A stretch of 63,797 nt of DNA, the filler included, from Reticulomyxa filosa (Eukaryota; Protista; Foraminifera), in NCBI GenBank assembly GCA_000512085.1. It is 18 parts of 18 records of this genome, joined end to end, with 100 filler letters (N's around TTAATTAATTAA, not from the genome) between each part and the next. Parts side by side here need not be neighbours in the genome. Positions count along the whole stretch, not along the records: positions 1,862 to 11,524 come from ASPP01004733.1; 17 more parts are not named here. One strand, written 5' to 3'. A program made the translations under genes and the position numbers. Below are positions 1 through 63,797 of this stretch, one piece after another. The notes beneath the pieces are model-generated. The model was given only the letters and a program-made list of their open reading frames with translations, searched no databases and was not told where the DNA came from. Numbering within the stretch: the stretch's first letter is position 1; each line of letters starts with the position of its first letter.

Positions 1-98
1 CTTTGCCAGGGGTGTTTTCGTTGCCATTGCTTGATGCTATTCGATTATGGCGCGTAAACTGCAGCTGCCCGCATGTGCGGGTAACTCAACTTTCGCCC

Positions 99-408
99 AT
101 GAAACAGCACATCCTGGCCGTTCTGGCCATCCTACCCATTACCCTTTTTGCCGCTGACTTACCCGTTCCTCTTGAAGAAGGGGCAGGCCTACCAGGCGGC
201 CCAAGCCGGCGCTACTTGCTGCCGGTTGGAGGGTAATCGACTTCGCAGCCGAGCAAGAATCCCGGAAATCCGCTATTGCCAGCAAGGCGGGGTTGGCCGC
301 TGCGGCATTTCCCTGACCGATGGCACCGGCAAATACCTGAACATCGAAACCAGCAATGATGGCTATGCGGTGCTTTCTTGGAAGGTAACCAGCAAGCTGC
401 CGCAGTAA
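99..408 (+). CDS. Small secreted hypothetical protein, frameshifted
   Basis: ATG at 99 gives signal-peptide-like MKQHILAVLAILPITLFAAD. The reading appears to continue in ORF 148..408 (..PEIRYCQQGGVGRCGISLTD..WKVTSKLPQ). Confidence 0.4.
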
Positions 409-627
409 TCAGGCCGCCTGCGGTTCCTCTTCATCATCGGCGCACTGCAGGTCGATGCGATCCGCCCACCACTGCATCATGTCGCGTCGCTCGGGCATGT
501 ACTGCGCATGGTTATAGCTTGCTCGCGTGGTATTGCGGTCGGTGTGCGCCAGCTGCATTTCGATGACTTCGCCCCGGTACCGGCCCGACTCATATAGGCG
601 TGTTAACGGTTTAACAATCTGGGCCAC
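409..627 (-). pseudogene. C-terminal fragment of P4-like tyrosine integrase
   Basis: IEMQLAHTDRNTTRASYNHAQYMPERRDMMQWWADRID matches the P4-family C-terminus (LAH..R.AYN.A.Y..ER..MMQ.WAD, containing the catalytic Tyr). The N-terminal bulk is absent, and it lies just 3' of a tRNA. Confidence 0.85.
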
Positions 628-867
628 GGATTAACAGCGGTTTAACAGCGATGGTCGAGCAATTACGGAGACTCCCTGAGGCGCGGATAGACCGGGAAGA
701 ACCTGATAAAACCTGAAATGGCGATACGCGGGGTATCTTGCGGCTGGGTGCTAAACAGGGCGTGGGGTTGAGGTGCCAGCCTGTTAGTAAAAGCTAGTAC
801 CGCGTGCTCAGTAGGTGGGGTAGATGTTGAGAAATGTTGAGGTCTCAGCAGCCGAAATTCATCCTGC

Positions 868-886
868 TGCCTACATGGTGCCTACA
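868..886. repeat. Short direct repeat TGCCTACA-N3-TGCCTACA, possible integrase arm-type site
   Basis: Two perfect 8-mers (868-875, 879-886) about 60 nt from the tRNA 3' end. Confidence 0.4.
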
Positions 887-902
887 CGGCGAAAGGGGAA
901 AG

Positions 903-935
903 AAAAAGGACCTGCAGCATATGCTGCAAGTCCTT
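903..935 (-). terminator. Rho-independent terminator-like hairpin after the tRNA
   Basis: The minus strand reads AAGGACTTGCAGCATATGCTGCAGGTCCTT, a near-perfect inverted repeat running into a T tract. Confidence 0.7.
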
Positions 936-943
936 GTTTTCTT

Positions 944-972
944 TGGTGGGCCCCCCGGGAGTCGAACCCGGC

Positions 973-1004
<32 letters not shown>

Positions 1005-1022
1005 GGCATGAGCTAGAGGCCC
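944..1022 (-). tRNA. ileX: tRNA-Ile2 (anticodon CAT, lysidine type)
   Basis: The reverse complement GGGCCTCTAGCTCATGCCTGGTTAGAGCAGCGGACTCATAATCCGTTGGTGCCGGGTTCGACTCCCGGGGGGCCCACCA folds as a cloverleaf with CAT anticodon and CCA end. The GGGCC acceptor and position after rpoD favour Ile2 over Met. Confidence 0.9.
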
Positions 1023-1053
1023 TAGAGGGCGTCAATTATAGCAAATAAATGCT

Positions 1054-1761
1054 TTATTGGTTACCCGGTTCGTTATCGAGGAAGCTGCGCAGGCGCTCGG
1101 AACGGGTCGGGTGGCGCAGCTTGCGCAGCGCTTTGGCCTCGATCTGACGGATACGCTCGCGGGTAACGTCGAACTGTTTACCTACTTCTTCCAGCGTGTG
1201 GTCGGTGTTCATGTCGATACCGAAACGCATGCGCAGCACCTTGGCTTCGCGCGGGGTCAGCGAGTCCAGTACTTCTTTGGTGGCGTCGCGCAGGCTGGCG
1301 TACATGGCGGCTTCGGCCGGGGCTACGGTTACCGAGTCTTCGATGAAGTCGCCCAGGTGGCTGTCGTCGTCGTCGCCGATCGGGGTTTCCATCGAGATGG
1401 GCTCTTTGGAAAATCTTCATGATCTTGCGGATCTTGTCTTCCGGCATCTCCATCTTTTCGGCCAGTTCGGCCGGGTCCGGCTCGCGGCCGGTTTCCTGCA
1501 GGATCTGGCGGCTGATGCGATTCATCTTGTTGATGGTTTCGATCATGTGCACCGGAATACGGATGGTGCGCGCCTGGTCCGCGATGGAGCGGGTAATGGC
1601 CTGACGGATCCACCACGTGGCGTAGGTGGAGAACTTGTAGCCGCGACGGTATTCGAACTTGTCCACCGCCTTCATCAGGCCGATGTTGCTTCCTGGATCA
1701 GGTCGAGGAACTGCAGGCCGCGGTTGGTGTACTTTTTGGCGATGGAGATCACCAGACGCAG
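1054..1761 (-). CDS. rpoD: RNA polymerase sigma-70 factor RpoD, 3' part (two apparent homopolymer frameshifts near 1410 and 1690)
   Basis: [66 protein letters not shown] and [30 protein letters not shown]. Single-base indels restore QEGNIGL and KISKEPISM. Confidence 0.97.
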
Positions 1762-1861
1762 NNNNNNNNNNNNNNNNNNNNNNNNNNNNNNNNNNNNNNN
1801 NNNNNTTAATTAATTAANNNNNNNNNNNNNNNNNNNNNNNNNNNNNNNNNNNNNNNNNNNN
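1762..1861. other. Artificial contig-joining spacer (first of 17)
   Basis: Identical N44-TTAATTAATTAA-N44 (stops in all six frames) also starts at 11525, 16254, 18303, 19403, 21270, 33850, 34973, 37184, 38768, 43841, 44958, 52700, 54856, 56988, 59547 and 61554. Confidence 0.98.
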
Positions 1862-2949
1862 TACTGTAATAATGTGCCGTCAGATCTATTTTCCAGTATA
1901 ATGACTTTTTTTGCATTCATTTGGATTTGTTGTTGTTGATGTTCTTTAAATTTTACCAGGAATATGTATTATTTCTTATTTGTGAAAAAAAAAGAAATTT
2001 TTTGCATCTTTGAAAAAAAGATATCAAAATAGGAAAAATTGTTTCGGTGAAGCAAATAAAATTATTAATTTTGGCACCAAAACCATTATTAACTGATATA
2101 AGAGAAAAAAGTACAAGATAAAATAAGTTAAATGCTGCTAATTTCGCGAACAGAGCTACAAGCGTTTTTTCATATGTATTGGTGATCGTTCAAATTTTTT
2201 TATATATAATCTTTTGAAAGATATGTAGTGCAATGCCCTACTAATTACAGTAGAAGCTTCATATGAACAAGGGAACCCTTTTTTCCTCAACAACCTTCAC
2301 TGTCTTTCTTCTTTCACTTTTCTGTTTTCTTATTTCTTGTCAGTGAGTTGTTTATCTTGATTATTTAATTACTTTTATTTGCCTTTTGAAAACATCTTTC
2401 AGTAATTACTTTCTTATTACACTTGGTGCTACCTCAATCTTCATACAGATATATACTATTATCTCTATTTTATGAACGAAAACACCAAAAAAATATTATT
2501 ATAAATTAAGTGATCAAAAAGATGTTGTTTCAAGCAATAAAAAGTGTTATACTGTTATTAGTTGTACGGCAAATCAAAGTTACATTTTTAAATCTAGATG
2601 TAAATTTGTTTATTTTTCAATACTACAATTACATAGTCATGTAAATATTCTTTTTCATTTCGTCACACTTGTGCATATTTTCTTTTGCTTTGTTTGTGAA
2701 AGCATCTTCTTTCTTAACAAAATTATATTTCTCATTAGCAAAATGTACGTTCAATAATCGAATTTCTTCATTTAAATTAAAATTTGCCCGTTTGATAAAT
2801 ATTGCAAATCTTTTATTTGTCTATTGCGTTGTTCTCACACATTATACATGTTTATATTTTCGTTCTTCTTTTCTAATTATATTCATAATATAGCTGTTCT
2901 GTCAGTTGAACATGATACAATAAATTGATTTCTTGTATAAAATTATATA

Positions 2950-3140
2950 CGAAATATCAGTCATTCATGCACTTTTAATTATATCAATATATTGTCTGTT
3001 TTTGCACATTATATATAAATTGTTGTATATGACGAAAAATCTATATTGAGCAACTGCGTGAATGTCCTTCAAATTTTAGCAGTTCTTTTACTGATTTCAC
3101 GTTACACAATCGTGCAGTTTTATCGGACTAACATGACATA
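2950..3140 (-). pseudogene. Degenerate WD40-repeat remnant
   Basis: Minus-strand translation SC*SDKTARLCNVKSVKELLKFEGHS is a decayed WD40 unit with a stop. Boundaries are approximate. Confidence 0.55.
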
Positions 3141-3981
3141 AGTAACTCAACATATGTGGAAAAATTTATGTAGATTATAAAACATACACGCTTTGTTAAT
3201 TCATATGTTGTCACAATTTTTTTCCAATGTTAGCATGTGCCATACTCAACTTTATACCATCTTTCTGAAATCACCACTCAAGTGACTCCATGCATGATCG
3301 ACACATATAGTTTGTTTTGATATTCAATATTTCGATTTTTTTTTTTGCAAATACAAGCATTTAACCATTTGATGATACCATTACTCCGCCATATCATCAC
3401 TTGCAGATAGTCTTTATTAATCTATACTTCTATATATATAGATACAATTTATTTGTCAATATATAATATAGAAAAAAACTAATTGTTTAACAATTATGTC
3501 AATGTCAGAAGTCCGTCCAAAATTTAGTTGTGGTTGTTGGAGCTAGTCTTGGCAGTCATTTTGATTTTGCTTGTTGTTAAATGTAGCACTGCATTATCTT
3601 TTATGTTAGTAGTCGTTTCTAGTAGTAAAAAACAACCTTTTTTTGGTATACGTTCAAATGCTCCTTGAAAAAGTCGAAAGTACAAAAAAAGTGTTGAAAG
3701 TTGATCTAGTGTATTTTAAAAACGATATTTGACATAATCAAAAAAGATTGTCTGACCCATTTTATGTCAACGCGATATAGATTAAGTGTAAGTCTTAGTT
3801 TCTTCACTTGCAGCAGTTATTTGTGCAATACGTTTTTTAATATTGAATTTCTATGAAATAGCCGATACAACCAAAAAAGATGGTGTGCTCTGAATTTTGA
3901 TCGTGCAAATAACTTTCAAGCTCAAACTTCAAAAAGATCTCTGCTAGAGATCGGTTATCTTTTAGCTTTCAAAAGAAACAA

Positions 3982-5533
3982 ATGGACACATTAATAGAAG
4001 AATTTCAGAGTATAAGTCCACCTGACGTTACTGCCTTGTACTACAGATATGCAAACGAAATCGTAAACACTGTACTTCTTCAACGCAAAAGTATAGCTAA
4101 ATATTGTGACATGTATGGAGTTACATTATCCGGGTGTGTACAAAAACAGCTTGCTATTCCTCATTTATCTTGTGGGTATTTAGTATTCCTATATTATTTA
4201 AAAGAAAAACAACTGAGAGACAATTTTAAATCGCTGCAAACAAAACATAAGAATATTCTCAAGCAAATTCAAAAATGCGTCAAAAACGAAACAACAACTA
4301 AAAACGAAATAAAAATACTGAGACATTCAAAACCACCATTGAGAATAAAGTGGAAAGGATTTGAGTATCACATTGTAATTGCTTGGACTTTTTGGAAACG
4401 ACAATATTGTTCGTTTCACTACACTCAAAACAATGTTCATGTGTATCCATTTTCTCCAGAGCAATTACAAATAGCTGCCAATGATTTGATTGAGGAAGCA
4501 TCAATTCATCAAAGATATATTCGAAAGATGGGTAGAGCACACGGACAATTGAAGAGCTTTTTTGGAAAAAAATATGTGTGCTTCACTGTCATTGCTTCGA
4601 GTATATTATATGAGAGAAGAATTGGTTGGAAAGAACACCCGATTAGCAATATTGTATTTGAAATTATGGCAACACGTTACAATGAAAGTTCAATCGCACC
4701 TTTCAAACAATTCTTTGGAGGTTATTTGTGCCCATTTGTTTTATAAACAGAAAAGGATACGTCAACAAGCTAATACTCCAATTTCTGTATTTGATATTAT
4801 TCGACAATTTTTTGAGTTAATAATGCAAATCAAGAGAAGTACTGATAGAACTTGGGTCATTGACTGGCCGTATCGACGAAGCAAATTCCAATGTTTGGTC
4901 TCAGCTCATGACATCGATTATTATAAAAGACAACCTAAGCACGGCGATATTGTAATTTTGGATAATCTAATTATACGTTAAAACGCAAAAAAAAAAAAAA
5001 AACACACAAAGGAAAAAATTGTTTTTGGGCTGATGTGTACAACATTACAGAAAAGCTGAAACGCAAAGATCTGTTTGATGTGGATGAAGATGCGTTGAAT
5101 CATATCAATGATAATCTATTCATGCAATCTGTTGATTTGATTTTCGCTTCTTTCAGTTTTTTTTTTGTTATTGCACTTTTGTTGGATCCTTTCCCAAAAT
5201 GATCCTCCTTTTTTTTTTTTTTTTGCAAAACAAAAAAAAAGGATACGTAGACGCTCAACTAAAATAAATACATGCCGGATAGGACGTGAATTAGAAGTGA
5301 ACCGTACCGACTTCTATGATCATTCGACAACAGCCAATGTCGCCGAGCGCCAAATGCGATCAAATGAATTGTATCAAGGCAATGATGAAGACGAAAAGTC
5401 GGACCAGATACAACAAAACACAACAGTGGATGTGAGGGTCTGCATGGTTTTCAGTGAGCCTGACCAGAGAGGTACTTATTCCTTGGACCGTTACCATGCA
5501 TACCTTGAATCGTCTAAAAAAACCGCATTGTGA
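3982..5533 (+). CDS. OAS-fold (2'-5' oligoadenylate synthetase-like) protein, copy 1; catalytic Asp residues absent
   Basis: Core 3982-4978 joins ORFs 3982..4746 and 4562..4981 through a one-base shift in a T run near 4560. Motifs: SGCVQKQLAIPHLSCGYLVF, FEYHIVIAW, YLKLW, SNNSLEVIC, VIDWP, IVILD. Probable further exons at about 5012-5130 and 5241-5533. Confidence 0.7.
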
Positions 5534-7078
5534 AATTATTCTTTACATTATCAAATGCTTTCACTTCGAATTTCATTACTAAAAATCTACTTTTTCCAAT
5601 TACCAGCTCTGTTGTGACTATCATTCGAAATTTCGACAGAGCACAATTTTTGTCTCAAATCAAACATTTTTATTTTTTTGTTTTAATACTAAAAATATAT
5701 TGAAATTTGTACTTTTTAAAGCCCAACTGGGATGACATTTTTTTCTTTGTTTTTTCCTCTTTTCGCTTTTTTTTCTCCTTTTACATTTTCCTTTGTTTTT
5801 TTCTCTTTTTGCTTTTTTTTAATAATTTTTCGACGGATAAATGGACGTGAGTGATTTTTGTTTGGAAATAATGTTTGTATATTTTGTGTTCGGTTATTTT
5901 TTTCCTCCTTTCTATCGTTTTGTGTAAACGCAAGAAACTTCTTCTACTTTAACGACAATGTTTTTTAATTGTCAATAAAAAATGCTTTACGTTTTCTAAT
6001 GGTACAAATCAACACGTTTTTTTTTTGGGCAGTTAGAAATGATTTTTTATGTTTACAAAAGGTGTGGAAGAATATTGATCGTTTGTTGACACCAAAAGAG
6101 GTATAACGTCTCAGCCGGCAAACACAAACATACTGCTGTGAGCATTTTACTATATTAATAAAAAAAAATGCGCTTATTGAATGCAAGACGGATGAAACAA
6201 TGCCAAAAATTGTCTAAAATGAATACTTAAAGATTTTCTGTATGAAAATCGACACTTTTGAAATTTTTTTTGGACGATATCTACATTCACACGAATAAAA
6301 TATTTCGTTGTAAATTGTAGAAAAAGATAAAAAAAACGTTGATATTTGTTTCAATTTTTCCATTCAGACTTACAAAGGTAAGAATCTTACCCGTTTATTT
6401 TGATCAATTCTTTTTGAAGCCAATGTTTATTGTTTTGTTAATTCAGTATTTTATCGTAGTCACTAGACACTAATCCAATATTTCATTTTTTGTTTTCAAC
6501 AGCGAAAAATTTTTTTTATACACATTCTCATCAGAACTACTAAAGTAATTGTCGGTGAAGATATTAAATTAAAGAGAGGAGAGGGCTAGCATTCCAAAAA
6601 AGAAAAGAGCGTCTCATTGTGTTCATCAAATCCTTAGGGTTTGGTGCACAGTAGTGAGATGAAGTGCTTCATATAACATATATAATGTCACTCAGGACAA
6701 GACTGATGATCTTGCACTTTTGCAAGAATCTATATTGAATTTTTAAAAGTTAATGTTGTTATTTATTGTATCCATTAATGTGTGATGGCTTGTGTGAGTT
6801 TAGTTGGATTTTCTTTTTTTAGTTATGACACAGGATGTACTCTTAAATTTTATCTTACAAACAACCTGGATGAGTGTAAAGAAGCAGTCGAATATAGTAT
6901 ATCAAAAGTCATATTTGGCAAAAATGTAAAAGTGAATTATCAAAAAAAAGAGATTTTAGGAAAAGACACGCCAGCCGTAAAGATAGTCAAACTTATTATT
7001 TTTGTTTCGAAATCCGAGTATCGCACCAATAGAATTGACGAGACAAGCAATCCCGCTAAAAAACTTAAAAAAATATTT

Positions 7079-7527
7079 TTATTCATTGCAAACTTGGCAT
7101 TGTTGAATTGGAAAACAATAAAAGTAGTAAACATTGATAACACGCCCATTAGCTTTATTTTTTCTGTGAAACATTTTGAATTTGGATTTGGGATGTCTAG
7201 AGATGCGCATAATTCTTTCACAAGTACGCAAATCTACTGGACGACGCTCTCGATCTAAATATACAACATAAAATTCAGAAGCAGTGAACCATCTCTTGTT
7301 AAATTCATTTTCACAAATGCAAGCTATCATATCCACGATTGTGTATTGTTTTGTGTCTTCGCTTTCACTGTTTGACGAATCAGAACGGGGTGAATCTAAC
7401 ACAATTGAATTTATTGAGACTTTTGTTTGAATCTTTCCACGCACAGAAATTTCTGTCGATATAACTGGGCGTTGTTTTGAAGTTTTTTGATGTTTCTTAT
7501 CAGAGTCACTTTTATAACAACTTTCTA
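7079..7527 (-). CDS. Exon with Ser-rich linker and winged-helix-like segment; possibly the last exon of OAS-like copy 2
   Basis: Open frame ending TIVDMIACICENEFNKRWFTASEFYVVYLDRERRPVDLRTCERIMRISRHPKSKFKMFHRKNKANGRVINVYYF. Same strand as, and directly downstream of, copy 2, and preceded by an AG acceptor. Confidence 0.4.
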
Positions 7528-7629
7528 TTCATTATCATTTCAAACACACAACAAAAAGTGCTTTAGTCTTTAGAAATGGACACAATAGCATAGGAGGGAA
7601 GAAAAAAAAAGAAAACTGAAAGAATCTAC

Positions 7630-9293
7630 GATAAGTTCGATAAATTGAATTGTTTTGTCGTTGTTAATAATTTCCGATGAAGCTTCACATGCATCAGACA
7701 GATCTTTCCAATGTCTAAATTTCCTTTCCCCATTTCCTGCAAATATTGCATATGTAACACACACTTCAATATAAAAGTTGTTTTTTTCTCTTTTGTCTTT
7801 TACCACCTCTTAACGTATAATGAAACTATCCAAAATTACAATATTGCCGGGCTCGAGGCTTTGTTTGTAATCGTTGATATCTTTAGGTTCAACCAAATAT
7901 TGAAATTGGTTTTGCTGATACGGCCACTCAATTATTAGTGATTATATTTTTTTGTCGTTCATCAACGTTATCGACTCCGTTATTTTTTCAAAAAATTGTC
8001 GAATGATGTCAAATGCTAGAATAGGGGTATTGGATTGATATGTCTTTAACTGTTCGAATAAATGAGCACAAATTATTTCCAAAGAGTTATTCGAAAGGTG
8101 TTGCTTACCTTTCATTGCAGTATATTGCCACAGTTTCAAAAACAATACTGCCAATCGAGTGTTTTTTCCAACCAATTCCTCTCTCATGTAATACACTCGA
8201 AGTAATGATAATGATGCACTCATGTTCTCTTCTAAAAAATTTTTCCATTGTTCATTCGCCTTCTCAATATGTCTTTGATGTATTGGCGCTTCATCAATCA
8301 AATCATTGGCAGCCATTTGTAATTGCTCCATTGAAAATGGATGTACATGAACATTGTGTTGGATGTAATGAAATTCACAATATTGTCTTTTTGAAAATGT
8401 CCATGCTATTGCAATATGATATTCCACTCCTTTCCATTTCATTTTCAAGATTGATCTTGAGTGCTCCAATATTTGTATTTTATTTGTGCGAAGCTCTCTT
8501 TTTATTTGTTCAATGGATTGTTTGATCCACTTGGAAATATCTTCATGTTTATTTTGGAGTAAGCCAAGATTATTATGGTCCAAATGCTTTTCTTTCAAAT
8601 GATATAAGAATACCAAATACCCACAAGATAATTTGGGAATGGCAAGTTGTTTTTGTACACATCCAGATAATGTCACTCCATAAATACACGAAAATTGACA
8701 TTTTTTGTCATAATCTCTACTTTCTCTGTATTTGTCCAATATGCTATTTATAAAATCATTTGCGAGCACATAATATAGGTTAATGTCGTCAATTGAGATT
8801 ATTTCTTGGAGTTTATGTTCAAGTGAGATCTGGAAACCCGAACTGTCTGTTTCCTGTCCAAAAAAGCGACTCTATTTTTAAAATTTTTTTATTTGAAGAT
8901 ATTTTATTAATGTTGTTAAATACTTTTTGTTCGGATCAGAAACAAAGGCTTTGTCAAATACTTAACATATTTTAACACAATCTTGTTAAGTTCATTGGCC
9001 CATACCATTTTAACATTTGCAAGCCGAAGCCAATGTTCAATTATTTGATTGACTTTTTTCCCTGTCTTTTTTTAAAACATTTCTTTCGCTTGTGCAGTTG
9101 TTAATGGGGACAAGTTTTTACCATAGTGAGTGAGTGTAGATTTTTCATTCCGGCTACGTTTTAAGTGCTCTTGATTGAATTTCAGCTGCCAAAAAAAAAG
9201 TTGAACTTTAGACCTGTCCCCAAAACGGACACGTTTTAGTGGTACAAAGAACACCATTTTTTCACTTGAGTTAAAATTATTAGCATCGGCCAT
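7630..9293 (-). CDS. OAS-fold protein, copy 2 (spliced; in-frame TAA at 7942-7944, so possibly a pseudogene)
   Basis: Core exon 8871-7814 is highly similar to copies 1 and 3. The frame continues past the TAA as SLIIEWPYQQNQFQYLV..GNIVILDSFIIR. A GT-AG intron at 8966-8872 joins the upstream exon IIEHWLRLANVKMVWANELNKIVLKY in phase. Downstream exon KFRHWKDLSDACEAS. Confidence 0.65.
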
Positions 9294-10031
9294 TTAATAT
9301 CAAGAAACTGTTATTGTTTGCGAAAATAGACAGCTGTATTTTTAAAATAAAACTGTGAAAACAATCAATTTATGGAATAATAAAGGTCTCGATTTGTTAA
9401 GGGAAAAAGGTAATTAAAATTTGTACGTAAAATTGCATAAATAGAAAATATCATCATTTTCTATTGTGGAACGTCTGCTGATAGTATTAGTGCACTAACT
9501 GTAATACGATAGGTGTTTACTTAAAAGAGAATAGGAGTTTTCATAAAACGAAAGTAAATTAAATAATAAAACAAAATAACAAAAGGAAAGTAAAGAAAAG
9601 TAACAAAGTAAAAAGTAAGTTGTTGAAGAAGTTTAACCTACTGGGATTCCTCCGTTCCCTTGATGTTAAGATCTTATAATAGGGACTTGCTTACTATATT
9701 TTTTTGAATACTGTAGTCTGCAATGATATTGTTTAACAGAGTACTTTTCAAAGTTTATTGGGAATATAATTTAAAACGAAGTCTTTGACTAAACTCATTT
9801 CCCAGATCGTCCTAGTGTATTTTCTCCTTTAATGCATTTGACTTTCTTCTTGACAGTGTTTTTTTGCAAAATAAAAGTTGCATAATTTGTAGATTTTAAA
9901 AAATTTTGGAGCAATATTTTTTACATTTTGAAAATTTTGAAAAAAATATTTATGATTTTTCACGTGTTTCTATAAAATTGCGTTCTGCGGGAATTCATTT
10001 GATCTTAATTCGGCTTTCACAAATCCAAAAG

Positions 10032-11152
10032 ATGTCGGACGAAAAGCAAGGGATTATTTCACAATGCCACGCCAATTTGGAAGAGACTCTTGGAAAAGTG
10101 ATTTCCTCTGACGCTGTTGCTTTGTACTACAAATACGCTAATGAATTTGTGAACAGTTTTTTGCGCAAAACAACGATTCAAGACTATGGCATTTATGGTG
10201 TAGCATTATCTGGACATGTACAAAAACAACTTGTCATTCCTGGAGTATCTTATGGGTATTTAATATTTTTTTATCATGTAATTCAAAAAGAGCTTGACGA
10301 CCTTGAACCGTTTCAAACAAAGTATTATACAATTCTGGAGAAGATTGAAACACACATTAAAGAGATAATGAGTATTGGCGTTAAAGTAGAAATACTAAAT
10401 CGTTCAAAGTCATCATTGAGAATAAAATGGAAAGAGTTTGAATATCACATAGCAATAGCTTGGACATTTTCGAAAAGACAATATTGTTCATTCCATTATA
10501 CTGAAGAGAATGTGCATGTGTATCAATTCTCTCCAAAGCAATTGCAAGATGCTGCCAATAATTTGACTGAAGAAGCGAAAACTCATCGAATATTTATTGA
10601 GAACGCGGGTAAGCAGTGGAAAAGATTTTTCAAAAAGAACACGGAGGCGTCATTGTCATTACTTCGAGTGTATCATATGAGAGAGGAATTGATTGGAAGG
10701 AATGCTCGATTGGCAGTGGTGTATTTGAAATTGTGGCAGCGTGCTCAAATGAAAGATAGACAACATCTCTCGACCAATTCTTTGGAGGTTATTTGCACTT
10801 ATTTGTCAAAAACGCGTGAGTCCAATGCTTTTGTTCCTACACAAGAGATTATTAAAAATTTTTTCAAATTGATGCAAATCAACAAAGACAATAAGCCAAA
10901 GATAATCAAATCGCCATATCTAATAAGCAAATTGGACGGGATCGAGTGTAATTCCGACAATATAGTAATTCTGGATTATCTTTACGCACGTTAAAAAAAA
11001 TAATGATGGAATAAATACCACTAGATTTGTGTATACGTGTCGTGTACACAATGATATAGAAAAGTTAGAAAAGAAATTCCGATGGAAACATTTGTCTGCT
11101 GCGTGTAGAAAGTCATTGAAAATTAGCAAGACAACTGCATTTGAACATCCTT
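10032..11152 (+). CDS. OAS-fold protein, copy 3 (core uninterrupted); catalytic Asp residues absent
   Basis: ORF 9906..10994 has SGHVQKQLVIPGVSYGYLIFF, FEYHIAIAW, ASLSLLRVYHMRE, YLKLW, STNSLEVIC and IVILD. Downstream segment KFRWKHLSAACRKSL is homologous to copy 2. Confidence 0.75.
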
Positions 11153-11271
11153 TAGTTTCCCTCAGTTTGTTTTATCAAAGAATTTTTTTTCAAATAGTAC
11201 AAAAAAACCGTACACAATTTTAAAAAACTCAGTACAATTAAAAAAAAAAACTTTTTTTTAAGTATCGTCAG

Positions 11272-11524
11272 AGCTAGAACGTTTCGACTTGGACTCAGCA
11301 GCCAATAGCACAACCTGCCGAACGCCATCCAAAGAAAATGGACAACAGTTCGACTTTGACTCAGCAGCCAATAACACAATCCGCCGAATGCCATCCGAAG
11401 AAAATGGACAACAGTTCGACTTTGACTCAACGGCCAATGATACAACCCGCCGAACGCCATCCAAAGAAAATGGACAACAATTCGACTTTGACTCAGCAGC
11501 CAATAACACAATCCGCCGAATGCC
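11272..11524 (+). repeat. 66-bp tandem repeat (about 4 copies, truncated by contig end), probably coding
   Basis: TTCGACTT recurs every 66 nt and encodes 22-aa units of the type DSAANNTIRRMPSEENGQQFDF. Confidence 0.9.
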
Positions 11525-11959
11525 NNNNNNNNNNNNNNNNNNNNNNNNNNNNNNNNNNNNNNNNNNNNTTAATTAATTAANNNNNNNNNNNNNNNNNNNN
11601 NNNNNNNNNNNNNNNNNNNNNNNNTTTTTTTCACAGTTTTGGAGCAATGTCCTTTCTTTGGATAAACAAAAGAAGAGAGGGGAGAAAATGTATATTTCTT
11701 TCATTTGTAAAAAAATTTTGAATAGAAAATGGAAAATTGCTTTCGTCGATTCTTTAACTCACGGATCACCTTTGCACTTGAAAAACGTGGTTACATGTGA
11801 TCCAACGGCCATGCTTGATCAAAATACTTCATTCAATCAAGTTGTTTTTTGTGTATATTGTAATTTATTACACGCACATGTATATATATGCATTATATAA
11901 TTCGATTGTTTGTTTAATTACTGGCATACTTGTAATTTTGCACTCTGCGCAATAATAAG

Positions 11960-14900
11960 ATGCAAAAAATGGTACAACGCGCCTTCTTTTATTTGGAATT
12001 CCCGTTATCTCTCAATGTCCCATTTGAGTTGAAGGAGAGCCTGTTGCCCAAGGAAATCCAAGCAATGATGATCACACGACTGAGATGGGTGTTAAAGAAA
12101 AACATCCCTTTTCAACGTATTGTCGAGATGACAAAAAAAAAAGTCGAACAAGTTCTGGCAAAAAAGCCAAACGAATCTCATCATAGCTTTATTCAACTTT
12201 ATCAGACCATGGTAAATAATATCATTGCTTTGGGATGGACCAGAGTGCTATTATCGCTTTATGAAAATTGCTACTTTCAAGTTTTGTTTGTTTGTTTTAC
12301 TCGAGTAAATCGGATGATTGACATGTTTTGTTTGTTTGTGCTGTTCCCACAAATATGAAAATACGGAATAATAATCAAATACACAAAGACGATATTTTGG
12401 GCAATGAAAAATAAAAACAAGCAATTGATAAATATTTTTGTAGCAAGTGCAGAAAATAAGTGGTTGGTTCCATTGTTCGATAAAGGTGAATTATCTGACG
12501 AAGAATTACATCTTTGCAAAGTGAAAGTGAGTTATCGAGCAGACTTTCCATTCAGTTGGAATTTTCACATTTGGTGTCATAAGGCAATTGGAACGTATGT
12601 TAAATCCAAATCGAAAAGAAGTGACTATGACAACGAAGAATTTGCAACTAATACCATGGTATTGCAGGATTGTAATTATTTGAACAAAAGTTTGAACGGA
12701 GACGAAAAACCTTTTCGACTGTTAACCCGATGCAGTCCTGAAAATTGTGAATTTTATGCAAAAGATGTGATTCGTGGCAATTTTCATATGTATCTGTCAG
12801 TGAAAGAGGACGATCAATTAACGGACATTATCAAAGGCGTTGTATTTTGTTTGATCGAGCTGACCGTGCAAAATGAAGCAATAAGCATCCCACTGATCGA
12901 GACAATCTTCTATTATTTCAAATCTATTATCACCAAGTATGTCCACTTCTTATCTCTTTGCGACGATGAGACCGTATTGTCGAGTCTCAAAAAGGGATTA
13001 TCGGCGGATGAGCGCGTATTGCCATTGAATAAATTGATCAACGTGTCATGTATATTAGCAAAGTATATCTTGACAGATGTCCCACAAAAGAGAGAATCAG
13101 AATTCATTGCCAAAATGGATATTGCATGTGATGCAACAAAGGCCATTCTCAAGTTATTACGACAACAGCCATCCCCAAAAGAAGAAATACATACAGAATT
13201 TTTGGTCATATGTCGACAACTTCATATGAAAACACTTGGAATCAAACACATGAGGAGGGACAATTCTGCCACAGCAACAACAACAATTAATCAAAGCCAA
13301 GACCTGGCCACTATGCTGGATTTGGTAAAACATGGATTTGTAAAGGATGCCAATGTCATTCCCGAGATTATTAAGTCTGCTACCAAACATATCATCACCC
13401 CTGGCTCAGAGACGCAGACGTGTCTGTATTTTGTTCATGATTTGTTACATGTTGTCCAAGCAGTAGAATACGTGTACGATAAAAGCAATGAGCGAGTATT
13501 TCAAGATGTCCTCAAAACAATATTTTTTAAACCTCAACACTTTGTTCGCATCTCTTCATGCCAGTCTTTGCTCAAGTTGCAAGCTTTGAGAGTACTTGTA
13601 GAGAACAAATGGACACATGTTTTTGACGATTCCCCCGAGTTACATCTTATGCTGAATCGAGTAAACGAAAAATTATATGCCAATGCAGAGACTAAGGAAT
13701 CTCCACTAGACCGATTAGTTCGTACTCGAGATCAAAAGATCTCTGTCGTCTCACAATTGAAAGTACAACTGACCAAACATATTTTGTTCTTGGCCCAAAA
13801 AATGGTAGTGTTGGAGCATCCATCCAAAGATACAACATTCCGATCACATCTAGAAAAGATTTGCAAGGATTTGACTTATTTCCATGAAAATAATTTTTTT
13901 GACGAAATGTGGAAAGAGTATGAGTATTACTTACACATATGGTTCATTAAACAATGTTGCATGTTAAAAAATATGGATTGGACTCATGCATTCTTCTCCC
14001 AAAAATGGATTCAAACGGAATTTCCATTATTCAATCGTGCCGACGTGTTTTCTCAATTGAGGCAACCTCGTCGCGAATATTTTTCGCAGCCATTCAATGA
14101 TAGCTTTGGAAAAAAATTCAAGTATTTCAAACAAAAGCTAATTTCAAATAACTACAATTGTTACACTGGCGACAAACAAGATATTCCTCCTTTGTTAACT
14201 GCAGCACTATCAATATCGAGCGCTTTATCTAACAATTCTAAGGATTCTAAGGGTTTATCCAGTTTGTATCTTGATGTATTTCGTATATACACATATATGT
14301 GCATATACAGAAATTCATGTGTATTATGTCATCCAAAAGATAGTACATTATTTTTTTCAATATCTTTTACACAAAAATAGAAATATTCGAGTACCTACAA
14401 AACTTGAATTTCATGACTTCAAAAGTGGAGGAAACTTGTATTGAAAAATTGTTATCGCTATCTTCAGATTCAAAGTTTCTGTCATCAAATTTTAGCGATA
14501 CAACCGATGAGGCCATTGCTTGTCTCTCTTTTCATTGGTTTGGAGTTCTTCAGATCATGAAAAGTTAGGAGAGATAGTCCAATTTTTTGTCTTTGTCTGT
14601 TGCAAAAAGGGATAATTCAAATCTGAATGTATTAAATGTTTATTCTTTTTCTCCACAGAAAACCCGTTTAAATTTTTGTTGAACGAGCCCAAAGAATTTG
14701 GACAACAACGCAAACCAGGCGAGCGATCGAAGACTGAAGCAACAAAAACTACATTTACAACTTGTTATTGTCGAAATCGGCATCCCTTCTTTGTGAAAGA
14801 ATACCAACCCAATCGAAAAGTGCTAGAATGTCCAGACCCATGGTGCAACACAATGGTTGACAATACTGAGCCCATGATGGAAGAAAATGCAGATATACAA

Positions 14901-16253
14901 ATTGCCAACAGGTATGTTAGGAGTTGTAATGACACATTTATGTAATCTGTAATTTATTTTACTGAAATTATGGATTGCAAAAAAAAAAAAAAAATGTCTG
15001 TCATAAAATAGCAACGAAAAAGATGAAAAGCAGATTGAAGAAATATCCCCAATAACTTGTACATTATTATTATTATTGAACTCTTTGACAATGTTGCTGA
15101 GAAACATAAGTAATTCGGAAGGGCGAGAATCTGGTTTGTGGAAAGAAACAAAAGGCAGATTTTTGCTGCTATCGAAAATGACGATCATGAAGGAGGAACT
15201 CCTTTGTGTGGCATTACATGATTGGTTTTGTGGACTTCCACAGTGGTTCAACAAGGCGTATCTTCATGAAATGGACGAAGTTAATTCACAAAGTATTGAG
15301 AAATTTGAACGAGATATTGAAACTCATTACTTTCAATTTTTGAACAAATTTAAAAAGCCTAATTCAGTGCAAAAGGCGCTATTATCTCCTGTTCCAACAA
15401 AAGAAATCGATCGCGAAATTAAAGAGGAAAATAGTCCGATCAATAGTTCTATCCCTCAATTATTTTTGGTGACACGTATTATATCGTCAGAAAATTTGTT
15501 ATATAAATTTTACAATAATCCAGAATTGCCAAAGCAATATCCATTGCTGTTTCACACATTGAAATCAATTGACAATCTTGAGTATGTCAAATACTTAACT
15601 GGTATTGGACAATGGACAAAGCACTGTCACCTGCAATTCTCTGGAATACTCACGAAGAAAGAATGCAAGACCAAGACAATAACAAGTATCATCAACGATA
15701 GTAATAATACAAAATGCAAAAAATTTTGGCAGCAACTCGTCAAATGCTGGAATAGGTTTAATGATCGCACCCCTGGTGTCTCACAGTTGTCTCAAAATCC
15801 CAAAGATGTACATTTTGATTATTGTGTTTTGCAAGCAAGCACGCCAGGAAGGCTGATTGTAAACATTATTGAAATACTGCAAAAAATCAACAACAATTTT
15901 TTGCAAAGTGTTCATTCTTATTGCAGAAAGGCGCCAATGAGAAAAGAACAAAGAACGAAGAATGACAGCACTACCGAGACAAAGAACGCTGTTTCATCAA
16001 ACCAAGCGATTATTTCCAAATCTCTGTTCGAAATCTCCAATCGAGATATTGTCTGTGTAAGTAATACTATGGTAAATAAAATTATTAACACACGGCATTG
16101 CCCTACATTGGAATATGGACATAACTATGATGATGACAGTGATGAAAGAATTGATTTTCAATCCATTGAAGACGAAATTTATAACAAGGCTATTTTAGGC
16201 CGACATATGATTGATTTAACTATTCCAATGTTCCAATACGCTGATGAGTTGAC
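11960..16253 (+). CDS. RNF213 (mysterin)-like large E3 protein, partial, multi-exon
   Basis: YRADFPFSWNFH motif; RZ-finger-like CRNRHPFFVKEYQPNRKVLECPDPWC; CTD-like YPLL..LEYVKYL, KCWN, LQKINNNFL, LEYGH..IDFQSIEDEIYNKAILGR..IPMFQY, in the same order as RNF213. Long ORFs at 12404..14380, 14676..14945 and 15076..16253. Confidence 0.7.
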
Positions 16254-16412
16254 NNNNNNNNNNNNNNNNNNNNNNNNNNNNNNNNNNNNNNNNNNNNTTA
16301 ATTAATTAANNNNNNNNNNNNNNNNNNNNNNNNNNNNNNNNNNNNNNNNNNNNAAAAAAACAAGAGGAAAAAAGTTTAAATACAAACAAAAACAGGGGCG
16401 TACATCTTTCTA

Positions 16413-17470
16413 ATGTCAGCACCGTTGCGCAGAGTAAAAAGCAAAGATATCGAGATTGTAGATGAAAACGTGACGTATTTAAATCCGAATCGTGAGCTTG
16501 TGTGGAGGAGTTGCTGTTTTTGTTGTTCACAGTTTTTGTTATTAATCTTTACGCGGCGGCCTTCTCAGAAGCGAAGATGGATAATTGCCATAATATTCTT
16601 TTTGTTCTCGACTTATTTGATGTGCATTGCAAACGTGATAATCGAAAAGAGGTCAATAGAAAAGAATTTTCCAATGATAGTACTTCCAGATTTTGGTTTC
16701 GACTTTGCAGGTAATTTTTTTTCCAAAAAACAAAAAAAAAGGATGTATCTCCTTTGCGAAAGGTCGTAATTAATAATTTTAAAAAAACCGCAACAAATTA
16801 CAACTAAGAAAGAAAGATTCACTCCATTTGTGATTGAATATAAATTATCAACCGATCTGGGCCGATATATAATAATGGGAATAAGTGTCGTGTGGCTGAT
16901 AACATGTTGTAAGCAGCCGTTTATTGTGTTGCGTCGATTTTGATGATTCATAGTTTTTTGTTTTTATGTCGGGCGTCGTGTTTATTGGGAACACAATTAC
17001 CAAATCCATACCAAGGATATCCGGTGCAACAATGGAGCGACAATATCTTGTACGAGGCGTTGCTAGTGAATTTACGTTACAAAATCACCCGGGCAGACGT
17101 GTTTTACAGTGGACATACCGTGTCAATGACATGTCTGGCTTTGATGATCGAATACTATCATGACAATACACCTTTTCAAAGATTTCTCAGTACTTTTGTA
17201 TGGGTGCTCACACTCATTACCTTGTATTTGATTATTGCCGTCAAGTTCCATTACACCATTGATGTGTTGATCGCCTTTCAATTGACTATCCTCACATGGA
17301 AGATATACCATATGGCCACCGAGTCACACATGGTCAGGCAGTCCATACCTATTCTCGATTTTTTGGAGGGGGATGTCATGAACAAAACTCGTACAGTGAT
17401 ACATTTCAAGAGCGCATTTCTAAGTCCCTTGGTCACAGTAAACAGTTGTGACGACCTCTTTTTTTTTTAA
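16413..17470 (+). CDS. Sphingomyelin/inositol-phosphorylceramide synthase family (PAP2-like) membrane enzyme
   Basis: LPDFGFD, DVFYSGHT and HYTIDV motifs (catalytic H/H/D) plus several TM helices. Intron after about 16710 and a probable frameshift near 16940. Confidence 0.85.
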
Positions 17471-17750
17471 TTGCAATTCTTAGTCAGTATGATAACGTGT
17501 GTTAAAGAGAGGGAGGGAAAGAGGTACACTTTTACATTTTTTTTAGACCAGCCTCAACTCATCGTTTATTTTTTCTGTTTTTTCTTCAAACTAAATTGTA
17601 GTATCAACCTTCGCACTCAAAAAAAAAAAAAAAAGGAAAAAAAAGAACTTCGAAAAATGAAAGCAGGATCAAACATTAGATTTTTTTGTTAACATAATAT
17701 ATCAGATTGTTGAAAGCTGTAAGCTTGAACCTTTCTTTTTGTGTTGAGTG

Positions 17751-18180
17751 ATGGCAGAAAATGAAGATTCTCAAGAAACTCCAGCTTTGCAAATCCCTCC
17801 CAGTGAAGATGCGGTGACATATGATGATGACGGGACAGAAGAAAATATAAAAGTGGCCGTGAGAATCCGTCCACTGAATGCACGCGAAAAACAGAAGGAA
17901 AGCAAGGTGATTGTGAAAGTACAAGGCAATTCTCTGTGGTTGACAGACCCAACGAAGAACGGAGATAAAAAATTTGAGTACGATTTTGTATATCAATCCT
18001 TTGATGCAAATAACTGTGCCACCAATGAAGATATTTTCAAAGTTTCGCTGTCAATGTACAAACTGTTATTTACGGGCATAGTGTGATAACTTTTTTTTTT
18101 TTTTTTGTGACATAAAAAAAAAATACGTCATAGGATCTGGGACATATGTTTGTAGAAAATGCATTTGAAGGATACAATGT
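17751..18180 (+). CDS. Kinesin motor N-terminus (kinesin-3-like), partial
   Basis: NIKVAVRIRPLNARE..KKFEYDFVYQSFD..ATNEDIFK, then intron, then DLGHMFVENAFEGYN. Confidence 0.9.
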
Positions 18181-21100
18181 TAAGATAAAAAAAAGACACT
18201 CACTTTTTTTTTTTTTTTTTTTGTGGCAATTGACTCATGCATGGATGGACAACTGGTCTTTTTTTTTTTTTTTTTTTTTTTTTTATTTTTTTTTTTATTT
18301 TTNNNNNNNNNNNNNNNNNNNNNNNNNNNNNNNNNNNNNNNNNNNNTTAATTAATTAANNNNNNNNNNNNNNNNNNNNNNNNNNNNNNNNNNNNNNNNNN
18401 NNCTGCAAGTAGTTTAGATTTTAGTTGTTATTTATTCGTTGGGCACATCGCATCCAAATTAGGAATCTAATGTACACTGTTGGTCAAACATTACCTATTT
18501 TTCTCAATTTAACAGATTTGAAAGAGCCCATTTTGATATCTAGATGGGCTTGAATTTTTCCTTCATTCACTCTGTATGATCTGTTACTGTTGAATTATAT
18601 CAACTTTTAGTTTCTAATAACAGTAAATTTGCTAAGACAAATGTTTGGTCTTTATTTTTTTGCACGAGTTATTGTATCCGTCGTGCAAAAATGATTTTCT
18701 AAATCATCATAAAGGAACACAAAAAAAAATTTATTGTTGTATCGTACAGCTGTTGCAAAGTTGACAAATCTGTTGAGTGAGTTGAGTGCATTTGTTTTTA
18801 TTTTTTGTTGCCTGTACGATTCAAACTCAATCAAATGCATGCACAGCGACATGCTCGTGAAAAAAAGTATGTAGATTAGCCGGTCCAAGTTAATTTATTC
18901 ATCGATTTTTTTTTTAGACAACGATAATGTTGAATACTTTGGTTGGTAACGTGATCTTTGTCGTGGGCAGTAGCTATCCGCGTATCCTCAAAATAAACAT
19001 AGAGGCTCAGGCTCCAATACTATCTTCTCTTTTCGAAGCAAAAATTCTTGCTGTAGAAATATATTTGACCGATTCCAATCCGAACTTGAAGACCGCAACT
19101 TCACCAATTGGACATCAACGACTATAATTCGAGTTGCAAGTTGGAAGCAAATGTTGGTTGACATTATTCGATCGATGGAAGTACCCAACGATGATCTATT
19201 TGTTGCGAATGATATTTCGTTTGCTATGAAACAAGACATGGAAGACTTGTTTGACTCAGTTGTATGTGGATGGCTCAGAAAAACAAAAGAGCATTTTATT
19301 GACATTATCGATGAATGATTGAAAGTGAATACTTTGGATAGATATCACTTTGACAATTTAATGCAAATTTGTTGTTGTTTGTCTTTCATCGAATAAATTA
19401 GGNNNNNNNNNNNNNNNNNNNNNNNNNNNNNNNNNNNNNNNNNNNNTTAATTAATTAANNNNNNNNNNNNNNNNNNNNNNNNNNNNNNNNNNNNNNNNNN
19501 NNTGTCGTCAACACTTCTGCTGCAACGTTTTTAAAATACAAGGCCAAAATAACTGCCACAGCTGACAATTATTTGATCTTTAGTAACGCTGTTTGAATTT
19601 TATGTGTCGATCATTACAATATTACCTTGACAATTTTCAAATGTGTGTGTTCGATATAGCTTAACAATCACCTTACATTGCCTTTGGTGGATTCGCTAAA
19701 TCCTGTCAAACCTTGGTGCTGCTTTTCCAAATGTTTTTTCAAAGAGAAAAACTCTGTGAAAAATTCGGGACTTGGCTTTTTAACATTGATATTCAATGAA
19801 ATAGTGTGTTCGATTGATATCAACCCGTTCATCAAAATGTGATTGCGAAACACTGCTGAAGGCAGTTTACACCATTTGTGAATGCGTGTAAATGCAATTT
19901 TAGTCAATATTTTGGGTGTGTTTGTGTCAAACAATCGAACAAGCAGCTGTAACATGTCAACATTCAATAAAATTATATTCAAATGCATAAATGCATTGAA
20001 TTTAATAAAAGGAATGTCGACAACATTCACGTAGGATGTCTAATTTACTACGCTACTGAAGATTTGATTGTAGTATTGATGAGTCGTTCCTTTACTAAGT
20101 CTGATTCTAGAATGGATGGCTCTGTCACTGACAAAGTGGCATATGAAATGGACAGGTGTTTGATTTATTGCGTTTAGCAAGTCTGTTTGGTCTTTGCTAT
20201 AATGGATCAAATAGCCGATTGATTTTTCAACTGACGATCCAATAATAGTTTGCCATGATCGTAGCGATTTGTGAATTAAATAACGCGAAGTTATCATTTC
20301 TTTGGTACAAATCGACACAAGTTCATTTGAATACAATTTTGCCGACAAGAAATAATTACAGATGCAGCTAATTTCTCATGATATCATTGGAGAGCACACG
20401 GCAGTTTCAAAATAAACATGGAATGCTATGCGGAATCTTTGCCCTTTTTCACAGATTCACATTGTCACACAAAACGACGACAACACTTGTCAACGTCAAC
20501 ACGCAGATATGAGGATAGCCATTCCAAAGCAAGCGCAGTAATTCAAACAAACTTGGTGTTTACTGAAAACAGGTCCAATTCAGTGTACGTGTTGTGACTG
20601 AGACTAGGCTGTTCATTCAAGTCTACTTCATCATTGGTACTAATATTCGATTGCATTTCACAAATTTCTTCTGCCAAGTTCAACACACAAACGTGGAAGA
20701 CTCTTCATGTCGTAATCGTTTGTTCAGTTCGTAAGAAGCAAAATCCAATGGCTTGGTTCTCCTAGTTTTGCTTGGGATATCCTTTTCCAATTGCCCCAAA
20801 ATCATTACATAGATCCTTACCAAGTACAAGTCAATGCGTTCGTTGTCATCCTTTGCCGCGCTGCCTGTCGCCCTTGTCGAACCGACTAATTGTTGAGGCC
20901 AACATTCCCAGCAACTACCATGCTGATGTTTGCATCACTATGTTTTTCTTTTCGCCATTTTTTGTGTAATCTCTTAACTTTTCGGTGAAAGTTTGCTTGC
21001 TTCCAACAAAATTTTGACAGCGTTAAATATGTATAGTCGATTCATCAATTCAAATTCATAATGACTCACATTTAATGCAAACGCGTACAGTGTGGATCGA

Positions 21101-21369
21101 CACTAATTTTATGGATACTGAATCGGCAATATGAATACAAATAAATGAGGGCTTATGGCTTAGCAAACACATGATTGAAATTCAGGTAAAAAAACTTGAT
21201 GTAGTACAAAGTTTAGACCGCAATTAGTTTTAAATTGGTTTTAATGGCCTTAATTAAGTATAACTGAAANNNNNNNNNNNNNNNNNNNNNNNNNNNNNNN
21301 NNNNNNNNNNNNNTTAATTAATTAANNNNNNNNNNNNNNNNNNNNNNNNNNNNNNNNNNNNNNNNNNNN

Positions 21370-22018
21370 TTGTTGTTGTTGTGCATGCATGTTTGGAAGC
21401 GAACTTGGCAAACATGTCCATTTCATTGGTCGGACAAATGACAAAGTCCATGCTCGACTTGATGTCCTCATATCTCACTGTCGGCAATGATCTTGTCTTA
21501 TCTGTTTTCATATCAGCCTTTGACGTTGTCTTATTATGTCGGCCATCTCCTTTGTCACTGTTGTTGTTGTTGTTGTTGTTTGCGCTCTTGCAGCTGCTGT
21601 GCTCCAATGCACTCGTCAACATTCGTGTCCCATGACCTTGTCGATATCTTTGTGTCATTGGCACGTTTAATGCTCTTGCGCGCTTTCGTGGACTGTGCGT
21701 CGCGACACTTTTTGATAGCCTTCGCTTGCTCGCGCGAGGGTTTGTCAATACTATGCTGATATTCGGGTCGTGTGGGGTGTATGCCAGCTTCGACAGCAGG
21801 CGGCTCAGCTGCGTCGACAGCCGCGTCAATGTGTCTCCATTAAATTCCATCGGACTCGCATATATCACTTTCTCGGAGAGTTCCTGGAATATGCGTCTTG
21901 GCGTCCAATCGCTTGTCTTCAAGTGCACACACGCATCCGCTAGAAACACTGACGAAGTATCAAACGCCTCTGAATGCCGGCGCTTCTGCCCTATATGGGC
22001 TCGATGGAATAATGACAT
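21370..22018 (-). CDS. Hypothetical protein, 3'-truncated
   Basis: Open frame of more than 200 codons, more GC-rich than its flanks, with a poly-Asn tract. No family recognised. Confidence 0.55.
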
Positions 22019-22574
22019 TCAATTGTTGCACAATTGTTTAGAAAAAGGGTCTCTCTATATTTGTTCAAAAAACAAACAAAACAAATTTTACTTTTTTTTC
22101 ATTATTGCAAGGACCATGCAAGTTGATTTCAAAAGCTGAAACTAAAAGTCATTCAATACTTATCAGCTGCTTTTAGTTTGAAAAAAAGACGGAGCTGAAT
22201 GAAATAGCAATTTGCAGGTTAGCACCGCCAACCAATACTTTTTTTTTTGCTCTCGAAACATTTGGTACACGCTCGTAAAACGAGCAAAAGTAAAAATGTT
22301 GGCAATTGGACTGACAAAAATCTGTATGGATCTATCAAATCTGGCAAACTTTGTAACAAATCAATGCCATTTTTTTTTTCTTTTGTATGATGGCGTGGAA
22401 ATACCTTTGGAAGAGAACAACGCGCTACAGAAGATTTAAAGTTGCAAATGAGGGGGGTTTTTTTTTTGTTGTGAGTCCTCTCGTGATTTGAAAAACTTTT
22501 GTAAAAAAAAAAAAAGAAGAAGTGAAGAATCACATTCACTTATAGCACTAGTGACAAGCATAAAAAAAAAACAA

Positions 22575-23598
22575 CTAACAACATTTATCTCGTGACTTAG
22601 ACTTTTTATTTGTCCAGTCTGGAGGTAGCATAGCATGATCGACGTCACTTTTTTTGGGTAGGTTTTGAAGTTTGAAATGTAATATGCGTTTTGCAAGCGT
22701 TTCAAACATTATCTGTATTCCTTGTGATGTTTTCGCAGAGGTTTCAAAAAATAGAGCTTTCACGTCTTCTGCCAACTCTTTCGCTTGCTCCAGCAACATA
22801 TCACTCGAAGGGTTTTGTTTCGCAATATCCATCTTGTTTGCCACTATTGCAAGCACGACGTTTGGCGACACTGCTGAATTACCTTGCACCTCTATTTTTT
22901 TTTAAATTTAGTTTATTGCAAGGAAAATAAAAAAATAAAAAAAAAAATAGAGATTGTAACCTGTGATCCACTCTTTGACTGTCTTCAAGGGGTTTTCATC
23001 AGTAATATCAAATACCAAAATTGCAGCATCTGCGCCACGATAATACAATGGCGTTATTGATCTATATCTTTCAAGTCCAGCTGTATCCCATATCTTTTTT
23101 TCCCCCATATATATACGTATAAAAACACTTTACATATCCTTTCAACGTGGTTTTTTTTTTTTGGAGTCGGATTCGTTACCTTGACAACTTAACTTGCAAT
23201 TGCATTTTGTGGTCCTTATTCACCGTTCTTTGTATTGTGTTTGTTTTTTTAGGGTTTTTGGATTTTTTGCTCTGTCAGTATCTGAAAAAATTTTATTCAA
23301 AAGCATGTAAAAAAAAAATAAATCAAAATCTTTAACATCTCTTTGGCCGTATAATCGCCTGCTATTGTTGCAGATGTTGTTTCAGGAAAGGATCCTGTTG
23401 AAAATCTTACAACTAAGCACGTTTTGCCGACGTCTTCACATCACACCACACAAGCACGTTTTTTCATCTTTTTTTTTCCTTGCTCTGTCCCAAGGACAGC
23501 CCTACTTTGACAAGGAAAAAAAAAGTGTCCAGACACGTGCACTCACTCGCAGCTCCTAAAACAACGATTTTTGCTTTGATCAAATCGTGTTGGGACAT
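22575..23598 (-). CDS. Rab-family GTPase (Rab5/22-like), multi-exon
   Basis: MSQHDLIKAKIVVLGAA/VGKTCLVVRF, WDTAGLERYRSITPLYYRGADAAILVFDIT, ANKMD, FFETSAKT, and a C-terminal CC prenylation motif. Confidence 0.9.
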
Positions 23599-23890
23599 CA
23601 CTCGAAATTATTTTTTATGTAGTCAAAAAAAAAAAAAAGGTTCACTGTTCAAAGGAGTTACCCTTTGTTAAAAAAAAGACTACATTTTGGTGGACACTCC
23701 CCTTTTTTTTCCTTAAAAAGGTAGCAAAAGTACGGATGAATTTTGTTGGATTTGCAAAAGGACAATTGAATGACAAGCAATTGGATTGGTGGCAACAGTA
23801 AGTGAAACTGTTTAGTTTTTGAAGAACATTTGCAACTGAACAATACCCACACCACAATAAAAAAGAAAAAAACATGCGATTAGTGAAAAT

Positions 23891-24122
23891 TCAAATATAA
23901 TTCATCAATTTATCAATATCATCAACACTACTCTCTGACCCATTGTCACTTTCATCCTCAACCTCCTCTTCTTCTTCCTCATTGTTGTCCTCACGGACTT
24001 TGGATTCATCTGTGTCTTTTTTTTTGCTTTTATTCTTTGGTAAAGTCTTTTGTTTGTGTTTTTTTGAATCCTTTTGTTGTCGCTGTTGCTGACCATTGTC
24101 ATTGCCATTGTCATTATCATTG

Positions 24123-24180
<58 letters not shown>

Positions 24181-25109
24181 TGTTATTACTATTGAGACCA
24201 TCTTGGTCTTGTATCTTTGTTTTTGTTTTTGTTTTTGTCTTTATGTTTGTGAGAATGTTTCGAAGATTGTTTTTCTTGCTTTGCAAGTTGAAGCCAGTTG
24301 TTTTGGAATTGAATGACTTGTTCACTGTTTTTACATTGATGGTACCCGTCCAATAGCTCGCGATTCAATGTTAAGAAATGGATGCCCCATTTGAACTTTT
24401 TCAGCAAATACTCACTTTCCGGTTTCAAATCGCAAATATACAACGCCGCACTTAGTGCTTCCACACATGACAGTTGGCACGGCTTCCCATAATTTATCGG
24501 ATTCGACGCCACCAAAAATGGCAACAAACGTGTGTGTTCACCTTTTTTTTTTTTTTTTTTGCTACAATTTGTATGTTCTCACGCAACTTCGCAAGTCATT
24601 TTCTTAAAAAAAAAAAAAAAAAAAAAAGAACCTTTGATTTTGTGAAATGGGGTTTTCTCCAAACAATGCCAAGAGCAATCGATGACGGCGAGACCATCTT
24701 TGCAAAGGATGTCTTTGTCGCTTGGAGAAATGCATTGAGTGGCATTGGGGGATAATATTATTCCTTTGAAACACTGCTTCAAAGATAACACTTTCAACAA
24801 CTGGAATCTCTCCAGTCGTCGTCCACTGCATTTCTTGGGGTCACATTGGTCGAAATCCCACATTGCTAATGGAGGCATGTGCAATTTTGAAGCTTTCTCT
24901 TCTTCTCCCAAATCACTCTCTTCTTCTCCTCCTTCTCCTCCTCTTTCTTCCACTTCCTCTCTTCCACTTTCTTCTTCTTCGTCGTCTTCGTCTTTTTTGT
25001 ATTTGTTAACCTTCTTCTTTGGGGCTGGCTTCATATTGTCGAAGCGCGTTTCATCTTGCTTTGAATACTTATTTTTTTTTTTTGTACTTCTTTTTTTAGG
25101 TCGAGACAT
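23891..25109 (-). CDS. TSR3: 18S rRNA aminocarboxypropyltransferase Tsr3
   Basis: LAMWDFDQCDPKKCSGRRL, GLAVIDCSW and LPFLVASNPINYGKPCQLSCVEALSAALYI..FKWG..FL.LN..LLD.Y. One intron near 24540-24630. The end is either 24189 or, with a frameshift, the acidic tail to 23891. Confidence 0.92.
24090..24190. repeat. (ATT/ATC)n trinucleotide low-complexity tract
   Basis: Directly visible; reads as poly-Asn/Asp on the minus strand. Confidence 0.85.
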
Positions 25110-25550
25110 GATTGTCTTTTATTTTTATTTATTTACTTTTTTTTTTTTGAAGTTTTCCTTTTTATTTGTGGGATGATAGATGTTGCTGTCTTTTACTTGG
25201 ACAAAAAAATAAGTGTGGTGTTTTAACAAATCGTGTTCCTGAGGTACTTTTCATGATAATGAAAACAGAGATTCAACAACGAAATAAACCTTAATTTTGT
25301 ATGAACTCAGACAATACAATGTCAGCTCAGACCGATAGAAAGAAGCGATAGATTGTTATGGAAAATAGATGCAATTTGCAAAAAAAAATACATAATTGAA
25401 ATGTAACGTTATACATTAAGTAAATGCCATGTTTTACCGAAGGTGTTTTCTTTCAAGTCTTAGTTTGCCAAAGTTTTTAAGAGGGACAACTTGAATAAAA
25501 ATTCTAGCATCAATGCAGTTCATTTGTAAATAACGACATAGAATTGACGA

Positions 25551-26587
25551 ATGAAAAGCGTGAAATTAGTAACGATAGGTGATGGAGCAACGGGTAAAAC
25601 CTGTTTTCTGATTACTTACACAACAAGAAGTTTTCCAGCGGAATATATTCCCACCGTGTTTGACAACTACTCTGCGAACATAACGTGGCGAGACGTACCG
25701 ATTCAACTTGGATTGTGGGACACCGGGGTAAGTTCAATATATATATATATATATATATGTATATATTTTTCAGCATATGTTGCAACACAATCCATAATAT
25801 GCATGTGTATACAATTGTGCGACCTGCAACAGGGAAAAGAAGGTAACATATATGCATCCGAGCTCTCTTTTGACTTAACTCGAACAATGAGTATTTTTTT
25901 TTGTTTTTGTTTTAAAGTTGATTTGATCGAATGGTAATAAAAAAACAAAAGACTATGACCGTTTGCGACCACTGTCGTATCCACAAACGGACGTATTTTT
26001 AATATGTTTTGATATCACTCGAAGGCCATCTTTGCAAAACATAGAAACCAAATGGGTTCCTGAGATCGCACATCATGCTCCTGGTTATTATTAAAATTTT
26101 TTTTTAAAAAAGTCTTTGATATATGCATATGTATGTATATGTATACATATATGCATATACATATACATATGCATATATGTATATAAAAGGAGTCCCATTT
26201 GTAATTTGTGGAACAAAGAACGATTTGCGAGAATGGGAATGTAATTATCCATTCAAAAACGAGGAACACAGATGCCATGTGCAAAGTTTGATAATAAAAA
26301 ATTGGTTTGAAAAAAACGTGAATGGAAAGAAGAAAGACAAAACGAAATACAAAATTCTTCCTTATGATTTGATTTCCGAAATATTAAAATTTTCCTCAAT
26401 CCCTCAGCTCAACAAGTGCATAACCGTTACTGAGGCAGAACAGTTTGCTTCAAAAATTGGAGCGTTTCGATATGTCGAGTGCAGCTCACTCAAAGGTCAA
26501 AACCTTGACAATGTTATAGACGTATGTCTACTTGCCGCCGCTAGCGGAAAGGGGCATGAAAAAACAAAAAAGTGTTATCTTTTGTAA
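25551..26587 (+). CDS. Rho/Rac-family GTPase, 4 exons (25551-25727, 25833-25842, 25952-26083, 26190-26587)
   Basis: [53 protein letters not shown] and CAAX CYLL. All junctions are GT-AG and in phase. Confidence 0.92.
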
Positions 26588-28573
26588 AAAAACAAAACAC
26601 AAATTAATGCGTCATTATCTATTGTCAACTTTTTCCAAAATTTTGCCCTTTCATAAACTGCTTTGTGCAGATTGATGTTTGATACTATATACATTTCTGT
26701 CTAATGTGAGCCTTTTTTTTTCTAACTTGATTCAAGTTTCGATTCTTGAATGAATCCAAACTGAAAGTGGCAAGTGTTTTTCGAAAAGATTAAATATTGA
26801 ATACAGAGGCAAATTGAAATGCTATAGACAAGCATTCAAAATTATTACATTTGGAGAATGAGATGAAAATGAAAGTGTAATAACTAAATTATGTAAGAGA
26901 ATTACAAACTTTTTAAAAAATTGATGCAAATAGCCGATTTTTATTCAACGAAAAATGGAGCTTTTGTCACATTTGTATTTTGTCTAAGTTTATTTTTGAT
27001 CTTTGAACGTAGTGATTTGATTTTGGATTGAAATGAGAAGTTTATGTTTTAAAAGTTCATGATTAGTATCATTTTTTTTAAGCTTTTGTACTGTGATGGA
27101 TTTGAAAGTCAACCTACTACATACTGAATCTTTCACAATACACTAATTTTGAGCAACTTACTATACCCCAAAACGCAAACAAAAATAAGTTTAGCACATT
27201 GACCAAAATAGTCATTGCACCACTTAAAAGAAAACATCATGTTCGATGTCTAGAATTGCAAATGAGGCAATAATGCATTGACTGCTAGTTGCTATGAATT
27301 TCTAAGTCTTTCATAATGTGGGCATTCTATCATGAAGTGCTACACTGTTTCATCTTCTACTTCGCATCACTTGCAATCTTGTGTGTACTATTGTCTGATT
27401 TTGTACTTCTGAAAAACCTACATGATCTTCAATTAACTCAATGAGTTTGTGATATTAGTGCAACATCAGACTAACATTACTGCATCTATTCTGTTTTAAA
27501 TGTTTTTTCTTTCTCCAACATTTCGTCTAACTATACAAACGCTTCAAAAAGCGATATTTCCAGATCTATTTAAATCTTTATTGTTTATTTCAACTTTTTT
27601 TTTGTTTTTACATTCATATATTTATACATATAAATACATATATGTACATATATGCATATTTATTTATTTATACTTAGTGCGAGAAATGTCAAATTGAAAA
27701 TTTCTTCTTTTATGGAAATCTCGAATTACCTTTTATATGTTTTCTGATTTTTTCAGTTTGGCATTTGCATCAATACAATGTTGCTTTGTGTTCATCCAAT
27801 AATTCAATTATTTCTATTTTTGCTTTATTTGCTGCATTTTTAACAATTTTTTGTTTGTTTGTTTTATTTTTGGATGCTTTTTTTATCAATTTGTAAAATG
27901 AAATATGACTGAAATGACCGCTCTGACAATACTATCTTTTTTATCTTTGTCTACTGCTTCTTTAATAAGTTCCATAATCCATATTAAAACTTGATAAGTT
28001 GCATATTGCTTGCTTGAGGGCAATTCATATACTAGCTCATCATCAATATCCTTTGCCACGTAAAAGTGACATAATTTATAATGTTCAATTGCTATTACTT
28101 CATTATATCTGTAAGGTTCATTTATTATTGCTTGGCATTACTCTTTTTTTTTAATATTTCTTTATTGCGAGATGTTAACTGTTTTCCAATCAATAGCTTT
28201 GACTATTCATTGTCTGAAAATACTACAACTGTGTCTCCACTTTGCAACTCTTTCACTTCGTCATCTTACCAAAGTCCAATTCGAAGTAAAGAGGTTCCCA
28301 AATCAATCCCAATTGTGTTTATCTCTTGAAAAAGTAGCATTATTTAGAAGCAAGAGACGATAAGTGAAAATTTATTAAAATAAACTTGGTGTCACTTGAA
28401 AAAAAAAAGTGACAATAATGGAATAGAAATTGAATTAAAATAAAAAATATGTACAATGATTTAATCAATAATCTTATATAAATTAATAGCTAAACAAAAT
28501 TACGTAATATCACTACTTTCTTTCCAAGGGGGTCAACATTCAAAAGTTCCTTTTTCTAACAGTTATACAAGTT

Positions 28574-29474
28574 ATAACAACTGTGAAATTAGTACTACTA
28601 GGAGATGCAGCTGTGGGCAAAACCTGTTTTTTGGTAACTTACACAACAGGAAGCTTTCCAAACGAATACAAACCAGCTTTGTTTAGTAATTACTGTGTCA
28701 ATATAACATGGCAAGACAGGTCATTTCAAATTGAATTGTGGGACACAAAGGTAAAACAATTGTTTTACTTTATTAAAATCTTTTATAATTATGTATTTAT
28801 AATAGTTTGTGTATTGTGTATTGTACATTATATACAACAGGGATCAAAGGTAGAAGTATTAATTTATTTGTATGTTTATTTTTCTTACATTTTTTAACAA
28901 ACAAATTTTGAACAATTTAAAAAAAAATAAAAGAATTTGATCGATTGCGACCGCTGTTATATGCACAAACAGATATATTTTTGATATTGTTTGATATTAA
29001 TCGTCATCAATCTTTTGAGAATATTCAAAAAAAATGGATTTCTGGAATCACATACTATAACCCTGGTTTTTTTTTTTAAAAAAATATTTTATATACTCAC
29101 TCATTCAAAAAGAAAGGAGTCCCATTTGTAATTTGTGGAACAAAAATGGACATGATAGAATTTGAGAGTAATTACACATTTAAAAGCGAGGAACATAGAT
29201 GTTATGTGCAAAGTTTGAAAAAAATGTAAATGCAAGAAAGAAACATAAAATTCTTCCTTATGATTTGATTTCCGAAATTTTAAAATTTTCATTGGTCCCT
29301 CAGCTCAACAAGTGCATAAGCACTACTTAAGCAGAGCAATTTGCTTTACAACTTGGGGCATTTCAATATGTTGAGTGCAGCTCATGCAAATATCAAAACC
29401 TTGACAATGTTATAGAAGCATGTCTACTTACTAAATTCAAACCTGAAGAATCTCAAAAATGTAATATATTATAA
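28574..29474 (+). pseudogene. Duplicate Rho/Rac pseudogene
   Basis: Same exon layout as 25551-26587. The start codon is ATA, there is a deletion near 29215 and a premature TAA near 29328, and it ends in CAAX CNIL. Confidence 0.85.
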
Positions 29475-29761
29475 AATATATTCATCAATATAATAAAAAA
29501 TCATTTGTCTCTTTTTTTATTGTAAAAGATCATACTTTTTTGTGTAGTTAGCACATAATGTCTTTTTCACATTTATGCTTTTTTTCGCGATGGAAAAAAT
29601 AATTTGTATTAAAGTCAGCATTGAAAGTAGATTGACTGCATTTCAACACATTTCAACTTCCTAATTAAAAAATAATTTGAAACTGGCAAAAATAAAGATC
29701 ATTTGAAAACAAAAAAATCATTACAATTGGAAAAATTGGAAAACAAAAAAATAAAATGAAA

Positions 29762-31397
29762 TTATTTGTGAAGCCTATTAAATGGTATTGGATCAATTTT
29801 TAAAATATCATCTGATGATAATTCAATACCATAAATTGCAATTCTTCCTTTTCCACCATCATATTCTCCATATCCTCCAATACATTTGATAGTTCCAAAA
29901 ATTTGTTTCAATTTATTTAAATGAGATTGAGATTGGCATTGTAATTCAAGCAATATTGATCCTCCACTTCCACCACCTAATCCATTCCCTCCATTTGATT
30001 GAATCGATCCATGATTGATCAATTGTTGTTCAATTATCAGCCCAAGTATTCCACCACCGCTCCCTCCAAATCTACCTCCACCTCCACTTCCAAAATGGAT
30101 TTGTTTCAATAAAGTCGCTTCTCCATGCATTCCTCCACCTTGTCCATCATCTCCTTCTCCTTTCGTTCCATACCCACCACCACCACCACTCCAATTTTTG
30201 AATTCACCCTTTCCAGGACCTTGATTCATTGGATATCCCAATTCCGAGCAATCAATTTTGGATGAAGAATGTTTAATCCACAAATGACTTGTTTTGATTT
30301 TTAGATGTCCAAAACTTTCACAAGCAACAGTTAAAGTAATATATTCTCCAAGTAAAAATATTCCAAAATTATAATTATTCCAATCATAGTTTTTTAATTT
30401 TATTGTTTGTTCATTTTCAGTCACCAATAAAAAATCAACTCCATTTTTTAAATTTGAACTTTGAATAAATAACAACATATTCTCACAATTTTTGAGTCGT
30501 TGTTTTTCTAGCTCTTGTTCTTTTTGTTTTTCATCAATTTGTGTTTTAATTTGAAGTTGAAGCTGTTGAATATTTGTAGTTCGATTTTCTACCTTGGTTT
30601 CGATGTTTTGTTTATATTCTTCAAATTTGATTTGATATTGTTCAAATTGTTTTTTGAATTCAATATTATCTAATTTTAATGCAGTTATTGTTTGATCTTT
30701 TTCTTGTAATTCATGTTTTAAATTGTCAATTTGTTTATTTTTTTCATTTTCTTTATCTTTCATATCTTTGAGTTGCAATTGTAAATCTTTAACTACATTC
30801 TGTAATTCTTTGATTTGTCCACTCATCACATTTAATTGATTTGTAATTTCATATGTGATATTTTGTTTGATTGGAATTAAATTGCATGAGTTATCTAAAT
30901 GATCTTTCAGATCTTTCATTTTTCCTTTATAATTGCAATTGCAATTATTTTTTAAATTTGAATTTGATTCACTCCAATTTTCTCCATCTTCCTTCTGATT
31001 TTGTCCCTTCATTTGATTGTCCTTTTTTCAAATCAAATTGTCTGGGACAAATTACTAATAACTCAGACACCGATTTTCTAACAGTCTTATTTTGCGAAAA
31101 TTCGCAATAATCATGTTGTTGAATTGGACATTTTCCATTATTTTGCTTCAAATACTTTTGTAAACATTGTTCTCCAATCAAATAAACTTGATCTGCAGTT
31201 TCATGTTCATCACAATGTAATTCCATTGCATTGTTTGCGATTTGATTGCAAATGCAGCAAATTAATGCGTCCAGTTTTTGTGATTCATTTGTCAATGAAA
31301 CCCAAGCTTTACTGTGACAATCAGAAAAGGAAAAAATTGGTCTTTTGTTTTCTTTGCTTTCTTCATCTTCTCTTGCTTCGGCTTCAATTAACAACAT
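29762..31397 (-). CDS. Degenerate RING/TRAF-type zinc-finger + coiled-coil + glycine-rich domain protein (frameshift near 30995)
   Basis: LICCICNQIA..ELHCDEH..GEQCL..CPIQQHDYC..VICPRQF..CNYKGKMKDLKDHLDNSC, a long coiled coil, then GGGGGYGTKG..FGSGGG..GGGSGGSI..GGKGRIAIY. Confidence 0.85.
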
Positions 31398-32371
31398 TAG
31401 TCTTTTTTTATCAAGTTTTTTTTTGCACTTTAAAAACTTTAGTTTGAAAAGGGTTTCGACAGTGAACTTCAAACAACTGCTCCATAACTTTTTTAGAAGA
31501 AAGTTTTGAATGAATTGTTTCCTTTTTCTTTTTTTCTTAGAGACATAATTTATTTTCAATACTAAGATAACACGAATAAATATAAAAAGAGATTTTCAAT
31601 TCAATAAAAAAAGATGGACAGAGCTCAAGATGATGTTTGAAACAAAAGGACGTGTACTTTTTTCAGCTTCAAAAATAATCATAAAATGGCCAAAACTTCA
31701 TTTCATTGAATAACTTTAATCCATTTTTATTTAACAAATAAACAATAATGAAATCACATATTTTGCTTCTGAAAATTTTTTGAAAGTCTTTAATGCTTTT
31801 AACAAAAGAAATAAACTTTGAACCAATTGGACGCAGTATCCGTGTCTTTGTTACCGCTTGACATGCCAACTTTGTGTTTACTGCGAACTTGACACCAACT
31901 CTAATTTGAAAAGTTTTGTGAAGAAAACTTCTTTCTTACATTGAAGGAATATATTAAATTATTGAATGTTTTTTGTATGATTTTTTTCTATCCATATTTC
32001 TTTCAAAAAAAAAAAGAATAATTGTTAAAATTTATCTTTCTTTTTTCTTTGCATATGCATCGACACCAAAAAAAGACTTTACAAACGAAAGTATTGTATT
32101 TTTTCCTTTTTTTGTAATTACAAGAATGATCGTTATTTATTTGGAAAATTAAAATAAAATACGTAAAATGAATTTACTTATGTAAAACTGTATATTTCTT
32201 CTGGATTCTTCATATACAAATGAAGTTTCAAGTATTCTGTACTCAACTTTTGTATTTCAAAAACAATGACAGATCTTTTTGTATCAGTATCACGTTTCTA
32301 AGTTCTGTTTAGCTCCTTTTAAACTGAATTAGAGTCCTTAAAAAAAAAACTACATTGTATTAAGAAAAGAA

Positions 32372-33849
32372 ATGTTGCATTTGAATGTCGAAAGCGAAGA
32401 AAAAAATTTGGAGAATCAAAAAGAAACATTTTCTCTTTCTGATTGCTTCAAGAAAGAGTGGCTTTCCTTAACCAATAAACAACAAAAATTAAACATGTTA
32501 ATTTGCTGTATTTGTAATCAAATTACAAACAATGCAATGGAATTGCATTGTAACGAACATGAAAAAGCAGATCAAGTTTATTTGGTTGGAGAAGAATGTC
32601 TACAAAATTATTTGAAACAAAATAATGAAAAATGTCCAATTCAACAACATGATCGTTGCGAATTTTCGCAAGGTAAAGCTGTGAGAAAATTGGTATCTGA
32701 GTTATTGGTAATCTGTCCTCGACAATTTGATTTGAATAAAAGACAATCAAATAAAGGAATAAAATTTGGAGAAGATGAAGAAAATTGGAGTAAATTAAAT
32801 CCAAATTCAAATTCAAAAAATAATTGCAATTGCAATTATAAAGGAAAAATGAAAGATCTGAAAGATCATATGGATAAATCATGCAATTTGATTCCAATTA
32901 AACAAAATATTCCATCAAAAATTGTAAATGAATTGAATGTGATGAGTGAACAAATTAAAGAATTACAAAATGTGATTAAAGTACAAACAGTTTTGTCAAA
33001 TTTTTTTGCTTGAATAAATGATAAAGAAAAAGATAAACAAATAAACAAAATAAAAAAAAAGGAGCAAGTCAAGGATTTAAAAGCAAAGTCATTGAAAAAA
33101 GATGAACAAATATTTGAACTAACAAAAGATATTCAACAATTAAAAACAGAAATTGTTGATTTAAAACAACAACAAAATGACCAAATTGAACAATCGAAAA
33201 TTAAATTTGAAGAACTTGCGAAAACTAATAACAAACAATTTGAAAACTTAAAAAATGAATTACAACAGTATCAAATTAAATTTGATGAATACAAAAAAAT
33301 CATTGAAACTAATGCAAAAAATCAAAATACAAATGTTCAACAAGTTCAACTTCAAATTAATACACAAATTGAAGAACAAAAAAATGAACAAAAAGAAAAA
33401 GAGCAAAATATCGCTGTATTTGAATGTAACAAAAACTGTGGGGACATGCTATCATTCATTCAAAGTCCGAATTTAAAAAATGGAGTTGATTTTTTATTGG
33501 TAATTGAAAATGAACAAACAATACATTTAAAAAACAATGAATGGAATAATTATAATTTTGGGATATTTTTACTTGGAGAAAATATCACTTTAACTCCTTA
33601 TTGTAATAGAGAAGAAAAAGAACTTGGACATCTAAAAATCAAAACAAGTCATTTATGGATTAAACATTCTTCATCCAAAATTGATTGCTCAGAATTGGGA
33701 TATCCAATGAATCAAGGCCCTGGAAAGGGTAAACGTGGAGGAAATGGTGGATATGGAACGAAAGGAGAAGGAAATGGTGAACAAGATGAAGGAGAAATGT
33801 ATGGGGAAGAAACTTTGTTGAAACAAATTCATTTTGGAAGTGGAGGTGG
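32372..33849 (+). CDS. Paralog of 29762-31397 (RING-like/TRAF-Zn, coiled coil, Gly-rich), truncated by contig end
   Basis: ORFs 32372..33013 and 33092..33849 share near-identical blocks with the minus-strand copy (e.g. GHLKIKTSHLWIKHSSSKIDCSELGYPMNQGPGKG). Probable intron near 32982. Confidence 0.85.
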
Positions 33850-35159
33850 NNNNNNNNNNNNNNNNNNNNNNNNNNNNNNNNNNNNNNNNNNNNTTAATTA
33901 ATTAANNNNNNNNNNNNNNNNNNNNNNNNNNNNNNNNNNNNNNNNNNNNCTATACACCTAATATAAAATAATAATAAAACAAACAAAACAAAACAAAATA
34001 AAACAAAGTAAAATAAAAAAATTAATAATATTTTTATTTTTATGGTGACTAAATTAAGTTTTACAAAAATTATGATTTTGTTGATGCTGAAGTTGTACGA
34101 TCATGTTTTGAAACATGAAATTTATATATAATAATAAAGAAATTTAGTTATATATTTTGCAAACATTTTGATGCACCACCTAGTGGACTGTTGCTACGAC
34201 TACGACTGCTGCAGCTACTCGACGACTAGTATGTGTACGCAGAACGGTCGGTTGGTGGACATTGAGGTATGCATATGCGATTGCATGATAGGCGAAGAAA
34301 GCGCATCGCTTTCGCATTTGTCACTAGAATGACTATTATCATCGCTGTTGTCAATGATGTACTTGGTTCGATCACGATGGTACTAGTCCTTTGCTTGCGT
34401 ATTGACTGGAGTGTCCGATCAATAGTCGCTTTTTTTGGGATTGCTTTGATGCTTCTTGACATGCGATGTCGTCTTTTGACCTGATTTCTTTTTGTGCTTG
34501 TTCGAAGGACTGATAATGTTTCGGTAATGTCCATTTTCGACTTGGTACTTTTGCATGTCTTTCTTTGCGCATTCCATTTCGAGTTCCAATCACGATCTAT
34601 GCTATCATGCTCATGCTAATACTTATTGTGTGTTTTGTAAAGTCTTTTCGAGCTGCTTTCGTTACGCTAGTTGCTTTTCAGATACTATTGTACTGATTTT
34701 TTGTTGGTTGCGATCGACGTAGTAGTCAATTGTAATGTGTGCTTTGACTCAATGGTTCGACTGATGTTCATTCGCTTTCGATTTGACTGCATTGTATCAT
34801 TCTCATTGCCAATACCAATACACTTGCCATTGTCATCTTCGCTTTCATTATCCTTGTGATCGCTCTTCAACTTCTTGTGATGCTTGTTCTTAATCTTTTT
34901 CTCTTTGCTGCTCTTGTCCTCGAAACTCTTGTTTGCTTTTATTTGCATTTGTACTTGTGCATGCATTTGGATNNNNNNNNNNNNNNNNNNNNNNNNNNNN
35001 NNNNNNNNNNNNNNNNTTAATTAATTAANNNNNNNNNNNNNNNNNNNNNNNNNNNNNNNNNNNNNNNNNNNNTAATATATTATATATACATATATGCATA
35101 TATACATATATATATAATATATATGTATATATGTGTATATATATGTATATATATAATAT

Positions 35160-35872
35160 AAAATCACTTGTTGCATTTGTAATTGTGTTTGCAAATGTTG
35201 GATGTGATCATCTTTTTCCAACATTTTTTGTTGCAACGAACGAATGTGATTGTCCACCAATAGCAAATGGGCTTGCATGTGTAACATGCAATGCTCACTT
35301 TGGGTTCGCTCGAACAGTAGTGTGTCGCAACCAAACTTTTGGAAGCAACAATACACTGGCTTCAGTCGACATGATGTTTCCAAATGCTCTTTCAAGCCTT
35401 TGATAGTCCCTCGATAATTGCATCCTTGCTTTTGTGATAAATTGTACTCATTCACGTTGCTACCTTCGTCGTCTTCCATTGTCCCAATATGCGTCGCTTT
35501 GTGCTCCACACCATGTGTCATTTGATACTGTCGGGGACACATCACTATCAAACTGCTTATCTCTTGTTGTGCCAAACGGTTTTTTGAATATTCACAACTG
35601 TCATGTTGCTCTATTGGACATTTCTTCCCATGTTGCTCCAAATATTGCCGGAGGCAATTCTCCCCTACTATATACACTTCTTCCATGTTCTCATGCTCTC
35701 GACAACTTAATTCCACCGCATTATAAGCAACTTGCTTACACAATAAACAAATAAATTTATTTACTGTTTCTTCTTTGTTCAACAATGATATCCAATGCTT
35801 ATTGTAGCAATCTTCAAGTGAAATATTGTCAAGTTTTACTTTTTCTTCTTCATCCGTTTCAAATTGGAGCAT
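35160..35872 (-). CDS. TRAF-like zinc-finger protein exon (more divergent family member)
   Basis: FICLLCKQVA..ELSCREH..GENCL..CPIEQHDSC..VMCPRQY..HLETSC..CCFQKFGC..HCMLHMQAHL, then a coiled coil and a TA-rich intron. Confidence 0.8.
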
Positions 35873-36749
35873 TATATTTATTATTATTATTATTATTATC
35901 GAATCCGATTATTTGAAAACTATTTTTGTAAGTTCAAAGGTTTGTATTGCCTTCTTGAATCAGTTGTTAATAAGATAACTGTTTTATTAATATCAAGTAA
36001 AATAGTTACTGATTTGCGTAATTTTTGCTTCCAATTTTTATTTAATTGTCCTTTTGACTATATATCACAAGACAAGGAAAAAAAAGTAATTGCTTTGAAT
36101 TGATAAATAGATAGAATATTATTTGGTTATTGATAGATTATTGTCATATTGACTTGGAATAGTTGTATTAAATAAAATTCATTCATATATATTTAATTTA
36201 ATACTGGAGTTCATCAAGTATATGCTTTATCACAAATATTATTAATTGTACATTAATTATTTACATTTATATATCAACACATTCAATATGTAATGTTTGT
36301 TGATGACGTGGCAATTTGTACATCGATATTTACAGATTATATATATAAAATGAACTATCATTACAACAAATTCTGTATAAAGTATATATTTGATTGAATA
36401 AATTGAAGATGTTACTTGCAGCTTATAAGACGTAGTGATTCACATTCAGACATCAAAATAAGAATTAAGATCTTAATATATTGTGAAAATAATTTTGGCT
36501 GATTGTATTAGTGAATCTTATGAGTCTTTGTTTTCGAAGTGTTGAAGTTTCAGAATATAATTCTTTAAACAAATCAAAGAAAATAAAATAAAAATAAAAT
36601 TATTATTTAATCTTTTGTTTTACTTTTAGTTATGTTGTCCCTTTAGTAGATTTAATGACCTTGCATAAAATAATATAAATGTTGTATTTTATTGATTACT
36701 TTTGTAAATGTATTCATTGTTAGTAAATTGCTTGTTTACAATGTTTGTC

Positions 36750-37140
36750 CAACCTTTTTTTATTTTGGAATATCAATACTACAACTTCTTATCTAAAAAT
36801 CTTGGATATGTGACACAATCATAGTTTCATATTGTGAAAATTTTGCATTAACAACAAAATTTGAATGTATTTTCAGTTATTGAATTTCTTTTCTTGATTC
36901 AATATCAAATTCATAAATCCATCCAATTTTATCAATTAACAATGATCGAAACCAATATCTGATTATTATATAAACTTTTTTTATTTTTTTCAATTGATTA
37001 ATATTTATTTCGTCATCTATTTCTTCCAACTATATTTATATTTCTATTATTTCTTTATATTCGGCGATCCATCGTTGATATTCTTTCATAAATTCATTTA
37101 CTGAAGTTTTTATATGTAATAGTGAATTATGATTATTTCT
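36750..37140 (-). pseudogene. WD40-family gene remnant with N-terminal helical motif
   Basis: KVYIIIRYWFRSLLIDKIGWIYEFD followed by decayed HSNFVVNAKFSQYETMIVS with stops. Boundaries are approximate. Confidence 0.55.
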
Positions 37141-38731
37141 TGTCCGTCTAAAAATATGCATGTATGAAAAAAAAAAAAAAAAANNNNNNNNNNNNNNNNN
37201 NNNNNNNNNNNNNNNNNNNNNNNNNNNTTAATTAATTAANNNNNNNNNNNNNNNNNNNNNNNNNNNNNNNNNNNNNNNNNNNNTTATCACTAAAAATGCT
37301 AATGTTTATGGATTAAAACTGCTTACTTTTGTACGGCGATTGGAATTTACCAAAAAATCTGGGTGCAGTGCACTTTTCGTGGCTGCAACTGTATGTTTGT
37401 TCTTTTAAAAAAAATCAACTTTTAGTTTTGTGATAATATCTTTTGCATCATATAATATTGTTTATTGGACAGAAAAAAACATATAATAATTTTTCAATAA
37501 AAGAAACACATTGTGGCATAACAAACAAGACTACTTCAAAACTGTGAGAGTTGTTCATTGTAAAATTGTTTGGAATATCAATGAAAGAAAAGTAGCCTGT
37601 CAAATGAAGATAACAGGTGATTGCAATACAAAGATTCGTCATATTTTTGATGCTTTTAATTTTTTTCAAAAATAAAGGAATACATAAAAAGATTACGATT
37701 TACTAGGTTTTGATATTGATTTATTAGTATTTTTCATCCTAATTTTCTTAAAGGTTGCTGTTGTATTGCAATCTCCTCCCAATTAGTTCAAACTTTTGAA
37801 AAGAGGTTAAAGGTTAAATCGAAGCTTAACAAGGGATTGACCGAAGCAGAAATTTCAACATACTATGATAATCTCTAATAAATCCGATTCCATAATTTTT
37901 TGACAATGAAGAAACTTTGGCCAAGTTCATTCAATGTCAAAAGAATCAACAAAAACTATTTCTCGAAGGTAGAAAGAGATAATTGATAACATGAACTTCC
38001 ATCAATTCTACATGTGATGCTATACTTTTTTCAATTACTCCTGATCTTTTTATCTATAGAAAGAAAGTAAAAGATAAATCTTTTCGTGTTCATGGTATTT
38101 GATCTTTTGCCACTATAAATAGACAAATAAAAGCGCGTTAAAGCTGCATATTTTCATAAAAGGACCAAATTGCTAACTTTCTCTTGTTGGTTATATTTTA
38201 TTAAATGACAAAAAAAAAAAGATATCACAAATGTAATGCACTAGTACTTAAGAATCACGTCAAGGTAAAGCGTAGCCAATTCAGTGCTGTGGAGATACCT
38301 ACCACAGCTGGTAAACAGCAATATTGACACTTTTTTTAATCAGTGACAAAAATATATTTTAAAAAAGCACTGAACAAAAAGATCACACAAAATAGTGAAG
38401 CAAACTGATTCCAAAGGATAAGCCAAACAAACAAAAGGGTCAGGAGAGAAAAGGAAGAAAAGAGAAGATATTCCAAATTCATAAGAACACCGCGAGTAGA
38501 TTCATCAACTGACAAAAAAAAAAAAAGAAGAAAAAACTTTTCTCTTTGTCGAATCAATAATAACAGAGGAAAAAGATGTACTTTTTTTTTAAGATCAAAC
38601 CAGTCTGCATCAAAACAAGAGAGAAGAAAATGAACAAGGAAAACAAAACAATTCAACACAAGCAAAATGAAAACAAAAAAACAAATCAGAAAAACAAAAA
38701 CAACTGAGCATCGTGACGAAGGGAAAAAAAA

Positions 38732-38763
<32 letters not shown>

Positions 38764-38927
38764 CAAANNNNNNNNNNNNNNNNNNNNNNNNNNNNNNNNN
38801 NNNNNNNNNNNTTAATTAATTAANNNNNNNNNNNNNNNNNNNNNNNNNNNNNNNNNNNNNNNNNNNNTTTTTTTTTTTTTTTTACACATTGTTTGGGTGG
38901 TACGAAAAAAAAAAAAAAAAAAAAAAG

Positions 38928-40898
38928 GTGTGGAGGTTTGTCACAATTACGAAAACGACTAATCGGAAAAAGACCGGATTGGGACGGATTAGTAATGTCA
39001 TGTGTAAATGACGCGAAATTGGGTCTGGACAAAAAAGTGTGGAAAAGGATGTTGTCAGTGCACGATATCAACGCCAGCGGTTGGAGTGAAGACCGCATTG
39101 GAATACAGCTCCTGAACTTGTGGAAGGAAAATGGACGGATATACAAGTGTCCAGGGCCTTATCCGCTGCCCGAAGAGCAGGGACTGTTCATGGACAGCAT
39201 CCCCCAGCAAGCGTGTCTGGCCATCAATAAGTATATTCACGCCGGCTTTTTCAAGCCCGTTTCCACCTCCATCATCCGTTCCGATCAAATAACTCGCTCC
39301 GGTCGAACAACCCGTTCTGATCAAATAACCCACTTCGATGATCAATTGCTCCATTCTGATGATCAATTGATCCATTCCGACAATCAATGGATGTATTCCG
39401 ATGATCAATTGATCCATTCCGACGATCAATTGGCCTATTCCGATCGATTCACTCTAACCCAGTCCGATCAAAGCTTCAGTCAAGTCCATTTCATAAAATT
39501 GCCACTCAACTCATTCGAACATATATAAATATGAATCTATGAATTTATAAATATAAAAAAAAAAAAAACGACAAAAAAGCAAGTGACTTGTTAGAGTCTT
39601 CCGACTTTGGCTACCCTTCTCTCGACACACGAAAACAGCAGACTACATCCTCCAAGACAGGCAGGGTGGTCTATCAGGTGTCTTATTACGATGCCAAACA
39701 GATGAAGGCGCTATATCAGGTATTCGCCAGTCGGATCGCAGAGGCGCCCAAAGTGGTCTTTGGAGACAATGACGTCGATAAATACAGACCACTGAATACA
39801 AAACGACAAAACAACGAAGGTGTTTATTTTTTTAAAAAAAAAAAACAGAGTTTGACAAATGATATATTCACATATCTTTATATATATACATACATATATA
39901 CATATATATTTGTATATTTAAATATTTATATATAATGTATGCATGTTTGCATGTATACGTACCAACGTACGTACGTACAAAGGCCAGGCTCAGGCTGTTG
40001 GTCCTTATGACCGACTCTTTGGGTATGGGATAACAACGGCGTTTTATGGCTATTTGGCACGCGGATTGATAGGACTGCGAGAGTATACGCAGCTGCTACA
40101 GCGCGAGTTTGAGCCCCTGAGACATCACTTGTCTCAAGGCCATGATGTAATCTTCCCATCGCCGTCGCATCGTGAGCTGTCATCTCCCCGTGGCCAACAG
40201 GTGTTCTTCGACCCCGTCACGAAACGTCAGATCATTTTTCATAGCTTGGGCACAGGCATTGCAAACTTGCCTTCGTCCCATCTGGTTGCCATCCAACAGT
40301 GCATCGACGCTTTAAAAAATGATGCCGCAGGTGAAGTATTGGTCCAAGTCTATGATGTCGATTCTCTTCACGTTAAATTTTTTTTTTTAAGTCCGAAAAT
40401 TATATATGCATATACATATATATATATGTGTGTTTGATATAAACAACACAGAAAAAAGACGTATCGGTGATTAAAACTTTCTCTCCCGACACACTTTTAA
40501 ATACTCCGAACAAACTTGCAAATGATAACAATACAACGGGCTTATTATATATGCCAAAGGGAGGGAGGGGAAACTATAGGCAATCATTTGAAAGCCCTCC
40601 GTCCTCGACATTGTACAGATATGACCACAACTTGAACAACAAACCCGTCCGATATCCTCAGTCTTACATGTTCAATGACACAATACGCAAACCTCGCCCT
40701 GTTGAAGTACAACGTGTCTCGTTTTTTTCCATTTTCGCTCGCTATTTTTTTCAAATATTCGGATTGGCTTGTATCCTCTTCTTTGGCTGGGCCTTTGTTC
40801 TCACTGCGCAAAACGCTTGGGGCATGGATGTTCAAAGTGCTCTGGCGTGGGCGGCTGTACTTTTTTTGATAGCTCTTGTAGCTTCGCAATTTCCTTGA
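38928..40898 (+). CDS. Multi-exon hypothetical protein with two C-terminal TM helices
   Basis: Four consecutive plus-strand GC-richer ORF blocks separated by TA/A-rich introns. Hydrophobic pair at the C-terminus. Confidence 0.6.
39280..39447 (+). repeat. Coding minisatellite: three 18-bp then five 21-bp units
   Basis: SDQITR SGRTTR SDQITH, then FDDQLLH SDDQLIH SDNQWMY SDDQLIH SDDQLAY. Confidence 0.8.
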
Positions 40899-41538
40899 CC
40901 TGTTGTCTCTTCTTCCAATCCGCTTCGATCTCGTTTTAACGAGAAAAAACGAAAAAACATGTGTCGTCACGCAATACATTTAGTCAATCGACGAATGCCA
41001 TTCAAAAGCTTTTTTTTTTGAGTAACTGTCAAAAAAAAAATAATAATAATAATGTTTGACGTCTTATAAAAAAAAAAAATGACATTTATCCATTTGTTTG
41101 TTTTACTTTTGCTTTGTTCACAGTGCTCTCTACACCGTGAGACAAACTCTTATTTATCAAAAATTAACCGATTTGTTTCGAAAACACCCGCTCATATTAT
41201 TTAATCAAGTGGGTTGCACTCGCCACTCGTTTGCACGCCTGGGTTCAGTTGTATGCAGTATGTAACGTCTGCAAGAACAAGTCAGAAAGGGGAGGGGAGA
41301 AGGGGGCGAAGGTTTTTATTCGAATTATTATATAATAATTTGTAAATTATCATGTTTTCTTTGAGAAGATTGGGCTGGAAACAGCTAGGAACACCTTTTA
41401 TTGCATTGGGCAGTATTTTGGCTTTTTCAGGTGCTTAGTGTTTTCGGTTAAATTAACTCTGGGTCTTGATTTTTCATAAATTTTTGTTCAAACTGTTAAT
41501 TAGCATCAACTGGAAAGTCGACCTCGATTTCAAATGCC

Positions 41539-42793
41539 ATGCTTAACAAAAAAGGAGGGAGTGAACAAGAGTCAACAAAAGCAAATGATCTTTTGATAAG
41601 CAAACAAATATCCGAGTTTGGGCTGCCAAACTTTTTCAAGCAAAAGTTGGGACGGACGTTTCCACAATTGAATGTTCACAATGACAATATTAAGCATTTT
41701 CACAATTCAAAACAAGCAAACGCAATGGCAGCTGCTGAAAAGGAGAAAAAAAAGTTGCAAATGGCGAAAGAGCCCACTGCGCAAGAGTTGGAAATGATTA
41801 GCACCTTTTTGGATCGTGCTGCATACAATGCAAATCCAAAAGTAGTTCTCAAGGACAAACGTGGAGAGTCTTGGTTATATCAGCCAGTATCTTCTGAAGA
41901 GATAACAGATGAAATGGTCGAACAATTGATGATTTTCTTGAGACATAATATTCAGTGGAATTTCAGGTTTTACATTGCATGCAAAAATTATATGTAATTA
42001 CATATATATATGTATATGTTTGTACACGATATACATATATATATGAAATATATTCCAAATGAATGCATGTTATGAAGTGTGCACTATTTTTTTTTTTTGC
42101 GTATGTCAATCAAGAGACAATAACCACGATGTAGCTTGGTATGTAGAGAGTCCTTGCACTTGCGATTACGAGTATGATGTGAATGATCCGCAGCCTTATC
42201 AGCACATGCCGCTGTGGCTGAAGTTATTTCGGCAACATTTGCTAAAGACACTCCATTTGCCTTTGGAGAGCCAACTGGCTCCAAACAGCTGTTTTATCAA
42301 TTGGTATAAAAATGGCAATGCTGGAATTGACGCGCATGCAGATGACGAAATATTGTTTGAGGCAGAGGAATATCCCTGCCTGATTATCTCATTTACTCTT
42401 GGAGCGGAAAGGTTGTTTCAGCTTTGGAACTTGAATGAAAATGAACCCGTGAATAAACGAAATCGACACACTACACTTTTGCGAGGTGATTTATGTTTGA
42501 GAAATATGGAGTATGTTACAATGCAAGGGATGTTTCAAAAGTATTTCAAACATAGTATACCAAGATACGATAAAGCTGCTTTAAATGAAGAGGCCATACA
42601 AAAAGTTACTCAAAAGCTTCGTGATGAAAATGCTCGCCTTCGCGCCATGGACGAAAAAGTCTTACGTGAGAAAGTACGTGAAGAGGTTGTTCAACACGTA
42701 GGGCCAAGAATCAACTTTACTTGGAGGTGGGTCACCCATCACTTAGAAGGTTGTCCCTTGCATCGCACCAACGCTAACGCTTCTTCTAACTGA
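41539..42793 (+). CDS. AlkB-family 2OG-Fe(II) dioxygenase (ALKBH2/3-like), intron 41967-42114
   Basis: PNSCFINWYKNGNAGIDAHADDE (HxD), IISFTLGAERLF, MQG..Q..FKHSIP (distal His) and RINFTWR. Confidence 0.9.
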
Positions 42794-43256
42794 TGTTTTT
42801 TATTAAAGTAATATTGTTATTTTTTTTATTTTTTTTTTGCTTTTTAGATCTTTGCTATGGAGGAACATTGTTGATTGAAAGCTCTTTTCATTTACTATTG
42901 AAAAATCGGACAAAAAATAAAATTTAAAGACTTATATTATCTGCAATGAAACTTATGTGACATGCTCATTTTTGTCACGCACGAGGCAAGTATTTAGTTT
43001 GGTCTCTTATTCATTTTGTTTTTTTTTTTAGTCTTGCAAATAATTGTTTAAAATTGAATTTTTTTTGCATTATTCTAAAAGTAATCGTGGAATGTGCAAT
43101 TTCTGGAGCCAAACGCATGATGACAAAAAAATAATTACTACAATTTATTGCAAACTCGAAATATTAAGGAAGACGTATTTCAAGGGAAGGTTTTTATATT
43201 TCTTTTTTATCGTTTTCGTCATAACATAAACTGCAAACAACAACTCAATATTAACA

Positions 43257-43780
43257 CTATGCGTTTTTCACATTGGTTTTGGACATTTGTTGAAGATAGA
43301 ACATGGCTTGTTGAAACAATGTGTATGAATAAGCATGAGAGCCACTTGATGGAGGTTCACTAACACCTTCGATCAAAGCTAATGAGGAAGCTAAATATTT
43401 TGGCTTCGTTTTTATGATGACATGCAACAAAGCCGGAAACAAATCATCTGCACTGACCAAAGAATTTTCATTGTCGTCATCATCGAGATTGTCATTATTG
43501 GAGACTTTGGGCTTGAAGGGACGGTCTGTGTTTTTTTTTTCTTGTTTGCTAGTTGTTGTTTCCATTGAAAGTGGAATGACATATGTTGTGACAGCAATTG
43601 CATTGCTTCGTGAAGACATTGCATTTTAGTGGCAGGACTGCTATGATATTCCAAAGTGTCCAAATGTTTGCCAACCCAGTCCCACATATCGTCGTTCACA
43701 TTGAGCTCTTTGTTGAGGCCAAAGTCTTTGTGTGAGTCGGTTCGAGCTTCCAAAGCTCGCAACTATTTGCAAGACAGAGC
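43257..43780 (-). CDS. VPS9-domain (Rab5 GEF) protein, last exon, frameshift near the T run at about 43535
   Basis: SPATKMQCLHEAMQLL followed by VSADDLFPALLHVIIK..LASSLALI..GSHAYSYTLFQQAMFYL. Confidence 0.8.
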
Positions 43781-46700
43781 GATGAAAAAAATGTTAGAGT
43801 TATTCAAAACAAATGAATACACACACACACACACACACACNNNNNNNNNNNNNNNNNNNNNNNNNNNNNNNNNNNNNNNNNNNNTTAATTAATTAANNNN
43901 NNNNNNNNNNNNNNNNNNNNNNNNNNNNNNNNNNNNNNNNAATTAAAATATACCACCATGTTGTTTTATGAATAATTTTTGTTTGTTTTTCTAAATGTTA
44001 CTTTCATTATAAATCATTTTGAAGTCCAATATTCAAATATATTTATTCTAATTGTTTTATCTGCTAAATGAATACAATCAATAAATGCATTAAATCCCTT
44101 TAATACTGTTTTTTCTTGAATATGGATAATTTTAGGCCTTTTGGTGAAAATTGTATTTGTTATATTCTGATTATAATGAAATTATATATTTCAAAATCAA
44201 ATAAATAATAAAAATTTTATAATAATCTTTTGGTTGATGTGCAACTAAACATATAAAAAAAAGCATCTGCAAATGCATATGAGATTGTAATTAAAAAGTT
44301 GTATATCATTTGGTGGTATAAATTCATTTCAATCCATTTTCTAAATCGATAATCAATCTTATCTTTCTGTCAAAACCAAAAAAATGACAAATATTTAGAA
44401 CATTCGTTCACATTTATTTGAGTACATGCTCTTTCTCTATCAAAAATTCAGGCTAGTATCGTGCATAACATTAACTTGGTCACATTCCGATTATTATCTG
44501 TTGTTTATATTTTCTTGTCTTGTTTGTGATACAATATAAAATGATATTTAAAGTTGATGCAAATATCAATCCAAATTTTTTCATTGTTTGCAAAAAAAAA
44601 AAATGTTACAATTCAAACAAATCATTTCTATCAAACTCAAATAAAGCATTCATTAATTGAATTCAAAGGTATATAAAAGTGTGTTTATTTAAAAACAATC
44701 AGTTTGTTAAAATGAAAAGGGTAAATTTGATTGCATTGATATAGTAAATAATTTGAAGTTAATGATAGTTGTGTGATATAATATAATTTGGATCGTTGAA
44801 TAATAGATTATTTGTAGATGATAAATATGACAATGAATGAAACTATTATTTAAAGATATCTTTGAAAAAATCAAATTTTACGTTCTTCAAAAGAAACAAC
44901 AAAATGATGCAATGTTATTGCCAATGGATTATCAATTTTGTTAAGCATAAAGATAATNNNNNNNNNNNNNNNNNNNNNNNNNNNNNNNNNNNNNNNNNNN
45001 NTTAATTAATTAANNNNNNNNNNNNNNNNNNNNNNNNNNNNNNNNNNNNNNNNNNNNGGTGAGTACATTGGAGAAACCTATTATCACGAAAGGAAACTAT
45101 CGGTTTGGTTGGACATAATGGCCAGTGCGGAGAAGTCATGGATCTGAAAATCTTGAATACGACCTTCCAATTGAAACGATTCAAACCCAACGATTGCGTA
45201 ATTTTCTCCAATGGAGGGGACAGGTTTCATCAAATCATGATTGTCCTCCTTTTGCTGAGCGAAGTTATTGTAATTGGATTAAGTTTTTTTTTAGAAACAA
45301 TTTTTTCTAATATGTAATGCTGTGTGTCCTTTTTTTTATAGACGTATAAACTCATGGTCCTCATGATGTCGTATACAATAAATAACGATACTTTCAGGTG
45401 TTTTTTTTTCCTTGAATCAATTGATAATGACTTGCTTTGGATGCAAAATGTAGGTCCCAATCAAGTGGTATTTTCGCCAAACGAAATTCAATTGTTACGA
45501 TTCAATTGATCCCGGAAGTTGAAACCAAGCAACAGACGACAGCAACAGCGAAAGTGAAGAAACAAATACTGCATTGTATAACGAGTATACTGAAAAAAAA
45601 GGGGGTTAATCTGATTTTTTTTTTTTAAACGGTGTGCAATGATAGAATTTGAAATTTGAAAAAATAGACAATATGATACCTAAAGGTGCCGATGGGCAGT
45701 ACAATCAAATGAGAAGCTTCATGTGCAGGTTTGCTATTGTCTGTCGGTTGCTGTTGAGATAAATGAACAAAACAGAAATTCAATATTTATGCTATCTTTA
45801 TTTTTTAAAAAACAGACCTAGACGGCAGTATACTTATGCGGGAATATGGAATCAAAAAGCCAACCGACGAAGACGACGTTCCAACACTGTATTTTGGAGG
45901 TCGAGTGAACACCATTGACATATAAAATGCATTGAAGGGTTGGCGAAGGAGAAATATATGCCATCGATGTCGACATATGGATTGGAGAGGCAAAACGCTG
46001 AAGTGGAAAGAATAATGCCGCTGACATAGCATAACTAACTCACGCTTCAACATTACAGCTAATTTGCTGCCCGAGTTCGACCAAGACAACAGCGCAGCCC
46101 GAAAGAGCATCAAAATAGATATAATCGAAGAAAATAACAATAATGATTTCGAATTGGATGAAACTGTGGAATTGACCAATGATATTGTGGTCACGATCCA
46201 TTTCATTGGTGTCATACTTGCAAGCCTTCAATTTCGTGTAGCTGTCTTTTTTTGCGATGGTCTTCATTGAGTCCTGATCACAAAAACAAGTCAGTTATAA
46301 ATAATAATAACAAGTATACGTATAAACATGTAAATATATATTTGTTTGTTTGTTTATTATCACAAACAAGAAATAACACAAAACACAATTAGATGCTTCA
46401 ATTGTTCAATGAAACGAATAACACCAATATCGCAACGTAGCAACGGAATTTCATCTTCGACTTTGAAATGAGGCGAGTCGTCTTGAGTCAGCTTCGTCAT
46501 CCAGTTTGGTGGTTTCTTGTTGACAATTGCAGCGCAGATCACAAGTTTTCGACGAAATTGGGCAGTCAAGTGAAATAACAGATCTCACATATAATCAAAA
46601 ATAAGTAACGCCATTGATACTACAGGCAGTTGCATTGTGATTCTGCCGATTTGGCTAGACTCCAATAAACACATCTCTGGAAAAGCAACTGGTCCAATGA

Positions 46701-47089
46701 AACAATCCGGTCTTTGCACTGGCTGTTTGCACTCACGATCACCAATTTCATGGATCGTCGACAACGACTATGCGATCTTTTTTTCTTCAAATTGGCGCAT
46801 CACTACGGAGATACTTTCTGGTCGAATAAAGAATCTGCGACTTTACCATTGTAAAGTATCCTCTTGTTCAAAGCGCTGCGTACGCATTGCAATGCCAATT
46901 GTCCAATCCACACAGTCGCTGTTGTGCCATTTGGACCCCACTAATCGATGACAAACAAGAAATTTCTTGTTGTCCACACAAATATTTCAAGGTCGTCAAG
47001 CTGACCGCGCAACAAACAAAACATTGATAATGTCGTCTCCTTGTCGAGAACGACATCTTATTTGAACAGTGCGCTCATGCGCATATAAA

Positions 47090-47570
47090 CTTTTTTTAAT
47101 TTTTCCTACCTTTTTTTTTTCTCGTTTTTCTTTTTTTCTCTTTTTTATATCTTTTTGCTCTTTTTTTTGACTTTTCCTCTTTTTTTTTTTCTTTTTTTCT
47201 TACTCTTTTTTCTAATTAATTTATTTTTCATTTTTCCATTTTTTTCACATACATTTTTTTCCCAATCCCTTTCTTTCAATTCTTTTTTTCCATTTTATTT
47301 TATTTTCCTCCCAAATGTTCCCTATTACCCACTTCTATCAAACAGAAATAATAATAAAAAATAATAACTATCTATCCTTTTGTGCTCTTGAACACTATAC
47401 TCAATCACAAATTGAAATATTTTTTATTTTAAAAAACAAACAACATACATTTGACGTGGAGCTGACTCAATTCCAATCTAACACTATTTTTTTTTCTTTG
47501 TTACAAGGAGATGGGCAAATATAATTTTTGTTGATGGGGGCATGCCTATTGACAACAAACAAACATTTGA
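47090..47570 (-). repeat. Dispersed repeat, copy A (homologous to 54956-55620)
   Basis: The reverse complement AATAGGCATGCCCCCATCAACAAAAATTATATTTGCCCATCTCC..CAGCTC..GTATGTT.. aligns with the start of contig 54956; both continue into a long purine-rich tract. Confidence 0.7.
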
Positions 47571-48839
47571 TAAAAAATAAAAATAAAAAAATAAAAGATA
47601 CAAACCATTTCGTTTTTTTTGCAACGTGGGGTGGCTTCAACCCCAAAATTTATCTTTGCTGGGAGTTAGAAGTGTCACGTATACTTTTTTTTTTTTGAAC
47701 AGACGGGTTGCGGCTGTTAATAAAAAAAACCAGCGTTAATTATATCAAAAAAAATGCATAAATATATAACAAACCATTTGTACTCCTTGCGGAGACGGGG
47801 GGCCTTACCCCATATTATTTTTTTTTCTCTTGATGAAGGATGAACAGCATCCAAACAAAAATGACTTTTTTTTTTCAGATTGTGCGGTCTGTTAAAAAAA
47901 ACAAAACAAAATCACGTTTAAGAAAAATAATTTTAAAAAGAAAAAAGACGTACCAGTGTTTTGCGAAGAGGGCGAATATACACTAGTTACGAATTGGTGC
48001 TAGAAGAGACAACCAAAGGAAAAAAAAAACACTTTTTTTTCTTAAGTAAGACACAAATGCACAACTCATAAATGTTTATAAAAAAGATGCAAATTTGCAA
48101 TTTTTTTGAATGTTTTCACATTTTTGACAAAAAACTTAAAAAAAATAATTATCCAAATTTTTGAATATTATTTCACTTTTGATTTGTGCTTCAAAAACAG
48201 ATAATTGAAAATTAAATTTTCTTTTGGTAAATCCTTAGTTTTTGAGTAATGATTTTCTCTTCCAGAAAAAGTTCTCTTAAACATTACGAATGTAGTTTGG
48301 CTCTTCTATCTTCAAACAACCAAACAGTCCAAGTATATAACATGGAGCTCGCTTTCGAGGATTCCTTCTCCAATGCACTCTGCAAAAATTTACCGAAAAA
48401 AATAACAGAGTCAATGTACAAATACAAAGAATGTTCAGTATTATTTGCGTTGGATTAGTGAATATGATTTATTTGAACACACACATCGCATTTATGAACT
48501 ACATTTCAAAATTTGAGCGTCGGCCACGTTGAGTCAAATATACCAATCCATGTGCATGTCGTCGACCGCATTTAGCGTGATCAATGGCCACTGTGGAGAG
48601 AAACTAAAAAAGAAATACTCCAGATAAACATATAAAAAACGAATGACCCGAATAGACGGCAATGGAGAATCAAGAGAAAAATATGGATTGAGTTGTTTGT
48701 GACTGAAGCACACACTTTGAATGGTATTGATGCACTTGGCAAAGACAGTACAAAAAAAATAAAGTGGCACAGCTGTCGATAGAACATATTGAAAAGAAAT
48801 CAAAAAGCTTGCCACCACAACAATACGAATAATATGAAT

Positions 48840-49225
48840 GGTCTCTCTTCCTCCTTTTCATCACAGTATTCACATGGAACTTTGGTCAATGTGTTGAAAC
48901 ACTGGGTCATTCCAAATAAATTAGTTTTGAAAGTTTGGAGTCTATGTTTAAATATATGTGTTTGGTTCATATTCCTGATTTATGCATCGTTTATTTGTTG
49001 GTGAAAAAATTTATAGATACAAGTGCCTCTGGAAAAATATCGATCACTGGGAAGAATTGATTATATATGAATACGAGGAAACAGTGGAGGTAAATAAATC
49101 TCAGTGAGTGAATGTACATTTGTCTGAAAACAATAACAAGTATTAAGACAATGCATTGACGTTAGGGGCAGCAGGCGCAAATGTTGCCTCCACACATGAA
49201 TGTATTCAATTTCACAATGACACTC
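48840..49225 (+). repeat. Diverged local duplication, partner at 51185-51465
   Basis: Shared blocks such as GTATTCAC.TG.AACTTTG.TCAATGTGTTGAAA, CATTTGTCTGAA..CAATAACAAGTAT.AAGACAA and GCAGCAG..CAAATGTTG.CTCC. Confidence 0.75.
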
Positions 49226-49552
49226 GAATTAATCCATCGTATAGACCATCAAGCGAGCAGATTGACGGTGTTTGGTAAATCTTAACACAATAATCTCACG
49301 CGTATGGAGTGTCTTATTCTATGTCATGGCCCCTTCACATCATTTCAATACACCGCAAAATGATTACAGTTTGATACAACTAAGCGCTTCTCACTAACAA
49401 CGTGTCTCAATTACATTATTGATGATGATGATTTCGATAAATTGCTCATTGAATTATGCCAATATTGGTCAGTGGTGCATAATATATTTTTTTTATACAT
49501 TTCTTCATTGTGATCATACATAACACTAAAATCTGTTAACATTGAGCATGTA

Positions 49553-51146
49553 TTGCAAGTAGGGGGGGAAAACAAAAAAAAGGTTTGTAAAAATCAAGAA
49601 ATAATGTCGTGGCTTCCGAATGATGAAACAAGTGCTTATTCTGATCTCAAGCGTACCGAAAATATATATCACTCGACACTAAGAAGAAAAGAAATCGGTT
49701 TTCAAGATTGGAGTGTTTTGAAATCGATTGGCGAAATATGTCAATCAAATGAAGACGGCATTGTTACAAAGAGACACCACGAACCGGCCTCTGCACATAT
49801 CCTTCCAAAAAAATTTCCTCAACATGAAAGATCAAAATGGCAACAAGCCATGACTCTCTTTGGCGCTAAAGTAGTTGTTTGTCACAAGGGAGACAATTAT
49901 CAAACGACAACCACAATGAAAAGTATTTTTGAAGTGGGCAGCTATGTCTTGCTTAAAGACAAAACCAAGGTCAGTCTCAGCTTTTTCTTTTCATACAAGT
50001 ATTTTATCAGCTTTAAGCGTTCTACATTTGAATATATCCAAAATATATGTGCATATATATATATGTACATGTATATTTAGATATATACCTCCATATTAGA
50101 CAACCCAACATGTTAGATACGCTAATTATAGGATTGGAGCCACTTGAGCCTATTGCAAATGAAGGCGGTGGAAGATTTAGAGGTCAAAGGTACAAACACT
50201 GAAAAATTTTTGTTTTGAAAAGAAGAGAAGAGAAATGTGAACATATGGTGTATTGACAAAACAACCTTATTTGATGACTGAATGAAAAAAAAAAAAAAAA
50301 ACTTTGAATGCAAACATCAACGATATGAACTCGGCATGGAACTCAGCGAATGGGACGAAAATGCGAAAGATGGGTCGAAAAATGAAAAGCGGTATTTGAA
50401 CTGCAAAACCGACGAATGATCATGTTAAAATAGCTGCAGGTTTATTTTAATAATAATGTATCATTTATCATTTATAATTTATAATTTTATTTTGTTTATT
50501 CAAATGAACAAATGACATAAAAAATGTACACATATATATATGTATATATTATATATATGTATATATTATGTATATATTAAGGAATCAATGGCGATGAAAG
50601 CAACGAAATCGATTTGGATAAAGCACTCGCTCAAGGTCATGATGGCAAAGGCAAGTTTTCGACGAAACATGGCTGACAACGAAAGATATGTACAAAATGT
50701 TCTCGCAATTGTCCAAACTGAACTTGTATGCAGTGATGCAGTTAAATCGGACAAGTAGGATACCAATGCTACGGCCAACACATTCACCGAGATGTATTTA
50801 TCCACCGATCTTTAACGGCGATTTGAATCAAGGCGAGCTTGTAAAGACCAAATACTGCAGCATTGACAAGGTGATGTTACTTCTTACTTTAGGACGCATC
50901 TACGTTGAGACTTTTTCGCGCTGCCAAAGCACTTTATCGAAAGCTTGGGGTTCGATCATCAACGAGTCATTCAACATGGTGCCACAGAGCAATAGCATCA
51001 AGCACCACCTCCACTTGAACATCGGAGATCGCATCCTGTTGGTAGAAGAAGGCATCGGCATTGTCAAATATATTGGCACGGAGACCAGGCAACATTCAAG
51101 TGACCCCCCTCGCTGGAGTGACACAGCTGTCAAGAGGACAGATTGA
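49553..51146 (+). pseudogene. Degenerate CAP-Gly-domain gene
   Basis: FEVGSYVLLKD, IIGLE..EPIANEGGGRFRG, LGMELSEWDENAKDGSKNEKRYLNCK and LNIGDRILLVEEGIGIVKYIG, interrupted by stops and introns. Confidence 0.6.
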
Positions 51147-52799
51147 AGAGAAATTAAACGCTTGCCACTAAAACAATATGGCTGTCTCTCTTCTTCCTTT
51201 TCCTTGTAGTATTCACGTGAAACTTTGATCAATGTGTTGAAAACACTGTGTCACTCCAAACAAATTGATTTTGAATTGTCTTTCCAAAAAGTTTGGAGTG
51301 TGCATTTGTCTGAAGGCAATAACAAGTATCAAGACAACGTATTGATGAACATACTTTTGGAAATGGTCCCAGATTCGTGCAAGTGCATCTAAAACAATAA
51401 ATTAACGTTAAAGCAGCAGATACAAATGTTGTCTCCGCGCGTGAATGCATTCATTTTCACAATACATCTGAATCAATACAGGATTTTCTTAACGAAAATA
51501 ATTGGTTGGGTCCTCATACACCACTTGATATAACTGTGGAGTCGGGATGCTTTGATCTTGCACAATTCAAATAAAAATGATTCAAGTTGAAGATTAGAAA
51601 AACAAAAAATCAATCAAAACTTGAAACATATTGTAAATATTTATCATCCTGTTTGCTCAGTTTCTTCAATGTTGGAAAGTTTTGAAATTGATTGGTAAAA
51701 TATATCAATCATCATCACATGCACTACGCTAAAGCCTTTGAGGGAAATGGAAAAAAGAAATGGTTTGGACACTCGAAACCCCAAAAATATTTAGAGTGGC
51801 GTCTCCGGCTGTGCCTTCAAAGAGAATACAAAACGAAGGGAGTGACACACCATTTTCAACATATTCCAAATACGAAGATAGAGCCATTGGAGATAAGACA
51901 GCTTCGGTGAATAGCAGCAAGTCTCTAATCGAAGAATTTGGCTCTAATGTCGAAAATCAAACTCCAAATGTCCCCGAATATAATGTGTCATTTGACTCTA
52001 GAAACAAGAAGAAGTTTAAATCATGTGAATGTTATACGGACAACACCAAATCCGTTTTGCAAAAAAAGACGAAAGCACTGGCGTTGAGATGGAAGTGACT
52101 TTTTTCAAAAGATGATAAATGGTTACTATATCAACAATCACTTAGTTGTTTTTTTTTGTATTTTAAATAAATAATTTTGTTGGTTGTTTTGTTTAATTTA
52201 ATCTAACTTTCAACACCAATGTAAAATCGAAATAATGAAAACGAAATTCGTTTAACTTAGCAGAAAAAATTACGATAAATAAAATGTAACAATTTCAAGC
52301 CTAATTTTCTTTTAAAATGCAAATTGAAACTACTCCTATAAGTTGCGAATATTGTCTTTTTACTAGTTTCAAACAAACTTTATTCGATCTTTTTGAAAAA
52401 ATCAAAAATGTCATACATTCTCCTTGTACCAACTTAGAGCAACATAAATATGCTGGAAATTCAATGCAATGATGTTTATTTCCCAATTGTTATGCCGCAA
52501 CTCTACAAATGTACATCAATAAAGCATCTCAAAATTGTCATCAAATGTTGTCTTTTTTATCCAACAAACAATTTAGAAATGATTTCATATTATCATATCC
52601 TAGCAACAAAGACCTTACTACAAAACTAAACATAATTTTTTCGATAAAAAATTTGATTCATATAATATGGTAATATTATGTATGTTCATTCATATTTATN
52701 NNNNNNNNNNNNNNNNNNNNNNNNNNNNNNNNNNNNNNNNNNNTTAATTAATTAANNNNNNNNNNNNNNNNNNNNNNNNNNNNNNNNNNNNNNNNNNNN

Positions 52800-53124
52800 G
52801 GATATTAGATCTACTCAACAAGTTCAAATATTTAGTGGACATATTGGCACTGTATGGGATGTCGAATATTCACCATTCATAGTCAATAATATTGAAATTG
52901 GTGGCAGTTCAAATGTGATATGTTCTGCATCAGGTGATAATACAATTCGATTTTGGGATATTCGATCAAATAAAAATGAATTATATGTAATAAATGAAAA
53001 TAAAAAAGAAAATGATGGAATATTATCTCTTAAATTTCTACAAATTAAAAAAAGAAATAATGACTATGGTTGTGTTAATTTGTGCTATAGTTCAAACGGG
53101 GGCCTTATTCATATTTGGGGATAA
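52800..53124 (+). CDS. WD40-repeat protein, C-terminal part
   Basis: DIRSTQQVQIFSGHIGTVWDVEYSPF..NVICSASGDNTIRFWDIRSNKNELYVI..GLIHIWG*. Confidence 0.9.
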
Positions 53125-54261
53125 TTTTTTTTCAAACAAGTTTAATTTTTTGAATTGACTTAAATGAAATAATTTTTCTATCAATCAAATAACGATTTTG
53201 GCTGATTTGTATTTCAATTTAAACATTAGAAGCAATTAGCATCAAATGTTTTTTAAAATATTTAAAATAACGTGGGATTCTAAAACAACAAGATTTTGCA
53301 ATGGAAACAAATAACAAAAACTGTTGAAAATGCATCAAAAACAAAATGACGGCAAAGTAAATTTTATGTTGGAATGTCATAATTTAAATGAAGATTTTTT
53401 CAAATTTGATTTTTTTTATTTTTTTTTTTGACATTATTTTTTGCTGACTTTAAAAAAACAGTAAACAAAAAAATATGCTTTTTTAGTATTTAACTTGTAT
53501 ACCTTTATTGAAAAGAGCTCGAGTAAAAATAATTTTGTAGATAATTATCTTTACTCTATGTTATACTATATTATATCTTGCATTTGTTATGCATTTAATT
53601 TTTTTAGCTGGCTTTACAATATAACTTTTTTTTTGTAACAAAAATTTTTTTATTAAATCTATATCAAACTGTAAAAAAAAATAATCAATTTAACAAACGT
53701 TTAAACTTGTGTTTAAAAGAAGCTTTATGTGTAATTTACCAGTTGGTGGAATCGCAATTGGCCTTTATAACATAATGAATGCGTTTATGTATTGAAGCAA
53801 TAAGACTATCACACAAATCACCTTCAATCGGGTACAATTACTTGCTAAACTAATCAAAGATGTTCTCTTTACTGGAAAATAGTATATTTTTGTAAGTAAG
53901 GCACTTGGTAATCCATCAAAGGTTCTAAATTGGATTCAGATCTTGTTTTGCCACTTTTCGAATAGACTTTACATCCAAAAGCACTTGCAGAACTCTTCCC
54001 TTTGTAAACTCATCACATGCTTCACAATAATGCTTTCTAATTTATTCTGTGTTTATTAATTAATTAATTAATTTTAAACTTTTTTGTTTGACAAGATAGT
54101 TTTTTTTTAAACATTTAATTTTTCAACCCCTGAGGAAAAAGAACGACAAAGAACTTTTCAAAAATGCAAGAGATAAGATAGTACAACAAGAAAAATAGTA
54201 TGTGATTTGTTCTATTTATCTACAAAATTATTTTTACTTTAGCTATTTGTTGAATATTGCA

Positions 54262-54855
54262 TTAATCACGAACTTTGTAATGATTACCAAGTCTCATTGC
54301 ATCGATCTCTGAACCAATGTTTGTTGTGATGCCTGTAATTGGATATTCTAATTCTAACCAATTTGGCATGTTTGGATCTTGAATTACAAGTCCAATACCA
54401 GGATTGGGATATGTGCTACCATCGTAAAATAACATAATGCAATCATTGTCATCTGATGTTGGCTCATTGAAGATTGCAAATGGTGACTTGTTAGATTGTA
54501 GCATCATTGCGACTTGCATTGGTGGGACATTTGGGATTGTATGGGAATCTGGTTCAACCATCGGCACTCCAGATAATGCTGACAATTTACCAATCAATTA
54601 GATATAATTTAAATGTGTCTTTGGTCTTGATTCATTCCAAATCTTGTATGCCAATATAAGATTATGACCGACCTGACTATATGTTACACTTATTGTATAG
54701 CTTCACTTCTTCTTGTATTCGTCGCCATTCGAGAGGAAGAAGTTGGTAGATTACATTGACAGTGTCATAAGTAGTCTGGTTCATTACACCAAGAATTCGA
54801 CACATTGCAATCTTTGTATCCTTTCTAATCGTCTCTTATGAGTGTCTGCCGCACC
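54262..54855 (-). mobile_element. Non-LTR retrotransposon relic (post-RT region plus RNase H start)
   Basis: KIAMCRILGVMNQTTYDTVNVIYQLLPL (RT C-terminal-like), then LFYDGSTYPNPGIG..TTNIGSEIDAM (first Asp and Glu of RNase HI). Truncated and frameshifted. Confidence 0.7.
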
Positions 54856-54955
54856 NNNNNNNNNNNNNNNNNNNNNNNNNNNNNNNNNNNNNNNNNNNNT
54901 TAATTAATTAANNNNNNNNNNNNNNNNNNNNNNNNNNNNNNNNNNNNNNNNNNNN

Positions 54956-55620
54956 GAGAATGTTTGTGTTTTTGTGAATAGGCATGCCCCCGTCAAAAAA
55001 AAATATTTTGTTATCTCCCCCTGTACAAAAGAAAAAAATAAATAGATAAATTGAAATGAGAGCTTTCAGCTCAGATACAAAAAGTATGTTATTTTATTTT
55101 TTTTCTTAAAAAATAAAAAAATTTATTTTGTGGTATGTTTGTAGGAGTCAAGATCAGTACAAAATTGGAAGTTTTTTTATTTTGTTTTTATTTTTATTTA
55201 TACTTGAGAGGGATAGGGATCGGATGGAAAATATGGATTGGAAGAGGGGAAAAAATGGATTGGAAGAGGGGAAAAAATGGATTGGAAAAGGGATGGAAAA
55301 AAATAGACTGTAAAAGGGGGGGGGGGGAAAATAGATTGTGAAAGGGAGGGTTTGGGGAAAAAATAAAATGAAAAATAAATTGGAAAAAAATTGATGGAAA
55401 AAAGTGAGAAAAATAAATGTAAAAATTTTATTTAAGAATTGAAAAAAATAAAAAAAGAATCAAAAATAAAAAAGAGTGTTGGAAAATTGAAAATTAAAAA
55501 AATTGCAATTTGAAAAAAATGTAAAAAAAAAAGAGAAAAAGAAGAAAAAAATAAAAGGGGAGAATGGAGTAAATGAAAAAGAAAATGAAGAATAATAAAA
55601 AAGAAGATAAAGAAAAAGCG
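54956..55620 (+). repeat. Dispersed repeat, copy B, with internal 22-bp tandem unit ATGGATTGGAAGAGGGGAAAAA
   Basis: AATAGGCATGCCCCCGTCAAAAAAAAATATTTTGTTATCTCC.. matches copy A. Tandem unit at about 55233-55300. Confidence 0.7.
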
Positions 55621-58600
55621 CAATGGTCGTGTACTGCGCAAATTGGAGACTTTGGATTTGAAGATGATTGGAGAAATTGTCTGCTATCGTAGAACAATTG
55701 GACAAATTTTCACAAATGGATCCAGGAAAGTTGGATTTTGGTGCAGCCAGACGACGAAAGCAATCTCACCAAGAAGAAAAAAAGAAAGTGGTAGTGATGC
55801 GCGCAAAGTAAAAAAGATGGCGTCACAACGACTGCAGTGAAGAAGAACAAAAGATCGTGGAAATTGTCAGGAAATAGTTATTCGGCTATCGAGAAAACCA
55901 CTACATTGGGAGAATGTGAAAGTGGGTCAACTTGGTGGTGGAGTTGTACGAAACTCCGTAATAAGGTTGGCAAACAAGAAGATAGAATTACGAAAAAGTG
56001 GAAGCTGATGAAGAAAAGATATCGGACGTTGTCAAAAAGACAATTCACGTGGAAGTGTCCAATTCGGTGGATGAATTGTGCGAAACTCGTATTAAGACAC
56101 GAGGAAGAAAGAAGATATAGAGTATTAGGATGAAGAAAATTCCGAGCAACGAACAAGGAAAGATCGATTGTGAAACTGGTCGTATGCGTGCGCCCGTTCG
56201 CAAGGTTGGATTTTTAATCGTGACTATGCTGATGTGAGTATCGTTGGTGCCGCCAAACAACGAAAGCAAGCCCGCCAAGAAGAAGAAAAAACATGGTGAT
56301 ATCGTACAAAGTAGTGGGTGATTTGTGACGAACCTCCGCCAAGATACTGGTCAGCAAGAAAAAGAAGACGATGATGACGAACAGAAAAAAGAAGATCCCG
56401 AAGTCCGTCGAGTTGGATTTGTTAAAAAAAAGAAAACATCGTGTCAGCAGGCTTTTTGTGTTTTGTTATAGAAATTGTCCTTCATTTCTGGAAACACGCA
56501 AATCGCCACTCGCGGGCGTGGACTAACCTCCCATAGCGCTCCAATGGGGAAGGTTCAAGCAGTAGCAACCCGATAAATTGAAAAATGTATTTACCATCAA
56601 ACAGGCGCACAAGTCTCTTCAAATAATTGTTGGAGCGGCACATCATCAAAGACGAACGATGTCGAGCTGCGACCACCGGCGCCAACAAACAATCGCAAAG
56701 GTCCTGTGCATGAGCACATTCGCAACAACGCGCATAAGCTGGACCCAAGAAAAAGAAAAAAAAGAATGTTATCCACACATCACTAAATCGCAATCGAAGA
56801 ATTGATGTACTGAAAATACCCGCTCAAAGTTTGTCTCTCATCACAAGGTAGAATTTTTTAACTACGAAGTCCATCACTCTCGGGAACAGTTAACAAGATT
56901 TTTTCATATCATCCCAGAAAATCGGATCTTGGTGCGCCAGACGAGAGAAAAGTTGAAAGCGGTGAAGAAAAGAACATGGAGTTTGTANNNNNNNNNNNNN
57001 NNNNNNNNNNNNNNNNNNNNNNNNNNNNNNNTTAATTAATTAANNNNNNNNNNNNNNNNNNNNNNNNNNNNNNNNNNNNNNNNNNNNAACTTTTTCTTTT
57101 TCGCTTTTTCCTTCCTTTGCTTTTTTAAAAAATTTTTTTTATGTACGTTTCTCAGACAAACACAAGAGAAATATGGGCAGCTTCAATGCATTAATTGCGC
57201 ATTGTAAGATGTGCAAATATAACTCTGCTAAATGTGTTTGTGCTTCGCAATGTAATATCTTTCAATTTTAAAAGTAGAAAACGTGTATGTATTGTTTTGC
57301 AATCTGATTTTTCATTATGTTAGCTATACACTCATGTTTGTGCCAGACGTGAAAGGTAGTCAACATACGCTGATACGGACAAATTGCAAGCGTATTTCCT
57401 ACAAAAATTTTATTTCAAAAGTATTAAAATAGTAATACATTATTTTGAATAATGAACAACTTGTATGTAAACAACAAGCGTACAACATCACCGATAAGAA
57501 TTTTGTTTGTCAGATGAAGCAAATTTCGACTTACAAGTCACATCAATTTATTGGAGGGAAAAAGATCTAATGAGTCCATTTGCAACAGTTTGTTAAAATA
57601 TTCAGAAAAATTACAGCTGCTGACCTTTTTTCTCTTGTCCGCAAAGCAAAAACATACCTCAAATTAGTACTGTTTTTATCGCTCCAAAGAAAATAGTTGC
57701 AATATCCAACAAGCGTATTTGCTTGTCAAATTAATTTTTCAAAGTTGAAATGCATTTGTTTTCCTTTTTAATAATTTATTCTAGCAAAATTCCAACAACA
57801 AGTTGTTTCAGACATATGGAATTTATTTGGTGGAAACGCTGATTAGACAAAGTCTATTCTGATTTTGATTGCAGAAAACACATTGCCAAGAATTCTTTGC
57901 TTTTTTTAAATATAAACGTAAATATCATTGTAGCATCTTTAATAAATAATTGAATAAGCGTATTTGAATACAAAAAAGGTTTGGAACAAAAAAAGAAAGT
58001 TGAAAAACAGCAATATTACAGCTATGGATCAGCCAATTTTATCTTAAAATGCAGACGAAAGCACTAGAAAGTTATTCAAATTACTACAACGGGCTAAATA
58101 TCTATGGAATATACATTCATTACTGTTGATGAAAGGACGAACTATAAACATCATCAATATTGAATGTGATAGGTTTAAATAAGATAAATAACTTCAAAAT
58201 TTTAATGAAAATGTTCTTGAATATATTATGAAACATTTTGAAATATCCTAAACATATAAAATTAGAAATAAGAGTTTATACAACAATTTACAATCCAAAT
58301 GCAATCACTTAAGTGGAAATGTGGATATAATATTTGAAGACACTATATGTCATTTACAACAATTTGGATTTGAAATAAAAGGTGACAATATTTGGTGTTA
58401 CCCAATGACGATATGAAACTATTACAACATGGATCAATAAATATTTTTAATATATGTGTTTATTTTGTTATAACAAACAAAATGATGTAATTTTTAACAA
58501 AATTTTGAAACCTTTTTTTTACTATTTGAATTTTAAAAAAATATTTTTTATAGTGTTTTTACCGTTTTATTTGTTTTCCTTGTGCATTGATTAAAGCTTC

Positions 58601-58645
58601 AATTCTCATTGGTATTGACTCAACTAGAGCTTGACATAGTTTAGC

Positions 58646-59000
58646 CTAATGTTTATATAAATTTGCAAATTCTAACCTTGCTTTGATATGACTATTATCT
58701 AAATCTGGCTTTTTCTTCTTAGTTACTGCTATCAAACCATTTCTCTTTAGAGTCCTTGTTACAGTTTTATAAGAAACTTTGATTTCACCATTGTCATCTA
58801 ACTCTTTCTTGACGTCTTTTGCAGTTTCGCACTTTCCAGAAACAAGCCATATCACAATTTTATGCTGAACTCGCAAATGAATCTTCTATGAACTGCCAGA
58901 TCCAGCTTTTCTTTTTCCATTACACTGATATGACGCCAACTAAAATCGAAGCGAAGCTATACTTAACATTAAATTTCTTTACTACAGGTCGAATGCTGGC
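58646..59000 (-). mobile_element. Tc1/mariner transposase relic (second HTH region)
   Basis: RKAGSGSS (decayed GRP-type linker), then TAKDVKKEL..VSYKTVTRTLKRNGLIAVTKKKKPDLDNSHIKARLEFA. Stops before the DDE domain. Confidence 0.8.
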
Positions 59001-59842
59001 TCCACCAACCAGCATAACAACAGCAACTTTTTTCTTAAAAGCAATCAAATATTTCACTATTTTAAATATCAAAATTTTGAAATATCAATTAAAAATATCA
59101 ACAATAAAAAAAATTAGCAAAAAAAAAAAATTTATTATTTAAAAACTACAAGATTAGTAGATATTTTTTAAAAAAATTAAGATTATCTTTATTTTTCATG
59201 GAGAAAATCGATTCTCTTCATATAATGCCATTTAGGTATTGCAGTTTTTCTGCAATGTACTGTAACGAATTGCAGTAGCTGAAGTGCCAAAACAAAGAGC
59301 TTGTTGACACAACAGAATATCACATTCGAACATGTCATCAGAACGGCATGAGTCTATTAAAGAAAGAAAGAAAATAATGATTCTACAATGCGAAAGGCAG
59401 TCGCTTTTAAATGTCAAAACAACCAATCTTAATTTTTTTTTTTAATACACATGGTTTGGCCATTATCTCTGTTGTCTGTGTTTGAAAGAATTAAAGTGCA
59501 ATTTTTGATGTTGATTAGCTCATCCACTTCCAAGAAATCCTTTTGCNNNNNNNNNNNNNNNNNNNNNNNNNNNNNNNNNNNNNNNNNNNNTTAATTAATT
59601 AANNNNNNNNNNNNNNNNNNNNNNNNNNNNNNNNNNNNNNNNNNNNAATTGAACAAATTGGAATTGGACAAATTCTAAAATGGAAAGAAAAAAAAAAGCA
59701 CAACAGCGTAATTTACTGACAAAAAAAAAAGAAAAAAAAAACAACCTGGAAACTTTCACAGGCAATAAAACCTTGCTATAACCAGAAAAAAAAGTCACAC
59801 TTAATGCAAACAAAATACACACGAAACCAACTAATACCACAA

Positions 59843-61548
59843 TTAACAATTCGACGTTGCGGTGAAAAATGAACTCATTATACCAGGCTCTGGCAAAAGA
59901 AAACATCCGTAATTAAATGGTGCACGACTATAGCAACGACGATTGGACAGTTGGATGAGATGGTCACCAATGTTGGGATCAATCACAGCAGATGTCTCGC
60001 TTTCATTCATCATAACAGCACAAGTGACCAAATGAATCAGATCCAATTCAATGGATACGCTAATAAAATAAGGCAAGCTTTTATTGTCATTGGACAGCGT
60101 GAAGTGTAAATGCCACATACTGTTGTATTTTGTGATGGAGATCGGGGCCAATGAACCACGCAAAGGATTAGCGACAATAATCATAGTGTCTAACACAGAG
60201 CATTGGTGAGTCCAAATTTCATTGTGCCGAATCACATCGCCGCAAAACGAAACATAAAAGCCATGCAGTGTCAGTTGTGTCCCCTTTTTTTTAATTCGGT
60301 TAATAAGCGAGTACGAATAGCCAATCACAAAAATACAACGTGCGTCATTGTCCAAAAAAACTCCGCCAAGTCTGCAAATTGGCAGCAGTTGAACCAAATT
60401 GCTGTCGTTCGTTCGCAGCATAAACTGGTATCTCCCCCATGACGTGGTCAGATTAAATGGAGTAGACAAGTTTTTGCCGATATAACTCAGAAGTACCAAA
60501 GGAATCGACTTTGTCCCTCCCCCCCCCAAAAACAAAACAAACAAAGCCGCTCTCAATCAAGTGCTATTAAAGGGGTTTGTGATTGCCATGAGAGCAAGAA
60601 AAAAAAAAAAAAGTAATAAAGTATGCGTATATGCGTATACTTGGTTTATTGTGCTGTTTTGTGCTGGTAGAAACAAATCCTTTACATCGGACAACAGAAA
60701 CCAAGAGAAGTGTTGTTGCAAGTTGGACGTCAGAAAGGAAGCAGCAGTTTTTTCAATTTGGTCAAAACTTTTGACATTCAATGGCAACAATTCCAAACAT
60801 TGACGTGTCTCGTCGATACAATAAAAGCCATTCTGTTGACTTCCAACAATAAACACCGAAGAGTTGTTCACGTAGCAAGCAAACCACCCCATCCCCAAAT
60901 CCACTTCTCTTCCTTGTGACAATAATCTATTGTGTATAGGGAAATATTGCCACTCATTGCAAAAGCACTTCGAGCCACTCTCCCAAGATAGTTGTGTGCG
61001 CAGAACCCCGCATAATGAATCCACCGCTTTCTTTTTTCGTGTGTGTGTGTGTGTGTATGTACGATATATTGATGTCTACGTATAGATAACACGAATAAAC
61101 AAAGGAAAATACATTCGCAAATCAGTGTAATACATATGTATGTATGTATAAATACGCGACGAGACACATACAGATTTACGTATCACGAGCGCACTCAGGA
61201 CCCCGTTAATTGATAGATACCCGGTAATGGCAATAGACACCAATCCTTTTACTTGCTCCGACTCTTCGTCAGAGTCCAAGGACGCAGAAGCGGAATCCAA
61301 CTGGACAACTTCGAGGGTTGCTTCGCGACTCGCTTTGCAGACAAAGTCGACTGTCGATGATTGTCGCGGATGATCTGACGAATCTTCTGTCCCGGCAAAG
61401 GAATGTCAGTTGCTCCGATGAGATGTCTGGTCAAAGGGGAGTAGTATTTAATGGTGAGTTTCTCCACATATCGTTTCGAAACGTCCGCTTGCTCTTTTTC
61501 GTCTGCATTGGCATTCGTGACCAACATGTCCAAATCGGGTGCGTCCAA
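59843..61548 (-). CDS. Multi-exon hypothetical protein, partial
   Basis: Series of minus-strand open frames separated by CA/TA/T-rich introns; beta-rich composition. No family recognised. Confidence 0.45.
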
Positions 61549-63337
61549 ATGTANNNNNNNNNNNNNNNNNNNNNNNNNNNNNNNNNNNNNNNNNNNNTTA
61601 ATTAATTAANNNNNNNNNNNNNNNNNNNNNNNNNNNNNNNNNNNNNNNNNNNNATCAATTGACACCACGTATGCTTCACTATTGTTACCATGGCCGTCAT
61701 TCGGACTTGACGACTGTATTGTTGTATTTTCACATGATCTAACTCCTGAACAGTCAATCCGGTACTCTTAGCCACTTCTTTCACTTCCGTCAATTATTAT
61801 TTTGCTATGCATACATGACGCTTCTCCCGCACATTTCAAGTCTTCAAACTTTTCCAATGTTACAAATGCACACCTATTGCCATCTTTTCATTTGTTTTGC
61901 GTAGTTACATTGCGCAGTAATATTCAACACAAGTTTATATTTTCTCATGCTTTTCCATCCGTCCCCTCCTTCCTCCTCTCGTCCTCTTCCTAACTGCAAT
62001 GCGTTTCTTTTCTTGAATTTCCAACATCAACCATCCAGAGTAGCAAACATAACACAAGTTTTACTACCATTATCACGAGTTATAACGAAAAAAAAATTAT
62101 ATCACTTTCAGGGCCAAAAGTGGTCTTGCTTTTCCCAGTTAGTTTTTTTGGTTGGCAAAAAAAAAAAAAAACCAGATCACGAAAATATTATCAAAAAAGT
62201 TACATTGACATTGACATGTACTTGCTTGCTTTGTTTTTTTAGATTTTTGCAAATACAAAATCCAAGATCATCATTTTTAAAAGGGTACGTGGAATGTGAT
62301 TAGTATTCTACTAAATTACAATCATTATTTTGGGAATCCTCTTTTCTATGGCAACTACAACATATACTCACAACAAAAAATCGTGTCACCTTGTGGCCCC
62401 ATATAATGCAATTTGATTTCTTTGGCACGGTTCGAACGTGCCATCAGTTTTTATTTAATCTTTCAAAAATTTCTGGAAACATTTGCACGCAGACGACACT
62501 TCTACATTTTCGAAAAGTTCATTAGTAGAAAACTCAAAAAGAAATAGATTAAATGTTGATTTTTCATGGGAAAAAAAAAGTATTCTTTATAAAGATGATA
62601 TCTAGCAAATAAAAAATAAATACGCTGTTGGTGGTGAGAAAGGTTACTGAAAAGACTGAGCAAACGTAACACGAGCGAGTTTCTCTTTTGAGTAAATTCC
62701 AACAAAATAAAATAATCAAATAAGAGATAAATTAGACAAAAATAACAGACCAAAAGAAAGTAAGCAGTTTGGGAAAAAGGATTCACTAAGTTCTGATCGA
62801 ACTTCCTGGTGTTTACTGAACGCCCTAGGTTGAGAAGAACAGACAACAATACGATCGATTAATCATTTGATATCAAAATGATCTAGTAATACGATGACGA
62901 GTCAGTTAATTCAAAAAATGTTGAGTCACTGGATAAATGTTAAAAAGTAGATGTCGGCGATAAACTTTGATATAAAGCAGTTTTTAGTTTTTTTGACGGT
63001 GTTATTTTTTAAAAAAATGTAAATATTCATCATTGTTAAGTTATTGTTATGCCTTAAGCTTGTAAAGCAAACTCTTTATTAAATAGTTTTATACACATAA
63101 TCAAAAAAATTTAAAACGCTTTTGTCGCTCGCATCTACTTTAACATTTATCCAGTGGTTCAACATTTTTTGAGTTAACTAACGCATCGTAGTATCGCTGG
63201 ACCATTTTAATATCAGGTGATCAATCGTTGATGTTGTACTTGAAATAAAAATCTTTGGTACCACCGTTAACACTTGTAAAAAAGGGTATAGGCGTATTTG
63301 CTCATAAATACTAATAATCTAAAAAAGATAAAAGAAA

Positions 63338-63672
63338 ATGACACAACAAAATATGGAAAATTTGGAAAATAATTTACAATTATATGTTTTGACTGTAAAT
63401 ATGATCAAAGGTATTGAGTTGCCTGCTGCAGACCTGGTAAGCAAAACGAATATGAACATAGCTATGCAAGAAAAAAATTGGAACAAAGGAAAACAAAAAA
63501 ACATTTAAAAAATTAGAACGGCAGCAGTGACCCTTACGTGATAACAAAGATAAGTGGGGAAGAGTGGAGAACAAAGACAATATCAAAGAACCTGAATCCA
63601 CAATGGGAAGAATTGAAAGTTTTTTGTTTCTTAAAAGCCCCAGAAACGATCGAATTTGTTGTTCGTGACCAA
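63338..63672 (+). CDS. C2-domain protein, first two exons (63338-63436, 63517-63672)
   Basis: Spliced LTVNMIKGIELPAADL-NGSSDPYVITKI..WRTKTISKNLNPQWEE..IEFVVRD, with GT-AG junctions in phase. Confidence 0.88.
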
Positions 63673-63760
63673 GTGCGTTTAAGCCCCTTTTTCTTAAAAA
63701 AAAACTTTATGAAACAAACAAATCCAAGTCAGCAAATGTAGCATAGTTACAAACTTTGAC

Positions 63761-63797
<37 letters not shown>

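Follow-up and report, generated by a model that had tools for sequence, protein, structure and literature searches.

Three OAS-fold genes of Reticulomyxa filosa belong to a foraminiferan clade that has lost the catalytic triad and kept a remodelled pocket

The window, a 63,797-nt stretch of DNA joined from 18 parts of the Reticulomyxa filosa genome, contains three paralogous genes, RFI_05369, RFI_05372 and RFI_05373 (copies 1, 2 and 3), which start at 3982 (+), 8892 (-) and 10032 (+) and share 71-72% identity at the DNA level, in the +, -, + arrangement described by the first-pass annotation. Genes of this family are multi-exonic; searches with the spliced models took each exon separately, and the joined proteins used were all existing database entries. 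In copy 1, exon 1 (3982-4976, +) encodes the pseudo-OAS nucleotidyltransferase (NTase) core and C-lobe, with S-G-C in the P-loop at 4129 and C (4171), Y (4177) and H (4369) at the triad positions. Intron 1 (4977-5050, +; GT..AG, phase 1), placed by conservation at the position shared across the family and supported at its junction by the contiguous metagenomic homolog P0027, leads to exon 2 (5051-5155, +), which holds the last OAS helices and lacks the conserved Trp. A T6 run in exon 1 (4558-4563, +) is one T longer than in the paralogs and causes a +1 frameshift; an extra T is also present in the same homopolymer run of two other paralogs, and the frameshift is possibly an assembly error, or else a very recent lesion. 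The terminal-branch dN/dS is 0.22, and copy 1 is probably a functional gene carrying an assembly error.

Copy 2 lies on the opposite strand. Its first exon (7815-8892, -) encodes the pseudo-OAS core, with C (8625), Y (8619) and H (8418) at the triad positions, lacks an in-frame ATG where the start usually lies and is interrupted by a premature in-frame TAA (7942-7944, -), which reads AAA in a 90% identical paralog on contig C45437. Intron 1 (7737-7814, -) and exon 2 with the OAS terminal helices (7617-7736, -) are followed by an intron (7525-7616, -) spanning the join of a 497-nt deletion, which took out the winged-helix exon 3 still present in the C45437 paralog. The last exon (7079-7524, -) encodes an acidic linker and the family domain X2, with a conserved W-F-T..F-Y pattern and a C-terminal CxxC. 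The similarity to C45437 is colinear and about 90% over 6018-8745, ending at the copy 2 5' end, and this segment is either a segmental duplicate or a second haplotype. Copy 2 is probably a dead gene.

Copy 3 has an open first exon for the pseudo-OAS core (10032-10989, +), with S-G-H (10209) and Lys (10224) in the P-loop, Y (10251), Y (10257) and H (10446) at the triad positions, the KxW Lys at 10728 and the LE Glu at 10785. After intron 1 (10990-11059, +), exon 2 (11060-11164, +) carries the WKHLSAAC motif, which had been assigned at first pass to the copy 3 ORF and in fact sits past the intron; the VIDWP motif, likewise assigned, originates from copy 1. Exon 3 (11263-11524, +) is an in-frame tandem repeat (66 bp, 3.7 copies) encoding a hydrophilic 22-aa unit; it is interrupted by the contig end and continues on contig C8679. 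In the copy 3 subclade dN/dS is 0.71 and omega of the core is indistinguishable from 1 (p=0.07), and open frames are kept where 12-16 stops would be expected under neutrality. Selection on copy 3 is thus relaxed with its frame open, and it appears to be a live but diverging family member. Since two copies are lesioned and the third belongs to a relaxed subclade, the window does not hold three clean functional genes, although the cluster as first observed is confirmed.

The AlphaFold model of copy 3 (pLDDT 91, pTM 0.89) has pig OAS1 as its best Foldseek match (E 2e-6, TM 0.60) and OAS1 again as its best structural match by VIA (Z 19.4); the predicted architecture combines a pol-beta NTase core with an OAS C-lobe, and the nearest solved structure is an OAS. 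Family profiles searched against the PDB gave significant matches to OAS1 and OAS2 only (OAS2, E 6.5e-11 and 3.4e-13; OAS1, E 7e-6), and in the HMMER alignment both the P-loop/DxD segment and the strand of the third Asp line up with their counterparts in pig OAS1. Sequence-profile kinship with OAS extends across the P-loop, the DxD strand, the third-Asp strand, KxW and LE (Atlas features, 0.96). Single-sequence searches of Pfam, NCBIfam and the PDB returned no meaningful match, and the curated cut-off of Pfam OAS1_C (PF10421) is reached neither by the window copies nor by the triad-intact paralogs, the best score against this model (E 0.044) coming from the metagenomic P0027 alone. The OAS identity is visible only through profiles and fold, and Pfam and HMM surveys overlook most of the family.

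Other pol-beta NTase families were compared with the same model. NF90/NF45 (DZF) and Utp22/NOL6 also combine a pol-beta NTase with a helical lobe and, like the R. filosa clade, are non-catalytic, but they score lower (Z 15.2-15.3) than OAS1, have no sequence-profile match and are low-copy housekeeping proteins. Ancestry from DZF, Utp22 or poly(A) polymerase (PAP) was rejected from the structural and profile comparisons, and the kinship with OAS proposed earlier was upheld. Bacterial clade C CD-NTases (CdnC) have a similar fold (Z 15.5), and an intact paralog matches CBASS_cyclase_a weakly (E 7e-6); unlike CdnC, the clade consists of eukaryotic, intron-containing genes outside any CBASS operon and has no catalytic triad. 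Intact paralogs fall within the eukaryotic OAS clade of a published tree, and the window genes nest among these paralogs in a tree confined to sequences of the family, which places them in that clade indirectly. The structural and profile matches show the OAS ancestry and fold of the window genes.

What has become of the active site? Mapped by profile, D75/D77/D148 correspond to C/Y/H in copies 1 and 2, and copy 3 has Y/Y/H there, so that all three copies lack the metal-binding triad of an active 2'-5' oligoadenylate synthetase, while the K66-, K213- and E233-equivalents (P-loop Lys, KxW Lys and LE Glu) are retained; both observations agree with the original reading. The P-loop G-G-S with its triphosphate-binding Ser is also absent, being S-G-C, or S-G-H in copy 3, a replacement overlooked earlier. 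The K199-equivalent is present as Arg and the R195-equivalent is not basic. Across the clade the pocket is nearly invariant (H at D148 in 25/25, C at S63 in 24/25, C at D75 in 24/25, Y at D77 in 23/25), the K66/E233 switch pair and the triphosphate-binding Lys are retained, the Q194-equivalent is Arg in 18 of 19, and the cores are basic (pI about 9). Posterior omega at the replacement residues is 0.05-0.17, with synonymous changes around them.

At least 56 family loci are present in the R. filosa genome, bearing out the suggestion of an expanding foraminiferan family: 30 form one clade with the remodelled pocket (C-Y-H), 9 keep D/E-x-D and represent the intact relatives that had been sought, and 17 have lost the triad otherwise. 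About 47 loci are therefore triad-less and about 9 apparently active. The C-Y-H clade has 100/100 support, unchanged when the trait columns are removed, and the triad and the P-loop Ser were lost once, in its ancestor, before the duplications, as had been supposed. The NxN loss is independent of this event, the AU test having rejected one shared origin for every triad-less copy (p=0.0045). A search of 1.84 billion representatives returned nearly exclusively R. filosa sequences, the exceptions being four members of the wider family from the environment or from other assemblies; relatives of the C-Y-H clade were found neither in metagenome nor in viral contigs. These searches lend no support to a viral origin of the clade or to its being widespread, and nothing in the present analysis links the family to viruses.

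The C-Y-H clade is maintained by purifying selection (dN/dS 0.40; 2dlnL 352 versus omega=1), strongest near the former active site (0.20 in the P-loop segment, 0.22 in the beta4-5 segment). It thus comprises pseudo-OAS genes in the sense of a lost triad with selective maintenance. The earlier statement that the fold has been maintained is supported for the clade and qualified by the lesions of copies 1 and 2 and by the relaxed copy 3 subclade. The M8 versus M8a comparison was significant (p 6e-6), and positive selection was discounted because the sites fall in poorly aligned or mosaic columns of the N-terminus and loops. Many clade members carry a winged-helix domain (X1, whose searches are dominated by winged-helix matches) and a second, Cys-rich domain (X2), between which no homology was detectable; searches with X2 gave no assignment for it. 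Family tails consist of X1, X2 or repeats, and the C-terminal ubiquitin-like domains of OASL were not found.

Pseudo-OAS proteins are already known in animals, and the R. filosa clade is a further variant. Human OASL, OAS2 domain I, OAS3 domains I/II, mouse Oas1b and other inactive Oas paralogs likewise keep a triad-less OAS fold under selection beside active paralogs (PMC12922763, PMC6019448, 10.1101/2025.01.28.635220). The clade differs in its separate rhizarian origin, its about 30 stand-alone copies within one clade, the additional P-loop Ser replacement, the fixed C/C/Y/H pocket and tails of winged helix plus X2 where the animal proteins have ubiquitin-like domains or, in cis, an active OAS domain. 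OAS-like enzymes are found in most supergroups of eukaryotes, and the supplementary OAS-superfamily tree of Culbertson & Levin 2023 (PMC10732462) includes five R. filosa proteins, which keep D-x-D..D where P-loop and triad are visible; RFI_14454 (P025644) and RFI_15844 (P024262) are direct paralogs of the window genes at 25-26% identity, and their intron position and winged-helix exon agree with those of the family. The triad-less majority is absent from that tree and lies below all Pfam cut-offs. In Chlamydomonas, another microbial eukaryote, OAS-like genes have likewise expanded in tandem clusters, for which a part in immunity has been proposed (10.64898/2026.06.19.733452; PMC10732462); the passage describing them gives no catalytic status and reports no winged-helix tail.

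How might such proteins work? Our leading reading, held tentatively, is that the clade consists of non-catalytic proteins of OAS fold that sense nucleic acid or act as regulators; like the sensors or decoys proposed at first pass, this is an inference. The winged helix and the surface of the OAS fold would bind nucleic acid, most likely dsRNA, without 2-5A synthesis, and the proteins could act as pattern sensors, as restriction factors or as in-trans regulators of the roughly nine active paralogs, by analogy with OASL, Oas1b or the OAS2/3 pseudo-domains. In animal OASL, triad mutation abolishes 2-5A synthesis and seemingly leaves dsRNA binding unaffected (PMC6019448); OAS2/3 activation needs the pseudo-domains (10.1101/2025.01.28.635220), and Oas1b restricts flaviviruses without 2-5A (PMC12922763). 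RNase L coupling is thought to be limited to jawed vertebrates (PMC12922763); genome searches for RNase L, STING and OAS1_C were blank, as were their controls. Against the sensor reading stand the non-basic R195-equivalent, the lesions in about 8 of 30 clade loci and a conservation centred on the pocket, new Cys/Tyr/His included, that exceeds the need of a pure surface binder and points to a ligand receptor.

That the dead pocket has been converted to hold a ligand, making the proteins receptors or sponges for 2-5A or a cyclic oligonucleotide from the active paralogs and the winged-helix/X2 tail their output, is rather unlikely. The constrained replacement residues, the retained triphosphate-binding Lys, the Arg at the Q194-equivalent and the putatively active paralogs in the same genome argue for it, and MiD51 is a nucleotide-binding dead NTase; however, Tyr and His are bulky and may do no more than block the pocket, a single-base change is enough to turn D into Y or into H, and copy 3 has lost both Cys. 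The narrower proposal, that Cys/Cys/Tyr/His/Arg/Lys bind an oligonucleotide messenger of the few active paralogs in winged-helix receptor-effectors, is less probable still. If true, such a ligand site would give OAS signalling an effector in a lineage with no known RNase L, and self-contained signalling by enzymes and dead-enzyme receptors could explain the function of OAS outside animals, for which coupling to RNase L is not known.

A role outside immunity, with the proteins serving RNA processing or development as scaffolds or RNA-regulatory adaptors convergent with NF90/NF45 or Utp22, seems improbable: purifying selection prevails and the structural neighbours fit (Z about 15), but the ancestry is OAS, and single-copy housekeeping genes do not behave like this family, with its fast turnover, its tandem clusters and mosaic copies, and its triad lost independently more than once. 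New chemistry at a site for a thiophilic metal (Zn/Fe), or at a redox site, made of Cys (S63), Cys (D75) and His (D148) in place of the Mg site, is very doubtful; 24-25 paralogs have these residues fixed where metal and phosphate ligands used to be, but in copy 3 His and Tyr stand in for the two Cys, and we know of no precedent. Neutral debris of dead OAS duplicates, multiplied by segmental duplication within a genome rich in repeats, although it suits the stop and exon deletion of copy 2, the many broken loci, the NxN clade (omega 0.94) and the near-neutral copy 3 core, applies to single copies and is largely refuted for the clade, whose triad loss precedes a tree length of about 13 substitutions per codon, at omega 0.40, and whose long branches retain open frames, leaving it a slim chance. 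The family is best explained by birth-and-death evolution in a lineage-specific expansion derived from an active foraminiferan OAS, and its loci, of which roughly 9 are apparently active and roughly 47 dead, provide enzyme/pseudoenzyme pairs for testing convergent pseudo-OAS regulation or sensing outside animals.

The three genes in the window descend from OAS, and the set of triad-replaced copies is real and larger than the first-pass annotation saw. They lie on Reticulomyxa filosa contig C4733 (window 1862-11524), where copy 1 (3982 onward, plus strand), copy 2 (minus strand from 8892) and copy 3 (10032 onward, plus strand) correspond to RFI_05369, RFI_05372 and RFI_05373 and share 71-72% DNA identity; no part of this contig was read as human. 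Single-sequence searches of Pfam and the PDB gave no match; spliced gene models were searched exon by exon. Family profiles matched only OAS2 and OAS1 significantly in the PDB (OAS2 E 6.5e-11 and 3.4e-13, OAS1 E 7e-6). Copy 3 exon 1, modelled by AlphaFold without templates from a 40-row family alignment (pLDDT 91, pTM 0.89), has pig and human OAS1 as best Foldseek matches (E 2e-6, TM 0.60). VIA-align places OAS1 first (Z 19.4, 273 aligned, rmsd 3.6), above OAS2 and poly(A) polymerase (both 16.7), CdnC (15.5), NF90 (15.3) and Utp22 (15.2). In the ESM Atlas, OAS1_C clusters ranked top in the feature search (0.96; DZF 0.93) and OAS clusters also led the structure search (TM 0.71). The OAS fold, first proposed from motif matches to human OAS1, is thereby borne out.

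Synthesis of 2-5A requires D75, D77 and D148 of OAS1 as metal ligands (PMC6019448). In the profile alignment the P-loop and the strands carrying DxD and the third Asp are in register with pig OAS1 residues 30-152, and the triad columns hold C/Y/H in copies 1 and 2 and Y/Y/H in copy 3, as the first-pass annotation had read them; in the P-loop, G-G-S is replaced by S-G-C in copies 1 and 2 and by S-G-H in copy 3. Judged by motif, the C-Y-H copies are catalytically dead. The replacement His is present in 25/25 C-Y-H sequences, with synonymous changes, both pocket Cys are kept in 24/25 and the Tyr in 23/25; copy 3 lacks both Cys. The P-loop Lys, KxW Lys and LE Glu were indeed retained, the equivalents of K66, K213 and E233 being invariant or nearly so in the clade; in OAS1, K66 and E233 are part of the allosteric switch that dsRNA drives (PMC11359028). 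The R195-equivalent is non-basic, intact paralogs included, the K199-equivalent is Arg, and the cores are basic (pI about 9).

How large is the family? A profile search found 105 matching stretches in the R. filosa genome and the P-loop segment is visible in 56 fetched loci, in agreement with the expanding family suggested earlier, although locus counts are approximate and some may be alleles because the assembly is fragmented. S-G-C..C-G-Y..H is found in 30 of these loci and other losses in 17; the remaining nine are D/E-x-D (third Asp in view in six), and triad-intact relatives, which it had been proposed to look for, are present in R. filosa. The C-Y-H copies form one clade (support 100/100), also with trait columns masked. 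A second dead clade (N-x-x..N) branches from among intact genes, and a tree uniting it with the C-Y-H clade was rejected (AU p=0.0045). Triad loss therefore predates the window duplications, as first argued, and happened at least twice; the family holds further partial losses. The N-x-x..N clade (L037-L040, L042, L044) is recently amplified. Loci L055, L069, L070 and L072, with JGI contig L054, form a further divergent subgroup with N-V-N for D-x-D; the JGI member has N-V-D instead, so another organism shares this lineage. Only four proteins of the wider family were found outside R. filosa (one Tara assembly, two JGI contigs, one NCBI assembly), none of C-Y-H type. At L051:9241-11268 the Tara assembly (23% GC) encodes a 675-aa member without introns; it has N-G-D..D, and its C-terminal domain is a different, basic one.

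Animals are already known to have pseudo-OAS proteins, and OAS genes of R. filosa had been catalogued before: Culbertson and Levin have five R. filosa proteins in the OAS-superfamily section of their CD-NTase tree (PMC10732462, supplements), two being the intact-triad paralogs RFI_14454 and RFI_15844 and a third matching RFI_34063 by sequence; Reticulomyxa is absent from the main text. In the literature, incompletely covered, we found no description of a protist OAS family of about 56 loci in which most copies are dead, a remodelled pocket is fixed and winged-helix tails are present. Here dead copies coexist with apparently active paralogs, and the family shows winged-helix tails and tandem birth-and-death turnover. 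Complete members have two additional exons. The first domain, X1, found in active and dead paralogs alike, folds confidently (pLDDT 84), and most of the structures resembling it are winged-helix domains (Orc/Cdc6, cullin WHB, histone H1, Fur; Z up to 6.7), a match by predicted structure that is consistent but modest and singles out no family. The second, X2, represented in the window at 7079-7524, has a CxxC at its C-terminus, and searches gave it no assignment. Locus L087 (contig C14009, 1-2536) carries an X1 exon and, behind it, an amplified array of several divergent X2 domains in tandem.

What might the dead copies do? We tentatively favour a reading in which the C-Y-H proteins would bind nucleic acid and make no 2-5A, serving as a sensor, a restriction factor or an in-trans regulator. 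We look to this role because of animal precedents: triad-less OAS domains seem to retain dsRNA binding (PMC6019448) and act as rulers for active domains (10.1101/2025.01.28.635220), and Oas1b restricts virus without 2-5A (PMC12922763). The main rival, a dead pocket repurposed for a nucleotide messenger, is suggested by how strongly the new pocket residues are conserved and strikes us as unlikely; a non-immune scaffold is less likely again, and a new metal site improbable. Just as improbable is neutral debris, since the C-Y-H clade is maintained by selection, in keeping with the claim that the fold was maintained: dN/dS is 0.40 over 25 exon-1 sequences (2dlnL 352 against 1), falling to 0.20 across the P-loop/DxD segment and to 0.22 around the third-Asp strand. 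Values are 0.24 in a four-gene set (two paralogs intact, two partly changed) and 0.94 in the N-x-N clade. The three-member subclade of copy 3 stands at 0.71 against a background of 0.34 (p 1e-7), yet stops are absent though neutrality predicts 12-16 per member, which argues that these genes are kept as proteins, with constraint on them relaxed or shifting. Some positive selection is suggested by site models, but at positions that align poorly. Mosaic 5' ends caution that gene conversion acts on all these estimates.

Every family ORF stops at one site, a phase-1 GT intron behind an I-x-D-N-L motif, past which a short exon encodes the last OAS helices. Because this intron position is shared and P0027, a contiguous metagenomic homolog, reads uninterrupted over the exon 1/exon 2 junction, the WKHLSAAC motif of the first-pass annotation is real but belongs to exon 2. 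In copy 1 a T6 run (4558-4563) is one T too long; since two other paralogs also have an extra T in the homologous run and the terminal branch dN/dS of copy 1 is 0.22, this is likely to be an assembly error or a lesion of very recent date. Window 5165-5533 (plus strand), a hydrophilic open frame 3' of copy 1 exon 2 matching neither X1 nor X2, is possibly its third exon. Copy 2 is probably recently dead: it has TAA at 7944-7942 (minus strand) where the 90%-identical paralog on contig C45437 has AAA, and relative to that paralog lacks 497 nt, exon 3 included, and has a rearranged 5' end. Window 6018-8745 and C45437:1-3283 (L092) are colinear at about 90% identity, the match taking in over 1 kb of 3' flank, and represent either a segmental duplicate or a second haplotype, mosaic at the 5' end; each contig has a divergently oriented second paralog, those two being only about 50% identical as proteins. 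A 158-aa ORF at 6782-7258 (plus strand), opposite the copy 2 3' end and within the shared segment, may be a shadow frame. Copy 3 has an open frame with a 66-bp coding tandem repeat at its end; the repeat spans a contig gap (window 11283-11524 and C8679:1-154, L097), and C8679 is probably the continuation of its contig.
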